Made by a program: the position numbers and the translations under genes. Positions 1 to 64,000 of a DNA stretch of 64,000 nt are shown here, piece after piece. Source of the DNA: Takakia lepidozioides. Lineage: Eukaryota; Plantae; Bryophyta. The notes beneath the pieces are model-generated. The model was not told where the DNA came from. It was given only the letters and a program-made list of their open reading frames with translations, and did no database searches. The number at the start of each line of letters is the position of its first letter. Position 1 is the stretch's first letter. Where the stretch lies: contig CM060731.1 in assembly GCA_030704615.1 (NCBI GenBank), positions 37,572,001 through 37,636,000 of the forward strand, written 5' to 3'.

Positions 1-496
1 TTTGATCACCCCATCAATAAGTATTTGATGTAGAGTCTGAAACCAAGGCAAGATTCTGATAGTTGTATTGGTCAAGCTACAGCAGAGGGCTCCTTCTTCT
101 CTGCTCCGAATGTTTTATGTAACGTCTGCTTTTGCAATGTTTTTTAGTTAGTTGTATTAAAAGTAGTTCATCCATACGTTTTCCGGTGGAAATCTTTTGC
201 TGTGGTATGATTAAGGCAGATTGTAATCTCTCTCTGCGGTCACCCGGCCACTGAGAATTATTTTGTAAAGTCTGAAAACCAAGGCTAGGTTCTACTGGTA
301 GGCAAGCTGGAGCAAAGGGCAGTTATTGTGACCTTCAAGTTTTGAACTCATGGTACGTCTTGATTACATGGTTGGCCAAGAATTGGTCCTGTTGGTCTGC
401 AGAGTTGTGAACAATTCAAGCTGATCTTGTGTTCCTCCTGTGATTTTGATGGTAGAAAACAATTTTCTTCAACATGTGAAAGGGTTGGGGATGCAG

Positions 497-3400
497 TGTC
501 GGGACTGGGGGCGAATCAGGCAGAAGCACAATCTGAGGTGCTGGTGGGAATGGGTTTGGTAGCTGGTTCATCGGTGATGCTGCTCACACTTTTGTGGGGC
601 TCATGCCTCATTGTGGGCCGTTGTGACCTGGTGCCCTCAAACAACCGACTGGTGGCCAAGGATCGAACCCTCACTAAAGGCTTCAGTTTAACTGGTTGAC
701 TCCCGGGCTTCCATGTTGTTTGGCTGGAAATGTGATTATTGGCTTTTTGTATTTTTGTAGCTCTTGTTATGTAAAGGAGATACTGGATGGTTCTCATTAC
801 CAAGGCTCAACTGTACCTTGAAACTTCTCATATCATTTCACCTCGCTCTAGTGTTAGGGTCTCATCAAAGGACAGGCTCTCTTTTCTTCTGTCATACTGG
901 GTTCACTAAAGTGCTACTTGGACTGCATTTCTACTGGATGCTGAGTACCGGCACTCATTCTCAGAAAATCATTGCACCATAAAATCCTGGACAGAGCTAG
1001 TATTCCAGCATGATAGGTAATCAGCCCAATTGGTAACTAGTTCCAAACGTTGGATCCTGTGGAAAGGTACGGGAGTGACAACAGACACGCAGACTAAGTG
1101 GGCATCATGGATCATGATGGCTACTCTCCTGCCTTACGTGGTGGCACAGCTGCCTCGCCTGCTAGGCTTGCCCACAGAAAATCAATTGGCCGTGGCCGTG
1201 GCTGGTTGCATTTCATTTTTGAGCCTTCTCGCTTATTGTGCATACCAGGTACATCTAGAAGTTTTCTTACCATCAGAGTGTGCTCCTGCCTTGTACAGAC
1301 TTTTGGGGATTGAATGTTGGTTGTTTATCTGGAATACTGTTTTCTGTTGGCATGGATAGTGTACGTCTAATGTAGAATGAGTGTGTCTTGCGCATATGTA
1401 TGCAATTGACAAAGGATGTTTGTAGGCTGAGTAATTTGCATGGTGACTTCTCCCTGGGGTTGGAAGTCAGTAGGTCTCAGGTTGCTTCGATCAAATTGTA
1501 ATCTTGGTCAGCAAGCCTGCAGGTAACAGTGCAAGGCTCTGGACAAGTGGATGCCTGCTTGGAGACCCTTGCATGTCATTGATCACCCAGTGGACATCTG
1601 TGTGATCAGGAATATTTTTTATGTTAACAGCCCGAGGAATTATGGGGAATTTATTTTTAGAATTTGATGTTATTCCATTGTCAACTTCTGGGGCCTGTTT
1701 CAAATGTTTATCTGAGAGACCTGGTGACAATGCTTGATAACCACCACAGAAAGATCTTTTAATGGTTTCTCAATCTGCATCAATCCATTTGAGTTAGTGC
1801 TATCTGGGTTGTTGGTTGCAGATCTTAACACCATGGATTCAGGAGAAACGTGTACGTTGGGCCCAATACCGCTACCGGCGAACCCACGCTCTTCAGAGGG
1901 TTTCTCTCATGACACAAAAGGAGAACTGGGGAAGTCTATTTTCGGATGATGGAACTCCAAACAATGAAGTCCTCATCAGGTTTTCCAGCTTCACTCCTGA
2001 GTGTACCTGCCTCTATCTGCAGGTGTTTATTCCACTTGGCTTACTTCGTGTTTAGTGACTCCTGCAAACACCCTTATTGAGGCAAATGTCAATCCTTACA
2101 CACATGGAATGATTTTGCCCATGTGAACGTGATAAGCCTGATAACCGCTACGACCTGATGGCTGTGTTTCTCCACAAGTTTGCAGAACCCACATGTGCTG
2201 CTCACAGCCATATGAAAGGAAGTGCATGAAACCTGTCTTCTTCTATTTGACTACCGACAACCTCACTGCATCCACTGGTGGTGCCCAGAAGCTTATCCTA
2301 CCTGATAGCATTGGGGTTCCAACTGACATTTCAAGACTCTTACAGATCAAGTTATGTGTTTATGCAGGCTATTCGACCATTTTGACCCTAACAAGGATGG
2401 GGTTCTCACAGAACAGGAGCTAAAAGCATTAATCTTGGGCTTGGGAATTGAGCGACAAGGCAAGGTGCCTGAAGCAGATGAAGTGAAACACTGGATGGCT
2501 GAGTTTGACGTTAGTGCTAAGGATGGAAAGATCACCCAAAAAGAATTTTTGGATGGCATGGGTCGGTGGATGCACACCTCTGCAGTTCCAAATGGCACTT
2601 CCTCCACCGGGCACTCCATTCCTCAAGGCAGCAGACAGACCCCACCCACGTTCTGGGATGCTGAGGCACAGGTCTGGTCGATGTTCAATAGAGGATGGAG
2701 GGAAATTGAGTTACTTTCTGAATTCATCTTTGTGACATGTCCTGTCAGATTGAGTGTATGTAATCTGCATACGTGTGTAAAATTTCTAGGCCTGCAGGGT
2801 TGAACGAAGTGATTTGATGTGGCTTTGAAGTTTGGCTGCCTCAATGCAGGATGCACGGTCAATACTGACTTCCCTGCTGGAGGAACAAGATGATGAGGAT
2901 GAAGAAGAAGATCATCCATCACATGCCCCTACTAAAACACAAATTGTGGGGAAAGCTGTGCTCTTTTTGATTGCTGGTGCCGCACTCGCAGCCATCTTTG
3001 CAGACCCTTTAGTGTCTGCCGTTAATAACTTCTCAACAGCCTCTGGCATCTCTCCTTTCTTCATCTCATTTATCGCAACTCCGATTGCCACCACCTCAAG
3101 CGAGGCTATTTCTTCCTTCTTGTTTGCCCAGCATAAACGCAAGCGCACCATATCCATGACTTACTCTCAGGTATGTCAGCCTGTTCCTCTTGCTTTCTTC
3201 TCGTATTGTATCAGAACTGTTATGCTTGGGCTGACATTGAGTCTGGTGTTTAGTCTTACCAACTATTTCAATTCCACAGGGTGAGTCTCAGATAGGCTTT
3301 GTGGACTGAAATCCCATAGCTGTGTGGTAGGCTGTGGGGACTACACCCTAATGGGATGCCCAACATTTCTCAGTACATTGTCTCTTCCTTCATCCCCCTT

Positions 3401-3976
3401 ACTGTCCTGCCAAATGTGGATTGGTAATGGTGTATACAAGACTACATTGCAAGGGAAGTAGCATGTTAAAACCCAATTCCTTATACAGTGCAGCGGTATT
3501 TCTCCACATCAGTTGTGGGTTACTGAGCAGGATGTAAAGACAGAAAAAATGGACATATTCCTTGAACCCCAGAAATCAGAAAAGTATTCCATGGGAAGTA
3601 AGGGGATTTGTAGACTACTATGCTGAAGTTGGTAAGGAGTGACTTTTATAGGTTGCTGATAGAAAGATTAAGTTTCAGGGGTTGTTATGATGTGATATTG
3701 TTGCTGAACACTGGAGGTGTGATGCAGATTTATGGAGCAGTGACCATGAATAACACACTGTGTCTGACCATTTTCCTAGCCATTGTGTTCTTTCGTGGCC
3801 TTGTGTGGGACTTTTCAGCTGAGATAACAGTGATTATCTTTGCAACCATAGTAATAGGTGGGTTGGCAGCTTTCCGGACCACCTTCCCTCTTTGGTTGGC
3901 ATTTATAGGCTTGATTCTCTACCCTGTGGCTGTGGGGTTGGTGGCCTTCCTCGACTATGTGTGTGGATGGCATTAA
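497..3976 (+). CDS. NCL: Na+/Ca2+ exchanger-like protein with EF-hands (NCL/EF-CAX); 5' exons lie upstream of the window
   Basis: GT-AG exons 497-694, 1067-1248, 1822-1979, 2368-2671, 2850-3170 and 3728-3976 splice in frame. Motifs: GMGLVAGSSVMLLTLLWGSC, EF-hands DPNKDGVLTEQEL and DVSAKDGKITQKEF, FADPLVSAVNNFS...FFISFIATPIAT, IYGAVTMNNTLCL, terminal LDYVCGWH*. Confidence 0.93.
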
Positions 3977-5022
3977 TGTCAGAGAATTGAGCCAGGGAAG
4001 GAGCCCCAGTCCGGTTGATCCGTAGAAAGTGCCTTAGATTGGTATAAAAATTTGGACATATAACTCGAGGATAGAGGTAGTCAACAAGAGATGTTATTAG
4101 GCTCTACCATCATTAGCATCCATACATTTTTGGCAGAGCGGGATATTATACGATTGAAGAATAGTCACACAGACAGTGGTATAGGCTGCCCTGAACTTTT
4201 CCAGATGTTCTCCATTAGGAGAAAGTTAAGTGTGTTTTCAAGAAAACTTTTACTTGGGGGGTTTCACTGCTGTTGTAGCAGTAATTTTACCTGGCCTTGC
4301 TGGGTTGTTAGGGTGTGTTGTACAAGGACTCTTGTTCCCCAAAAGTTTATCTATATATTCCCACACGCACCGCAGATTCTGCAACTTGTTGGGTGCATGA
4401 TGGAATCTGTTTGCCGGCAGACTTCCCACTAGCATTAGCACCTTCGACCTGACCTCATGCAATCCACCTGACTTTTCAACCATCCAAGATTTCTGGGATA
4501 TTCTAGTGAAGACTCACAAGTCGGAGACTAGTTTTAGCATAGAGCCAGAATAGGGTCACTAAGTAACATCATTGTCATTTTTCGGAATTGCCCAAATGGC
4601 CCGAAATTCCCAAGAAGAACAAATCCGTGAGTTAAATCTACTGTATACATAGATACGTACATATGCCTTGGATATGATTTGAATGCTCTTAGCAACAGGA
4701 TTAGACAATTGATTCATGATCCGCATTTTTCGCTGGGTTATTTTTTCCCAGTTCTTTTGTTGGCTCTGTCCCTTCAGGGCAGAGACTTTGCATCGTAAGT
4801 CAATGGAGCAAATGTGGTCAACGAACTTTACACGATGTTGAGAGTAGGATTGGTCTAAAAAAGCTCTCAAGTATAAACCACATGGCAGCTTGTCAAAATT
4901 GTTGCTTCAATGGAGAGAGCCTCTGGCGGTTTGTGGCTTGTTAATTTGATCAAACCGTATCTCTATCCCTTTCTTTAAAATTTTGATAGAGAGAGAGTGT
5001 GACATTGAAATTGAGATTAAAA

Positions 5023-5336
5023 ATTCCAGTGATGACTGACAGTCGAAGACTAGTTTAGTATAGAGCAGGAATAGGGTGCCATAATGCCATGTCATCATCA
5101 GCCACATCATCGTCATCATTTTTAAGCTGCCCAAATTAAAATTAGTATGTGTCGGGGACGTCATCAGCCGCATCATAGTCTTCATTTTCTGTCAAAACTG
5201 CCCGAATTGCCCAAATTTCCAGGAGGTCTAATAACCGCTGATGGTGATGTGGCGGCAATGATGACATGGCATTATGGCACCCTATTTCTGCCCCATCACT
5301 ATAACTAATCTCCCACCTTGGGTCGTCACTAGAATT
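5023..5336. mobile_element. MITE-like foldback element
   Basis: Perfect 29-bp inverted repeat AATAGGGTGCCATAATGCCATGTCATCAT at 5070-5098 and 5258-5286, inside longer imperfect arms. A diverged copy of one arm is at about 4500-4610. Confidence 0.65.
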
Positions 5337-7494
5337 TATTAGAGAGGCTCACTCACCAAACCTTACCAAACTTTATTGGCTCTCTTGTAGAGAGAGACTT
5401 TGCGGAGACATGCAAGTCAATGGAGAAAATGTGGTCCAAGTACCTTACACCGTGTCAAGGCGCTGATTGCTGTGTTGTGGGCTGAGTCATGCTCCTTAGT
5501 CTTACCTTCCTCTGATGTGCCAAAGCAAAGCAAGAGAGCCAATTGCCGTTTAAGGCTTGTTTTGTTTCCCTTTAGTGTACACTCCACTACCTTATTTTAA
5601 AAAAATATGGATCAATGACATGGTACTACAGTGCTAATTTTTAAACTCATTTCTATTGTCACCCAGCATTATAACATTATTTTGATGACCTAACTTCTAA
5701 CATAGGTTACCATTGACTGACTCAATATCTACAAGGAAAAATGATAAATCCACATTGTCTTATGTGTTATTTTAGATGCAATCCAAATAAAAGAATTCAT
5801 GCATATATATTTTCTCAGAAATTAATTTTCAACATTTTGTCATTTTTTGTTTTGGTTATGTAACCGGAGGAGGTGAAACCAATAAAAAAAACCAGATATA
5901 ATTGGTGCCGGCGAGGTACACCAGTTCCATCTACAAATTAGAGATATATCCATCTACTCGTAACTAACTTAGCAAAGGTGAACGTTGAAGCTTAATTACA
6001 AAATACACAGATGTGTCCTAAATGAATCTTAAAATTAAATTGCTTGACACTTAGCCAATAATCTGCAATCCTCAATGTTGTTGAGTTCCCATCAACTAAT
6101 GTGACATATTGCTAGAAATTCTAGGTTTCCTATCGTTATAGCTTGTTGTGAAAGCAAAGAAACCCAAAAATCTCAAAGTCCTTAATCTAAGGAGGGATAC
6201 GATAATAATATGACCTCAATCACATAACATGCAAAGAATTTTTGCATCCTTGGGTACCTTGTATGTCCAAGATGATTACTTTAATATGATCTTGAACCTA
6301 ACCCCATCTAAATTGAGCATTACACAATTCAATAATGAAATCTGCAGTGCTTATGTAAACAATATTGTTATGGATAACTCGGAAAATCTTTAGGAAGGGC
6401 TCTAGATTCATTATCAAGTTGGAGTACAGACTAGATTCAACAAGCAGATAATAGTCTCAACATGTGGAATCTGACATGGTTGTCCCAATTTTAAAAAGCA
6501 TTTGAGATTCTGATCCTCAAAAAATATACGAAATTGTCATCCTCAATGAATTAAGTATGCAAGCCATGGCCACTTTGACATGCACTTTGACCCAGTCATG
6601 TAAACCCAATTCTTTAATGTGAAAAACCAATCCCAACAAGAAGATTGTCATGCATCCATGGCATCCAGACTAGAAACCTTGGAGATACCGGTCTATATGA
6701 GATTACACTATCAGCTTGCATGTGTGTTGTGGAGACCCATGCGCCTAGTTGCAAGTGCAATTTTCATCCAGGTTGACACCCTCTTTGATGAGGAAATCAA
6801 AGCTAAAGTATTGTCTCAAAAAGTAGGTTGTCAGTTGTAGAAGACATTATGATAGAAACTTCGTCTTCAATAATTGCTATGTGGTGTTCTGATGTCCTAA
6901 AATAGTCCTTCTTATATAGAACTTGGACATACCAGATTGAGTGTCGGTTGACCGACACAGTGCAGGATAGAAGAGTCTAGGATAGAAGTGTCAGTTCATG
7001 TTCATAGAAGCTTTTCAGAATGATCTGTGAATTTGTAAATGACAAGTTGGAATAAGAAACTGGTCTGGCTTGAAAGTAAATCGTGGACAATGACTAGTAC
7101 AGAGAGAAGGATCGTAGCAAGTGGTATCAATTGAGACTCCATTGCTAGCTCGAATTGTTGATGATTCAGACTCTGTTGCTGATCCCTTGGTTTGGTACTG
7201 CTGTTGTTGTTATCGACTACTCTCTTGCAAAGTATCTCCATTTTGAAGTCTAGCTCTTCGTGCCTCATATCTATGTTGAAGAGATGCAGCAAACCATAAG
7301 AAAGAGAAAGGTGTGTCAAGTCACATTCAAAGAGATCAAGCAGGCGTGCTTGGATGTCTCTCTCAGATCCTTGTTTCCAAATCCAACAAACAAACTTAAA
7401 TAATATTAATTGACAAGTTGCGGTTGGCAGCTCAGTCGGATGACGTACTATGATCACCCTAGACAACCAATTTGTAGCCCACTGGTGATGGGCA

Positions 7495-7830
7495 CATACC
7501 ACCTTGGAAATGGTTGTGGGTTCAATCCACTGCCAAGGCAGTAGTCCTTGGGGGTCAATAGACACCATAATTTACACTTCCCATACAACCAAGTTGTTGC
7601 CAAGTGGAAAAAGGGCACAAACCACCTCAGAAGTGGTTGTGGGTTCAATCCACCAATTGATGTCAAAGGTGTCCACGTTCCCTTTGGAAGCCCTTGGGGG
7701 TCAAGGGCCACCATAATTTACGCTTTGTCATATAGTATTATTATTACTACCCTTCATTTGGGAGTCGTCATGAATAACTAATAATAATTTATCACCTGGT
7801 GGTCAGGGGTTCAAATCCTGCGGGGGTTGG
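7495..7830 (+). mobile_element. Degenerate SINE-like fragments with B-box motifs
   Basis: The segment TGGTTGTGGGTTCAATCCAC...CTTGGGGGTCAA...CACCATAATTTAC occurs twice (about 7510 and 7634). A further GGTTCAAATCC is at about 7808. Confidence 0.4.
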
Positions 7831-9446
7831 TATCATATGAGCACAACCCACGGTCATGGGAGTTTTATATTTTTTAACCTCGGTCATAAAGTTATATGTT
7901 TTCAAAAACGGAATAAAACCATAAGCGGGTATAGAGGATTGGTGCATTTGTACAATACATCTATGCCAATTCAGCGAGGCGAAACCTTCAGTAGCGTAGC
8001 CAGAAACCCTAAACCTACAGCGGCAGCGGTGAATTTCGTATTGAGAAATGATATGTGATATGGACACAAACCTAAGCAGCGGTGGGTTTCGCATTGAGAA
8101 ACCCTAGTGGTATAGCTTGAGTTGAAATTTTCTATACGAAATCGCATCACCCAACAATCCCATATCCAAAAGGAATGGGTGGGGGCTTTAAAAGCTACAT
8201 TGTGATTACTTCTCAGGCTGGTTTCGCCATGCAAAATTATCCATGGCGAGGGCCTTAAATTTGAGGTGAAGCCTCACTGCCCACTCTTGCGCTTGTTATG
8301 GAGAAAAAGCCACGCCTATAGGGTAACATGTTCATCAGCTATAGGGGCTACTTATTCTTAATGTGTTAGTTTCACATAATTGTTAGTTTCGCCAATTTCA
8401 TTTCGTTGTGGAAATTTCACAGAAATTTTGCGGAAATTTGGGGAATATGCCGTTGTGCTCACGCGAAACCAAACCTCAAATCCTGCTACTATGTCATATG
8501 CGTATGGTTTGTTTTGTGACCAGTTGGTTTGGCAGTGACAGGGATTTTGAAGGGCCTAAAAAATGTGAGCAATCGCTTGGGGGCTTCCTTTAGAAAATTT
8601 AAAACATATAAAAACAACTATTGTTCTATATTTACAAGGCTTTGTTTGTTTCTCCCCCAAAAAACACAAAAATGTCCTATTGTAATTTTCACATATGACA
8701 TATTGGTCGCACACTTTTTGTACCACTTGAATTGATTACATTTTCTTGTACATAGTGACATTGCTTAACCCCTTTTACGCATAGGCAACAAGGTACTGAA
8801 ACTCCCACGTCATACATACTGTGCCAATGCTATTTGTCCCGCCCGAATAATTGATTTTTCTTGAAGAAGAGGTCCCGCAGGTTTTTCGGAATTTCTGCAG
8901 TTGCAACAGGAATCAAGGTATATACTATATACCCCAATTCATTTGGCCAGTTTGGGAAGGTCAGGCAACCCGACACTGTGGGAAGAGCCAATCAGTGGGG
9001 CCGCGGGAGGCTTGGAGAGGAGGGAAATGGCTCGACAGGGTGCAGACACCTGTACGCCTAGGCTAATGTAGAAGTAGGAGGGTCGATGGGAGGTAGACAA
9101 TATGGCATGGAATGGGACGATGGGCCCAAGACATGCGCAAAAGGACACCTGTATGCCCTCCTCCTACTTCTAAAGCTTTCCAGAAGCAGCGGGATGAGGC
9201 AGTGGCCCCTTCTAGAAGCCTCCACCACCGCCTCCAAAGACTATATAAGGAGGGCTGTACATTTTATTAGGTTTCTTCCTCCTCCGTTTGGTGGGCCTGC
9301 AAGCACGACCCCCTTAGAAAATAAAAATTTGGAACATGAACCATCATCTAAAAATTCTCTTACTATGACTATGGAAGTAGCAATTTCACTCATGTGTTTG
9401 GGTAGTTCAATGGCGCACGGTAGGTTGTGTTAGAGCAGATACCGGG

Positions 9447-9698
9447 TTTTTTTTTTTTTTTTTTTTAATTTAATTTAAAGACAAGGAAACCTGGGAGCGA
9501 CAGCCCACAATTCAGGCCCTTGAGGAGGGGAAAAAATAACCCCCTTTCATTTATGGGCCATGGAGGCACACAAGACGATAATATTCAGACAGAACGTCAT
9601 GAACAATCCACCCCACGTGGCAGGGCAGCGGGTTTGAACCCTGAACCACCAAGGTGTCAAATTGTGCACTTACCAGCTGAGCTGCCAGCCGATGTGCA
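9447..9698 (-). mobile_element. tRNA-derived SINE with poly(A) tail and target-site duplication
   Basis: The minus strand reads GCTGGCAGCTCAGCTGGTAAG (A box) and GGTTCAAACCC (B box). Poly-T on the + strand at 9447-9466 is the tail. An 8-bp TSD ATACCGGG flanks it at 9439-9446 and 9699-9706. A homologous copy is at 34383-34623. Confidence 0.85.
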
Positions 9699-9774
9699 AT
9701 ACCGGGCTTGAATATCTGAAAAATCGGGTGCTGGAGGCACAATGTCTTTTCCGGTGGCCTATTCTTTTATATGT

Positions 9775-9960
9775 GTATATATTTATTTTTTATTTTTTAT
9801 TTTATTTTTATTTTATTTTTATTTTATTTTTTCCTAAAAGAAGAGGGACGGAGGCCTCTTTTATATAATTATTGCGGGACAGCAAGTGTCGGTATGTATT
9901 TTTATAACCTCCCAATTTGGATTATTAGAGTCTTCAATGCTTCGCGGTCCATATAGAGAA
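9775..9960 (-). mobile_element. 5'-truncated retroposon 3' end related to the 3' terminus of the L1 at about 32.9 kb
   Basis: The minus strand has CGAAGCATT...GAGGTTAT...TATAAAAGAGGCCTCCGTCCCTCTTCTT followed by an (AAAAT)n tail. The L1 end reads CGAAGCATT...GAGGTTAT...TATAAAGCTGGAGGCCTCCATCCCTCTTCTT plus poly(A). Confidence 0.55.
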
Positions 9961-11149
9961 GACCCTAATATAGTGATTTCGTGGCTCTTTCCGCATAGAC
10001 TTTGCATCAAGTTGACGTCAATCGACAAAATCCAATCAATTGTCCTTACACCGTGTCAACACTCTTATTTGGTCCCATATTAGAATGAGCACTTACATAC
10101 GGTAAATAACATAAAGCAAGTAAAAGTAAAGTAAAGTTTGTTTAACTGCCAGTAATAAAAAACTATTTAGAACACTAATCACACCTCACTTTTGCCGCAT
10201 TTGACACAGCCCTTGGCGGTTTGCATGTTGTTTTTCTTGTTTACCTTTTGTAAAATAAGGGAATAATGTGGGCCGTAAATTATTGTAAGGAACAAATACC
10301 GCCAAGCACATGGGAGTCCCATGGGACACCTATAGACCCCACAAAGTACAGCAGGATTTGAGCCCAGGACCACCTGGTGCACTATTCGTGGGTAGTACGA
10401 CAAGTAAAAGGTAGAGCCCACCCCCTCCCGAGGGGGCATAACTTATCCCCGCTTGTCACGAAGCGGCTCTTATTTACTCTGCCTTATTACCAGGCCCTCT
10501 CCCTCTCCTCAGTAATATTTCGTATTTTTTGCATGATGTTTCTAAGTGAGGCCACGCTCGTATTTATTTACGTTATTTTGTCGAGCCATGTCTAGCAGGA
10601 ATCTAATATGATTTTTTATTTTTTATTTTTTTTTAAGACAAAAAAAGATGGCCTTCTGTCCTGGTTATTTTTTCCAGGACACCTCTATTAATATGATATA
10701 CAGGGCTTCCTCCCCCTTTGTATATATATATATAGGTAAAATATTTTTACGACCCTGTCCACGTGGTTCTTAGTTTCTTTGGTATTTCGTAAATGTGAGG
10801 TGACCATGAGAGGTTGTCCTGCGTGGCATCCAATCGATATGCACCAAGTCGAGCTACTAAAATTAAGAGCTTGAGTTTTATATATCCCATATCGATTGCC
10901 CACCGCCAGCACAGCTCCATGCTATAAAAAGCAAGGCAGCCCGTGCGGCATCCTCTTTATGGACAGGCTAGTGCCGGTCGTCGCGTACTGGTCGCGTTAG
11001 TTTAGTCAAGTCAACGGTCGGTAGCCGGTGACCGTATGACGAGGTGTCAGGGGATGTTGCTTCGGCGCCGTCGTGCCGCCGTAGCACTACACCGCGCAGG
11101 CGTGAGAGCGGCTGCGCAGGTACCAACGGACCGTGCAGGCCCCACACGG

Positions 11150-11400
11150 GAGAGAGAAAGAGGAGGAAAGAAGAAGACGATCGGAGCTTCCAGAGTTCGG
11201 CAGCTTCTTTCACGAGAAAGAGAAAGAGAAAGAGAAAGAGGAGGAAAGAAGAAGACGATCGGAGCTTCCAGAGTTCGGCAGCTTCTTTCACGAGAAAGAG
11301 AAAGAGAAAGAGAAAGAGAAAGAGAAAGAGAAAGAGAAAGAGAAAGAGAAAGAGAAAGAAGAAGGCGATCGGAGCTTGCAGAGTTTGGCAGCTTCTTTAA
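11150..11400 (+). repeat. Composite repeat: three copies of a unit of about 45 bp separated by (GAGAAA)n
   Basis: GAAGAAGACGATCGGAGCTTCCAGAGTTCGGCAGCTTCTTT at about 11170, 11248 and 11358, separated by GAGAAA tracts of different length. Confidence 0.9.
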
Positions 11401-12110
11401 GAATTTGAGAAGAGAGATTGAGGGAGAGAGTTGATTAGAGCGGCTGATAAGAGAGGCTGGGGAGGTAGAAAGTGGGGACAGTTACAGGGGAGCCAGAATT
11501 GAATTGTCGTGGCCTTTTGAGTAGCTTCTGGAGAGTATCTGAGAAGGTCGATTGAGAGAGGGAGAGGGTTGACGAAATAGACTAAAAGAGACTCTTTTGA
11601 AGATAGTAGGGGAGGAAAGGTACAGCGTGCGGGAATTGGTCTGCGAAGTTGAAAAGTTGAGAATTTGAGGTGTGAAGATTCAAGAGGACAGACGTTGGCC
11701 AAGTGGGAAGATTTTGTGTGTGGAGGGGGTGAGGTGGAGGGTACTAGAGGGGAGGATAGAAAGGGATGGACACGCTGCTAGTGGGAATTGACCTGGTGAG
11801 GTAGGGGAAGTGATTTTAAGTTCGGGAATAGGTTGGTGCTGTTTTGAAGAAGTGAAGAAGCTTTGTGTGTGCCTGTGACTGTTTCGTCCGGGAGAGGGAA
11901 GAGGAGTGGTTGTATGATCAGTACTTTAGTCCATCTGGGTAGATACAGAGAGGCTCTTCTTGCAAACTGGCTCGACGGCCGCTTGATTAGTAACTTTTTT
12001 TAACTGTTAGACTTTTGTAATCTAGTGCTCACCTTGGCTCAAGACGTTCCTTCGCTAGTTTCCAGAATCACTGCCTATCTTCAAACTAATTGATCTCCTC
12101 CGGATTTGAG

Positions 12111-12500
12111 ATGGATTGGCCCGGTCAAAGGTTTCAACAGCAGCTGCTGCAATACTGTCTTCTAGGAACTGGAGCAAGCGCACTCATCATCGGGTGTATG
12201 TATCACTCGTATAAGGCGATATTTTACACATATCTCCTTGGGAGCTTTATCACGTGTCTTGTAACGGTCACAGATTGGGGCTATTTCAGCCGGCACCCTG
12301 GTGATTGGAGTGAGGTAGTGTACTTGGATGCCTTGAGTACCAGACAACAGGCGCTGAAGCAAAAATCCATGGAGAGAGAGTTGAAACATGAGGCCAAAAT
12401 CACCGTGCATGGAGCCCCTGCCGAATATTTATTCAGCGGGAACGGATTGTCTTCCTGGCTCCGCATGACTGCTAGTGGAACAAACTCAAAACATGAATAG
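12111..12500 (+). CDS. SPCS1: Signal peptidase complex subunit 1 (SPC12)-like, divergent, single exon
   Basis: ATG at 12111 gives MDWPGQRFQQQLLQYCLL...two TM segments...LVTVTDWGYFSRHPGDW. This matches the plant SPC12 pattern MDWQGQK..EQ.MQ...VPNWP.YN.HP..W. Confidence 0.8.
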   Translation: MDWPGQRFQQQLLQYCLLGTGASALIIGCMYHSYKAIFYTYLLGSFITCLVTVTDWGYFSRHPGDWSEVVYLDALSTRQQALKQKSMERELKHEAKITVHGAPAEYLFSGNGLSSWLRMTASGTNSKHE

Positions 12501-13175
12501 ATTCTCTGGCAGTTTAGAGGAAGGGAAGGTCATTGTTCTTGTCTATATCTGTTGACTTTGGTTCCGAATTGAGGCAAATGGCTCGTGGAGAAAAAGTGCC
12601 GGGTGACATTGCACGTAGTTGGAACAGATCGCGCAAGCTTGGGTTCAACTGGGCGAAGTCAACCTTTCCGATCGCGGGCTTTCAAAGATGAAGGGGTGGA
12701 GGGTGCACATTGGTGTGGATGCCTCCGCCAGTATCCAACATACGGTATACGCCTCCTTAGATGTCTCACTAGCATACATATCGACAGACTGCTCTAGTAG
12801 AATCTCCTGTCATGAAACTCGTTTCGCCGGAAAAGGATGTTAGTACTTTTAAGTATGGGCATAATCTCTTGAGAAGGCCAAACCTTTTGTACAGAATTTG
12901 CTCTGGTAGCATCTGTTCAAGTGCCAGGCAATAAAAGGAAGATTTGACAGTTTAGGAGGCGCATGCTCATGATGTCGGTGGTTGTTTCTGTGGGAACTGC
13001 CAGTCACGATGTTGGTTTATTGCTTCTGTGGGATTGCTTATGTGGGATTGCTTATGTGGGATCTGATCTATTGAAGGATGGGGCTTTTTCTGTAAGACCT
13101 ATGAATGAATGGAGTTTGGGTCCTGAAAGGTAAAGACTGTTTGAGAAGCCAGGGTGATGTAATGCGCAGTAATGT

Positions 13176-13520
13176 TGAGACCATTCCAGATCCAAAGCCT
13201 GTAAATCAATGAAAACCGCTGCAACCCACTTGTAGAATATAGAGTAGTGCCAAAGAATGTGTTCATATATACACAAAAGGCGATGATTGTTTGAGAACCC
13301 AGGGAGAAACAAGAGGTCGAAAATAGTATTAAAGAACATCTTGTTGCAGGTGATGGAGGGACAGATACATAGCACTTTCGCTTACATTCAATGAAAAGCA
13401 TAGACTATGCAAAGGCCAAGGCATGACTTGAGACCATTCCAGATCCAAAGCTTTGAAAACCGCTGAACCCACTTGTAGAATAGAGACAGTAGTACAAAAT
13501 AACTTGTGTTCGTATATACA
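13176..13520. repeat. Local direct duplication of about 95 bp downstream of the ATG11 stop
   Basis: GAGACCATTCCAGATCCAAAGC...GAAAACCGCTG...ACCCACTTGTAGAATA...TGTGTTC.TATATACA at about 13177 and 13430. Confidence 0.8.
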
Positions 13521-13715
13521 AACTTCCACATAAGATCCTCTCCTCTCTGTTCCCTTTCTGTACAAATGTTCAAGCTACTGGTCACTGCTGAGGAAGCCAA
13601 CAGCCTTCAGTACACTGGAAAGAATCACGCTACACTTACCCTAAAACAGTTCAGCTTTTGCATCAGTCTAACCTCCTTCCCTCGGTTTAGACAGACATGC
13701 ACAAGCCACCTACAC

Positions 13716-14357
13716 TTAGAAACTGAGGGAAGGGGGGAAGAGATCGGGCACCATAGCCACAGTCACAAGAAAGTACTCAGTCCCCACAGGCAACCCATAC
13801 GGATTGTGACGGGCCCTTGAGGAGGTTGGAACTGTGGCTGTTGTGTCTCCCCCTGCCTGCTCACTTCCATTCAGATTTCCATCCAGGGTGTTATGTGGGG
13901 CTGGGGGAGGAGCTGGAATTGCTATCTTGCGATCAATGTGGACTATTTGGCCGACAATGTACGGGGTCCCACTTGGGAGCCCTTGCTCCCGAAAGAGAGC
14001 TATGGATTCACCCGACAAGTAGTAGTGCGGGCAGTTATGATTCATGGCTTCATAGTGGCCACTGCCATTGGGTAAGAACACTGCCAGCCCATGAACATCA
14101 AACCGTGTGAAACAAATCTTCTCCTTGCTTGCCTGCAAAATATTCCACAGTAGCTGTGTTAGTGATATGGATACAAGCAGAATCTCCTCACTGACTTGAA
14201 AAACAACTTGGAGACCTAAATCAAATAGCCATCGATCCTGGAACCTGACTGCTGTTGAGTGCCCTCAAGCTCTATATGTATGAGGAAGAGACAAAAGACG
14301 ATATTTATAACGTCCACAGGAGGTGCAGAAAGCTTATAGCAGACAATAGAACACTAC

Positions 14358-14395
<38 letters not shown>

Positions 14396-17300
14396 ATTTG
14401 CACAATACCTGCTTGTCAGACTTGCGTTTGGAGTAAAGACTTCTAAGAAGCTCAGTCTGGTTGTCCAGCTCTTTTTTCAGGTGAGATTGGTTACCCTCAG
14501 CTATTGTGCACCGGTCCAAAAGCTCTGCTCGCTGCTGAGCCAGTGTTCCCACCCTCTCTGCCAGCACTCGTATTGCTGACCGGAAGTCGATGTCCTCACC
14601 AGCATCATTTACACTCACACTGACGCCCAAAAATACAAAACACACAATTTTTCAGTCCATATGTTCTTACATGCAACTCTGCATTTCATAACGGCAAACT
14701 GCAGCCTGCACAGTACTGACATTGTGACATAAAAATCTCAAGTGAGTACATCTAAGCAAGAAGCCAGCTAGGGAAGTAAAAGGCTACCTAGACAGAGAAA
14801 CAGCAAGGGCACGCAGGGAGTCGGCAAAGCTGGCAGGGTTTCCAGAAGGTGCAGCAATGCAGCTGCGGAGGCGTTCCACAAGACCGCGGAGCCGGACACT
14901 CGATGTGCGAAGCGCATTATACTCCGCAGCCCTTCGGTCAGCAGCACAGAGATTTGTCCGAGCTTCTTCCCTGGCTTCATGCAACCGGTTCTCCAGGTGC
15001 GCACAGTTCATCTGCAGGCAGGAAGGGGTCTTCATCTATCAACAACCAACTAATATACAAGGAATCTTCACTAGACTTAGTGTCATAACATTGCGACCAT
15101 AGACTTCCAGTGGCATTTATTCAATGAGAGACAGAGGAGTTCTACAGAGTCACTATTCACATTAAGAACAGTTGAACTAGACATACAGGAAGGCAGCTAC
15201 ACATACCTGGCATTCACTCAAAAGATCAGCATTTCCTTCAAGCTCAGTGCGGAGTCGGACGACTTCGGCCAAGGCAGCATTTAGTCTGTCATCACTGGCT
15301 GCTAATAGACCATTCTTTTCGACAAGAGCAGTTTGTAAAGTCAACGCTTCTTCTCTTCCCCTCAGAAGGACCTCCACCTCATCAGCTGTCTTGTCTGAGT
15401 CCGTGGAGGGGGGCCTGGCTGCAGTGACCTCGGTGACGACACCTGTCCCCCTTTCTTCAACTCCTTGCTCTTCAGAGGAACAAGTAGTATTCACCATCTC
15501 TGGTTCCCCTATTGGCAATGGTGGCAACTCAAAAATGTGAACTGTAGACAATAAACAATGCAAGAACAAAACCTTCCACACAGTCATCTAGTGTTCAAGC
15601 CAAGTACAAGCTACCTGATGCACAGTGATGAGTACCTTCATCACCAGCCCTACTGCCAGCAGCTTCATCCTTTCTCAATTCGCCCATACCTGCATCCGAG
15701 GTTGACACCACTCCTGAATCACAGGTCATCGCACTACAGTCTTAGTCAAACACGTTAATGAGAAGGGCATTGTGGAATTGATAAGATGAAAAGCATTCAG
15801 CTTATGCTACAGAGAATTTGTCCGTACAAAAGACCTAATCCTGGGGCACAAAAGTACCACCCCATGTTGGAAATGGAAGAATGGTTTTACCTGAAACATC
15901 ACTCATGGTCTCATCTCCTCCTTCCCGAGTGCCCCCTCTCTGCCCACTGATTGAATCTGCTTGCCCATCAATGCTGGTGGTGGAGCTCGCATGCCGAACC
16001 TCAAATGCAGCAGCACTGCTAACACCTTCATCCATGGGCTCAGGGACCCCCGCAACCCCGTGCATCCTTCCTGTTCCCACTGCCGTGAGCCCAGATATCT
16101 CCGAGGATTCGAACTCCTGATCTATTCTCTCTGAAGCTCGCCCACCTTGCACTTGAACATGGCTATGGGTGTGCCGGCGATCTCCTGCCGATGCCAGCTT
16201 TTGGAGCTGCATATGCTGCTCGGAAAGTCGCTGCTCCAGCTCTCGTATACGCTTTTCATATGACCCACACTGTGCCTGCCCCACAATCAGTTTGCAATAC
16301 AGACATTAGAGATACGGCAATTGGTAACAAAAGGAAATATTTAGCTTCATGACCTACATCCCACACCAGGTAATAACTTCCCCAAAGATAGAAGAGATGG
16401 AAAGAAAGATCATATATTCACCTGCCGCATGGCAAGCATTTTATGCAAGCACTTGGCATGTTCATCTTTCAGCCGCAAAGCCTCCGCTGTTTTCTGTGCA
16501 GCAATCTGCCTGGGCCCCCTGCCCCTCTCACAGTCTCCACCTTCATCTTGGTCCTGACTATCTCCAGCTCCCTCTTCTAGTTCAAAATCTGGGTCTAAAT
16601 TGCACAGCATGGCAACAGCCGAAGCAAGCTCGGACTTGAGCCATGCATTCTCCACCTCTAACTTGCTAGTTCCTGCTATTTCGTCGCCCCCACTATTTTC
16701 TTCATTTGTGTCTATGTCTTGACCATCTCTGCTCTCTAAAATGCTGTCTGAACCACCTGCACAGGTGACAGTTATCCTTAGTATCATAGACAGACGGAAG
16801 AGTTGAGCCTGGATTGCTACTCTTTCTTCAGAACCTTTCAGAAGCATGAGAAACTCCAAACGTCAGGTCAGCATAATGCATCCACAAGGCTCACCTGCAG
16901 ACCGAAATCCACTGTCAGAGTGCAAGCGTGAACTGCCTCTCCCACTTTGATCAGACCCTGAACCCTTGAACAATGGCCCCACTGATGACTCTGGGGCATA
17001 GCGCTCCACATCAGTTATGTCAATATCGAGTAGATTCATGTCAAAGGGAGCAATGTTCACCACACACTGGCTCGGGACCTCAAACAAGCCCATAGCCTCC
17101 AGAATGTCCCGTGGAATATACACGCTCTGCACCCTCAAAAACTCCTCCCGCCGTGCCACCTCTGCCTCCCTCTTCCTTGCGAGCTTCTCTGCCAGTTGAC
17201 CAGCCTGGTGTCCATTCCCTCTTAACATTAAAATCTCCCTTACGAGTCCGTATGCCATGCATATGACCTTCAAACTGCAACACTCAAAAGCTAGCTGCTA

Positions 17301-19207
17301 TTGCACCTAGCCAAATGCAGAGAGAGAGAGAGAGAGGGCGGGTTAAGAGATAAAAACAAATTTCTCACGTCTCCTGTAGACCCAGAAGGAGAGAGAAAGA
17401 GTCAGGGAACTTCACCTGTCCCATGTAGAGCTTCATGCATGCTTTTCGTCTCACAACTTCTGCTAAGCATGCCTTGTAAGCCGACCCTACCCGCCGGACC
17501 AGCTTCAATTCCGCAAAGATGTCATCTTGCCGAGTCATGGCCTCCTTAAACACCGCCAACTGATTTCGCATATCCCTTATGTTGGACTGCAAAGCAGCAA
17601 CACTCTGAAGCCGAGTATGGACACAAACATTCATCGCATTTTTGCTCGTCTTACAGTAATCTAGGAGTTTTCCAAGCTCGCCATCACAGGCTTCCATTCT
17701 AGGGAGATGGTTCTTATCATGTACTTCGTACATAGGCTCCAAAGCAGAGACAGCATCATGTGGCCGGAGGGAAGCTGAGAATTGCGTACTCACACAGTCG
17801 TCCACCAACTTTTTGACAGTGTTTACATCTTTGCTGAAGAGAACAAAAACAATTGTTGGTACTTTAGAGGCATAACTTAAACTACGTATTCGTATTCGAA
17901 ACCCACTTTCAAATTTGGGTTTCACTACACTGTCATACTCCACTATTGTTGACCACCACCTGCTTCGAAAATGGCAGCAAAATATGCCTGCAATTCTTTA
18001 CAAACACTGGGGCCTTGGCCATCTTCAATAGAGTTGAACTAAGAACTCAAGTAAGCTCAATCCTGAGTAACCCACAGCATATGGGCAGATAATATTGACA
18101 CAGTCAGAGGTAATTCAGAGTCTAGGGCTGGGATTCTGTGCACAGAATTCCAAATATTCAACTAGATACCAGACAAATGAAAGGCCCTGTGATTAGGGCG
18201 GTTCAGAATGAGAGAGAAACCTCCAAGCAAACTGTAACTTCACCCACTTCTCTCAAGTTTTCCAGACTCTGTGCACTTAGAAAAGAGAGGGAACGGACAC
18301 CTGACCTGAGGGACTGGATGATGCTGGCTTGCTCCTCCGTGAACCGAACATGGTCTTCAATAGTGTCCTCCAGGTCCCGGACATCAACAGCTGATGGGGT
18401 GTAAAACAGGGTTTGAACACTGCGCTGGAGCTCGACATACAAAGTCTTCAGTTCAGCTACTTTCCCCCCAAACTGCTTATGGGAAAAGGCACAATCTTCA
18501 GCCCATTTCCTAAGGCTGGCTTCCTTCACACAATCTAGCAGAGTCCTTCGTGCATCAGACCGAAGGCTCGGATGCAGTTTGCATGACCTCAGCCGATCCA
18601 AATCACGCTGAAAATGCGCCAGCAAATCTGAATGCTGTTTGTGCTGTCGAGTAAAATGCCTCAGGAATTCGTTGAACGCATGGTCTATGATCTTGTAGTA
18701 GAAATCCATATTCCCTCGTGCAGTTTCGAGTGCCATATCTTGAACTTTTTGCTCTCTCAACAGTCTGCGAGAAGCTTCAAACCTCCTCTGACTTGCACTG
18801 AATATGGCATGTCCCTTTTGAAAGTGGAATTTGAACAGGCGCTCATAAGTGGGGAGAGCTTTGAGAGCCGGGTCAATTGCTTCATCCAGTGGGTGCCCGC
18901 CATGGCCCCGAGGTGGGTCCGGAGGCATAACAATGCTAATAGCCTCTGCTTCCTCTGGGGCTGGCGGCGGACAGTCAGACACAAGCCGTGCTCGATTGAA
19001 GAGAAAGACATGGCGTGCCTCCGCAGGCAGCTTGTAGCTCCCCAGAGTCTTGTGGGGTTCTAGTCTTGTATCTCCACATATAAGCATTTGATCATGAATA
19101 GGTATCCCAGACGAGGACACAAGACAGTTTTGTACTATTTCTACACTTGTCATGGGTTGGCAGGCTAGTTCTGTGGACTGCCCATTCTCTGCTACGTAGA
19201 TCAACAT
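13716..19207 (-). CDS. ATG11: Autophagy-related protein 11 (ATG11/RB1CC1-like), 10 exons
   Basis: GT-AG exons 19207-18306, 17833-17416, 17204-16895, 16756-16422, 16275-15891, 15713-15615, 15541-15207, 15011-14788, 14619-14409 and 14132-13716. N-terminal MLIYVAENG...HPLDEAIDPALKALPTYERLF, ATG17-like region SLRPHDAVSALEPMYEVH, and C-terminal ATG11 domain YIVGQIVHI...NPYGLPVGTEYFLVTVAM. Confidence 0.95.
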
Positions 19208-22200
19208 CTTGATGACTTCAAGAGACCTCCTCTAACCTGTGTTGGTCGGCGTCTATTCTGACTACTAGCCCTTCTCCTGGGTCAGTCCCAGATGGGGGAA
19301 CACCCCAAAGAATGGTTTTTTGTCTGTAACCCACAAGCTATGGCAACCCCTAAGCACCAAGAGAATGTCTCTTGCGAGAGCACACAATTCTTCCTCTCAA
19401 CCTACATGAAATGCTACTGCTCGCCCCATAATGTCAACCATAAAACTGCATTCACATCTGCCGCAAACCATCGCTTCTCTTCTTAGGGTGTAGGAACCCA
19501 AATTCCAACAAAGATTCTCTCTTTCTCTCTTTTCCAAGCCACTTCACTCTGAAAATTGCCAATGAAATGCTCAAAATGTTGGTGGCACTTGTTTCAAACT
19601 CAAATAGTTAAATGTAAGTTGCAAATTGCAATATTTCAAAAAGAAATTTGAGCCCCCACTATGCACAAGGCTTTCGCACCCGAAAACCGGTAAGCTGCCA
19701 ACAAGAGGATAACCTTCAGAATGTCTCTTCAAATCTCTGACGTCCTCCCCTTAAATCCCCACATATTCACCCTCGATGATAATCCTCAATAGAAGGGCGC
19801 TCTGGCAAATTGGTGCTACGCTCATACCCTGGAGGGTTAAAACCCCACGACCAGCTCTGGGAAAGTTGTATCTCGGAGGGACTGTCCGCCCTCTTACCAC
19901 CTTTCACAAAGCAATGAGTAAAAGGACTTTCTGTCGTCCTCCAACACCCAGCTTTCGCCTTGTAATCTGTTCTCAGGCGTCCCTCCGATGCATCCCAACT
20001 CTCCCAGTGATTGTTTTCCAGATTCCGCCAAATTGGTAATTACTATCTGAACTCAAATCAATTGAAGGCTATGATCGAAACAGCCTCACTCAACTCCGGG
20101 ACCAAATCCTCCTAATTCTCACAACCCTCTTCAGTGCTCTCAATGACTAGTCAAAGTTGAATCTCTCTTAATTGCCAACAAATTCCACCGAAACTTGTAA
20201 GAAGGTATATGCTCTCACAACAGTGCTCAGACAAATTGCAGAAGAGAAGGAGGAGGGTAGAGGGACACTAGCGAGGGAGAACTTTGTCTGTTAGTCGCCC
20301 AGTGGAGGTAGTGAAAGGGTTAGAGTAGAGAGAGACTGTCCACGCAAACGCCAAGGGTTTCGCGGGATGCTAAAGCGGCACCTTACGAGTATGATGCTTT
20401 CTTTACTTTAGAACTTGAGCATCTTCCTCAGAGAAGAAAAGTAGATGTCAGCGGGACGGAAAGAGAGTGCTCGTCGTTGCGAGATTATAACCACTACCAC
20501 TTGAGCAGCCACCTCATAGACTCAACTCCCGAAGAACAGCGGGAAGCGAACACCAGAGGCCTCTCCGAGTGTCTCCGAGTGTGTCGCTTTCTTGGAGGGA
20601 AGATTCGAGCAGTGATTAGACAGCCGAGGAGAGCAGAGGTTTTCCCAAGAATCGGGAAAACGGAGAGACGGACCCGCCCCTGTATTGAGTATGGCAGTCT
20701 CTTCAAAAGAAGACAATTCGGGGAGGGGATTCTGAGACAAGTCGTCGTCGAAACCCCAAGAGATTGATCCCTGAGGAAGGAGAAGAGTAACAGATGGGAT
20801 TACTCCACAAGCAAGCTATAGCGGAGCTTGCCTGATCTGCCCCCCACGCAAAGACCCTCTCTCTCTCGCTCACACCAACACTCCTCCCACGCATACATTA
20901 CAAACAACCCTCGGGGGCCCACCGGCCCAGTCGGTATCCTACCGGCCAGCCGTACAGGAGGACCGGCCATAATAGATGTGAAACCGGCGCCCGTGGATGT
21001 GAACCGCCTGCAATGGATGAACCACCGTGGCTCGCTCCTACCACCGCCTTGAGTCTGGGCATTTGTTTTTCTTGTGATTCTCTGGCGAAATTTCGCACTT
21101 TTTCGACCTCAGAAACAGATCGAATATTCTGTCGTAAATTCACTATTTGAACAGAAAGTATGCCACTCCTGTTATTTTCCAAATTTGAAAAATAAAACAC
21201 CGTCTGCTTGTTGCATTGCCACACAACTTCCCTATAGATAGGTACACGCAAATTATTTTATTTTATTTTATTTTATAACAATCTCAACTAGTAGCCTTTC
21301 AAATTTTTATATTTCATAAAAGGGCATAAATATAATTAAATACAGCAGCCTCTCATTAGTTCCCCATTGTTTTTAATATTTTACTATTTTTATCTTTATA
21401 CTTTTATATTTTTGGTTTTTCTAGTTTGTGCCTACATTTGGCAAAATCGATAAATGAGGAAGCCTAGAAGTCGTAGGTACTGAGCGGATGATTTCTCCGA
21501 TGCAACATCCGGACGCGGTGCCACGTTCGCGGGCGGGTCACAGAAAGCACAACACGTGGGAATATTAGAAATATTATATATTTCGTTTATTCTATTTTTG
21601 TGTGTATATCAGTATAATACTAATATTCTAGGGGTTCAATTCTACGGCTTCTATATTCTATATGAGTACGCAAGGGTAGCTTTCGCCACGTGGCACCCAG
21701 ACGCTTCCCCGACAAATTCTAATAATTGTGGGCCCGGCCCGTTGTTTCACATCCATCTGGTAGAAACTTCATCCATCCAACGGAACCAGTAGCCCCTCTA
21801 GTATGGAGAAGACATCTGTCAGCTTTTTCTTATTTGTTTTTCTGTCAGCTTTAGAGCTACTACAAGTTTTTTCTATATACTCTACTTGGATGCTCTTAGC
21901 CATTTTATTTATTTTTTCTCAAACAGGAATCACTGATTTACATATTATTAACATCTTAAGTATAATTAATAATTATGTAGAGTTCAATGTTTAATAACTC
22001 TTAAAATATTATGAAAAAAATTGTACCTCTTCTGCCAAAAAATAAAATAAAATAATAAAAAAAGCCCTAGGGGTGCACCCCGTTTCTTTTCAGCTATGGC
22101 TCAAGGAATAGTGCGCATGAGCCGTGTTTTAGGAGATACCGAGTGTGAATGCAAAATTTAAAGCGGCTTGGGAATAATGAAAAAAAAGTAAGGAGTACCT

Positions 22201-22350
22201 GGGTAGGCTACAAGTGAATAATGTTTTGAGATTCTTGCAATATTTTATATTCTGAAAGCTGTACGCTTCTCTCTTTGCATTTGTCCCTTCCTCCCCCCCC
22301 CCTTTTTTTTATTTTCCCAAAAAGGGTAACGGAGCCCCTGGATTAATACA

Positions 22351-22555
22351 ACCAGTCAGTAGCATAGAGTGCCACCCAGATCCTGGGGTCAAATCCTGTT
22401 ACATTGTTGGGTGTGGTATGTTCTTGTCCCCCCTTCCTTTGGGCGGTGTCCACCAGAAGGCCTCACGGCGAGGTTACTGTTCTCCTCTCAGTATATTAAG
22501 GGGCCTGATTCGTGAGCTGTCGCTCCCTTGTAAAGACTTAAAAATAAGAAAATAA
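22351..22555 (+). mobile_element. Diverged copy of the tRNA-derived SINE family
   Basis: B-box-like GGTCAAATCC at about 22387. The 3' end GGGCCTGATTCGTGAGCTGTCGCTCCC matches the SINE 3' end GGGCCTGAATTGTGGGCTGTCGCTCCC. An A-rich tail follows. Confidence 0.55.
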
Positions 22556-23099
22556 TCACCTATTTAATAACCGATTGTTATAGATATGAGGAATGGAGGA
22601 GAAGGGCGAGAGCTTTTCAGGGTTTGTGAAGGAGCTTTCTCTAGGCTACGGTGACTCTGGTTCCTCTACCCTTTCCCGGTGCTTCGGTCTCCCATTGTGA
22701 AGCCCTTCCTATGGTCTCCATGTTGTTCGGTTAGAGCTCCTTCACGGTTTATGCGATATAGTGGCTCTCCGCTCTTCCCTTCTTTTTCTCGTTCCTTCGT
22801 CACCAGGATACTCTCCGCTCGTTCTGTCTAGCTGATGAATAGCTCTTCTCCGTCCTCCAACCTTCCCTCATTCATTCATACCTCTTGTTTTCTGTGCCCC
22901 ATAGGGTGTCGAGGCTGGCGGCTTCCTGGCTAGTGTCCAGAGCTTCTTTCAAGTCCCTCTTTACTCTGTCGGCGCTCCTCTTCATATCCTCCTCTTCCCG
23001 CCGAAGCTCCCTTCAAGAGTCGTTTGTTTTTAATCTTTTTTAGGCTCTGACTCCCCTGGCTCTGTCCCCCGGATTTGTTTCTTCTGATGGATGCTTTGA

Positions 23100-24450
23100 A
23101 GCTAAGTCATGTCGTCTTCTCCCCCTCCCTCCCTGAGCTTCCTTCCTTTGATGTCGCACATACCCCTCCCTTGGTGTCTGATCTGCCGGATTTCTCTTTT
23201 CCTCTGCCCCCAGTACCGACGAAGGATTCTTTTGTCTCTGCGGTGCCATAGCACAAGAGGAACAACAGAGGAGTCGATAGGCACAGGCACAAAGGTCCCC
23301 CCAGATGCAATATGAACATCGATCGCAATGTAAATCGCAATGGAGGGCGTTTTGCTCATAATAGTCCCGGGGTTTTGGGAAACACACCAGCTTCCTCCTC
23401 CTTCGACCCATCCCTTGATTCTTACCAGCTGTGGAGCGAGAATGAGGGGGTGGTTGACGAGAGTCAACCGACGCTTAATATGAAGCTGGTCAAGGAGCAC
23501 TCTCTTCTGCTCAAGGAAACGGGCATTCTCGTCCACTTTCTGGGTCGCGCCAGAGACAGGCACTAGGCCAGAACTTAGGCTTTCGAACACCTTGGCCCGC
23601 AAGGAGGGCTCACACATCATTTTTGCATCCCCCTCAGGCGTGACTTCCACTCCTTTATGTTTTCATCAGCGGAGCATGCAGAGAAGGCTCTAAAGTTCAA
23701 CACCCTCAAGTCCAAATATAGAGTGAATCTATTTCCTTGATCTTCGGAGTGGGGGCACAAAAAAGGATTACCTGTAAACCCAGAGTCATAGCTTTACCGT
23801 CCCTCCTGGGCAACTATCTACGATCCTTGCCAGAGATTGGAGCACACTTCGGTGCTTTTATCGGATCCATTTTGCCGAATGATCATTTCTTCCCCGACCC
23901 ACACTCTGTGGACAATGAGCACGATGCTTTTGACAGGCATAGGGACAGTGGAATTCCGAGAGTGGTGGTTATCATGCCAGAGAAGGCTACAATTCCCCAT
24001 ACCATCAAACTCCCTTCCTTGGATGGCTCTTTCAATTCAGTTGTTGTTTAGGAAGAAATTCTATCTATTGTCTGTCACCATTATCACCGGGAGGGCCATG
24101 TTCAAGCGGATTGCCCGGACTTGCCAGGTAAGGTTTTTGAGATTCTTTCCCCTCATCCCCTTGCGGCCATGGAGGGCAATTCAAGGCTTGGTGGTCTTAT
24201 GCCTCCTTCCCCCTTGGTTAGGAAAAGGCCTGACACCTCGCCCCTCGACCAACCCCCAGCAAAACGCTTTCGTGACTCTATTATGGGCTCCCCGTCAATC
24301 AGTCCTAGGATTTATCTCCTGCCTGCAAATCCGCTAGCGTCTTCTTCTATCCGCCCCTCTCCGCCGGCTGTCTTTCCAAGGGGTTTAGCCACACCAAGCT
24401 AGGGTTTGTGTCTCTTGGACTCTAGGCTTCTTTGCACCGAGCTATGGTGG
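23100..24450 (+). mobile_element. L1 LINE ORF1 (degenerate)
   Basis: RRM/DUF4283-like segments (FMFSSAEHAEKALK; EIGAHFGAFIGS...IPRVVV), a zinc knuckle VCHHYHREGHVQADCP at about 24070-24120, and a Pro/Ser-rich tail. Interrupted by stops and frameshifts. Confidence 0.75.
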
Positions 24451-24451
24451 C

Positions 24452-26155
24452 TGTGAGGAAATCAGCAAGGTATTCTTGCTCTTTATGGCTCCCACACACC
24501 ACCAATAGTAGCTCTAATTCCAAAGGAAGATGTTTGCAATCAAAACTAAGTGCACAAGCTTCCTTGTAACTCACAAAACAGCGCCATTGATCCCTATGGT
24601 GACTAACCAAACATGGCTGACTTCCAACCCTTGTAGGCACTCATTCACGCACTTTTATTGACCATAGCACGCCCCTTCGCACCTAATCCAGCTCCTGCAC
24701 TTGCTGCTTCAAGAGTTGTGCTCCCTTCAAGCTTGAAGTTGAAACCCCAACTCACATATGCCCTACAAGTGCTTTTCTTTCACCCCAAGTGAAAACCAGC
24801 CCTAGCCCTTCCGTTCTAGCTCTCTAAGGCTTGAAAACAAGAGCCTCAATGAGTTGAAGGCATGCTCCACACATGCCCCACTCTCACCATAAGAGAATCA
24901 GCTCCTTTGCTTCATTTCTTGCACCCACAAACCTAAAAAAACAAGCTTCAGCGGGCTAAAAGCATGCTCCACATATGCCCTACAGGGAAACCAGCCCCTT
25001 CCTTCTTTTCTTGCACTCCCAAACCTGAAAGTACAAGCCTTCAACAGGCTGAAAGCATGCTCCACACATGCATTGCCCTCACATAAGGGAAGTCAGCCCT
25101 TCCCTCTTCCTTGCTTGCCCTCCAAGCTTGAAGATGGAAGCTTCAATGAGCTGAATACATGCTCCACACATGCAACCCCTTCACACAAGAGGTATCAGCC
25201 CCCTATCTTGGCTCTTTGGCTCCTTGATGCTCTTTAAGACAAGACTAAGCACTCCACAGCCTTTGCCAAGCTCCTGAAACCCTAAGGCTTACATTTCCAG
25301 CCACAAGACACTCATCTTGTGGTGCAAGAGCTCTTCTTCCAAGCTCTGAAACCCTAGGTGCACATTCCATGGCCTTGCCACACCTCTTAGCTCATGTTCC
25401 AGCCCTGCTCTTGCCATGACAACAGCCTTCTCAATGCTGAAGCTCGAGATTGAAACCCAATCTCAACATACTCCACAAAGTGCACTGATTTGATCCAAGC
25501 CAAATCAGCCCTTTAGCTTGGTCTTGCAATCCTTCACACAATGAAAGTTCGCATTCCCAAGGTCAGTTCTCAGCTTTGCCACCAAAGCCACTATAACCTG
25601 CTCTTGACTGATCCTCTTCCCAATCGTGTTTGCTCATGCATGTACGCAATCTGAAACCATCAAGGTGCTCTGGAATTACCTGCAGCATGGTGCTTTCATC
25701 TCTGAAGCTGAAGATCGAATGCCAAGGTCTACCACCTCGTAACCCACATCGCCTCCGCTCCTAACAACCACGAACTTGATGATGCTCCTCGCATCCAAAC
25801 CTAATTTCTCTCATTCTCAAGCAAAAACCACAAGTGCTACAACTAACTCGTATCTAGCACTCACAAATACGAGCTGATATTTCTCGAGTGATAAAGAAGA
25901 AGAATACAACCACAAGCTCATGCAAGCTCACAAAGCTGAAGCATAAACTCATGCATATATAACCTCATCACTCAAATACAAGTCAAGTCAAGTGCACCCC
26001 ACGCCACGGGGAATCCACACTATGGCGCCATAGCTAGGCGCGGTGAGGCTCAACTCGAGAAAAGGGCCTAAATCTGCCTTGACCCCTGGATTGACACTTG
26101 GGCCAATCCCAAATGTCAATATGTAAAAGCTAGCTATTTCCTAGCTAGTTTCACA
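24452..26155. mobile_element. Solo-LTR-like insertion with internal tandem repeats of about 100 bp
   Basis: Termini are TGTGA...TCACA. The unit ...GCATGCTCCACACATGC...CAGCCC... recurs at about 24860, 24962, 25056 and 25158. Non-coding. No matching TSD is visible. Confidence 0.5.
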
Positions 26156-26479
26156 CTAGTGGTAAAATAACTTGACAGCAAAAGGTGAATGCCTGTTGGA
26201 TTACAGAGAGTAGAAGATGCAATTGAGCATAGGAACTGGTGTGATAAGTTGAGCTGGGTGTTTCCCAAAACAATTCGAGGCTTTCATTGTCATCTGCTAG
26301 CAACAAGGCAAGGATGAATGCATGATTTGTGCAGATCAGGCATGGATAGCTGAAGGAGCAGAGATAGAGTGTGGGTCCAGAATCATGCTCTGTTCTTCCC
26401 TCTTCACCTTTCCTCCTTTCAGGTGATCCTCCTCTTAATTCTAGTGCCTTTGTTTGTTGCATTGCAGTATGGTTCCCCC

Positions 26480-26630
26480 GTGTGCACATGATCCATTTCT
26501 CCACAGTGTGGAGAGACGGTCTATGGCTCCCACTCTAGGGATCAAGGGAAAGATGTGGAGAGTTGTCCATAATTTGCATGCTCACACCAAAATGTTGTGT
26601 CAACGGTTAATGGACAGAAGTCCCCCTTTC
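26480..26630 (+). mobile_element. Fragment of a non-L1 LINE reverse transcriptase
   Basis: The peptide LGIKGKMWRVVHNLH resembles the (L)GI.GK(M/L)WR.I..LY segment that follows the D..KAFD motif in non-LTR RTs. Confidence 0.5.
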
Positions 26631-27169
26631 ATGTTGAATTATTCAAGTAAGCTAATTGGGTGGATGCAACTCACATGTATGCTGAGTGCAGGAGCCTCGT
26701 GGATGTAGCAGGAAGCAACAGCAGCAATTGTACACTTGATAAAATCGGGTACCCTCATCTTCAATACATTTCAGCTTGTTTTGTCCTCTTTTCAGAGTAG
26801 TCCCTAATTGTCCAGCGAAGGGGAGGATGTATATGGATTATGGGTGTTGTGGTAGAGATATCTAAAGGGGCACACAAAGTAGGGCTGGTTCTGTTTTCAA
26901 TGCACATGGTGCTACTTACAAAAGTATTCGATCAAAAATACAGGGTGATGAACTTGTGCCCTTAGACTGTGTTTGAGGAGCTAGATTCTGGGACAGCAAC
27001 GCTATTTTGTAAATCTGACTGGTAGTTGTTTAAGAGAATCTCTTTTCACATCTGTTGTTGGCTTCAGTGTCTCTGTTATGTCATTTGCACTTTGTCACTT
27101 TGTTCTTTCTTGTGAATGATGGTGTGTTATGATTTTCCAAATAATATTAAAAACCAAATTCTCAAACAA

Positions 27170-27730
27170 CTAATTTGATGCCATGCGTCCAACCCAACAA
27201 ACCACTTTACAGTAGGCACCATGACTACACAACCATCGCATCATACATTGACACGTGTCATATCCTTGGAAAAACACATGGCAACGAGCTCCTACATGCA
27301 TAGTCATGGGAATGACTTTAAATACATTTAAAATTAAAAATAAACTAATCATATGATGTCACGGGTCCAGATATCAACATGTTGGTAGTCAAGATAATGA
27401 CTGCAAGGCCTCCTCATAATATGTCACGTGTCAATTTTTGGAGATGTCATATGGCGCACATACACGAAAACTATGGACTTATTAAAAAGAGACATGTGTA
27501 CAGTTTGCTGCAGCACACTAAGTCATGTATGGTAGAAGTACATATGACTGCCAAAATGACAGTGAGATGTATCACTTGGTTCACCTTACTGCAGTCATAC
27601 GTGACCGACCATCATGTACTCATTGTATTCACTTGGTTTGCACGACTTAAAGTCATTGTAGTCATATGTACCATATATGACTACGGGATAGTCATATATA
27701 CAGTCATATATACCGCGATCTGTTATAGTG
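27170..27730. mobile_element. CACTA (En/Spm)-like transposon end
   Basis: Ends in ...CTGTTATAGTG (CACTA on the minus strand), preceded by dense subterminal AGTCATAT/ATATGACT repeats in both orientations. Confidence 0.6.
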
Positions 27731-28182
27731 CCATCACCTCCCCCGGTGAGCCACACTCAGCCCTCCCTGGTTTTTTCTGGCTTTCCTGTTGGCTGGATCC
27801 ATTGGCTTTAGTTGGCCTCCTCTTTTTCTCTATGGCTCCGTCCCCAGTGTCGGTGTTCCTCTCGTTTGCATCTATGCAGCTCAAATTATATTTTTCCTTC
27901 CACCTTGTTCAGAATCTCTGCTGAGCCTTTTATCTTGGGCAACCTGCTAAAGCTCCTTGGTCTCAATTCCAGCAGCGAAGGGGGTCTCAGGTCCTCATCA
28001 AATTCGTTCTGGTTTCTTCGGAGACAACGTCTATTTTGCACCTGCAGTCCGATTATCAGTTTTCAAGCCAATGCCTCCGGGGGTCTACCCGCGTCGTCCT
28101 ATCTCAATGCTCAGCTCCTTCTACTGCTTATCTCCAAGCCATCATTTCATGGTCTTGCCATGGGCTTTCCGACCTTCCCTCC

Positions 28183-31100
28183 ATGAATTTTTCCCTCACC
28201 TCATGGAATATTAGAGGGATAGGATCTCTAGCCTCTTTGCCTAAGTGCCGTCGTTTACAACAGTGGGCTTTTGCCTTTAGAGGCTCCAATGACATCATCT
28301 TTCTGCAAGAACATAAACTAGATGCAGCCAAAAATCAAGCCTTAGGAAATGGTTTTTGGCTAGCAATGCTGCCTGGTGGAACCCTACAATTGCAGACTCT
28401 AGAGGAGGAACCGCTATCCTCATTTCTCCTTCTTTGATCTATTTCTTCACATCTGAAGTCTCTTGGATGCAATGCAGAATACAAGTTGCTTTTATCGACC
28501 CTAATTCAGCCTTTGAGTGTTGTGCTTTTGTAAACATCTATGCTCCCATTCGGTTGCTGAAAGAATTGATTTCTGGTCTTTTCTGAGACTCAAAATCCAA
28601 GCTTGCCTTGATGTGGTTCATTGGATTTTCGCGGGTGACCTGAATATGGTTGAGAACTTGGAGGATAGACTAGGATCAACTTCCCACACCTTGTCTTTTG
28701 AAGAGACTGATGCCTGGGAAGCTATGTGTTTTGCTGCGGGTCTGTCAGACTCTTTCAACCATGAGGAGGGTGATCTGCGTTTCACCTGGTCGAACAACCG
28801 CAACCCCCCTGACCTCTGTATGGCCCGCCTTGATCGAATTTATTGCTCCCCCACCCCTCTAATATGGGCAAAGCCTGTTGCGATAGGGCCAATTCTCCTG
28901 GGATTTGATCACTCAGCTGTTTGTGCCAGCTTCTCCATGCCTGATGCTCATTCCAAGGGTCGTGGATTTTTAAAACTAAACCCCTCCATCTTAGCTATTC
29001 CAAAGTGTTTGGATATTTTAACACAGACTTGGCTTCAGGCTGGTGTGGGTTTCTCATCCCCCACGATCAAGTTTATAAAAAAACTGGAGGCTATTAGAAA
29101 AGTGGGGCAAGCCCTCTCAAAAACTCATGCCCAAAGCAGGAATCGGCAGGAGAAAGCCTCACCAAGTGCCTTGCCCAATGTCAGAAGGTTATCGAGTCGG
29201 GCTGGGCATACTCTCAGACTTGGGACTCCTTTCACCTAGCTAAAAGGAACTTGGCTCTGTTACTTTATACGAAGGAGGAAAACATGAGGAGGAAGGCGGA
29301 CATCAACTGGTCTCTCAAGGGAGAGAAGATGACCCGCTATTTCTTTCTTAAAGCCAAACAGCGTCGAGTTGCCACTACCATAGCTGCTTTGAAAAATGAC
29401 CAAGGCCTTCCAGTTTCTCTCCCCAAACAGATGTCCTCTTTAGCTGCCTCCCATTTTGCAGCTCTATTCAGAGCTTGCCCTGACTCTCCACAAATCTCTT
29501 CTGCGAGGAACGCGGTCCTTTCCACCTTCACATCAATAATTTATGAGCCTGAATTGGCCAGCCTCTCGGCCCCTTTCACATCAGGAGAGCTTTCGGATGC
29601 CTTGGACAAGCTTGCCTCATTTAAATCTCCCGGGCTAGAAAGATTACCTGTGGAGCTATTCAAGGCAATTTGGTTGGAATGCGGAGACGATTTTGTTGCT
29701 TTTGCTGAAGATATCCTGCTTAAAGGGATTATGCCCTCGCAAATCTCTCAAGGAGTCATAACCCTTATTCACAAGAAAAGAGACCGGGATGTTCTCCCCA
29801 ACTATAGGCCTATTACCTTGCTCAATGCGGTGTATAAAATTATTGCTAAAGCCTTAGCCTCTAGGCTTCAGCCACTTCTCTACAAGCTCATCAGACCATA
29901 GCAGACCGGTTTCTTAAAAGATCGTATGATCTTAGATAATATCCTGCTTGCCCAAGAAGCTCTCAGCTCAGCTTTTGAGGGCAATCAGCCTCTAGCTATG
30001 CTTATGCTGGACTTTGAAAAGGCTTTTGATAGCATTAGTTAGAGTTATTTGTTGGGGGCCTTACAAAAATGCGGCATTACTAGGATTTTCCTTAGATGGA
30101 TTTGCATCCTTTTCCACTCGGCCTCCAGTAAGGTTATGGTGAATGGTTCTATTTCCAGCTCCTTCCCTCTATTTCGTTTTGTAAGACAGGGGTGCCTCCT
30201 TTCTCCCTTCTTGTTCATTATCGCTGTTGATGGCCTCAACCATCTCCTTCACAATAGGCCTGATGTGGCACCCAATCATCCCCAATTACAGTATTAAATC
30301 TTCCATGTACGCTGATGATACCTCTCTTCTGATTGATAATACCTCTGGAGCTAATGTGGATCGGGCTCTGCTTTCCCTATCCGAGTTCTGTGACTAGAGT
30401 AAATCAAAGGGTATTTTATCTAAGCTAAACGACCCCTCTCTGGCTGCCTGCTCCGTGGGGAGACACCCTTGGTCTTTCCTGGCTTGAAGATGGTCAATCC
30501 CATGTATTTGTTGGGTCACCTGGTGGGACATGACCTGTCTTATTCCTTGTGAGCAGAAGTAATCTTGATCAACCTCAAGAGAAAACTGGCCTACTGGTGC
30601 TCGGTGCACCTCTCCATCACTGGTAGAGCTCTAGTCGTTAACCAGATACTGCTGGCCTCTTCCTGGTTTAGCTCGTCTGTCTGGTCCCCTGGAGATGTCT
30701 TTATCAAAAAAATGAAAGCCATGATTCGGAATTTTATTTGGGGCGCCTCCTCCTCCAGCCAGAACCGTCGTGCATTGATTAGCTAGAAGCAATTAACGCA
30801 GAAAAAGTCCAATGGCGGCTTGGGTATTATAGATCCCCACTCTCAGATCTGTGCCTTACTAGCCAAATGGGTCCCTAGGGTGTTTAGGCACACGTTATCT
30901 CCCTGGAGTCTTCTGGTGCGTCACCACCTTACTCAAGCCCGTCCAGCTCCCTCTTCAGCTTGGCCCCCCCTTAGAGGGACTGTCCACGGAGGTACATCCA
31001 ACTCAGTTCCTTTATCAGGCTCACATGCATGGAGGTCAATCTGGAGAGCCTGGTTTTCCCTAAGAAATCACCTATTGCAATCCATACCTGAGATCCCTGA

Positions 31101-32948
31101 GGAAGTGCACAGACAACCTTTGTTTGGTAATCAGATTCGAGCCTCCGACCTACTGGTAAAATGCTCGGCCAGATGGGCTTCCTGGGAGGTGGCAGGCATC
31201 TCTAATTTTTTCCACCTATGGGAAAATGGAGCTCTTATCCCTGCTGCGATGGCGGAAGACTCCCTTTCTCGAAGAAGACTGAGAACGGGGTGGGAGGTCG
31301 TGATTGGTGATTTTCCCTCTTCCTGGATTAATCTATTCTCCTTCCCAGTCAACATAAGGTGCCTCCCAGCCTGGGTGGCCTTTGATTCTGGCTCATCTCA
31401 ATCTACCTTTTATGCTCTGTCTCAAGAAGGTACTATGATATCTGGTTGGAAATTTATGGCCTATGACTCTGGTCTCCTACACTCTCCCAGCCTAGCAGTT
31501 GTTCCGGAAAATTCTTGCTATGCAATTTGGGTCTTCTGCATGGCCACAGAGACTGTGAACCCCTCTATTGATAATGGCTGCCATACAAACCCATTCTTCT
31601 TGTGGTTTTTGCAAGTGCCTTTGGCTAGGATGCAATTCAACCCCGGAGAGTGGTATTGGAGTGATAGACTCCACTCTTCTTTCTTTTCTTATACGGTGAA
31701 ACTTGGTTACAACCTTCTCAACCCAGTGCATGACATGGATTTAAAATGGACTACGAAGTGGGCTCACCTATAGGATGGCCCATCAGTTTGGAAAGGTATT
31801 TGGAAAGACGTATGGCGGAAGGATCGTGCAGCCAAAGTTTCTGGCTTTCCCTGGAAATTGGTTAATCGAATTCTACCGCTAAAGACTTGTTTTCCTGGCT
31901 CACCCCCCCACTGCATTTCCTGCACGACTGGGATCCCTGAATCATTGGAGCACTACTTTGTTTCTTGCCCATTGGCAAATTACCTCTGGTCTACAGTCCT
32001 TCCTTTTGTTGACTTCTGGAATCCAGTGCCTAGAAATGCTCCAGCAGTGCTGCTCTTAAATTTTCACGGTGGAGGGGTGTGGTCTAAATGCCCGGTCTTG
32101 GCTGCACTCAAGGCTCACGTTATGTGGAACTTGTGGAAGGCCAAATGTGGTCTGGTCTACTCGGGTAAGCCTTTCTCAATCAGTCTGTGCTTTTTGTGAC
32201 TCACTCAGAGATCATGTCTGAGGCCCGCAAGGCATGGGTGGTGATAGGTTCAGCTCTTTCCAGATACGTCTTAAGCTCCTTCAAGACTCCTTGGGGCAGA
32301 GGAGGGCGGATCTGTACCAGATTGTCGAAATCAAGGGTTCATTGGAATGACAGCATCCCACCGGAGTGGCAGCTCGCTTAGCTCCATGCGCTCCCATATG
32401 GGTGGGGACGAGCCTGAAGTTAATTGGAGACACAAGAAATCGTTCAAGAAGGGCAAGGCTAAGGCGCTCTCTTTTGGTAGCTTGAATTAGTGGGCTGCTT
32501 CTTGGGTTTGCCCTGCAGCTTAGTGTTAGCTCCCGCCTCTCGGGTTTTTTATGCTGCTCTCTGTTAATGCAACTTCGGGGGTTTTTTTTATGATACCTAG
32601 GATATGCTGTAGTGGCCGTTCTTCTGTGTACTTGGCCTGCTCCAGTTCCTAGCCTGCTTCGATTCTTAGGATTTCTCCTGCTTTAATTCTCCCCAAGCTT
32701 AGGAGCTGTTTTCTGGTTCCTGGCCGCCCCAGTTTCTTTGCAATCTACTGCTGGCAGATTCTAGACTCTGGCTTTCTGCTCCCCCTCCATTTCATGTTTG
32801 ATCACGAAGCATTTGTCTTCCTCAATCAGCCTCCATGGCACCCCCTAGAGGTTATTTTTTCCTCTTGTACTTCTCGGATATTTTGTCCATATTTATAAAG
32901 CTGGAGGCCTCCATCCCTCTTCTTATTATTAATTAAAAAAAAAAAAAA
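28183..32948 (+). mobile_element. L1 LINE ORF2 (APE endonuclease, RT, C-terminal zinc finger), 3' UTR and poly(A); inactivated
   Basis: EN motifs SWNIRG, DIIFLQEHK, NIYAP, GDLN, FTWSN, RLDRIY and DHSAV. RT motifs KSPG, NYRPITLLNAVYKIIAKALASRL, LDFEKAFDS, VRQGCLLSP and YADD. Zinc finger CISC...ESLEHYFVSC. Poly(A) at about 32935-32948. Many stops and frameshifts. Confidence 0.95.
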
Positions 32949-34382
32949 CCCTTTCTTCCTCTCGGATTGATGTTGGCCAATGGATGCCACATCATATGGT
33001 CATTATTGGCAACCTCAAGCTCAACTGCCCTAGGGGGTAACCAGGGGACGAATTGCTGGTTACCTGGTGTAGCCCCTGCAACCCGATCCTGTTCCACTTC
33101 AGAAAGCAGGACCTGATCTCCCTCAAGTTCCTCTTGCTTTTCCTTAATGTAAAGATTTTCCAGCTTTTTTCCTGTGTTTTAGGTCGAATCTTCTGGAGCA
33201 AATTTCGTGATGGCGGGTCTTACAGAGAAATTCCCCATATGACATTTCGTACGCGGGATACCACGGAAGATATCTTAAGGGGAATTTCCCTGTAAGGCTG
33301 GGCCCATTTCTTTTCTTTTCTTTATCTTTATCTTTCAATTTCTTTACTTCTTGTCTTTTTCCTCCTACGGCCCTCAGTCGCAAACCTCAAAAGGCGGAAG
33401 TACTTGGGGCCCACTGACTTCGCTCTTCTTTTCGGGAAAACGTGCCTAGCTTTAGTATTTAAGAAATAAGAAATAAATTCCTACGGTGAGATCATGCCAG
33501 ACAGCCAGTCTGCAATAGTATGGTACACTATAAAGGGAAAGATATTCCATTTGTAGAGTATTTTTCATCCGTCCATTTGCCAGTTCACATCCGTTCATGC
33601 CAGCCACGCCGGACGATGGCATCTGCGGCAAATCGGAATCTGGTCTCTGACTCTCTGCTCATGCGATGTCCCGTCTTTTACATAATTCCACACGCCTTTC
33701 ACGCTTTGGAGGTCCGCCATCCCGGATTATTCCGCATGCAGGACCGGAAATCTGATCTAACGGCCCGGTGAGTGTGAACGTGGCCGAGCAGCAGCCATGG
33801 CCAATACGTAGCGGCCAAATTGGTTTTTCCACGCGTGCGAAGCTTTGTGTCGAAACATGACCGGCATCTGCACACGTCAGCAGAGTGAAGCAACGGATGA
33901 ATTCTCCCGTTCTGATAATTTCATCCAGTTATCTATATTTGTCACGGCGTATTAGCACCGATGGAATAAAGCAAGGATTTCTCGAATATGAGGGTTTTAT
34001 TCGGATATTAGTAGGTTTAGGCCGTAGTTAGGTCGGGCCCACCCAGTGCTTTTTCAAACTCTGTCTTTTCCGTTTTGGTTTTTCTATTTGATAATGATCT
34101 TAACTTTCACATAAACTACTTTTGGTGAGGGAAGGACGAAAGCAGGATGGATGGATAGATGATGCCATGTTTCTGTTAACTTATGACCGATAGGTTCGAC
34201 GGTGGCGCTGATGGACGTAAAAGAGGCGAAACCATGCATCGAGGAACAAGGATCACACGTGCGATGTCAGCTCAAATTGGGGCTGCCGTTGACGGCAGCG
34301 TCAGTGCCGCAGCACGGGGACGGCGACCGCGGACAGGCGCCGTTCTACCGCGGCTCCGGCTGCCTTCAGCTCAGATCTAAAC

Positions 34383-34623
34383 TATATATATATATATATA
34401 TATTTAAAAGGAAACCTGGGAGCGACTGCTCACAATTCAGGCCCTTGAGGAGGGGGAAAAATTAAACCCCTTTCAGATAAGCCATTAGGCACACAGGTGG
34501 GAAACGTCACCACCAGACCAGCCGGTCACGAACAATCCACACACCAGGCAGGGCAGCGGGTTTGAACCCCGAACCACCAGGGCGACACACTGTCCACTTA
34601 CCAGCTGAGCTACCAGCTGATGT
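34383..34623 (-). mobile_element. tRNA-derived SINE, same family as 9447-9698
   Basis: The minus strand has GCTGGTAGCTCAGCTGGTAAG and GGTTCAAACCCGCTGCCCTGCC, the same 3' end as copy 1, and a (TA)n tail. Confidence 0.85.
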
Positions 34624-35203
34624 AAGCTAATTAGGGTAGAGGATGAATGAAATCGTGATGAATGAAGTAAATAGTATAATCCTCCTGGATGAATGGATCA
34701 GTAGACTTTGGATGAATAATAAAGGTGATGATGAATGAAATGGAGTACGGACTATTCTTCTAAAACTCGGTGGAGAGATGATAGGTAAAACATTAGTATG
34801 GCGAAGGTGGATATGTTTATTTTTCAACAACTTCTTAATTTATGTCACTCTATAGAAAGGGATAGAGATATTGATAGGGAGTTATTAAAAAAATAACAAA
34901 TAGAAGAGGCCTATATCAAAGACGATTAGGTAACGTCCGGAGCTAGCCTCTCGGCAAGCTTACCACTAGGCATGGGTTCCAAAAGGAAGACTTGGCCAAC
35001 CAAGTATAACTCATGGTGTAACTTGTAACTTCACCCCAAAGGGCTACTGTCTTGTTTGAAAGGTGGACACCTTCTACAATTGTAACTATAGCAACACCCA
35101 ATAACTCAAAACTCGTCAAGTACCACAAGTTGAGTAACCGATCATTGACCCACTTACCCCTAGGTTGGCCCTAACGCGGCATCAACACTTATGTGGTTTC
35201 AAC

Positions 35204-35544
35204 TAGTGTTGGGTGGATATTAAATTCTCTTTAATATTGGTTGATTCCAGGTATTAAAACTTGTGGTTTTAGACATCCGCCGGTTCCAGGTATTACCATG
35301 ATGACAAACATCGGATCTGGGTATGCATCCGGTTATTAAGCTTAGGGCCGAGATCCACCATGTATGACAAGTATTGGCCGGAAATCCAACGGTTTTAACA
35401 CCAGGTACATAATTTTTTTTTTTCATATTTTCATATCCACTTGTTATGCATCTAACCCGGATCCTTAAAAATGTGGGTGATGGGTCCGGATACATTGATA
35501 TCTTGTTGTTGATCTCCTGATGACTCTATATCCGCCTAGCACTG
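35204..35544. mobile_element. hAT-type MITE
   Basis: TIRs are TAGTGTTGGGTGGATAT and the reverse complement CAGTGCTAGGCGGATAT. The 8-bp TSD matches 7/8: GTTTCAAC (35196-35203) versus GTTTTAAC (35545-35552). Confidence 0.75.
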
Positions 35545-36639
35545 GTTTTAACCCATGGTCCCTTATGAAGATGACCTTGTGGTCTAACCCCTGGGCCATC
35601 TATTGGATGTATACAACAGGTTCACCAATAACTATGAACTTCTTTGAAAAATGACAATCTTAAGACTATGAGAGGGTATCAGCGACCGTATCGTTGAGCG
35701 TATCAGCAAGTGTGAATGACCCTCAAGTCACAAACATGATCGAACTGAACCTTAGGTCACCAAAAAACATAAATGTCTAAGCTGAAGGTGAAAAGAAAAC
35801 TAAGATGGAAGATGGATAAACTTTGAAAAACCACGTGCCATAAAACCAAGAATACTACGGATTTATCGTTAGTCACTTTGATAACTAGCTATGCTATCAG
35901 CCAGCTTGCACTCATGACATTGCATGTAACAAACTTTTTCTCAAGATCATATCATATATATGATTATGCGAAATGTGCATCTTCAAATCTAATTGGGACT
36001 ACGTGATAATCCAATAGCTGCAAAGTTACAGAGATCCATTACATCTTTTGATTAGCTCAAATTTGATATGTACATTACTAGGCAACCCAGCTCACCGTTG
36101 TTCAATAGAAATAAATAAAAAATAAAAAATAAAAAATTCAACTCTCACACTTATGAAGTAGAGATTAGAACTTTGCAATATGTTCATATTTATACATTAT
36201 ATTTACAAAGAAAATTACTCTCTCACTCCCCAAAATCGACTATCCCATCATCTTATGCTCAAAATTAGAAACAGCGCCGGTGTTTTATCAAAAACAATTC
36301 GGTCCTAAATCCTATGAGGGCACCTGAGATGCCATGGCGCAGATTAGGGAAGATGACACTAAGCTACAAAAGATAATTGCAACTAGACCTATTATTACAT
36401 GAAATGCAATGGTCTTCACATAATATTGGGGGTCCACCCACAAAAATAAAGGTCAGTGACACAAATTCACCGTATTTCTCATTGTTTCAGTTAATCAAAT
36501 TGTAGGAGACGGGGCCTTGGGTCTATACATCGCCTGAAATTCCTCTCATAGTCTCGGCCATAACACAATCAAATGTTGGAGAAAATGAAGAATGGTTTTG
36601 AGGACATGGTCAAGAGTCTGAACAATGCTCATTTGTTCC

Positions 36640-37930
36640 AGCAAAAGAAGATTTTGTTACAAACCCGGGCGACGGCGGTCGTCCGAAAATAAGTAAATAA
36701 ATAAATAATATATATATATAGAAAATTTCTAAAATAATATCGAGAACGCTATAGCTAGCTGTCCCAATTTTTTTTAATATTTTTTAATTTAATAATATTA
36801 AGATCAAGACCAATAGAGCTGGTGGTCATAATTTATTATTATTTTTATTATTTTTATTGGGACCGCCAGAACTGACGGTCCTATTTATTTTAGATAGTTC
36901 CTATTTTGTTTTATTAATATTGGGACCGTCAGCTCTGATAGTAGGATGACTGTAGTCATCGTGCAGCGGTCATCGACAAAAAATTAAATTGAAATATAAA
37001 CATAAATATAAATATATCATCGGATCACCAGCATTAGCGGTCCCAATTTATTATTATTTTAAAATATTATTTTTAATTAATATCGCTATTATTAGAGCTG
37101 ATGGTATCTATTTTAATTTTAAAAAATAGAATTAAAAAAACTTGCTTCTGCTTACTTTGGCGGTAGGGTGGGCGACCGTTGCCGTTACCAGACCAACTAT
37201 ATATATATTTTATTTTTATTATTTTTATTATTTTTGAAATCAGTCTTGAACTTCTCATAAGCCAAGTTGAAGGCATTCTTCACTTACAAAGCAACATGAG
37301 CTACTACTTGTTTGTCGTCAAATATATTAGTTTGCCTTGGTTCCACTTCCACGTTGTTGTACAATGGTCACCCCTCAGTTTGAGATTGCGCTAGCCGGAC
37401 ATAATAATTCTTTGCGTTTGGTGAAACACGGAATGAAGTCCCAGGCCCAACATGGAGCTTAGATGGACTTCCATTCGCGACCATGGCCACGGATCGCTCC
37501 ATTGCAAAACCAAACAACCACCGCAAATAGCAATGAACAACTCCCCAACCTCTTCACAACTCCAACCCTCTATTGATATAAATGCGCATGTGAAGGGTTG
37601 AAGGGGTCAGGTAAGGAAGGGTTGAAGTGAAGCGAAGGAACAGATGTGCAGATAACATCCCGTCGCTTGGCAAAGCTTCAAGGGCAGGGTAGGGCAGGGA
37701 TGGATGAATGGGGGATGAAGAATACTGATGACAAATAAATGACTTATGATGTAAAATTTTGAGATTGTCAAAGTTGACGGTCCTTATTTTTATTATTATT
37801 TTTAGTAATTTCGAGACTGTCAGAGCTCGCGATCCCAAATTTTATTTATTTATTCTGACGATCTGGACCATCAAAATTTGGTCGCATGAAAGTAAAATTG
37901 TAAGAAAAATACTTGACATAAAATTAGTTG
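36640..37930. mobile_element. Non-autonomous element with a repeated GAGCTGATGGTCCC-like motif in AT-rich spacers
   Basis: Motif variants in both orientations at about 36815, 36860, 36922, 37022, 37094, 37772 and 37812. Boundaries are uncertain. Confidence 0.4.
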
Positions 37931-39459
37931 TAACGTGACACTGATGGGTTTGCGCCACATCACGTCATAATTGACAACTGGGATGTGTAGCATAAATAGC
38001 TTCACCCAAAAACTTCCACACGACATTCCCCCTCAACCAGAATGACACCAACGTCAGTCTTCAGGACCATTTTCCCATACTACTAACACATGGGTTGGAC
38101 AGATAGAACATTTCTGCTTAATGTCTGGAATTTCTGCTAACTCTTGCATAAAGTTAGCTTCAGGAATTACCAATATATCTCTGCCACAAAAAAGAAACTT
38201 GTCGTGGCTCACCCTGCACATGCATTGATCTTAGCTGAAGTCTTTAAGATGTCTGTGATCATGCACCTTGCATCATATAGGTCTTATTTTATGGAACAGT
38301 GCATCTGTGTCTCATTTGACGAATTTCCACAACCTGAGCTGGGCTCTATAGGTGGAAGGAAGCTCTCAAGGATTGTGGTAGGATGTCTTGACACTATGTG
38401 TTCAAGTATCCCCAATTCTGGCCAGCTAAGAAACTCCCTATTAATAAGCTTGGCTTGCATAATTTCCAACGGAAGTTATACTATAGTATGATCATTGAAC
38501 AAACATCGCGCCACCGTTGGAGAATATGTATTTGCAAGGCCAAAAAAAGTTTCATCTTACATCACTGCTTTTGCCTTAGTATTGTCAAACCTGCACAATG
38601 CATTACCCTGGGCGAAAATCCTCGTGGGAACGTAATCTAATTTCTTAGTTGATTCAGTGGTATTGTCTTCTACATCAACTAGAAAACTTGAGCTTTTATC
38701 TAGGCGGTGCAACAAATCTTCTACGAAGCTTGTCATTTTTTGTCCAACATGATTGAATTCGTCTCTCCAACAAGATTTTCTTCATAGACGGATCTAGAAG
38801 CCATATATAAAAGTAGTAGTTTGTGACTTCTAAAAACATATTGAGTCTAAGAGTTTGAATAGAATTCCCACTCAACTTCCACACTCACACCAATTACGCT
38901 GCTCACTGCAATCAATCTATAACTCTCTCTCTCACAAAAAAATAAAAGAGAAATAATATACATAACACAAGAAACGATTTATGCAATTCTAATAAATGTC
39001 GTGACATAAAACTAAATCTAAAAAAATTCAATGTGGTCAGCACCTCCATACTTGGAGCGTAAACTAATAAACGACAAATCCAAATAATAACTTTGAAAAA
39101 TTCACCAAACAAAAACATAGATCAAATGTACATGCAGAATCAACACAGACTACAAACCTGGCAGAGCGTTATTGACGATGTTGCAATTGCCCTGTGGCTT
39201 CTATGTGAGGTTTCACATGATCAAGAAGACAAGTAACGTGACTACGAATATCCTCGTTGGGATCATATACAAGTGGCCGTACTACCCTACAAGTACAACA
39301 ATTATAATTTATCACTAAATCATGACAAATGATCAAAGCACGCACATCCTATATTTTAAATGTCAAACATAAGTTACAAAGTTGCTTACCGTTGTTCCCG
39401 TTCCTTAGCTTCAAAACCACAGCTGGAACATGTCAAGACAAATCCCTCTTGTTTGTGTG

Positions 39460-39880
39460 ATCTTCCTCACCTTGTGGTTATTCCATCACAAAACGACATA
39501 CTCTATATCGTCTTCAATCATCGGTAGAAACACTCTTGTAAGAGAGCTCATATGCCATTGATTGTCTATAAAATGTCTTCTCTCTCTATGACCTCAAACA
39601 AATGTTTGTAAAAGAATGTCCCATGCGTCCATACTTGCTTCCAAAAATACTCAGTACGTTGGTTGTATACAAAATAACTTGTCAAAAATGGCCGATGCAC
39701 CTTAGGTCGTGTTTGTTTAATATCTACACGAACTAGTGCGTGCTCCTTTGCGAAATCAGACCTTATTCATATTGGGTGTCCATACTTGCGAGTAGCCTCT
39801 GCATAACCTGCGTACAATATTTCTTGCTTCTTGTCATAAGCCATCCGAAGCCAAAGAACACAATGGGTGGCCCACAAGTA
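39460..39880 (-). mobile_element. Decayed DDE integrase-core transposase (IS3/IS481-like eukaryotic family)
   Basis: Translation: HCVLWLRMAYDKKQEILYAGYAEATRKYGHPI*IRSDFAKEHALV...RPFLTSYFVYNQRTEYFWKQV...FYKHLFEVIEREDIL, then a frameshift, then DNQWHMSSLTRVFLPMIEDDIEYVVL*WNNHKVRK. Confidence 0.7.
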
Positions 39881-40568
39881 ATGTTGATGTGTGATGTGTT
39901 GTATATGGGTATGCATTAGAAAAAAAATGAGGCCAAAGAAAGGCTGTCCCAAGGTGACACCAGCTCTTATAGCTGCTCAAGGCGGACAGAAATATTTGAA
40001 CGGTCCATAACCGCCACGGTGGTAGAATGGTTCTACGGGTATTCTATGGTGGCAAAATTGGTGCCAGGGGTGTTCTGCCATGGGTGTTTCTAGCGCCTCT
40101 TCCCGCGGGGGTCTTCGCGCGCTTACCGCAGGCGTCTTCGCGCGTTCTGTCCGCAGGGGTGCTAGCGCTTCTTGCCGCCGGGTTTCTCCCACAGTCGCAA
40201 CTACTCTCGGTTTAGCTCCCACTCCTCTCTCAGCTCCTGCTCATCCCCGCTGAGAGCTTGCAGCAGATGAACGGTGGCGCGAAAGTGAGGAAAACTTGAC
40301 AACGATGGCGCGAAACCCAAAGCTTACCTGACAATGGCATGTAACACTTCCGCTTAGCAACGTGAAGCCCTAGTATTATAGTACAAAACATAAAAATTCC
40401 AAAGGGGTTGTAAGAAAGTAGCGGGTAGTTGGATGCATTGATCATTATTGCAGGGGTGTTGGGTTCAGACCTCGCCCATGGAGTGATGGAAATTGTATGT
40501 TTAAGGATTTGACCGAGGTACCATTAGATTTTTGCATCTCCAAATTTTTTCTAAGACCTCAAGCGGAT

Positions 40569-40903
40569 CTCCGCTCCCCTGTTCCCAATCGCTGCTCCTC
40601 TGTTCCCACATACATACCGCTCCCCTGTTCTCCTTGCTCCCCTGTGTTATTGCTCCGTCGCTCCCCTGTTACTGCTCCCCTGTTACTACTCCGGGCTCCC
40701 TTGTGCTATTGCTCCCCTGTTTTACTGCTTCGCCGCTCCAATAATAGGGGAGCGGAGGAGCGGGGAGCATGGGAGCGGCGGACCGGGTAGCAATAACAGG
40801 GGAGCGGAGAATAGGGGAGCAGAGGAGCGGGGAGCAATAATTGGGAGCGGAGGGGCGGGGAGCAGGGGAGCGGAAACAAGGGAGTGGCAGCAGGAACATG
40901 GAG
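40569..40903. repeat. Foldback array of GCTCCCCTGTT motifs
   Basis: The left half (40569-40739) carries repeated (C)GCTCCCCTGTT units. The right half (40745-40903) carries the reverse complement (A)AGGGGAGC(G). The centre is at about 40742. Confidence 0.8.
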
Positions 40904-41534
40904 CGTGGGACCCCCAGATGATGGGCATGAAGCATACACTAGGGAAGGGGGGGTGGGGACTTGGCCGCGGGCCCGCGGGGGCCTGTTAGATCCCGGTATC
41001 GATCGTACCAGCAAGCTTCGCTCGGGCGCGCCTTCAACTCCCATCCTATGACTAGTGTAAACCACTCTATATGAAAGATACATGAAGAAACCTTTTTTAA
41101 TGAATAGAGACACAACTGAATAAATCCCGTTGTTCCATACTCATGGTGAGGATGAAAACTTTAAATGTTACACTTTAACCCGTAAGGGCTCGCCATTGGG
41201 CAAATTTTCCAGAAAAGTAACCTATGGCGAGTTAATTTCGAGACAACTGTAAGACCATGGTTACATATGTAGCCTAATTTGCAGCCATTTGCCCACATTT
41301 GGTTTTCTAGCATGATGCAGACCACCCTGTACATTATAACCAGATTAATGTTGTTTATATGGGAGCTTTCGCTGCGTCTCACCTGGTGTTGGATACACTG
41401 GCTCTTGGCGGGTTCTCATGCAAGAGGAAATGGCCTCCATAGAATTTCATAGAATACGCCCTCAAGAAACGGTGGATGAACCAAGCAGCTACGACGTGTA
41501 ATGACTGCAGCAATATTTAAAAAAAAAAATCATT

Positions 41535-44466
41535 TCACCAGTACTCCCCACAAGAACAAACCCCATCTTGAAAGTGGTAGCTTGCATCCTGTACAACAAT
41601 TGCTTGGCAAACAATCTTTGAGATGAACTTGGTGGCAGAGTGGCAGTCACCACACACCCGAAGATTCTTGATGACACGGAGAGGCATCCCAGGATCCGTG
41701 CTAATCAATCCAAAAGCAATTGCCAGCTTTTCACTGTGGTAGCAAAGAGAAAATTCCTTTTGTGCCTCCTCCACATTGTGCAATACAAAGCGTGTGTCAG
41801 GCACATACCCTGCCTCCTTCATCTGCCCAGATAGTCTTCTTAGCTCAGCATGGATTTCCTCAATTTTTGGATGCAATTTGTCATCTGCAACGAAGGTGTG
41901 CACACTGTTGCCAATCTCAATGCAGCAGCGACCTGGCTCCTTTTTAACCCCTCTAATCGTCATTATCTTTCTCACTTTTGCAGAATCGTCCCACCTGCCA
42001 GCTGTGGCATAGATGTTTGATAGCAACACATAAGTTGCTGAGTCCTGTTGATCCCACTTGAGGACAGATGTTGCAGCACGTTCTGCCATCTCAACATTCC
42101 CTTGAATTCTGCAGGCACCAAGCAAGGCCTTCCACACCACAGCATCTCGTCTGATTGGCATTTTGTTAATGAAGTCCTCTGCCTCATCCAATCGCCCTGC
42201 ATGGCCTAGAAGATCCACCATACAGCCAAAGTGCTCTGCTGTAGGAGTAATGCCATGATATTGACTCAAGGAATCAAAGTAGTGTTTGCCTTCAAACACA
42301 AGGCCAACATGGCAAGATAGAACACATATAAAGGTGATATTGTCCAGCTTCAAGCCTTCCTTTTGCATTCCTTCAAATAGTTGCAGGGCCTCCTTTGGGC
42401 ATATCCTGCAATCATCACACTCCATGACACCACATCTCGTTCAGCCATGTTATCGAACACCTTCGCTGCATCCTTGATGCTCCCACATTTTGCATACATG
42501 TCGATGAGGGTGTTGTTCAGAATCATATTTGGTACAATTCCAGCTTTGATGATATTATCATGGACTTCTTTGCCCTTTCCGAGGGCTGCCAAGCTCGCAC
42601 TCGCACTGCAAATGCCGATGAATGTGACCTCGTCGGGCTTCACCCCTTCCTGCATCATCTGCTCATAGGTCTCCAAAGCATCCATCCCACACCCATACCG
42701 GGCATATCCTGCAATCATTGCATTCCAGGATACCACATCTCTTTCAGTCATATTGTCGAACACCTCCTTTGCATTATTGATGCTCCCACATTTGGCATAC
42801 ATGTCCAGGAGTGTATTGTTCAGAATTATATTTGGTACAATTCCAGCTTTCAAAATGTCAGCATGGATCTCGTCGCCCTTCTCCAGGGCTGCCAGGCTGG
42901 CACATGCATTGCAAATGCAAACAGATGTGACTTGGTTGGGTGTCACCCCTTCCCGCATCATTTGCTCATAGGTCTCCAAACTCTTCACCCCAAACCCTGT
43001 TGTGCATATCCTGCAATCATAGCATTACATGATACCACATTTCGTTCAGCCATATTGTCAAATTTTCCAATTGCATCATGGAGGCTCCCACATTTGGCAT
43101 ACATGTCCACGAGTGTAGTGCCCAAAATGATATTTGGTACAATTCCAGCTTTCATGATGTTGGCATGGACCTCTCTGCCCTTTTCCAGGGCAGCAAGGCC
43201 AGCACACGCATTGCAAATGCAGACGAACGTGAACTGGTTGGGCTTCACCCCTTCCTGCATCATTTGCTCATAGGTCTCCAAAGCATCCGTCCCATACCCA
43301 TGCTGGGCACATCCAGCAATCATTGCAGTCCAGGACACCACATCTCGTGCAGCCATATTGTCAAACACTTCCTTCGCATCTTTAATGCTCCCGCATTTGA
43401 CATACATGTCCACAAGTGCGGTGCCCAAGATGATATTTGGTACAATTCCAGCTTTCACAATATCAGCATGGACCTCCTTGCCCTTTTCCAGGGTTGCCAG
43501 GCTTGCACACGCATTGCAAATGCAAACAAACGTGACCTGATTGGGCTTCACCCCTTCCCGCACCATTTGCTCATAGGTCTCCAAAGCCTCCATCCCACAC
43601 CCATGCTGGGCATATCCTGCTATCATTGCACTCCAGGACACCACGTTTCGTTCGGCCATTCTGTTGAACACTTCCTTTGCATCCTTTATGCTACCGCATT
43701 TGGCATACATGTCCACTAGGGTATTGTTCAGGATCATATTTGGTACAATTCCAGCTTTCATGATGTCAGCATGGACCTCTTTGCCCTTTTCCTGGGCTGC
43801 CAGGCTCGCACACGCATTGCAACACAAATGAATGTGACCTGGTTGGGCTTCAGCCCTTCCATTTTGTCGTATGTCTTCAAGGCATTCTTAGAACACCCAT
43901 GCTTGGTAAACCCTGCAATCATTATATTCCATGTGATCAAACCTCGCTCAGGCATGTTGTCGAACACTTGGTGTGCATCCATGGTGCTCCCGCATTTGAC
44001 ATACATGTTGAGAAGGGTGTTGTGTAGAAACACGTTTGGTTTGAATCCACTATGGATCGTATGAGCATGCACCTGCTTTCCTGCTGCCAGGCCTTTCATA
44101 TGGATGCACTTATGCAAGAGATAAACATACGTATCTGAGTCTGCTGAAACGCTTCCTTGGTTCAAAACTTGCAGAGCCTCTTTCAGCTGCCCTGCCTCAC
44201 ATAGTGTCCTCAAAGAGATCTTGTGGACGCCCCCTCTTGGTTCTCTTTCTGAAGTGATCGTCAAGGTGGAGATGCCTGCTTTTACCAGCTGTGCTGCCGC
44301 TGCTGTTTCCAGTTGACCATGCAGGTTTCTTGTAGCTATCAATCCACAGTGGCTCATTCGTAGTCAGGTGCTTGAAATCCGGCCATCTCGGATGCATCTG
44401 GACCACATTCTGTCCCCTGCCTCCTTCAGCTATCACTGCCTTGGCAACAAATAATGCATAGATCAT
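41535..44466 (-). pseudogene. PLS-class PPR-E-DYW RNA-editing factor, frameshifted
   Basis: P-L-S triplets (VVSW.AMIAGYA...; PNQVTFVCICNACASL...; LGTALVDMYAKCGSI..A..VFD.M), E domains, PG box KKEPG, and a DYW domain with HSEKLA...CGDCH...CSCGEYW*. Frameshifts at about 44232, 43822, 42990 and 42392, plus in-frame deletions (VLS-CH, QDASY-HF). Confidence 0.9.
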
Positions 44467-44932
44467 CTGCCTCCTTAAGTTTATCTGGCATACAACCCAA
44501 CCCTACTTACTACACACTAGTTCCTACACTGAATTGCTGACCAGACTTTAAGAATCTGATGGGGAGAGAGGGAGGATGGCAATTTGCAAGAAAGCTTTCC
44601 AGTGTATCTTCGTCTGCCTCTTCGGTAAGATAACAGACATTCACCTTTCTGCCTTGATTATCCTACCATTTACTGGGGATTACTTCCAAAGCTTCTCCTT
44701 GTCAGTGAAGAGCTAACTAAGTAAACTCAACATGACGATTTAGGGATGAATCTGATAAGAGGACAGAAAAAGCTAAATGTGAGGGAGAAGGAGGTGACCT
44801 GATCACATTCTCTTTGGATTTGTGTCATGAAGGCAGCTAGCTTCTCTTTCACCCAAGGAGGATTCACCCAACCCTTCATCCAAAGGAGCTCTTGAGTGTG
44901 CTGCTTATGCATCTGTAGTCCAGTAAGCTTGG

Positions 44933-46210
44933 CTGCACTTTTCCATCCAGATCTTCGGGAAGCCACTTCGCAGGCCAGCAAACAATCTCATCACCGCGTT
45001 GAACCCAACTGTCTTTCCAAGCTTCCAATCCGAAGTTGCCAAATTGCAGGCCATGAAAGACCACCACATCCAGGTTTGTCTCGTACGCCTCACCGTCGGG
45101 CGGCCATAACTGATGAATCTGCGGTTTGAATTCCATGAAAGGTGAAGACAAGTACACAACAAGTAAGCACCTCCAGATTAAGACATCACATCTCCCTGGA
45201 CAGAAGGTTGAAACCGCCTTGGCACAGGGGGAGCTGAAAGTCTTTGGGTTGAGACGGCCTGACAACTCTCCTGCCGCGAGGAGAAAGTCTCTGAACATTG
45301 TAGACTGGGTACTTGCACTCGATTTTGGGCAGTCTAACGTGTATCTATGGGCAGACCTAGACCTCCTAGAGAAGTCAATGGAAGAGAATGAACCAACTTT
45401 GCTAAGGTGACGAAGGAAATGAACAGCTTCAATGGCGCCGGCAAATTTGTCTCTAAGAAACTGTCCAAGATCGTACTTTCCAATCCTATACTCCCGTCAA
45501 GAATACATTCTCGGACAGCATTTTGGAGATGAAGCGGTTGATCTACTCCTGAAAATAGTAACATGGAAGTTGACAGGGCTCTGCATTCTGACATGCTGCC
45601 TATTTGTATTATACCCACTATGGTTTACAATCAACATAAAAGTGTGAACGTAGTTACTATTCACCACGAAGCCGGTGCTCACCATCGTGAGGGAGATACT
45701 CTGCACACAGCTACAGTTTGTGCTTTCTTCAGTCCAGAGCTGCTACTGCGTCAGTTGTAATTCAGAGCTCGCTTGCGTGAATCACGCAGGAAAAATCTGT
45801 AGTGAGATGCAGTTCTCCTTCCTTTCTTTGGGAACGCTTAGTGTGGCCTCCACCGTCTGCGGAGAGAGACTGATACTGCAGCGTGAGGACCGCCTGTGTG
45901 CCTTGCTTGCGCTGGGGACAACAGGATGTTTCCTCTTGTTCGATTTGGTTTTCGAGCACGTTATAAAGTTTCAATTCATTGCTTGATGCATCATTTGTTA
46001 AGAGCTTGAAAACAGAGGCAGGACCCACACTTCGCCTGGGCAGGATGTAAAGTCTTCGGCCACATTCAATCGTGGCTGACGCTCATCACGCTCATCGTAC
46101 ATACTCGATGTTCTCTCTCTCGCGAATGCATGCACCATGCTGGGTCTTGCACATGCAAACGCATCTTTCATGCTTTTGAGGGTTTGGTCGACTTGCGACC
46201 CTCTCAACTA
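44933..46210 (-). pseudogene. HNL copy C: upstream region plus truncated hydrolase exon 1
   Basis: MEFKPQIHQLWPPDGEAYETNLDVVVFHGLQ...WKDSWVQR...CWPAKWLPEDLDGKV breaks off at about 44933. Region 45410-46210 is homologous to 52470-53165. Confidence 0.8.
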
Positions 46211-46261
46211 GCTTTGCCCATACAGTCTGCTAACTCCTCAAAGTCCCGAGCATATAAGCGC

Positions 46262-48507
46262 AATGTCTTCACTAATGGTTTATTTTTAGCCCAACATCTT
46301 TGGATGTGGGGCCTGATGTGGCATCGCACTCCGACATTCTTGGACTAAAATGTGTGGTTCAGCAAAGAAGGAGGGGGATCACTCACTTCCTGGTCTTGGA
46401 TTAGCTGAAGGAGTTCAAGAAGCTTTTGGTAGCTCACATGCGTCTGGTTGGTTCGCCTACAAACTTCCATATGGTCTGCATTATACCTGGAACTAGCACT
46501 TGATTCTTTTAGTTTCTCATCAGTGGCCAATACAACTACAGCCTTGGCATGGCAATTGCAGCATTCAGGTTACAGCGATCGAACGACACAAATGCTGAAC
46601 TGTAGCTCTCTAACCTCTCTGCAGTACCTTCCGTGCTCCTTGCTCTCTCCAAGTGTAGGATCTGATGTGTGTGTACATACATAACCTATTCTCCACACAA
46701 ATTGACATCAAGTCACTCAATTTAGCTACCTCCTCAATCAATTCAAGGACTCTCATTCCTTCCCCCATTACCTGACAATTTGGTGACTTTACCTTGCCCG
46801 TGGGCTTGCCCTCTGTAAAAGCATAGACATTGAGTGAGTTGCCCACAACTTCTTCGTACCTAGTCTATTGAGAGCTCCTCCATTTTTATCTCGAAGGGTT
46901 GGATATTTTTCATTATCCCACTAAGCTGTGCGTCCCCGAAATTTTTGCAGCATTTCTTGATATAAGTCTCCATATTTGTACTTTCCGCATGTGGGACAGC
47001 ATAAAATACAATACCCTGCAGTTTTACGAGGAAAGTTGCAGCAGAGTTGCAGCAGAGTTGCAGGCTTTGGGGCCTGAGAGCTTCTTTTGTGAGCCTCCAC
47101 AATCAAACTCTTGATGCCCCGAAAGGAACCATCGGTTTCGTTTGCCATCATTCCATCTCCCGCTGCAAATTGCATAGTGTGAGATTGTGCTGAACACCAC
47201 TGCATAAAATGGGACACCCGAAGGTATGCATACGACAGTAAATCATCCGGTCCTTCTTATGATAGAGGATCCCATAGATTTCCATATCTGGAGGTGATTG
47301 GAAAAGAAAAGAAAGTCTAGGCGCATTTTACATAACTAGTGATGCTCCACATCAAGCTTAGACCTTTATTTCGAGCCCCACAAATAAAAGTTATCTTTGT
47401 TTTTTACACACATAAGCTTGATATGTGTACTCTGATTAGAAGCTGGGTGCCAAGGCCATGTGAGTCCGTACAATCACTTGAATTTGGAAAACAACTCGTT
47501 GCCCTCGAAGCAATGCACTCAAAACTGGTCATCAACGATGGCTGATGTCTCTTACATGTACACCCCACAGCTTTAATGAGGGGAGCTGGATGTTTAGAGA
47601 AAGAGACGGACTACCTCTTTACAAAACTCTCTAGAAGGTTTCTGCCCAATGTCGCTCTCGTCTTCGTTGTTTCCTCCCTCTGGGCCCATGTGAGAGAGAA
47701 AGCACTCGCACTTTTCTGTCCAGATCTTCATGAAGCCACTTTGCTGGCCAGCGAACAGTCTCGTCACCACGTTGGACCCAAGTGTCTTTCCAAGCTTCCA
47801 GTCCTAAGTTGCCGAATTCCAGGCCATGAAACACCGCATCGAGGTTTGTCTCGCAAGCCTCACCATCGGGCGGCCATAACTGATGAATCTGCGGTTTGCA
47901 TTCCATGAAAGGTGAAGACCATTACACAACTGAATCTATTCAACCCACAACAAGACCTCAGCGCGTCACATAGTACGTCGACACTATCGCATTCGCTTTT
48001 AAGCACCTCCAGCTTAAGACATTAGTCTACCTGGACATAAGGTTGAAACCTCCATGACACAGGGGAGCTGAAAGTTTGAGACGGCCTGACAACTCTCCTG
48101 GCACGAGGAGAAAGTCTGTGAACATTGTAGACTGGGCACTTGCACTCGTTTCTTTGGCAGTCTAACAAGTAGAACAGCTGCAATGGCGCCGGCAAATTTG
48201 TCTCTAACAACTGTCCAAGATCGTACTTTCCAACCCCATACTCCTGTCAAGAATACATTCTCGGACAGCATTTTGGAGATGAAGCGGTTGATCTCTCCTG
48301 ACAACAGTAACATAGTTGACAAGGCTCTGCTTTCTTACATGCTGCAACAGTAACATAGTTTACAATCAACATACAAAGTGTGAACGTAGTTACTATTCAC
48401 CACGAAGCCGGTGCTCACCATCGTGCGGGAGATACTCTGCACACAGCTACAGTTTGTGTCTTCAGTCCAGAGCTGCTACTGCCTCAGCTGTAATTCAGAG
48501 CTCGCTG
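46262..48507 (-). pseudogene. HNL copy B: hydrolase exons 1-3, lacking NB-ARC/LRR
   Basis: Exon 1 starts MECKPQIHQLWPP at 47906. Exon 2 has GIVFYAVPHA...NVYAFTEGKPT. Exon 3 ends ADHMEVCR...SYQKLLELLQLIQDQE|GTGAGT. The copy ends within the following intron and has multiple deletions. Confidence 0.85.
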
Positions 48508-48639
48508 AACCAGAGATCACACAAACAGATTATATATGGGACAAAACATCATCATTGGATGAATGGTGGTGCTGACAGTGCTGGATGTGTCGGAGTTTGG
48601 CAAAACTAAACCGATTGGCCGGCCTCTGTGGTTCCACGT

Positions 48640-51600
48640 CACCTCACGATTTGCAGCCCTCAAGTTCCCTCATGAATGCGGCTCCCCAGAGGTGGAGCTC
48701 TTGTAATTGTGTGAGGCAGCAGATGGACGCTTGCGTAGCTGACCACACAAATTCAAGTTGAGCTCTCGTCTCAGGCTGCTCCATAAGGGTGCAACAATCC
48801 TCTAGGTTGAGCTCTTGTAATCGTGTGAGGCAACAGATCGACTCGGGCAGCTTGCGTAACAGAATACATGAATTCAAATCGAGCACTCGCAGTCTCCCAA
48901 GTCCCCGAAAGGCTCGGCAGCTCCATAAGGGTCCAACAACCCCCTAGGTTGAGCTCTTGTAATTGTGTGAGGCGGCAGATCGACTCAAGCAGCTTGCGCA
49001 ACAGAGTACAGGAATGCAAGTTGAGCACTCGCAGTCTCTCAAGTTCCCCGAAAACGCTCGGGTAGCTCCATAAGGCCCCAACAATCCCCTAGGTTGAGCT
49101 TTTGTAATTGTGTGAGGCAGCAGATTGACTGCTTGCGTAGTAGCTCACCACACGAATTCAAGTTGAGGACTCGCAGTCTCTCAAGTTCTCCGAGCTCGAG
49201 CTGCTCCATAAGGGCCCAACAACCCTAGGTTGAACTCTTGTAATTGTGTGAGGCAGCAGATCGACTTGGGCAACTTGCGTAGCTGACCACACAACTTCAA
49301 GTCGAGCACTCGCAGTCTCTCAAGTTGCCCGATACGCTCGGGCAGCTCCATAAGGGCCCAACAATGCCCTAAGTGGAGCTCTTGTAATTGTGTGAGGCAA
49401 CAGATTGACTTGGGCAGCTTGCGTAGCTGACCACACGAATTCAAGGTGAGCACCGGCGGTCTCTCAAGTTCCCCGAAACATTCAGGCAGCTCCATAAGGG
49501 TCCGAAGATCCCCTAGCTTGAGCTTTTGTAATTGTGTGAGGCAGCAGATCGACTCAGGCAGCTTGCATAGCCGACCACACGACTTCAAGTCGAGCGCTCG
49601 CAGTCTCTCAAGTTCCCCGAAACGCTCGGGCAGCTCCATAAGGGCCCAACAATGCCCTAGCTTGAGCTTTTGACTCGGGCAGCTTGCGTAGCTGACGACA
49701 CCGTCGCAAGTTGAGCACTCGCAATCTCTCAAGTTCCCCAATACGCTCGGGCAGCTCCCGAAGCCCCTCACAAATACTTAGGTTGAGCACTTGTAATAGT
49801 GTGAGGCGGCAGATTGATTGCGGTAGTTTTTTCAAAGCTGTGCACCAACGTAGGTGTAGCTCCACTAAAGATGTGAGATCCCCAATGCAATCTGGTAGTC
49901 TGCGCAATGACGGACTACACTTCAAACTTCCGTTTTCGCTCTCCTCCGTATACAGAAGCGTGCATGCCAAAAAGAGCCAGGGCTTGCTCTGGGCTGAGTT
50001 CCTCTACGTCATACTTCCCATCACCCCCCACGTATCTTTCTAGAACCCGCCAGTTCCGGCCCGTCACAATTACCTTACTACCTGTCTTCAACTGCTTACT
50101 TAGACCCAAAGCAACCATTTGGTCCTCAGTGCCAACATCGTCCAAAACTAAGAGCACTTTCTTATCCTTCAGACACTCCTCTATGTGAGTCTGAAGTTGT
50201 TTCACATTTTGTATGTTAGATTGATCCATATTGTTGCCTGTGTCCCGTAATAACTGTTTTTGTATGTCCCGAATCTCACTTGATCTAATGTCCGGCAGGA
50301 AGCTGCATGCATCGAAATCCATATCAGCAAGCATACGGTAGACAGCCGTTGCCAATGTTGTCTTGCCAATTCCGCCCATCCCAACCATACCAATCGTAGC
50401 AACCCCTTCGAGGGCGCTTCACGTTGTAGACATGTTCTGAGAGCCCGACCAAATGTATCGGGAGTTCGGGAATCCAGATCTGCACAAAGAAACATATGTG
50501 TGAAAAAGAGAATAAGGTCTTTGCTAATGGTCAATTTTTTTAGCCAAACAACTTTGGACGTGAGGCCAAATGTGGTATCACACTCTGACACTCTTGGAGT
50601 AAAATATGTAGTTCCTCAAAGGAGGGGGGACCACTCACTTCCTAGTGTTGGATAAGCTGAAGGAGTTCAAGAAGCTTCTGGTAGCTCACATCCGTCTGGC
50701 TGGTTGGCCTACAAACTTCCATATGGTCTGCGTGTTCAACTTAGTAGTGGTTGTTGCGTGAGTGTCTTATTGCAGAGGCATGCTCCACCAAAATCTCCTG
50801 CCAAATCCAAGCCCATTACACCTCAAATTAGCGCTTGATTTTTCTAGTTTTTAAGTGGGCAATACAACACATCAGCCTTGACATGGCAATTGTAGCATTC
50901 AGGACAAATCGAATGGCACTAATGCTGATCCGTAGCTCTCTAACCTCAATGCAGTACCTTCCTTGCTCCTTGCTCTCTCCAAGTGTATAATCTGATGTGT
51001 ATATATACATATGCCTACTCTCCACGCAAATCAGTGTCGCGTTACCTTGTCAAATCATTCTAGGACTCTCCGTCCTTTCCACATGACCTGAAAAAACTGT
51101 TCCTTTTACCTTGCCTGTGGGCTTGCTTTCTGTAAAAGCATAGACGTTGAGGGAGCCGCCCACAACTTCTTCGTAGTCTATTGAGAGCTCCTCCATTTTT
51201 CGCTGGAAGAGTTTGATATTTCTCATTATCCTGCTGAGCTGTGGAGCCCGGAAAATGTTGGAGCATTTCTTGATATAAGTCTCCATATTTGTACTTCCCG
51301 CATGTGGGACAGCATAAAATACAATACCCTGCAGTTTTCTGAGGAAAACCTGTGTAGAGTGACAGGCTTTTCTGTCCAGAGCATTTATTGGGGGGTGACA
51401 CTTTCTTATGTGAGCCTCCACAATCAAACTCTTGATGACAAGACCCCCAAAGTTATGGCCAACCAGGGTTTTGTTTGCCATCCTTCCATCTCCCACTGCA
51501 AAATTGCATAGTGTGAGATTGTGCTGAACACCGCTGCAAAACATGGGACAATCGAAGGTATGCATATGACAAGATATCATTCGGTCCTTCTTATGACTGG

Positions 51601-52253
51601 GATCCCAGATCCATCTCTGGAGCTGATAGCAAAAGACAAGAAGGTCTATGTGCTAGAGATGCTCCACATCACTTAAATCTTTATTTCGAGCCCCACAAAT
51701 ATAAGTTATCCTTGTTTTTGACACACACAAGCCTGATATTACTCTGAAGCTGGGGGCCAAGGCCATGTGAGTCCATAAAATCCTCAGTAAAATTCACTTG
51801 AACTGCAACTTGGAAAACAGCACTCATTGCCCTCTAAGCAATGCACTTAAAGGTGGGGATCAACGATGGCTGATGACTTCTACATGTACACCCACAGCTT
51901 CAACGAGGGGAGCTGGCTATTTAGAGAAAGACGCAGACTGCCTGTTCACAAAACTCTCTAGAAGGTTCTTGCCAATGTCGCTCACGTCTTCGTTGTTTCC
52001 TCCCTCCGGGCCCATGTGCGCTGCTGCATCATATGAGAGAGAAAGCACTCGCACTTTCCTATCCAGATCTTCGGGAAGCCACTTCGCAGGCCAGAAACAG
52101 TCTCATCAATCACGTTGGACCCAAGTGTCTTTCCAAGCTTCCAATCCGAAGTTGCCGAATTGCAGGCCATGAAAGAACACCACATCCAGATTTGTCTCGT
52201 ACGCATCACCGTCGGGCGGCCATAACTGATGAATCTGCGGTTCGCATTCCATG
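48640..52253 (-). pseudogene. HNL copy A: alpha/beta-hydrolase (SERAC1/PGAP1-like)-NB-ARC-LRR immune receptor, disrupted
   Basis: Hydrolase motifs DVVFFHGLQ, WLPED, VLSLSYD, LVGHNFGGLVIKSL, GIVFYAVPHAGS and DHMEVCRP. The NB-ARC exon starts at 50479 with P-loop GMGGIGKTTLA, kinase-2 VLLVLDDV, RNBS-B GSKVIVTGR and RNBS-C VEELSPEQALALF. The 24-aa LRRs (LxxLxLxxCxxLxxLP) span 49920-48640. Stops and frameshifts are present. Confidence 0.88.
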
Positions 52254-53744
52254 AAAGGTGCAGACAAGTACACAACAAGTAAGCACCTCCAGATGAAGAG
52301 ATCAAATCTCCCTGGACAGAAAGTTGAAACCTCCTTGGCACAGGGGGAGCTGAAAGTCTGTGTGTTGAGACGGCCTGACAACTCTCCTGTCACGAGGAGA
52401 AAGTCTGTGAACATTGTAGACTGGGTACTTGCACTCGTTTCTTTGGCAGTCTAACAAGTAGAACAGCTGCAATGGCGCCGGCAAATTTGTCTCTAAGAAA
52501 CTGTTCAAGATCGTACTTTTCAATCCCATACTCCCGTCAAAAACACATTCTCGGACAGCATTTTGGAGATGAAGTGGTTTAATAGTAACATGGAAGTTGA
52601 CAGGGCTCTGCATTCTGACATGCTGCAAAGCACGGATCTATTTGTATTATACCCACTGTAGTTTACAATCAACATAGAAGAACGTAGCACATTTCACCAC
52701 GAAGCCGGTGCTCACCATCGTGCGGGAGATACTCTGCACACAGCTACAGTTTGTGTCTTCAGTCCAGAGCTGCTACTGCCTCAGTTGTAATTCAGAGCTC
52801 GCTTATGTGAATCGCGCAGGAAAGATCTGTAGTGAGATGCAGTTCTCCTTCCTTTTGCTTTCTCTTGTTCGATTTGGGCGTCTTTGAGCACGTTATAAAG
52901 TATCATTTCATTGCGGCTGCATCATTTTTTAAAGAGCTTGAAAACAGAGGCAGGCCGCAGGACCCACACTTCACGTGGGCAGGATGTAAAGTCTTCGGTA
53001 AGTTATGGCCACATTCAATCGTGGCTGACGCTCATCACGCTCACAAGTATTGGATGTTCTCTCTCGCGAATGCATGCACCGTGGTGGGTCTGGCACATAA
53101 AAAACGCATCCACTCGTGCATGCCTTTGTTTGAGGGTTTTGTCGACTTGGGACCCTCTCAAGTGCATAAGCTCTGCCCACACATTCTGCCAACTTCACCA
53201 TCGTCTCACTACTCCAACCCCTAATCAGCATACAGTCGCAATGTCTCCTACTCTGTGAATTCAGCAATACCCAGGGGGGAAGTCACAACACCCTCGAAGT
53301 CAATGCATAAGTGCAACGTTTTACTGGCCTTCTTTGAGCTCCCCCAATGACTTGCTGGAACTTCTCCATAAAATTCCAGCACTGTGCAGATACTTTATAT
53401 GGAGATAAAGTCTGCCAGTCCAACAGAGACAGACTTCTGAGGGGGGAGATGTCAGGCAACCCAAGCACAGTCTTGACAGCATCTTGTTGGGACACATCGC
53501 ATTTGAGATTTATGATTGCTTCTTGCATTTCAAACTCATAGCTCCCTTTACTCTGAACTCGGATTCCGTGATTCTCATCAGAAGCCTTCTACCAGGGCCA
53601 TGTGTAACACTGATGATCAAGCATGCTACTCTTCCCACCATGTGGAACCTCTTTCACTGGCCTCAAAGTGCGCACACAGGACGAGCTCATCATGGAAAGT
53701 TCGTACTACCATTTATTAGACCCGCAACATGATCATATATACAC

Positions 53745-54165
53745 CAGCGTTTCTATTACTGGCGGATTTTCGCCAAATTTCGACCTCAGAAAAACAAAGG
53801 AATATTCTGTCGAAAATTCCTTTTTTTATAATGGATGAAATCGCCAAATTTCTTCAAAATGAAAAAAAAACTTACGGACGAATTCGTCCAATACGAATGA
53901 TATAAATGGAATTGTGTAAGGAAATGGATGATTCTGTCCTAATTTCAATGGATGAACAGAATGTATGGCTGTTTTTTGCCAAACTTTGTAACCACTCGCG
54001 CTTTTTTTCAAATTCGCGGCACCCAATGCATCCTCAGATGTGCTCGGGCCCACATTGAAACACTGATGTACGTACACAGGACTTTTCTTGAAATTCGGAC
54101 AACCAGGTTATTCTCCGGGTGCTTTTTAACCGCATCCGAACATTCTACAAAAATAGAATCAGACA
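53745..54165. repeat. Dispersed repeat or MITE-like sequence, related copy at about 21081-21142
   Basis: CTGGCG.A.TTTCGC...TTTCGACCTCAGAAA...GAATATTCTGTCG.AAATTC is shared between 53759-53820 and 21081-21142. Confidence 0.5.
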
Positions 54166-56140
54166 AGGAGTTTTGATGATGATGAGAGGAAAAGGGATGC
54201 CAGCAGAAGGTCCATGTGTCCACTGAACATTCACGAAGTATTCCACCTTCAGCAGTCTTATTGGCTCCACCTTAATGCACCCACCCATTCACAAGTTAAG
54301 TAACTTTTGGTCACTCAGACAGCTATGAAACAAAATTTACTAGCAATAGAATATCCAATTGCTGCTGCGAGACTGAGACCCAAGCTCAGTGAGACAAATG
54401 TAGTCACACACTGACCACAGCAGTAAATGACATATACAGGAAAACTCCCACAGATACAACCCCAGGAGACTTCACACCGATAAGCTCTTTCACATAAACT
54501 CAAGTCTTCAGGGCGTAGCCAAAACAGATACTGTGTCTGTAGCTCTTATGGGTGGAATCATTGGTGGACCGCATGATCAACTGATTTTGTGCAGTAGAGC
54601 CTCTCCATAAGATGCAGCAACAAGACCAGAACTATGTGAGACTGCAGAAGCAGAGGAGGGTTCACCACAACAGTTAGTGTGCCAAAGCAGAACTGCCTGA
54701 ATCACACAGATTGTGAGCTGCGGCTGCTTGTTTGAAAGATACTTCCTTTTTTAAGTTGGCCAAAATACGATTGAATAGCACTTCTGATTTACAGGATGAT
54801 GAATGCAGCTATTACTTTGTGCAACCCCACGTACTCCAGCTTGCCATGTTCTATTTATAGATTAAAGTGACATTCGTACAATGATACATTCACATTTTTT
54901 ACATGTGAACTTACTGCCACATACCTTCAAGCACCTTGGAACCCTGAGAAGAAATTGATCCAAGTAACTGGGAAGAGAAGAGATGGACATTTCGTGACTT
55001 CGTGGTAGCAGATTCGAGGCCCATGCAAAGGAGAATACAGAACCCAAGTTTGGCCAGAGTCTCAAGGACTCAACCTACAAAATTCTGCAATCCACCCCAA
55101 CCCATAGCTCAGTATGCAGATTGATCAAGTTTCAAATGACAGATCAAGTTTCTAGGGATAGAACCTGCTCGCGCGTTTATGACATCTGAGTCACATAAAT
55201 GAACATCAATCTCTGTCTCTGAAAGCCATTTCGCCCATCCAAAGCCGCCAACCTGCAGTAACCAAAGAATTATTCTCCATGTAAGAGACTAGTGTGCACT
55301 CATCTCATCTTGAGGAGTAACTGACATTGATTAGTTGTTAGGCAAGTAACAAACTGGTTTTCTGTATTCAAGTGACATCTGCGGTCTTTTTATGTGGTTC
55401 TCTCTATCCCTCTCAATCTCTCCTCGGGCTGCAAGTCTCTCTATCTCTCTATCATTGGAGACACGACTGTGCAGTCCATCGACATCCATGAATAACATCC
55501 GTGGCCAACTTAGGCGCCAAAGCAGCAGTTCAGACATCCACATCACATCAACAGTTAGTGCTATCCAGGTTGCCACTGGTTATGCAAGAATATTAGAAAT
55601 TAGGGCTACTTCCTGACCCCACAATCGGCTCTTGGAGGGTTGATATGCCATGGAGGAAATGCCCTCCACAGTGCGTCAAAGCTACCATTTCCAGGGAACA
55701 GCGAATAAACCAAGAACCTGTATAGCTTTAATGACTCAATCAAGACACTCACACCTTACAAGAAAACCCTCAGTTCATGTATACTCCTCACAATAACAAA
55801 TCCCATCCTGGGAGTGCTGAAAACAGTTTGCATTAGTAGCCGCAAACTGCCGAGGTGTGTGCAATGTAAATGCACTGCACAAGAGTTGCACTTTAAGGAT
55901 CGCATGTTTGAAAAGTTGTATCTCTCCCAACGAGTCATGCAAAATCCAACAGGTGAGCTGTAAACTGTGGAGTAGACACCTCTGTGAACTCAACCTTCCA
56001 TCACGCTTTCAAACCACAAATGAAATCCGCAAGCTGTGCTCAAAATAGCAGGGAAGAAACTACCCCTCAACAACCCCACCGATAACAAAAACAACAAGCT
56101 GCTGCCCCTCGTGATGCAGAGCAAGTGGAGACATACTACT

Positions 56141-56672
56141 CATCTCAGCAGCAGGCGGCGCGAACAAAGAACTGCCTCTCTATCCAGCAAAACATGCGAG
56201 ATTCATCTCAGCTGCAGCGTGAACGAAGATCTGCCTCTCTATCCAGCAAAACATGCGAGATTCATCTCAGCTGCAGCGTGAACCAAGATCTGCCTCACTA
56301 TCCAGCAAAACATGCGAGATTCATCTCAGCTGCAGCGGGAACGAAGATCTGCCTCTCTATCCAGAAAACCATGCGAGATTCATCTCCGCTGCAGCGCGAA
56401 CCAAGATCTGCCTCTCTATCCAGCAAAACATGAGAGATTCATCTCAGCTGCAGCGTGAACCAAGATCTGCCTCTCTATCCAGCAAAACATGCGAGATTCA
56501 TCTCAGCTGCAGCGTGAACCTAGATCTGCCTCACTATCGAGCAAAACGTGCGAGATTAGGATTGAAGAGATAAAAGAAGCCAAATCGATGGAGAAGAGAC
56601 GGCTTTGCACAGAAACATCTCAGCTGCAGTGTGAACGAAGATCAGCCGCATTATCGAGCAAACCTGCGAGAT
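56141..56672. repeat. 59-bp minisatellite, about 7 tandem units plus one detached unit
   Basis: Unit CATCTCAGCTGCAGCGTGAACCAAGATCTGCCTCTCTATCCAGCAAAACATGCGAGATT starts at 56141, 56204, 56263, 56322, 56381, 56440 and 56499. A diverged unit is at about 56617. Confidence 0.95.
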
Positions 56673-57664
56673 CCGAATAACCCTAAGGTTTGAAGATTTG
56701 AAGATTATTTGCTCAGCGTGCGAGACGTGGAAGACCTAAATGGACGGAGGAAAGAATGATGCGACGAAATATGCTAACGTTCGTCCGATCGGACGAGCGA
56801 GCAGTCAGATGAACGTGGGAGGTCAACAGGGGTTGGTAGAGTGAGGGCGTACTTTACGCGTGTCATCGTCATCCGTCGCCGTCTTTGCTTTTTGTCAGGT
56901 CCCGTCGTGGGGGGTCCACGTCACCAGTTGTTGGGGTCCACGTCAGTAGGGATATTATGAGGGCCGGCGGATCGGCGCGGGGTTTCGAGCCCGGGACGTG
57001 GGGGAGCAGTAGGAAGAAGACGAAGGGGGTAAAAGGGCGATGGCGAGGCGGAGAGGGAGGGTGGGGTCCCTACTGTGCGGGGACTGGGGGCCGCTCCATT
57101 ATAAACCTGTACATCACTGGTCCATGTGTGCCTTCATGGCGGCGGCAAGCTGATTATAGAATGGAGGAGTAGGAGGAGGAGGAGGGGGGATTACGTGCTT
57201 GTCTCGGTACATGATAAGTAATCTGATTCCTTCATCAAGGGGGGGAGGGAATGGGAGGAAATAGGTATCGGGTATCGACGGCATATGTGACAGATCGCGC
57301 TGGTACATCGGCAGAGGTGTTGAGTGTATGCGAGGCACAGTAAAGGAGGGGAGGGGTGGGGTGTGCACGGGGAGTGCATCGTTTGGCGTGCTGTCTTGCA
57401 TCGAGGGACAGAATATGTTCGTGGCTGGCGGTGGCTGTGACAGTTTGTCTTCTCCGGTGTTGTTCTCTTGTTCTTGACTGGGGATGTGCCGGGACGGTGT
57501 GTCTGCCGGGCTAGTTTGTGTGAGGCCCTATTTTGGCCGAAGGTAAAAATTGCGTGAATTCTCGTCCCCCTGTATTTCTGAGGAGTGGTTCGATTTTCTT
57601 TGCATTTGATCTCTTCGGTTTTAGCGAGGACGAATAACTGCAGTGTTGGATTCCAGTTTGCGGG

Positions 57665-57667
<3 letters not shown>

Positions 57668-57700
<33 letters not shown>
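57668..57700 (+). repeat. (CT)n microsatellite in the probable 5' leader of the RING gene
   Basis: Direct reading. Confidence 0.9.
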
Positions 57701-57703
<3 letters not shown>

Positions 57704-59485
57704 GTGCCGGGTTCGTCTATTTGTGATTGCTTGTGTTGGTGCATGACGAGACGATCGTAGAGGACAGGGTAGGCTCATAGCCTTTTGAGAGAGGGAGGCA
57801 GAGGAGGCCAGAAGAAGATAACCTAGAGGCTTTGACGGTCAAGGACAGAACACGTAAGTGACGGGAGAGGTGAATTATTGGAAAGTAGAACCAGGCAATG
57901 CGCGTGGGAACAAGTCCTCTCTGCTCGAAGCCTCCTGGGTTCGTAGTTGGTCAGTGAGTTACATATATGGATCCGCAATCTGAATATGCTAGTGTCAAGG
58001 AAGCCAGACACACTGTTGGCTGGCAAGAATTTGTTCCAGAACTTACTATTTTCAAAAGAAGATGATACTCGCTCATGACAGTCTTGTTGACCAGCCGGCA
58101 GACTGGTGCAGTTCGAAGTGTATATGTTACATGCCACATACTATATTTGCTACCACGAGATGGGAAAAGGGTGTGTTCAGAGGGAAAAGTGCTTGTGGAT
58201 GTAAACAGAGATAGAAATTGCTGTTTGAATGCTCCCCATTTTTCCGCACTTGCTGAAGAGAGTTTGTTTTTAATCATTTCACGCACTGTGATTCTTACTA
58301 CCAGATGAGGAGGATGGGAAGTATAGATGGTGCTTTGCACGGGCAGGCTTGAAAGTGAACATAGAAGAAACTGCTTTTTGAATTCAAGTGTCTGGCAAGT
58401 TATTGCACAAATTGTGGGAGAGGTTTATTTTAGGTGGGGAGTGTGGGCACAATTTGTTTCATAGAAGTGGAGTCTACAGTGATTTCCACGTGTGAGATGT
58501 GATTTCTGCACATGCAAGACAAAGAGATAGAGTAGAAGGTTAATTTGGTGTCATAATCAGTGTCTGGGAGTTTACGGTACTTTTCTGCAAGATCCAAAAA
58601 GTATTTCTGATGGCCAGTTGCATGATTTTTTGAGCAGCCTGTTCAGAAATGTCCTGCATCATAGTCCTTTTACTATTCTTGATGTAAGGTGTCAGGTTCT
58701 TGGAAAGATTGCCTATGGGATCTGTTGCTCAGGTTCTTGGTAATGTGCAGTGGGGTGTTTCTTCTGTGCCTACCCAGCTGAATTGTTCAAGTCCTCTGAA
58801 AGTGTTTGTCATTTTGTCCACAGGAACTGCAAAGCGTTTCAGACGAATGCATGGAAGTTATTCAGTTCCAGCATCACATGTGGAAAGGACCTTCTGTTGT
58901 ACTTGGACTTCACTCCGAGTGTTCAGTGGGGACAACTATGTCTGGAACAGGCTCAGATGTTTAGTGCTCCCTGCAATTAAAGTTACTTTCTCTCCCCATC
59001 GGAAAATGCATGAATGGTCATTTTGTCGCGCCCAATCAAATTGTAAGCTTGGCAAGACTACCAAAGCTCTTTGATCAATTTCAACGAAGGGGGGGTTTTG
59101 TTCTGAAAAAGAATACAATTCGAAGGCTGATCATCAAGACCCAGCAGTCTTACACATTTGCTCCGCACTGCAATTAAAGAGACTCGCAAACTGATACAGT
59201 ACGAATTCTGTTTTATTGGTCTTTGTATGCTTGCAAAGGAGCACATTTGAAGGCTATGGAGAGGGCAGGTGGCTCTTTTGCAAGGTGAAGCATTATGCAA
59301 GTAATATTGACAAGGAGTTTACTTCTGAACTACTTGAGGTGCAGTTTCCCCAGTGAAAGCTAGGATGGGATTAAGTGCGGCAAAGTGAAATTAGGGCCGA
59401 GGTCCAGTGCAAGCTGGGAAAAGCTTGCCAGGAAGGTTGTTTTGCGGTGAGAGAGGAAGATAGACGGCATACATAAGCTGTCAAG

Positions 59486-62400
59486 ACGGGGGCCCTCTGC
59501 TGTGTGGCCGCAAGGCCACGCGGGTCCACTGTGAGCAATGATGGCTGGTCAACAGGACCGCATGAGCCCCACTGGCGCAGCAACAGTGGCTTTTCGCCCC
59601 CCCTCTCCAGTAATGGTTGGGAAAACAAAGCCCAGCCTGCAGATCTGGCCACCACGTCTCATACATATCAGTTGCATCGAACATCCTTGTCATCGAGCAG
59701 TAGAGGAAGTAGAAGTGGGAGTAGGGTGGGCAGTGCACGTTTTGTAGGCCACCAACATACCCCGTCTGGGAGCTTGTTCTCTCATGGTGGCAGTCCTTCT
59801 GATAGTTTTTGTACTAATGCGTGGAATCCGTTGGCATCCTCCAGTGGTTGCATCGGGGATTTCATCGCAGCTGCCTCAGGTATGAGAACTCCCTTGGTCA
59901 AGTAATGGCCTCATTGACAATCCCCTGTGAACTTTGGCTGTGACCCACTATCCAGGGCATAGTACCTGCTGCCCAAAGCTGGTAGTGGGTTTAGAGGAAG
60001 AAAGTAAGAAAAAGAGAATTATGATGAGCATGGGTGGCTCAGAGTCCCTAAGGACACAGTAGATTAACAAGAGAGAAGAGGTGGAGTAGCACAAAAACAT
60101 TTAAGATGTGCGAATGTATGGTGTATATGTACGTAGTGGAACACATGATGATTGTTTGCTAACATACACTGGTCAAAACACCAACAGCCTGGCTGGCAGG
60201 GTGAGCAGCAACTTGCATGCTAGAGACCATCATGCAGGAGTTGCTTGATTGCGAAATTCAAGTACTGGGGACTCTTAGCTCAAGAGGTGGGATGAACCGC
60301 AGATATAGTTGACCTTGTTTACTGACCTGCTTGCTATGGGTGTGTTTTTCTACTGACTGCAGATTCAACAGCGAGCCCTTCAATTACCATAAGTTCTTCC
60401 AAAGAGGTTAATATCTGTGCTTCTCTCCCTCCTCTCTCACTCCTCTTGGTCTTCCTGGATGCAATAAAATTTTGTTTCCTTCCCTCCTCTCTCTGTCTGT
60501 TTCTTCAGGCTACGGCAAACAACGTCTTATGAGTACATTCTGTCTGTTTCTTCAGTCTCCTTCCACGTCGAGGGTACATCTAAATGAACAGTGTCCTTAA
60601 GGACACCAGATAGGATTATTGTTGCTGATTTGGCATTGCCTGTAGCTTGCCCACGTCAACCGCAGGATGCCCAAGAACCCCACAGTTCAAGTTAGCATTT
60701 TCTACTGCAGCTCAGTCAAATGAGCTCTGTAGTGTGCATGGGTTTGCAACCTGCTCTTTCTGCGCAGTCGGTCTTTATGTCGTCTGTTCCCAAGTAATAT
60801 AAAGGGGTTCTGCTTTCTCTTCCATCGGTAGATGTCTGCTTTTGTTGACCTCCAAATAGATTGAAGCATCAATTATCCTCAATCTTAACTAGGACCCTCA
60901 CCATAAAAAAGTTAGCTCTAAGTCCATTTTGTAGTGACATCTAATTCCAGTGGTCTGGTTTTGCAGGGCTGTTTATCGGCCAGTCTGTCTACACTTTCCA
61001 ATACCCCGGAGTCCACACCCTCATACCCCACTGTAGAGGATTTCTCACTGGCTTCTCCAGCAGGTGCAATCCAACCTTCACCTTCTCCGTGCCACCTTAC
61101 AGGCAACTACTCATTTGTGTCCAAGCCTGCTTTCTCAGCTCCCAGTCACCCTCTCACAAGGCAGAAATCTGACAGTCGAATTCATACAGTGGGAACCAGT
61201 CGGACGCCAATCTTCGAGGGGAGGAGGTCCTTTCATTGGTCTGGGAGTAGTGGAGATTCCAGTGTGGGGGGTACCTCTGACTGGTGGTCAATGCAGACTT
61301 TCTCTGAACTGGTTGCCTCCTCGCGTCGGGAACGATTGCGGTGGACAAGTGCAAGTAGTCCATCTGATTTTGGCTGGAGTTCAGCTCGTGAGGGTATGGA
61401 GAGGGCTGCAGGCTTGCTGGCTTTGGAGAGGATTAGGGCGGGGAGCTCCCAGGCTGCCACCACCTCTGCCAGATTTGAGGTACTCCGTTTACCCCTATGA
61501 GGCCAAACCCACGTCCATAGCAGCACAAACTTGGCTTTAGGCAGCATTTAGGTTTTGATCCATTGTAATCAGGTGTCACACCAGTAAGACCAACCACATA
61601 GGCAACTTTCCAGCCTTATTTTGAACGTGACAGTGTTGGGCCCTTCTTCAGATTGTAGTGGATTGTTATTGATCATGTGGCCGGTTTGAAGACTTGTTCA
61701 CCTGACCCTCCATACTGGGGTAAGCACATACCACATGCACCGAGGATTATGGCTGGGTTTTGCAACACAGACTGACTCAGATGCTTTGGTTGGAAAATTC
61801 CATAGTATGCCAATTGTTGCCTCCTCAATTCTCATACAGAAGCTGATGGTTGCGGGAATTGATACACGCTAGTTCATCCTTTGTATTTGTTTTCAGAAGC
61901 ACCACACTCAAAGAAAATGATCTTGTGGATTTTAGCCATGTTAGATAACACTGTAATACTTTTCATGGTCTGCAAACTATGTCTGCATCAGTTTTGAGAA
62001 TTTTGAGAATGTCTTCTATCTTCATCTCTGTGTACTTGTGTCACTAGTACATTCTTCCCCTTGCAGTTTGGATGGTTGAGCTGGGTCACCAGAGCATTGT
62101 ACATCACCTCCAGTGGGAGAGTCGGATTTAGCGGTCTAGTTCCAGTGACCTCCTCCCCCATTCCTCCTCACTGCCAAAGACAAAAACAAGCTGACTGGGT
62201 GAATTACCTCGTTCTTCAAGGGATGACTTTAAAGGATGACTGGATTGTAGCTGCAAAGGTGCCCATTTACTCGATCTGACAACAAGCAGTGGTCGCTGAG
62301 TGGGCATTGGAGTGACATGTATGTATTGTCAGGGAGATCCCGAATGTCTGCTGTGCTTCTTTGTCGACATGTCCTCTCAACACAGTACTCCAGATTTTCC

Positions 62401-63091
62401 TTTCATTGATTTTAACGTTGCACTTCAAACCTTGCAGATTTGTGGTGTGTGTTCTCGGTCACTGACACAACGATCACCCTGGAGCTCCACACGAATGATC
62501 GGCAGTGCCGATTGCAGTGTGGTGGGAGTCCTGGTTTGTGGCCATGTGTACCATGCCGAGTGCCTTGAACAAGCTACACCAGAATCCCTTAGGCAAGACC
62601 CTCCCTGTCCACAGTGTGGGGCCTCTGAAAGGGCTGCAAAGGTTGTGAACACCCTGGAGTCTGTAACCCTTACAAAAGGAGGGGCAAGAGGGAACGGTTC
62701 CCTGGCTCCTACAAGCTCTAGAAACAAGCTTTCTAGAATTGGAGTTGTGAACGATGACATGTCTGGGCCTGAGTTCTGTTTTCCAGGGGCAGGGCTGCAA
62801 GTGAGTGTGAAAGGGGTTCAGCTATGTGAGGGAGAAAAGCCGAGGGCACAGCTACCCCCCTCTCCAGCTCCCTCTCACAGTGAGCGACTATTTTTAAGTA
62901 AATCTCTATCACGAAAGCAGTTCTCTTTCAGGAATCGGTCAATAAGGGAATCCAACAGTGGTACTGGGTGGAAAAAACCGAGTTCTCCTGTACGCGTGTC
63001 TCCAGACAACTCTTCTGTGGAAGATTCCACATCTCAACCTCCATCAAAGAAAGGCAAGTCAAGCTCTTTCAGATTATTGAAAAAGCGCTAA
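59486..63091 (+). CDS. RING-H2 finger protein (MGxxCCVAAR / HEPxWR family), predicted ACG start
   Basis: Exons 59486-59879, 60363-60406, a possible microexon 60556-60573, 60967-61479 and 62438-63091. Motifs: (M)GALCCVAARP, GPHEPHWRSNSGFSPP, DWWSMQTFSELVASSRRER, and the RING CGVC...VVGVLVCGHVYHAECLEQATPE...DPPCPQC. Confidence 0.85.
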
Positions 63092-64000
63092 GCATTGGAC
63101 CCCTCTCGGTGTATATGCAAAGGACTAGCAGCAATGTATAATCTGTGAAGAGTTGGTTGCTGGGAGTACTTTCACTGCAGGTTTGGCATTCTGCTTGGAC
63201 GGGCGTTGGACCTCATGTTGGATACTCGGGTCTGTAGGATTGTAACACGCGTTGTGTCTACACTGGTTCGGCTGTTGGAATTTCTGGAGGAGAGGTGCCC
63301 AATGTTGACCCAGCAAGCATTTTGGCAGCCGAAAGTCCCAGCAGAGGAATGTCTGAGAAAGGGAGAGAAATGGGGAGAGGTTCTTGTTCGAAGCTAATTT
63401 TCTTTCTTATATGTATCAAGGAGTGTTCTTTGCTTGGCACAGCATCCTCAGGGTCATATTACGAATATACCCATTTCAAAAGTCTTGGGTTAGTCCCTTT
63501 TACCGGTAAACTTCTAGGTTGAAGTGTTTGCCGCCCCTAATTAACCAGCCATTTAACTGCTGGTGAATGTGTGAACTGGACCTGATGCTTGTGTACTATT
63601 CCTTGGGTCCCAAACCCAGGTGGTAGCAGGCGACGACTAATGCTCTCACATGTCGTGGTGTGCTAGAAAATCGCAGCAACAGAGTTGATTCTTCTTCCTG
63701 TGGATACCTGGAACACTGAGGCACTCCATTTTTAGGGTCATAGAATCTCCTAGTAGATAAACTGACGGGCAGCATTTCTGGGCCTTAAGATAGGCCTATA
63801 ACAATTTTGAGTGCTCTTGTAAGCCTTACATAGAATAGGCGAAATAAATTTTGGCACTCAAAACAGAAGAAAAAGATGGGGGTCAAACTTGCCACCAGGA
63901 AGACCACCATTCTTTCATATTTCCTCTGTAAGTACTGACTCTGACCAAGCAGACTCGACTGTATCATATACTCTTTACCTTGTAAATTTCATCTTGCAGC

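What the first reader, a model, noticed from the sequence alone, without database searches (positions are those of the whole stretch)
59474..59520. RING-H2 gene appears to initiate at ACG, not ATG
Seen: the sequence reads AAG ACG GGG GCC CTC TGC TGT GTG GCC GCA AGG, i.e. (T/M)GALCCVAAR. The ACG at 59486 has A at -3 and G at +4. An in-frame TAA lies 12 nt upstream (59474). The first in-frame ATG in the spliced model is not reached until WWSMQ at about 61291, and everything downstream is intact. Knowledge, recalled rather than searched: plant members of this family begin MG-x-(x)-CCVAAR, a Gly2 myristoylation plus Cys S-acylation-type membrane anchor that works only if the Gly directly follows the initiator. 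Inference: non-AUG initiation yields a lipid-anchored E3 ligase at a throttled level, and standard annotation would miss about 250 N-terminal residues. Alternatives are a private ATG>ACG mutation, an assembly error, or (speculatively) C-to-U editing of ACG to AUG as in organelles.
Basis: partly seen in the sequence, partly recalled or inferred. Interest (0 to 1): 0.8.

Follow-up and report, generated by a model that had tools for sequence, protein, structure and literature searches.

The report
Ancient ACG start codon, plant RING-H2 gene
This bryophyte gene for a probably lipid-anchored RING-H2 ubiquitin ligase has ACG where its start codon should be, and the same ACG sits at that spot in mosses, a liverwort, a clubmoss and flowering plants, so it looks like a very old deliberate weak start that gene annotation routinely gets wrong.

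Summary
TAA lies at 59474-76 and AAG ACG GGG at 59483-91, followed by an open frame reading T-GALCCVAAR. The first in-frame ATG is at 61291.

Spliced RNA contigs from two independent studies run colinear through the ACG. They show no splice at AAG|ACG and no C-to-U change. They define a five-exon gene with a leader of at least 1150 nt carrying 21 upstream AUGs.

The ACG is not private. DNA from nine other lineages has exactly AAR-ACG-GG at the homologous codon: three unnamed bryophyte-like contig sets, Sphagnum chr2-type, Ceratodon, Diphasiastrum, Amborella, Colocasia and Striga. ACG makes up only 12% of the other Thr codons in the same exons.

Similarity between distant loci starts sharply at AAG-AYG-GG. 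Codons 2-131 are under purifying selection (dN/dS 0.09-0.30, dS above 1).

Across 73 distinct relatives the position holds only T (50), M (20) or I (3); every T checked in DNA is ACG. ATG forms are scattered tips, for example the Sphagnum chr8 paralog.

Published gene models are truncated, extended or fused.

A 6-7 bp hairpin about 14 nt downstream is kept in 12 of 12 loci.

Verdict: a conserved non-AUG (ACG) initiator, with no direct translation evidence here. It is a new member of a known kind. I found no earlier report, and this scan had not noted it before on other DNA.

The parts
57055..57542 (+). Exon 1, all 5' leader. The 5' end is the start of the longest RNA contig, so the true transcription start may lie further upstream.
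   Evidence: X5 record 9 covers 57055-57540 and X6 record 16 covers 57383-57540. Both join to 58822 across a GT..AG intron (cut +2).
57543..58823 (+). Intron 1 (GT..AG). It holds a (TC)17 microsatellite at 57667-57700.
   Evidence: joint 57540>58822, seen in two RNA runs. for the microsatellite.
58824..59879 (+). Exon 2. Bases 58824-59485 are leader; coding starts at 59486.
   Evidence: both RNA contigs are colinear with the genome over 58822-59876/79. X6 shows 0 other letters; X5 shows 1, at 59017.
59474..59476 (+). In-frame TAA four codons upstream of the ACG.
59483..59490 (+). Initiation context AAG-ACG-GG (A at -3, G at +4 and +5). The proposed initiator ACG is at 59486-59488.
   Evidence: AAR-ACG-GG is invariant in 10 Thr-type loci, and the Sphagnum paralog has AAG-ATG-GG.
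59504..59519 (+). Hairpin GUGGCC-GCAA-GGCCAC, encoded by V-A-A-R-P. The stem extends to 59502-59521 in the window. Its base lies 14-15 nt after the ACG.
   Evidence: MFE fold, z = -2.3. (7 bp paired in 12 of 12 loci, wobble changes only). (RNAalifold predicts it independently; no compensatory pairs).
59538..59747 (+). The first AUGs downstream of the ACG (59538 and 59541) are in the +1 frame and open a 69-codon overlapping ORF.
60363..60406 (+). Exon 3 (44 nt).
   Evidence: joints 59876>60360 and 60404>60965 in X5 and X6.
60967..61479 (+). Exon 4. It contains the first in-frame ATG, at 61291-61293.
   Evidence: joints.
62438..63091 (+). Exon 5 coding part: the RING-H2 finger (ligand Cys/His within 62441-62617) and a C-terminal tail. 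Stop TAA is at 63089-63091.
   Evidence: joint 61477>62436 (X6). (RING Pfam hits below cut-off). (all eight ligands invariant in 8 relatives).

Best explanation
The ACG at 59486 is the real and, in this bryophyte, the only usable initiation codon of a RING-H2 gene.

Inferred mechanism: scanning 40S subunits pause at the ACG because it sits in an optimal context (A-3, G+4). A stable GC-rich hairpin whose base lies about 14 nt downstream may also hold them there. Initiator Met-tRNA pairs with the near-cognate codon, so the protein starts Met-Gly-Ala-Leu-Cys-Cys. Removing the Met exposes Gly2 for N-myristoylation, and Cys5/Cys6 can be S-acylated. The result would be a membrane-anchored E3 ligase.

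Output should be low, because ACG is a weak start and the leader of at least 1150 nt carries 21 upstream AUGs. Ribosomes that miss the ACG meet out-of-frame AUGs first, so no N-terminally truncated protein is expected in this species.

Shown here: the codon, its context and its presence in mature mRNA; its conservation at nucleotide level across land plants; purifying selection on the exon starting at the ACG; and conservation of the hairpin. Inferred: actual initiation at the ACG, Met as first residue, lipidation, low output, and a functional role for the hairpin.

The distribution on the tree suggests that ACG is ancestral for land plants and that ATG arose repeatedly from it by C-to-T change. 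The tree is unrooted, so this direction is not proven.
For: - RNA: spliced contigs from two studies carry the ACG exon colinear with the genome, with no joint at 59485/59486 and no other letter at 59487. X5 has its own SNPs elsewhere, so it is a different individual.
- Reading frame: TAA lies 4 codons upstream and there is no in-frame ATG for 254 codons.
- Homologous codon: it is ACG, preceded by AAR and followed by GG, in L001-4, L005-8/L012 (Sphagnum fallax chr2 type), L009, Ceratodon, Diphasiastrum, Striga, Colocasia, Amborella and the spliced RNA contig L021.
- Codon usage: ACG is 12% of the other Thr codons in these exons, and neighbouring codons vary at third positions.
- Onset of conservation: similarity between distant loci begins at AAG-AYG-GG, and upstream sequence is unalignable.
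- Selection: dN/dS is 0.09-0.30 with dS above 1 over codons 2-131.
- States at the position: only T (50), M (20) and I (3) occur among distinct relatives. Every T checked in DNA is ACG; the Ile codons were not checked.
- In-frame stops lie within 5 codons upstream in Striga and Colocasia as well.
- Ceratodon and Striga have AAA before the ACG, so no conserved AG acceptor exists there.
- Annotation: 72 of 120 angiosperm models start at in-frame Met23. Others are extended upstream or fused to neighbouring genes.
- Hairpin: kept in 12 of 12 loci.
- Background: ACG ranks among the best near-cognate starts in plants (PMC7605272).
Against: - No ribosome-profiling, N-terminomic or reporter evidence could be examined, so initiation at the ACG is inferred.
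- Twenty-one upstream AUGs make scanning to a weak codon look inefficient.
- Contigs cannot exclude a rare edited or alternatively spliced transcript, or a shorter transcript from a downstream start site.
- The hairpin shows no compensatory changes, and its conservation is confounded with the conserved peptide VAARP.
- In Ceratodon, Physcomitrium and a relative, the in-frame region upstream of the ACG is open, has an ATG and shows some amino-acid similarity. An AUG-started longer form is therefore possible in that moss clade.
- The RING hits are all below Pfam's curated cut-offs.
Confidence: 0.75

Rival explanations
1. A minority transcript supplies a true AUG. This could happen through C-to-U editing of ACG, through an alternative upstream exon spliced in frame, or through an AT-AC intron ending at AC|G that joins an exon ending in AT. 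Only that form would be translated.
For: Contigs drop rare variants (tool note). AAG before the ACG could serve as an AG acceptor in most species. ACG-to-AUG editing is well known in plant organelles (general knowledge).
Against: - Both RNA contigs are colinear and read C at 59487.
- The spliced RNA contig L021 also reads ACG, and nine Logan transcript ORFs begin at the downstream GTG, which implies there is no ATG in those contigs.
- Ceratodon and Striga have AAA, so the acceptor is not conserved.
- No U12-type branch-site motif is visible in the 30 nt upstream.
- Cytosolic C-to-U editing of nuclear mRNAs is not an established plant mechanism (general knowledge).
Confidence: 0.07
2. The Thr is an ordinary internal residue. 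Translation starts further upstream at an AUG or another near-cognate codon, as several published gene models assume, and the GxxCC motif is not N-terminal.
For: Ceratodon, Physcomitrium, Riccia and Sphagnum chr2 models start at upstream in-frame ATGs. The Ceratodon and Physcomitrium extensions share roughly 45% of residues by eye. L009 and Ceratodon have an in-frame ATG 43 and 47 codons upstream.
Against: - This is impossible in the window, where TAA lies at -4. It is equally impossible in Striga and Colocasia (TGA at -5) and in Amborella (stop at -20 with no ATG).
- The upstream sequences are unrelated between distant lineages, while similarity begins at AAG-ACG.
- An internal Thr would not stay ACG in 10 of 10 lineages, and it would not be replaced only by Met or Ile.
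Confidence: 0.05
3. The long N-terminal part is not made into stable protein in this species. The functional product starts at Met255 (61291) or is absent, and the ACG copy is a decaying or regulatory remnant.
For: The heavy upstream-AUG load and the weak start codon predict very little full-length protein. Marchantia paleacea and one Diphasiastrum model are annotated from downstream Met residues.
Against: - dN/dS is 0.09 against the nearest relative and 0.17-0.22 against the others over codons 2-131, with no frameshifts or stops in any lineage.
- At least six out-of-frame AUGs lie between the ACG and exon 3 alone, well before Met255, so scanning would not reach Met255.
- Met255 lies inside a conserved block.
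Confidence: 0.05

Closest known systems
AGAMOUS (Arabidopsis), a main ORF initiated at ACG (Riechmann et al. 1999, cited in PMC6380273)
   Same: It is a plant nuclear gene whose only productive start is an ACG in good context, and the ACG is conserved in orthologs.
   Different: AGAMOUS is a MADS transcription factor with no lipid-anchor logic. As far as I know, its ACG is reported as conserved over a much narrower range. Here the ACG spans bryophytes to angiosperms.
Conserved non-AUG 5'-extended main ORFs of Arabidopsis (van der Horst et al. 2019, PMC6380273), e.g. AT5G36250 with CUG in Brassicales and ACG elsewhere; also FCA with CUG (Simpson et al. 2010)
   Same: The signature is the same: an in-frame conserved coding region upstream of the annotated AUG that begins at a near-cognate codon in good context. 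Angiosperm members of this family fit that pattern exactly, with 22 conserved codons before Met23.
   Different: I could not read that paper's table or supplements, so I cannot say whether this family is listed. The only Brassicaceae members I saw (Raphanus) are ATG-type. In the window's lineage there is no downstream in-frame AUG for 254 codons, so the ACG is obligatory and not an optional extension.
GDP-L-galactose phosphorylase uORF initiated at ACG (Laing et al. 2015, cited in PMC6380273)
   Same: An ACG start kept over very long plant evolutionary distances, apparently because a weak start is itself the selected property.
   Different: That case is a regulatory upstream ORF. This one is the main protein-coding ORF.
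N-myristoylated plant RING E3 ligases such as LOG2/LUL and RGLG (RGLG: PMC9224344, seen)
   Same: A RING E3 with an M-G N-terminus predicted to anchor it to membranes.
   Different: Those use ordinary AUG starts, and I have no evidence that they are homologous outside the RING finger. This family has no Pfam family of its own and no characterised member that I could find.
Kozak's downstream-hairpin effect (Kozak 1990, from memory): a hairpin about 14 nt after a weak start codon raises initiation
   Same: A stable GC hairpin whose base lies 14-15 nt after the ACG, conserved in all 12 loci.
   Different: That effect was shown with artificial constructs in animal systems. Here the function is untested, and the sequence also encodes a conserved peptide.

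Membership tests
Non-AUG (near-cognate) initiated main ORF | No in-frame AUG between the nearest upstream stop and the conserved coding region | tested here: met
   TAA at -4 codons and first in-frame ATG at codon 255. The same holds in Striga, Colocasia, Amborella, Diphasiastrum, L001, L005 and L021.
Non-AUG (near-cognate) initiated main ORF | Coding-type conservation (purifying selection) begins at the near-cognate codon | tested here: met
   Alignments A1 and A2 show similarity starting at AAG-AYG-GG. dN/dS is 0.09-0.30 over codons 2-131.
Non-AUG (near-cognate) initiated main ORF | The near-cognate codon and a strong context are conserved at nucleotide level in orthologs | tested here: met
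   ACG in 10 of 10 lineages with AAR before and GG after it. Only T, M or I occurs at this position in 73 distinct relatives.
Non-AUG (near-cognate) initiated main ORF | The codon is present unaltered in mature mRNA (no splice or edit creating an AUG) | tested here: met
   Two RNA contig sets from different studies and RNA contig L021. Contigs cannot exclude rare variants.
Non-AUG (near-cognate) initiated main ORF | Ribosomes initiate there (initiation-site profiling, N-terminal peptide or reporter) | not testable with these tools
   No ribosome-profiling or proteomic data were reachable. The supplements of PMC7605272 and PMC6380273 are not held.
RING-H2 E3 ubiquitin ligase | Eight zinc ligands in the order C-x2-C ... 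C-x-H-x2-H-x2-C ... C-x2-C | tested here: met
   All eight are invariant in the window and 7 relatives from liverwort to Amborella.
RING-H2 E3 ubiquitin ligase | Match to a curated RING profile above its cut-off | tested here: not met
   The best hits are zf-RING_5 at 23.2 bits (cut-off 27.9) and zf-rbx1 at 22.8 bits (cut-off 31). Full-length relatives also fall below the cut-offs. The finger has a long insert between the first two ligand pairs.
RING-H2 E3 ubiquitin ligase | E2-dependent ubiquitin ligase activity | not testable with these tools
   No characterised member was found in the literature searches.
N-myristoylated, S-acylated membrane-anchored protein | Gly directly after the initiator, a small uncharged residue at position 6, and nearby Cys for S-acylation | tested here: met
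   If ACG initiates, the N-terminus reads M-G-A-L-C-C-V. G-x-x-C-C is kept in all T-, M- and I-type relatives. The rule itself is general knowledge of NMT substrates; no predictor was run.
N-myristoylated, S-acylated membrane-anchored protein | Demonstrated lipid modification or membrane localisation | not testable with these tools
   None available.

The most novel reading that the evidence does not exclude
A land-plant RING-H2 ligase has depended on a single ACG initiator for roughly 450-500 million years. Initiation is assisted by a conserved GC hairpin with a four-base G-C-N-A loop placed about 14 nt downstream. Selection actively keeps the start weak, even though one C-to-T transition would make it AUG. 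That switch has happened repeatedly, and in several cases beside a second copy of the gene. In angiosperms an added in-frame Met23 turns the same device into a switch between a lipid-anchored and a soluble isoform. This would be one of the oldest obligatory non-AUG main-ORF starts known in any eukaryote, and a natural example of hairpin-assisted near-cognate initiation.
Probability: 0.35. Interest if true: 0.8.

Novelty: new member of a known kind. Interest (0 to 1): 0.65.

Why it matters
**Misannotation.** The gene is annotated wrongly in most plant genomes I sampled. Of the 120 best angiosperm models, 72 start at Met23 and so lose the predicted lipid anchor. Others are extended upstream or fused to neighbouring genes. 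Any localisation or function study based on those models would use the wrong protein.

**Evolution of weak starts.** The case shows that a weak start codon can itself be the conserved character over the whole history of land plants. The natural ACG/ATG paralog pair in Sphagnum (chr2 versus chr8), with alignable leaders, is a ready-made comparison.

**A testable hairpin.** The case offers a compact natural test of whether downstream structure helps near-cognate initiation in plants.

**Link to lipid anchoring.** It ties translational control to N-terminal lipid anchoring, because only initiation exactly at the ACG puts Gly in second position.

Tried and rejected
- **Upstream ATG exon spliced at AAG|ACG:** rejected. 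The RNA contigs are colinear there, and Ceratodon and Striga have AAA.
- **AT-AC intron ending at AC|G:** rejected for the same reason, and no branch-site motif is present.
- **Private mutation or assembly error:** rejected. Independent samples of the species and nine other lineages all carry the ACG.
- **Pseudogene:** rejected by dN/dS.
- **Known RNA element in the leader or exon:** no Rfam match at gathering score over 56500-64000.
- **Covariation support for the hairpin:** sought but not found. Only wobble-compatible single changes occur. An association between ACG-type starts and retention of VA[AS]RP (47 of 50 versus 13 of 20, p = 0.004) is not corrected for phylogeny, so I treat it as a hint only.
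- **Literature:** five full-text searches that ran found nothing on an ACG start in this family, and one search found no lipidation data on it. One search located van der Horst 2019. That paper's table and the supplements of both key papers are not held, and Vaughn et al. 2012 is not held.
- **Earlier notes of this scan:** two lie 25 kb beyond the window and are unrelated. A word search gave nothing.
- **Spliced model:** the joined model was not sent to any search or fold tool. Exons were searched one by one by reference. A joined reading was made only inside a local script, to count codons and upstream AUGs.
Full report
**1. The observation**

- TAA lies at 59474-59476, followed by GCT GTC AAG.
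- ACG is at 59486-59488, followed by GGG GCC CTC TGC TGT GTG GCC GCA AGG.
- The frame stays open to a GT donor at 59880.
- A is at -3 and G at +4.
- The first in-frame ATG of the spliced gene is at 61291-61293, codon 255.

**2. Gene model from RNA**

One reads search found two RNA-like runs of the same species from different studies, X5 and X6, plus the DNA runs the assembly probably came from. I laid them on 56900-62899. Both RNA runs show GT..AG joints, which give this model:
- exon 1: at least 57055-57542
- exon 2: 58824-59879
- exon 3: 60363-60406
- exon 4: 60967-61479
- exon 5: from 62438, with the stop at 63089-63091

The exon that holds the ACG is colinear with the genome for 662 nt upstream of the ACG. 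No joint occurs at 59485/59486. No run, RNA or DNA, shows another letter at 59487. X5 carries its own differences at 57110, 59017, 62818 and 62848, so it is a different individual that still has ACG.

This removes three alternatives: assembly error, private mutation, and a major ATG-bearing exon spliced in. Contigs cannot exclude rare variants.

The mature leader is at least 1150 nt long and holds 21 upstream AUGs. The last upstream ORF ends 97 nt before the ACG. The first AUGs after the ACG (59538, 59541) are in the +1 frame.

The joined model (534 codons) was computed only in a local script.

**3. The ACG is shared by many lineages**

A word search with the 131-residue first coding exon returned exon-sized ORFs from other assemblies. 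Some read K-T-G-S-L-C-C and others K-M-G-S-L-C-C. I fetched their DNA, and the DNA of annotated relatives.

The codon is exactly ACG, preceded by AAG or AAA and followed by GG, in these loci:

| Locus | Source |
|---|---|
| L001-4 | unnamed assemblies |
| L005-8, L012 | identical in this region to the Sphagnum fallax chr2 model BDL97_02G027800 |
| L009 | unnamed moss-like contig |
| L016 | Ceratodon purpureus |
| L017 | Diphasiastrum complanatum |
| L018 | Striga hermonthica |
| L019 | Colocasia esculenta |
| L020 | Amborella trichopoda, 22 codons upstream of the annotated ATG |
| L021 | spliced RNA contig, unnamed source |

The Sphagnum chr8 paralog (L010, L011, L013-15) has AAG ATG GGG. Its leader is otherwise alignable with that of the chr2 copy.

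At protein level the Thr form also occurs in Physcomitrium patens, the liverwort Riccia sorocarpa, Prunus, Cinnamomum and many other angiosperms.

By exon similarity, the window's own species is nearest to Riccia, Marchantia and Sphagnum.

**4. It behaves as a start codon, not as a threonine**

- ACG is only 7 of 59 (12%) of the other Thr codons in the same ten exons, yet it is 10 of 10 at this position. Neighbouring codons (Gly2, Ser3, Leu4, Cys5, Ala8, Ala9, Pro11) all vary at the third position.
- Among 73 distinct relatives the position holds T (50), M (20) or I (3) and nothing else. Met is AUG, every Thr checked in DNA is ACG, and any Ile codon (AUH) is one base from AUG. I did not check the Ile codons in DNA.
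- Nucleotide similarity between distant loci begins abruptly at AAG-AYG-GG. Upstream sequence cannot be aligned.
- Codons 2-131 show dN/dS of 0.09-0.30 with dS above 1 between distant ACG lineages. No stops or frameshifts occur.
- In-frame stops lie within five codons upstream in the window, Striga and Colocasia. Most other lineages have no in-frame ATG before the next upstream stop.
- Ceratodon and Striga have AAA before the ACG, so a conserved AG splice acceptor at that point is excluded.

**5. History on the tree**

A 43-row tree broadly follows the species tree: bryophytes and lycophytes on one side, then gymnosperm, then angiosperms. ATG forms are scattered tips:
- Sphagnum chr8
- one Diphasiastrum paralog
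- Selaginella
- Cryptomeria
- Acorus
- one Protea paralog
- Actinidia
- Cucumis
- Raphanus

At least 9 ACG/ATG changes are needed. The tree is unrooted, and several lycophyte rows sit on long branches, so the direction of change is an inference.

I favour ACG as ancestral. ACG to ATG is a single common transition, whereas loss of an AUG should usually be harmful. On that reading selection has kept the weak codon in most lineages.

**6. Consequences for annotation**

I took the 120 best hits to the Amborella protein:
- 72 models begin M-G-P-x-E-P-Y-W. This is in-frame Met23, 22 conserved codons too late.
- 23 read through the K-T-G-S-L-C-C motif from spurious upstream starts or from fusions with neighbouring genes.
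- 9 contig ORFs start at the GTG of the Val codon.
- 2 have Ile at the position.
- 4 truly start M-G-S-(L/F)-C-C.

Bryophyte models are likewise extended (Ceratodon, Physcomitrium, Riccia, Sphagnum chr2) or truncated (Marchantia paleacea). This inconsistency is what one expects when the true start is not AUG.

**7. Likely mechanism**

*Shown.* The context is optimal. A hairpin GUGGCY-GCNA-GGCCRC occupies 59504-59519. Its base lies 14-15 nt after the ACG. It is paired in 12 of 12 loci, with only wobble-compatible changes. RNAalifold predicts it independently.

No compensatory change exists, and the same bases encode the conserved peptide V-A-A-R-P. The RNA-level role is therefore a hypothesis. 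Val is always GTG and Arg always AGG. The peptide motif is retained more often in ACG-type than in ATG-type sequences (not corrected for phylogeny). Both points are hints only.

*Inferred from general knowledge.* Near-cognate codons are read by initiator Met-tRNA. Met-Gly is processed to expose Gly2 for N-myristoyltransferase. Cys5 and Cys6 are then candidates for S-acylation.

ACG and CUG are the most used near-cognate starts in plants (PMC7605272).

In bryophytes, ribosomes that skip the ACG meet out-of-frame AUGs first. In angiosperms an in-frame Met23 follows at +67. A weak-context out-of-frame AUG lies at +35 in Amborella and Colocasia. Leaky scanning could therefore give a second isoform without the anchor.

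**8. The protein**

The C-terminal exon carries all eight RING-H2 ligands, and they are invariant from liverwort to Amborella. All Pfam RING matches fall below the curated cut-offs, both for the window and for full-length relatives. No other domain is detected. I found no characterised member of the family.

**9. Comparison with what is known, and novelty**

Non-AUG main-ORF starts are established in plants. Examples are AGAMOUS with ACG, FCA with CUG, and the conserved 5'-extended ORFs of van der Horst et al. 2019, PMC6380273. This case is a new member of that kind.

Its distinguishing points are the depth of conservation (bryophytes to angiosperms), the absence of any alternative in-frame AUG in the bryophyte genes, the dependence of a lipid-anchor motif on the exact start position, and the conserved downstream hairpin.

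Full-text searches found no paper on this family's start codon. The table and supplements of the most relevant papers could not be read. A prior listing, for instance as one row of a supplementary table, cannot be excluded.

**10. Limits**

- There is no direct evidence of translation, lipidation or ligase activity.
- The organisms behind several contigs are unknown.
- Some members of the sampled set are paralogs.

Noticed in passing
window 56158-56557: A tandem array of a 59-bp unit, 6.8 copies with 93% matches, about 500 bp upstream of the first RNA-supported base of the gene.
   Followed up: partly
window 57667-57700: A (TC)17 microsatellite inside intron 1. DNA contigs break there.
   Followed up: no
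window 60507-60545: A short element in intron 3 with enormous summed depth: about 126,000 in DNA contigs, and also high in the RNA contigs and in a plant metagenome. It has hundreds of different flanks, so it is a very high-copy dispersed repeat.
   Followed up: no
window 59538-59747, and the same region of L001, L005, L009, L010, L013 and L016-L021: The +1 frame stays open in every locus from the first AUG after the start codon. Its length is 63-101 codons in the ACG loci and 37 in the Sphagnum ATG copy. It ends at about +240 to +260 in most ACG loci. This may be a by-product of the Ser/Arg-rich main frame. Overall dS is high, so I saw no sign of dual coding.
   Followed up: partly
L018 3514-3519 (Striga); L019 (Colocasia) at the same place: Striga has a minimal in-frame AUG-UGA 'start-stop' 18 nt upstream of the ACG. 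Colocasia has GTG-TGA at the same place, and TGA AAG ATA GCT AAR ACG is shared by both.
   Followed up: no
L016 3001-3141 (Ceratodon); proteins P0221 and P0222 (Physcomitrium): In this moss clade the in-frame region upstream of the ACG is open for 47-57 codons, contains an ATG, and shows partial amino-acid similarity between species. A longer AUG-started isoform may exist there.
   Followed up: partly
proteins P0045 (Olea), P0149 (Musa), P0204 (Zingiber): Ile stands at the start position (A-K-I-G-S/A-L-C-C), so the codon is one base from AUG at its third position. The DNA was not fetched.
   Followed up: no
proteins P0133, P0134, P0138, P0144 (Logan transcripts, unnamed taxon): An in-frame AUG eight codons upstream of the conserved K-T-G-S-L gives a new N-terminus that again begins M-G.
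   Followed up: no
proteins P0047 (Linum), P0172 (Reevesia), P0233 (Perilla): In these gene models the RING gene is fused to an upstream neighbour. P0047 is named for a DnaJ chaperone, and the other two carry methyltransferase Pfam domains. The likely cause is that no ATG was found at the true start.
   Followed up: no
window 59933-60022: In the DNA run and in both RNA-like runs, a second contig matches this part of intron 2 at about 92% identity with a 1-base deletion. A diverged copy of this stretch therefore exists elsewhere in the genome.
   Followed up: no
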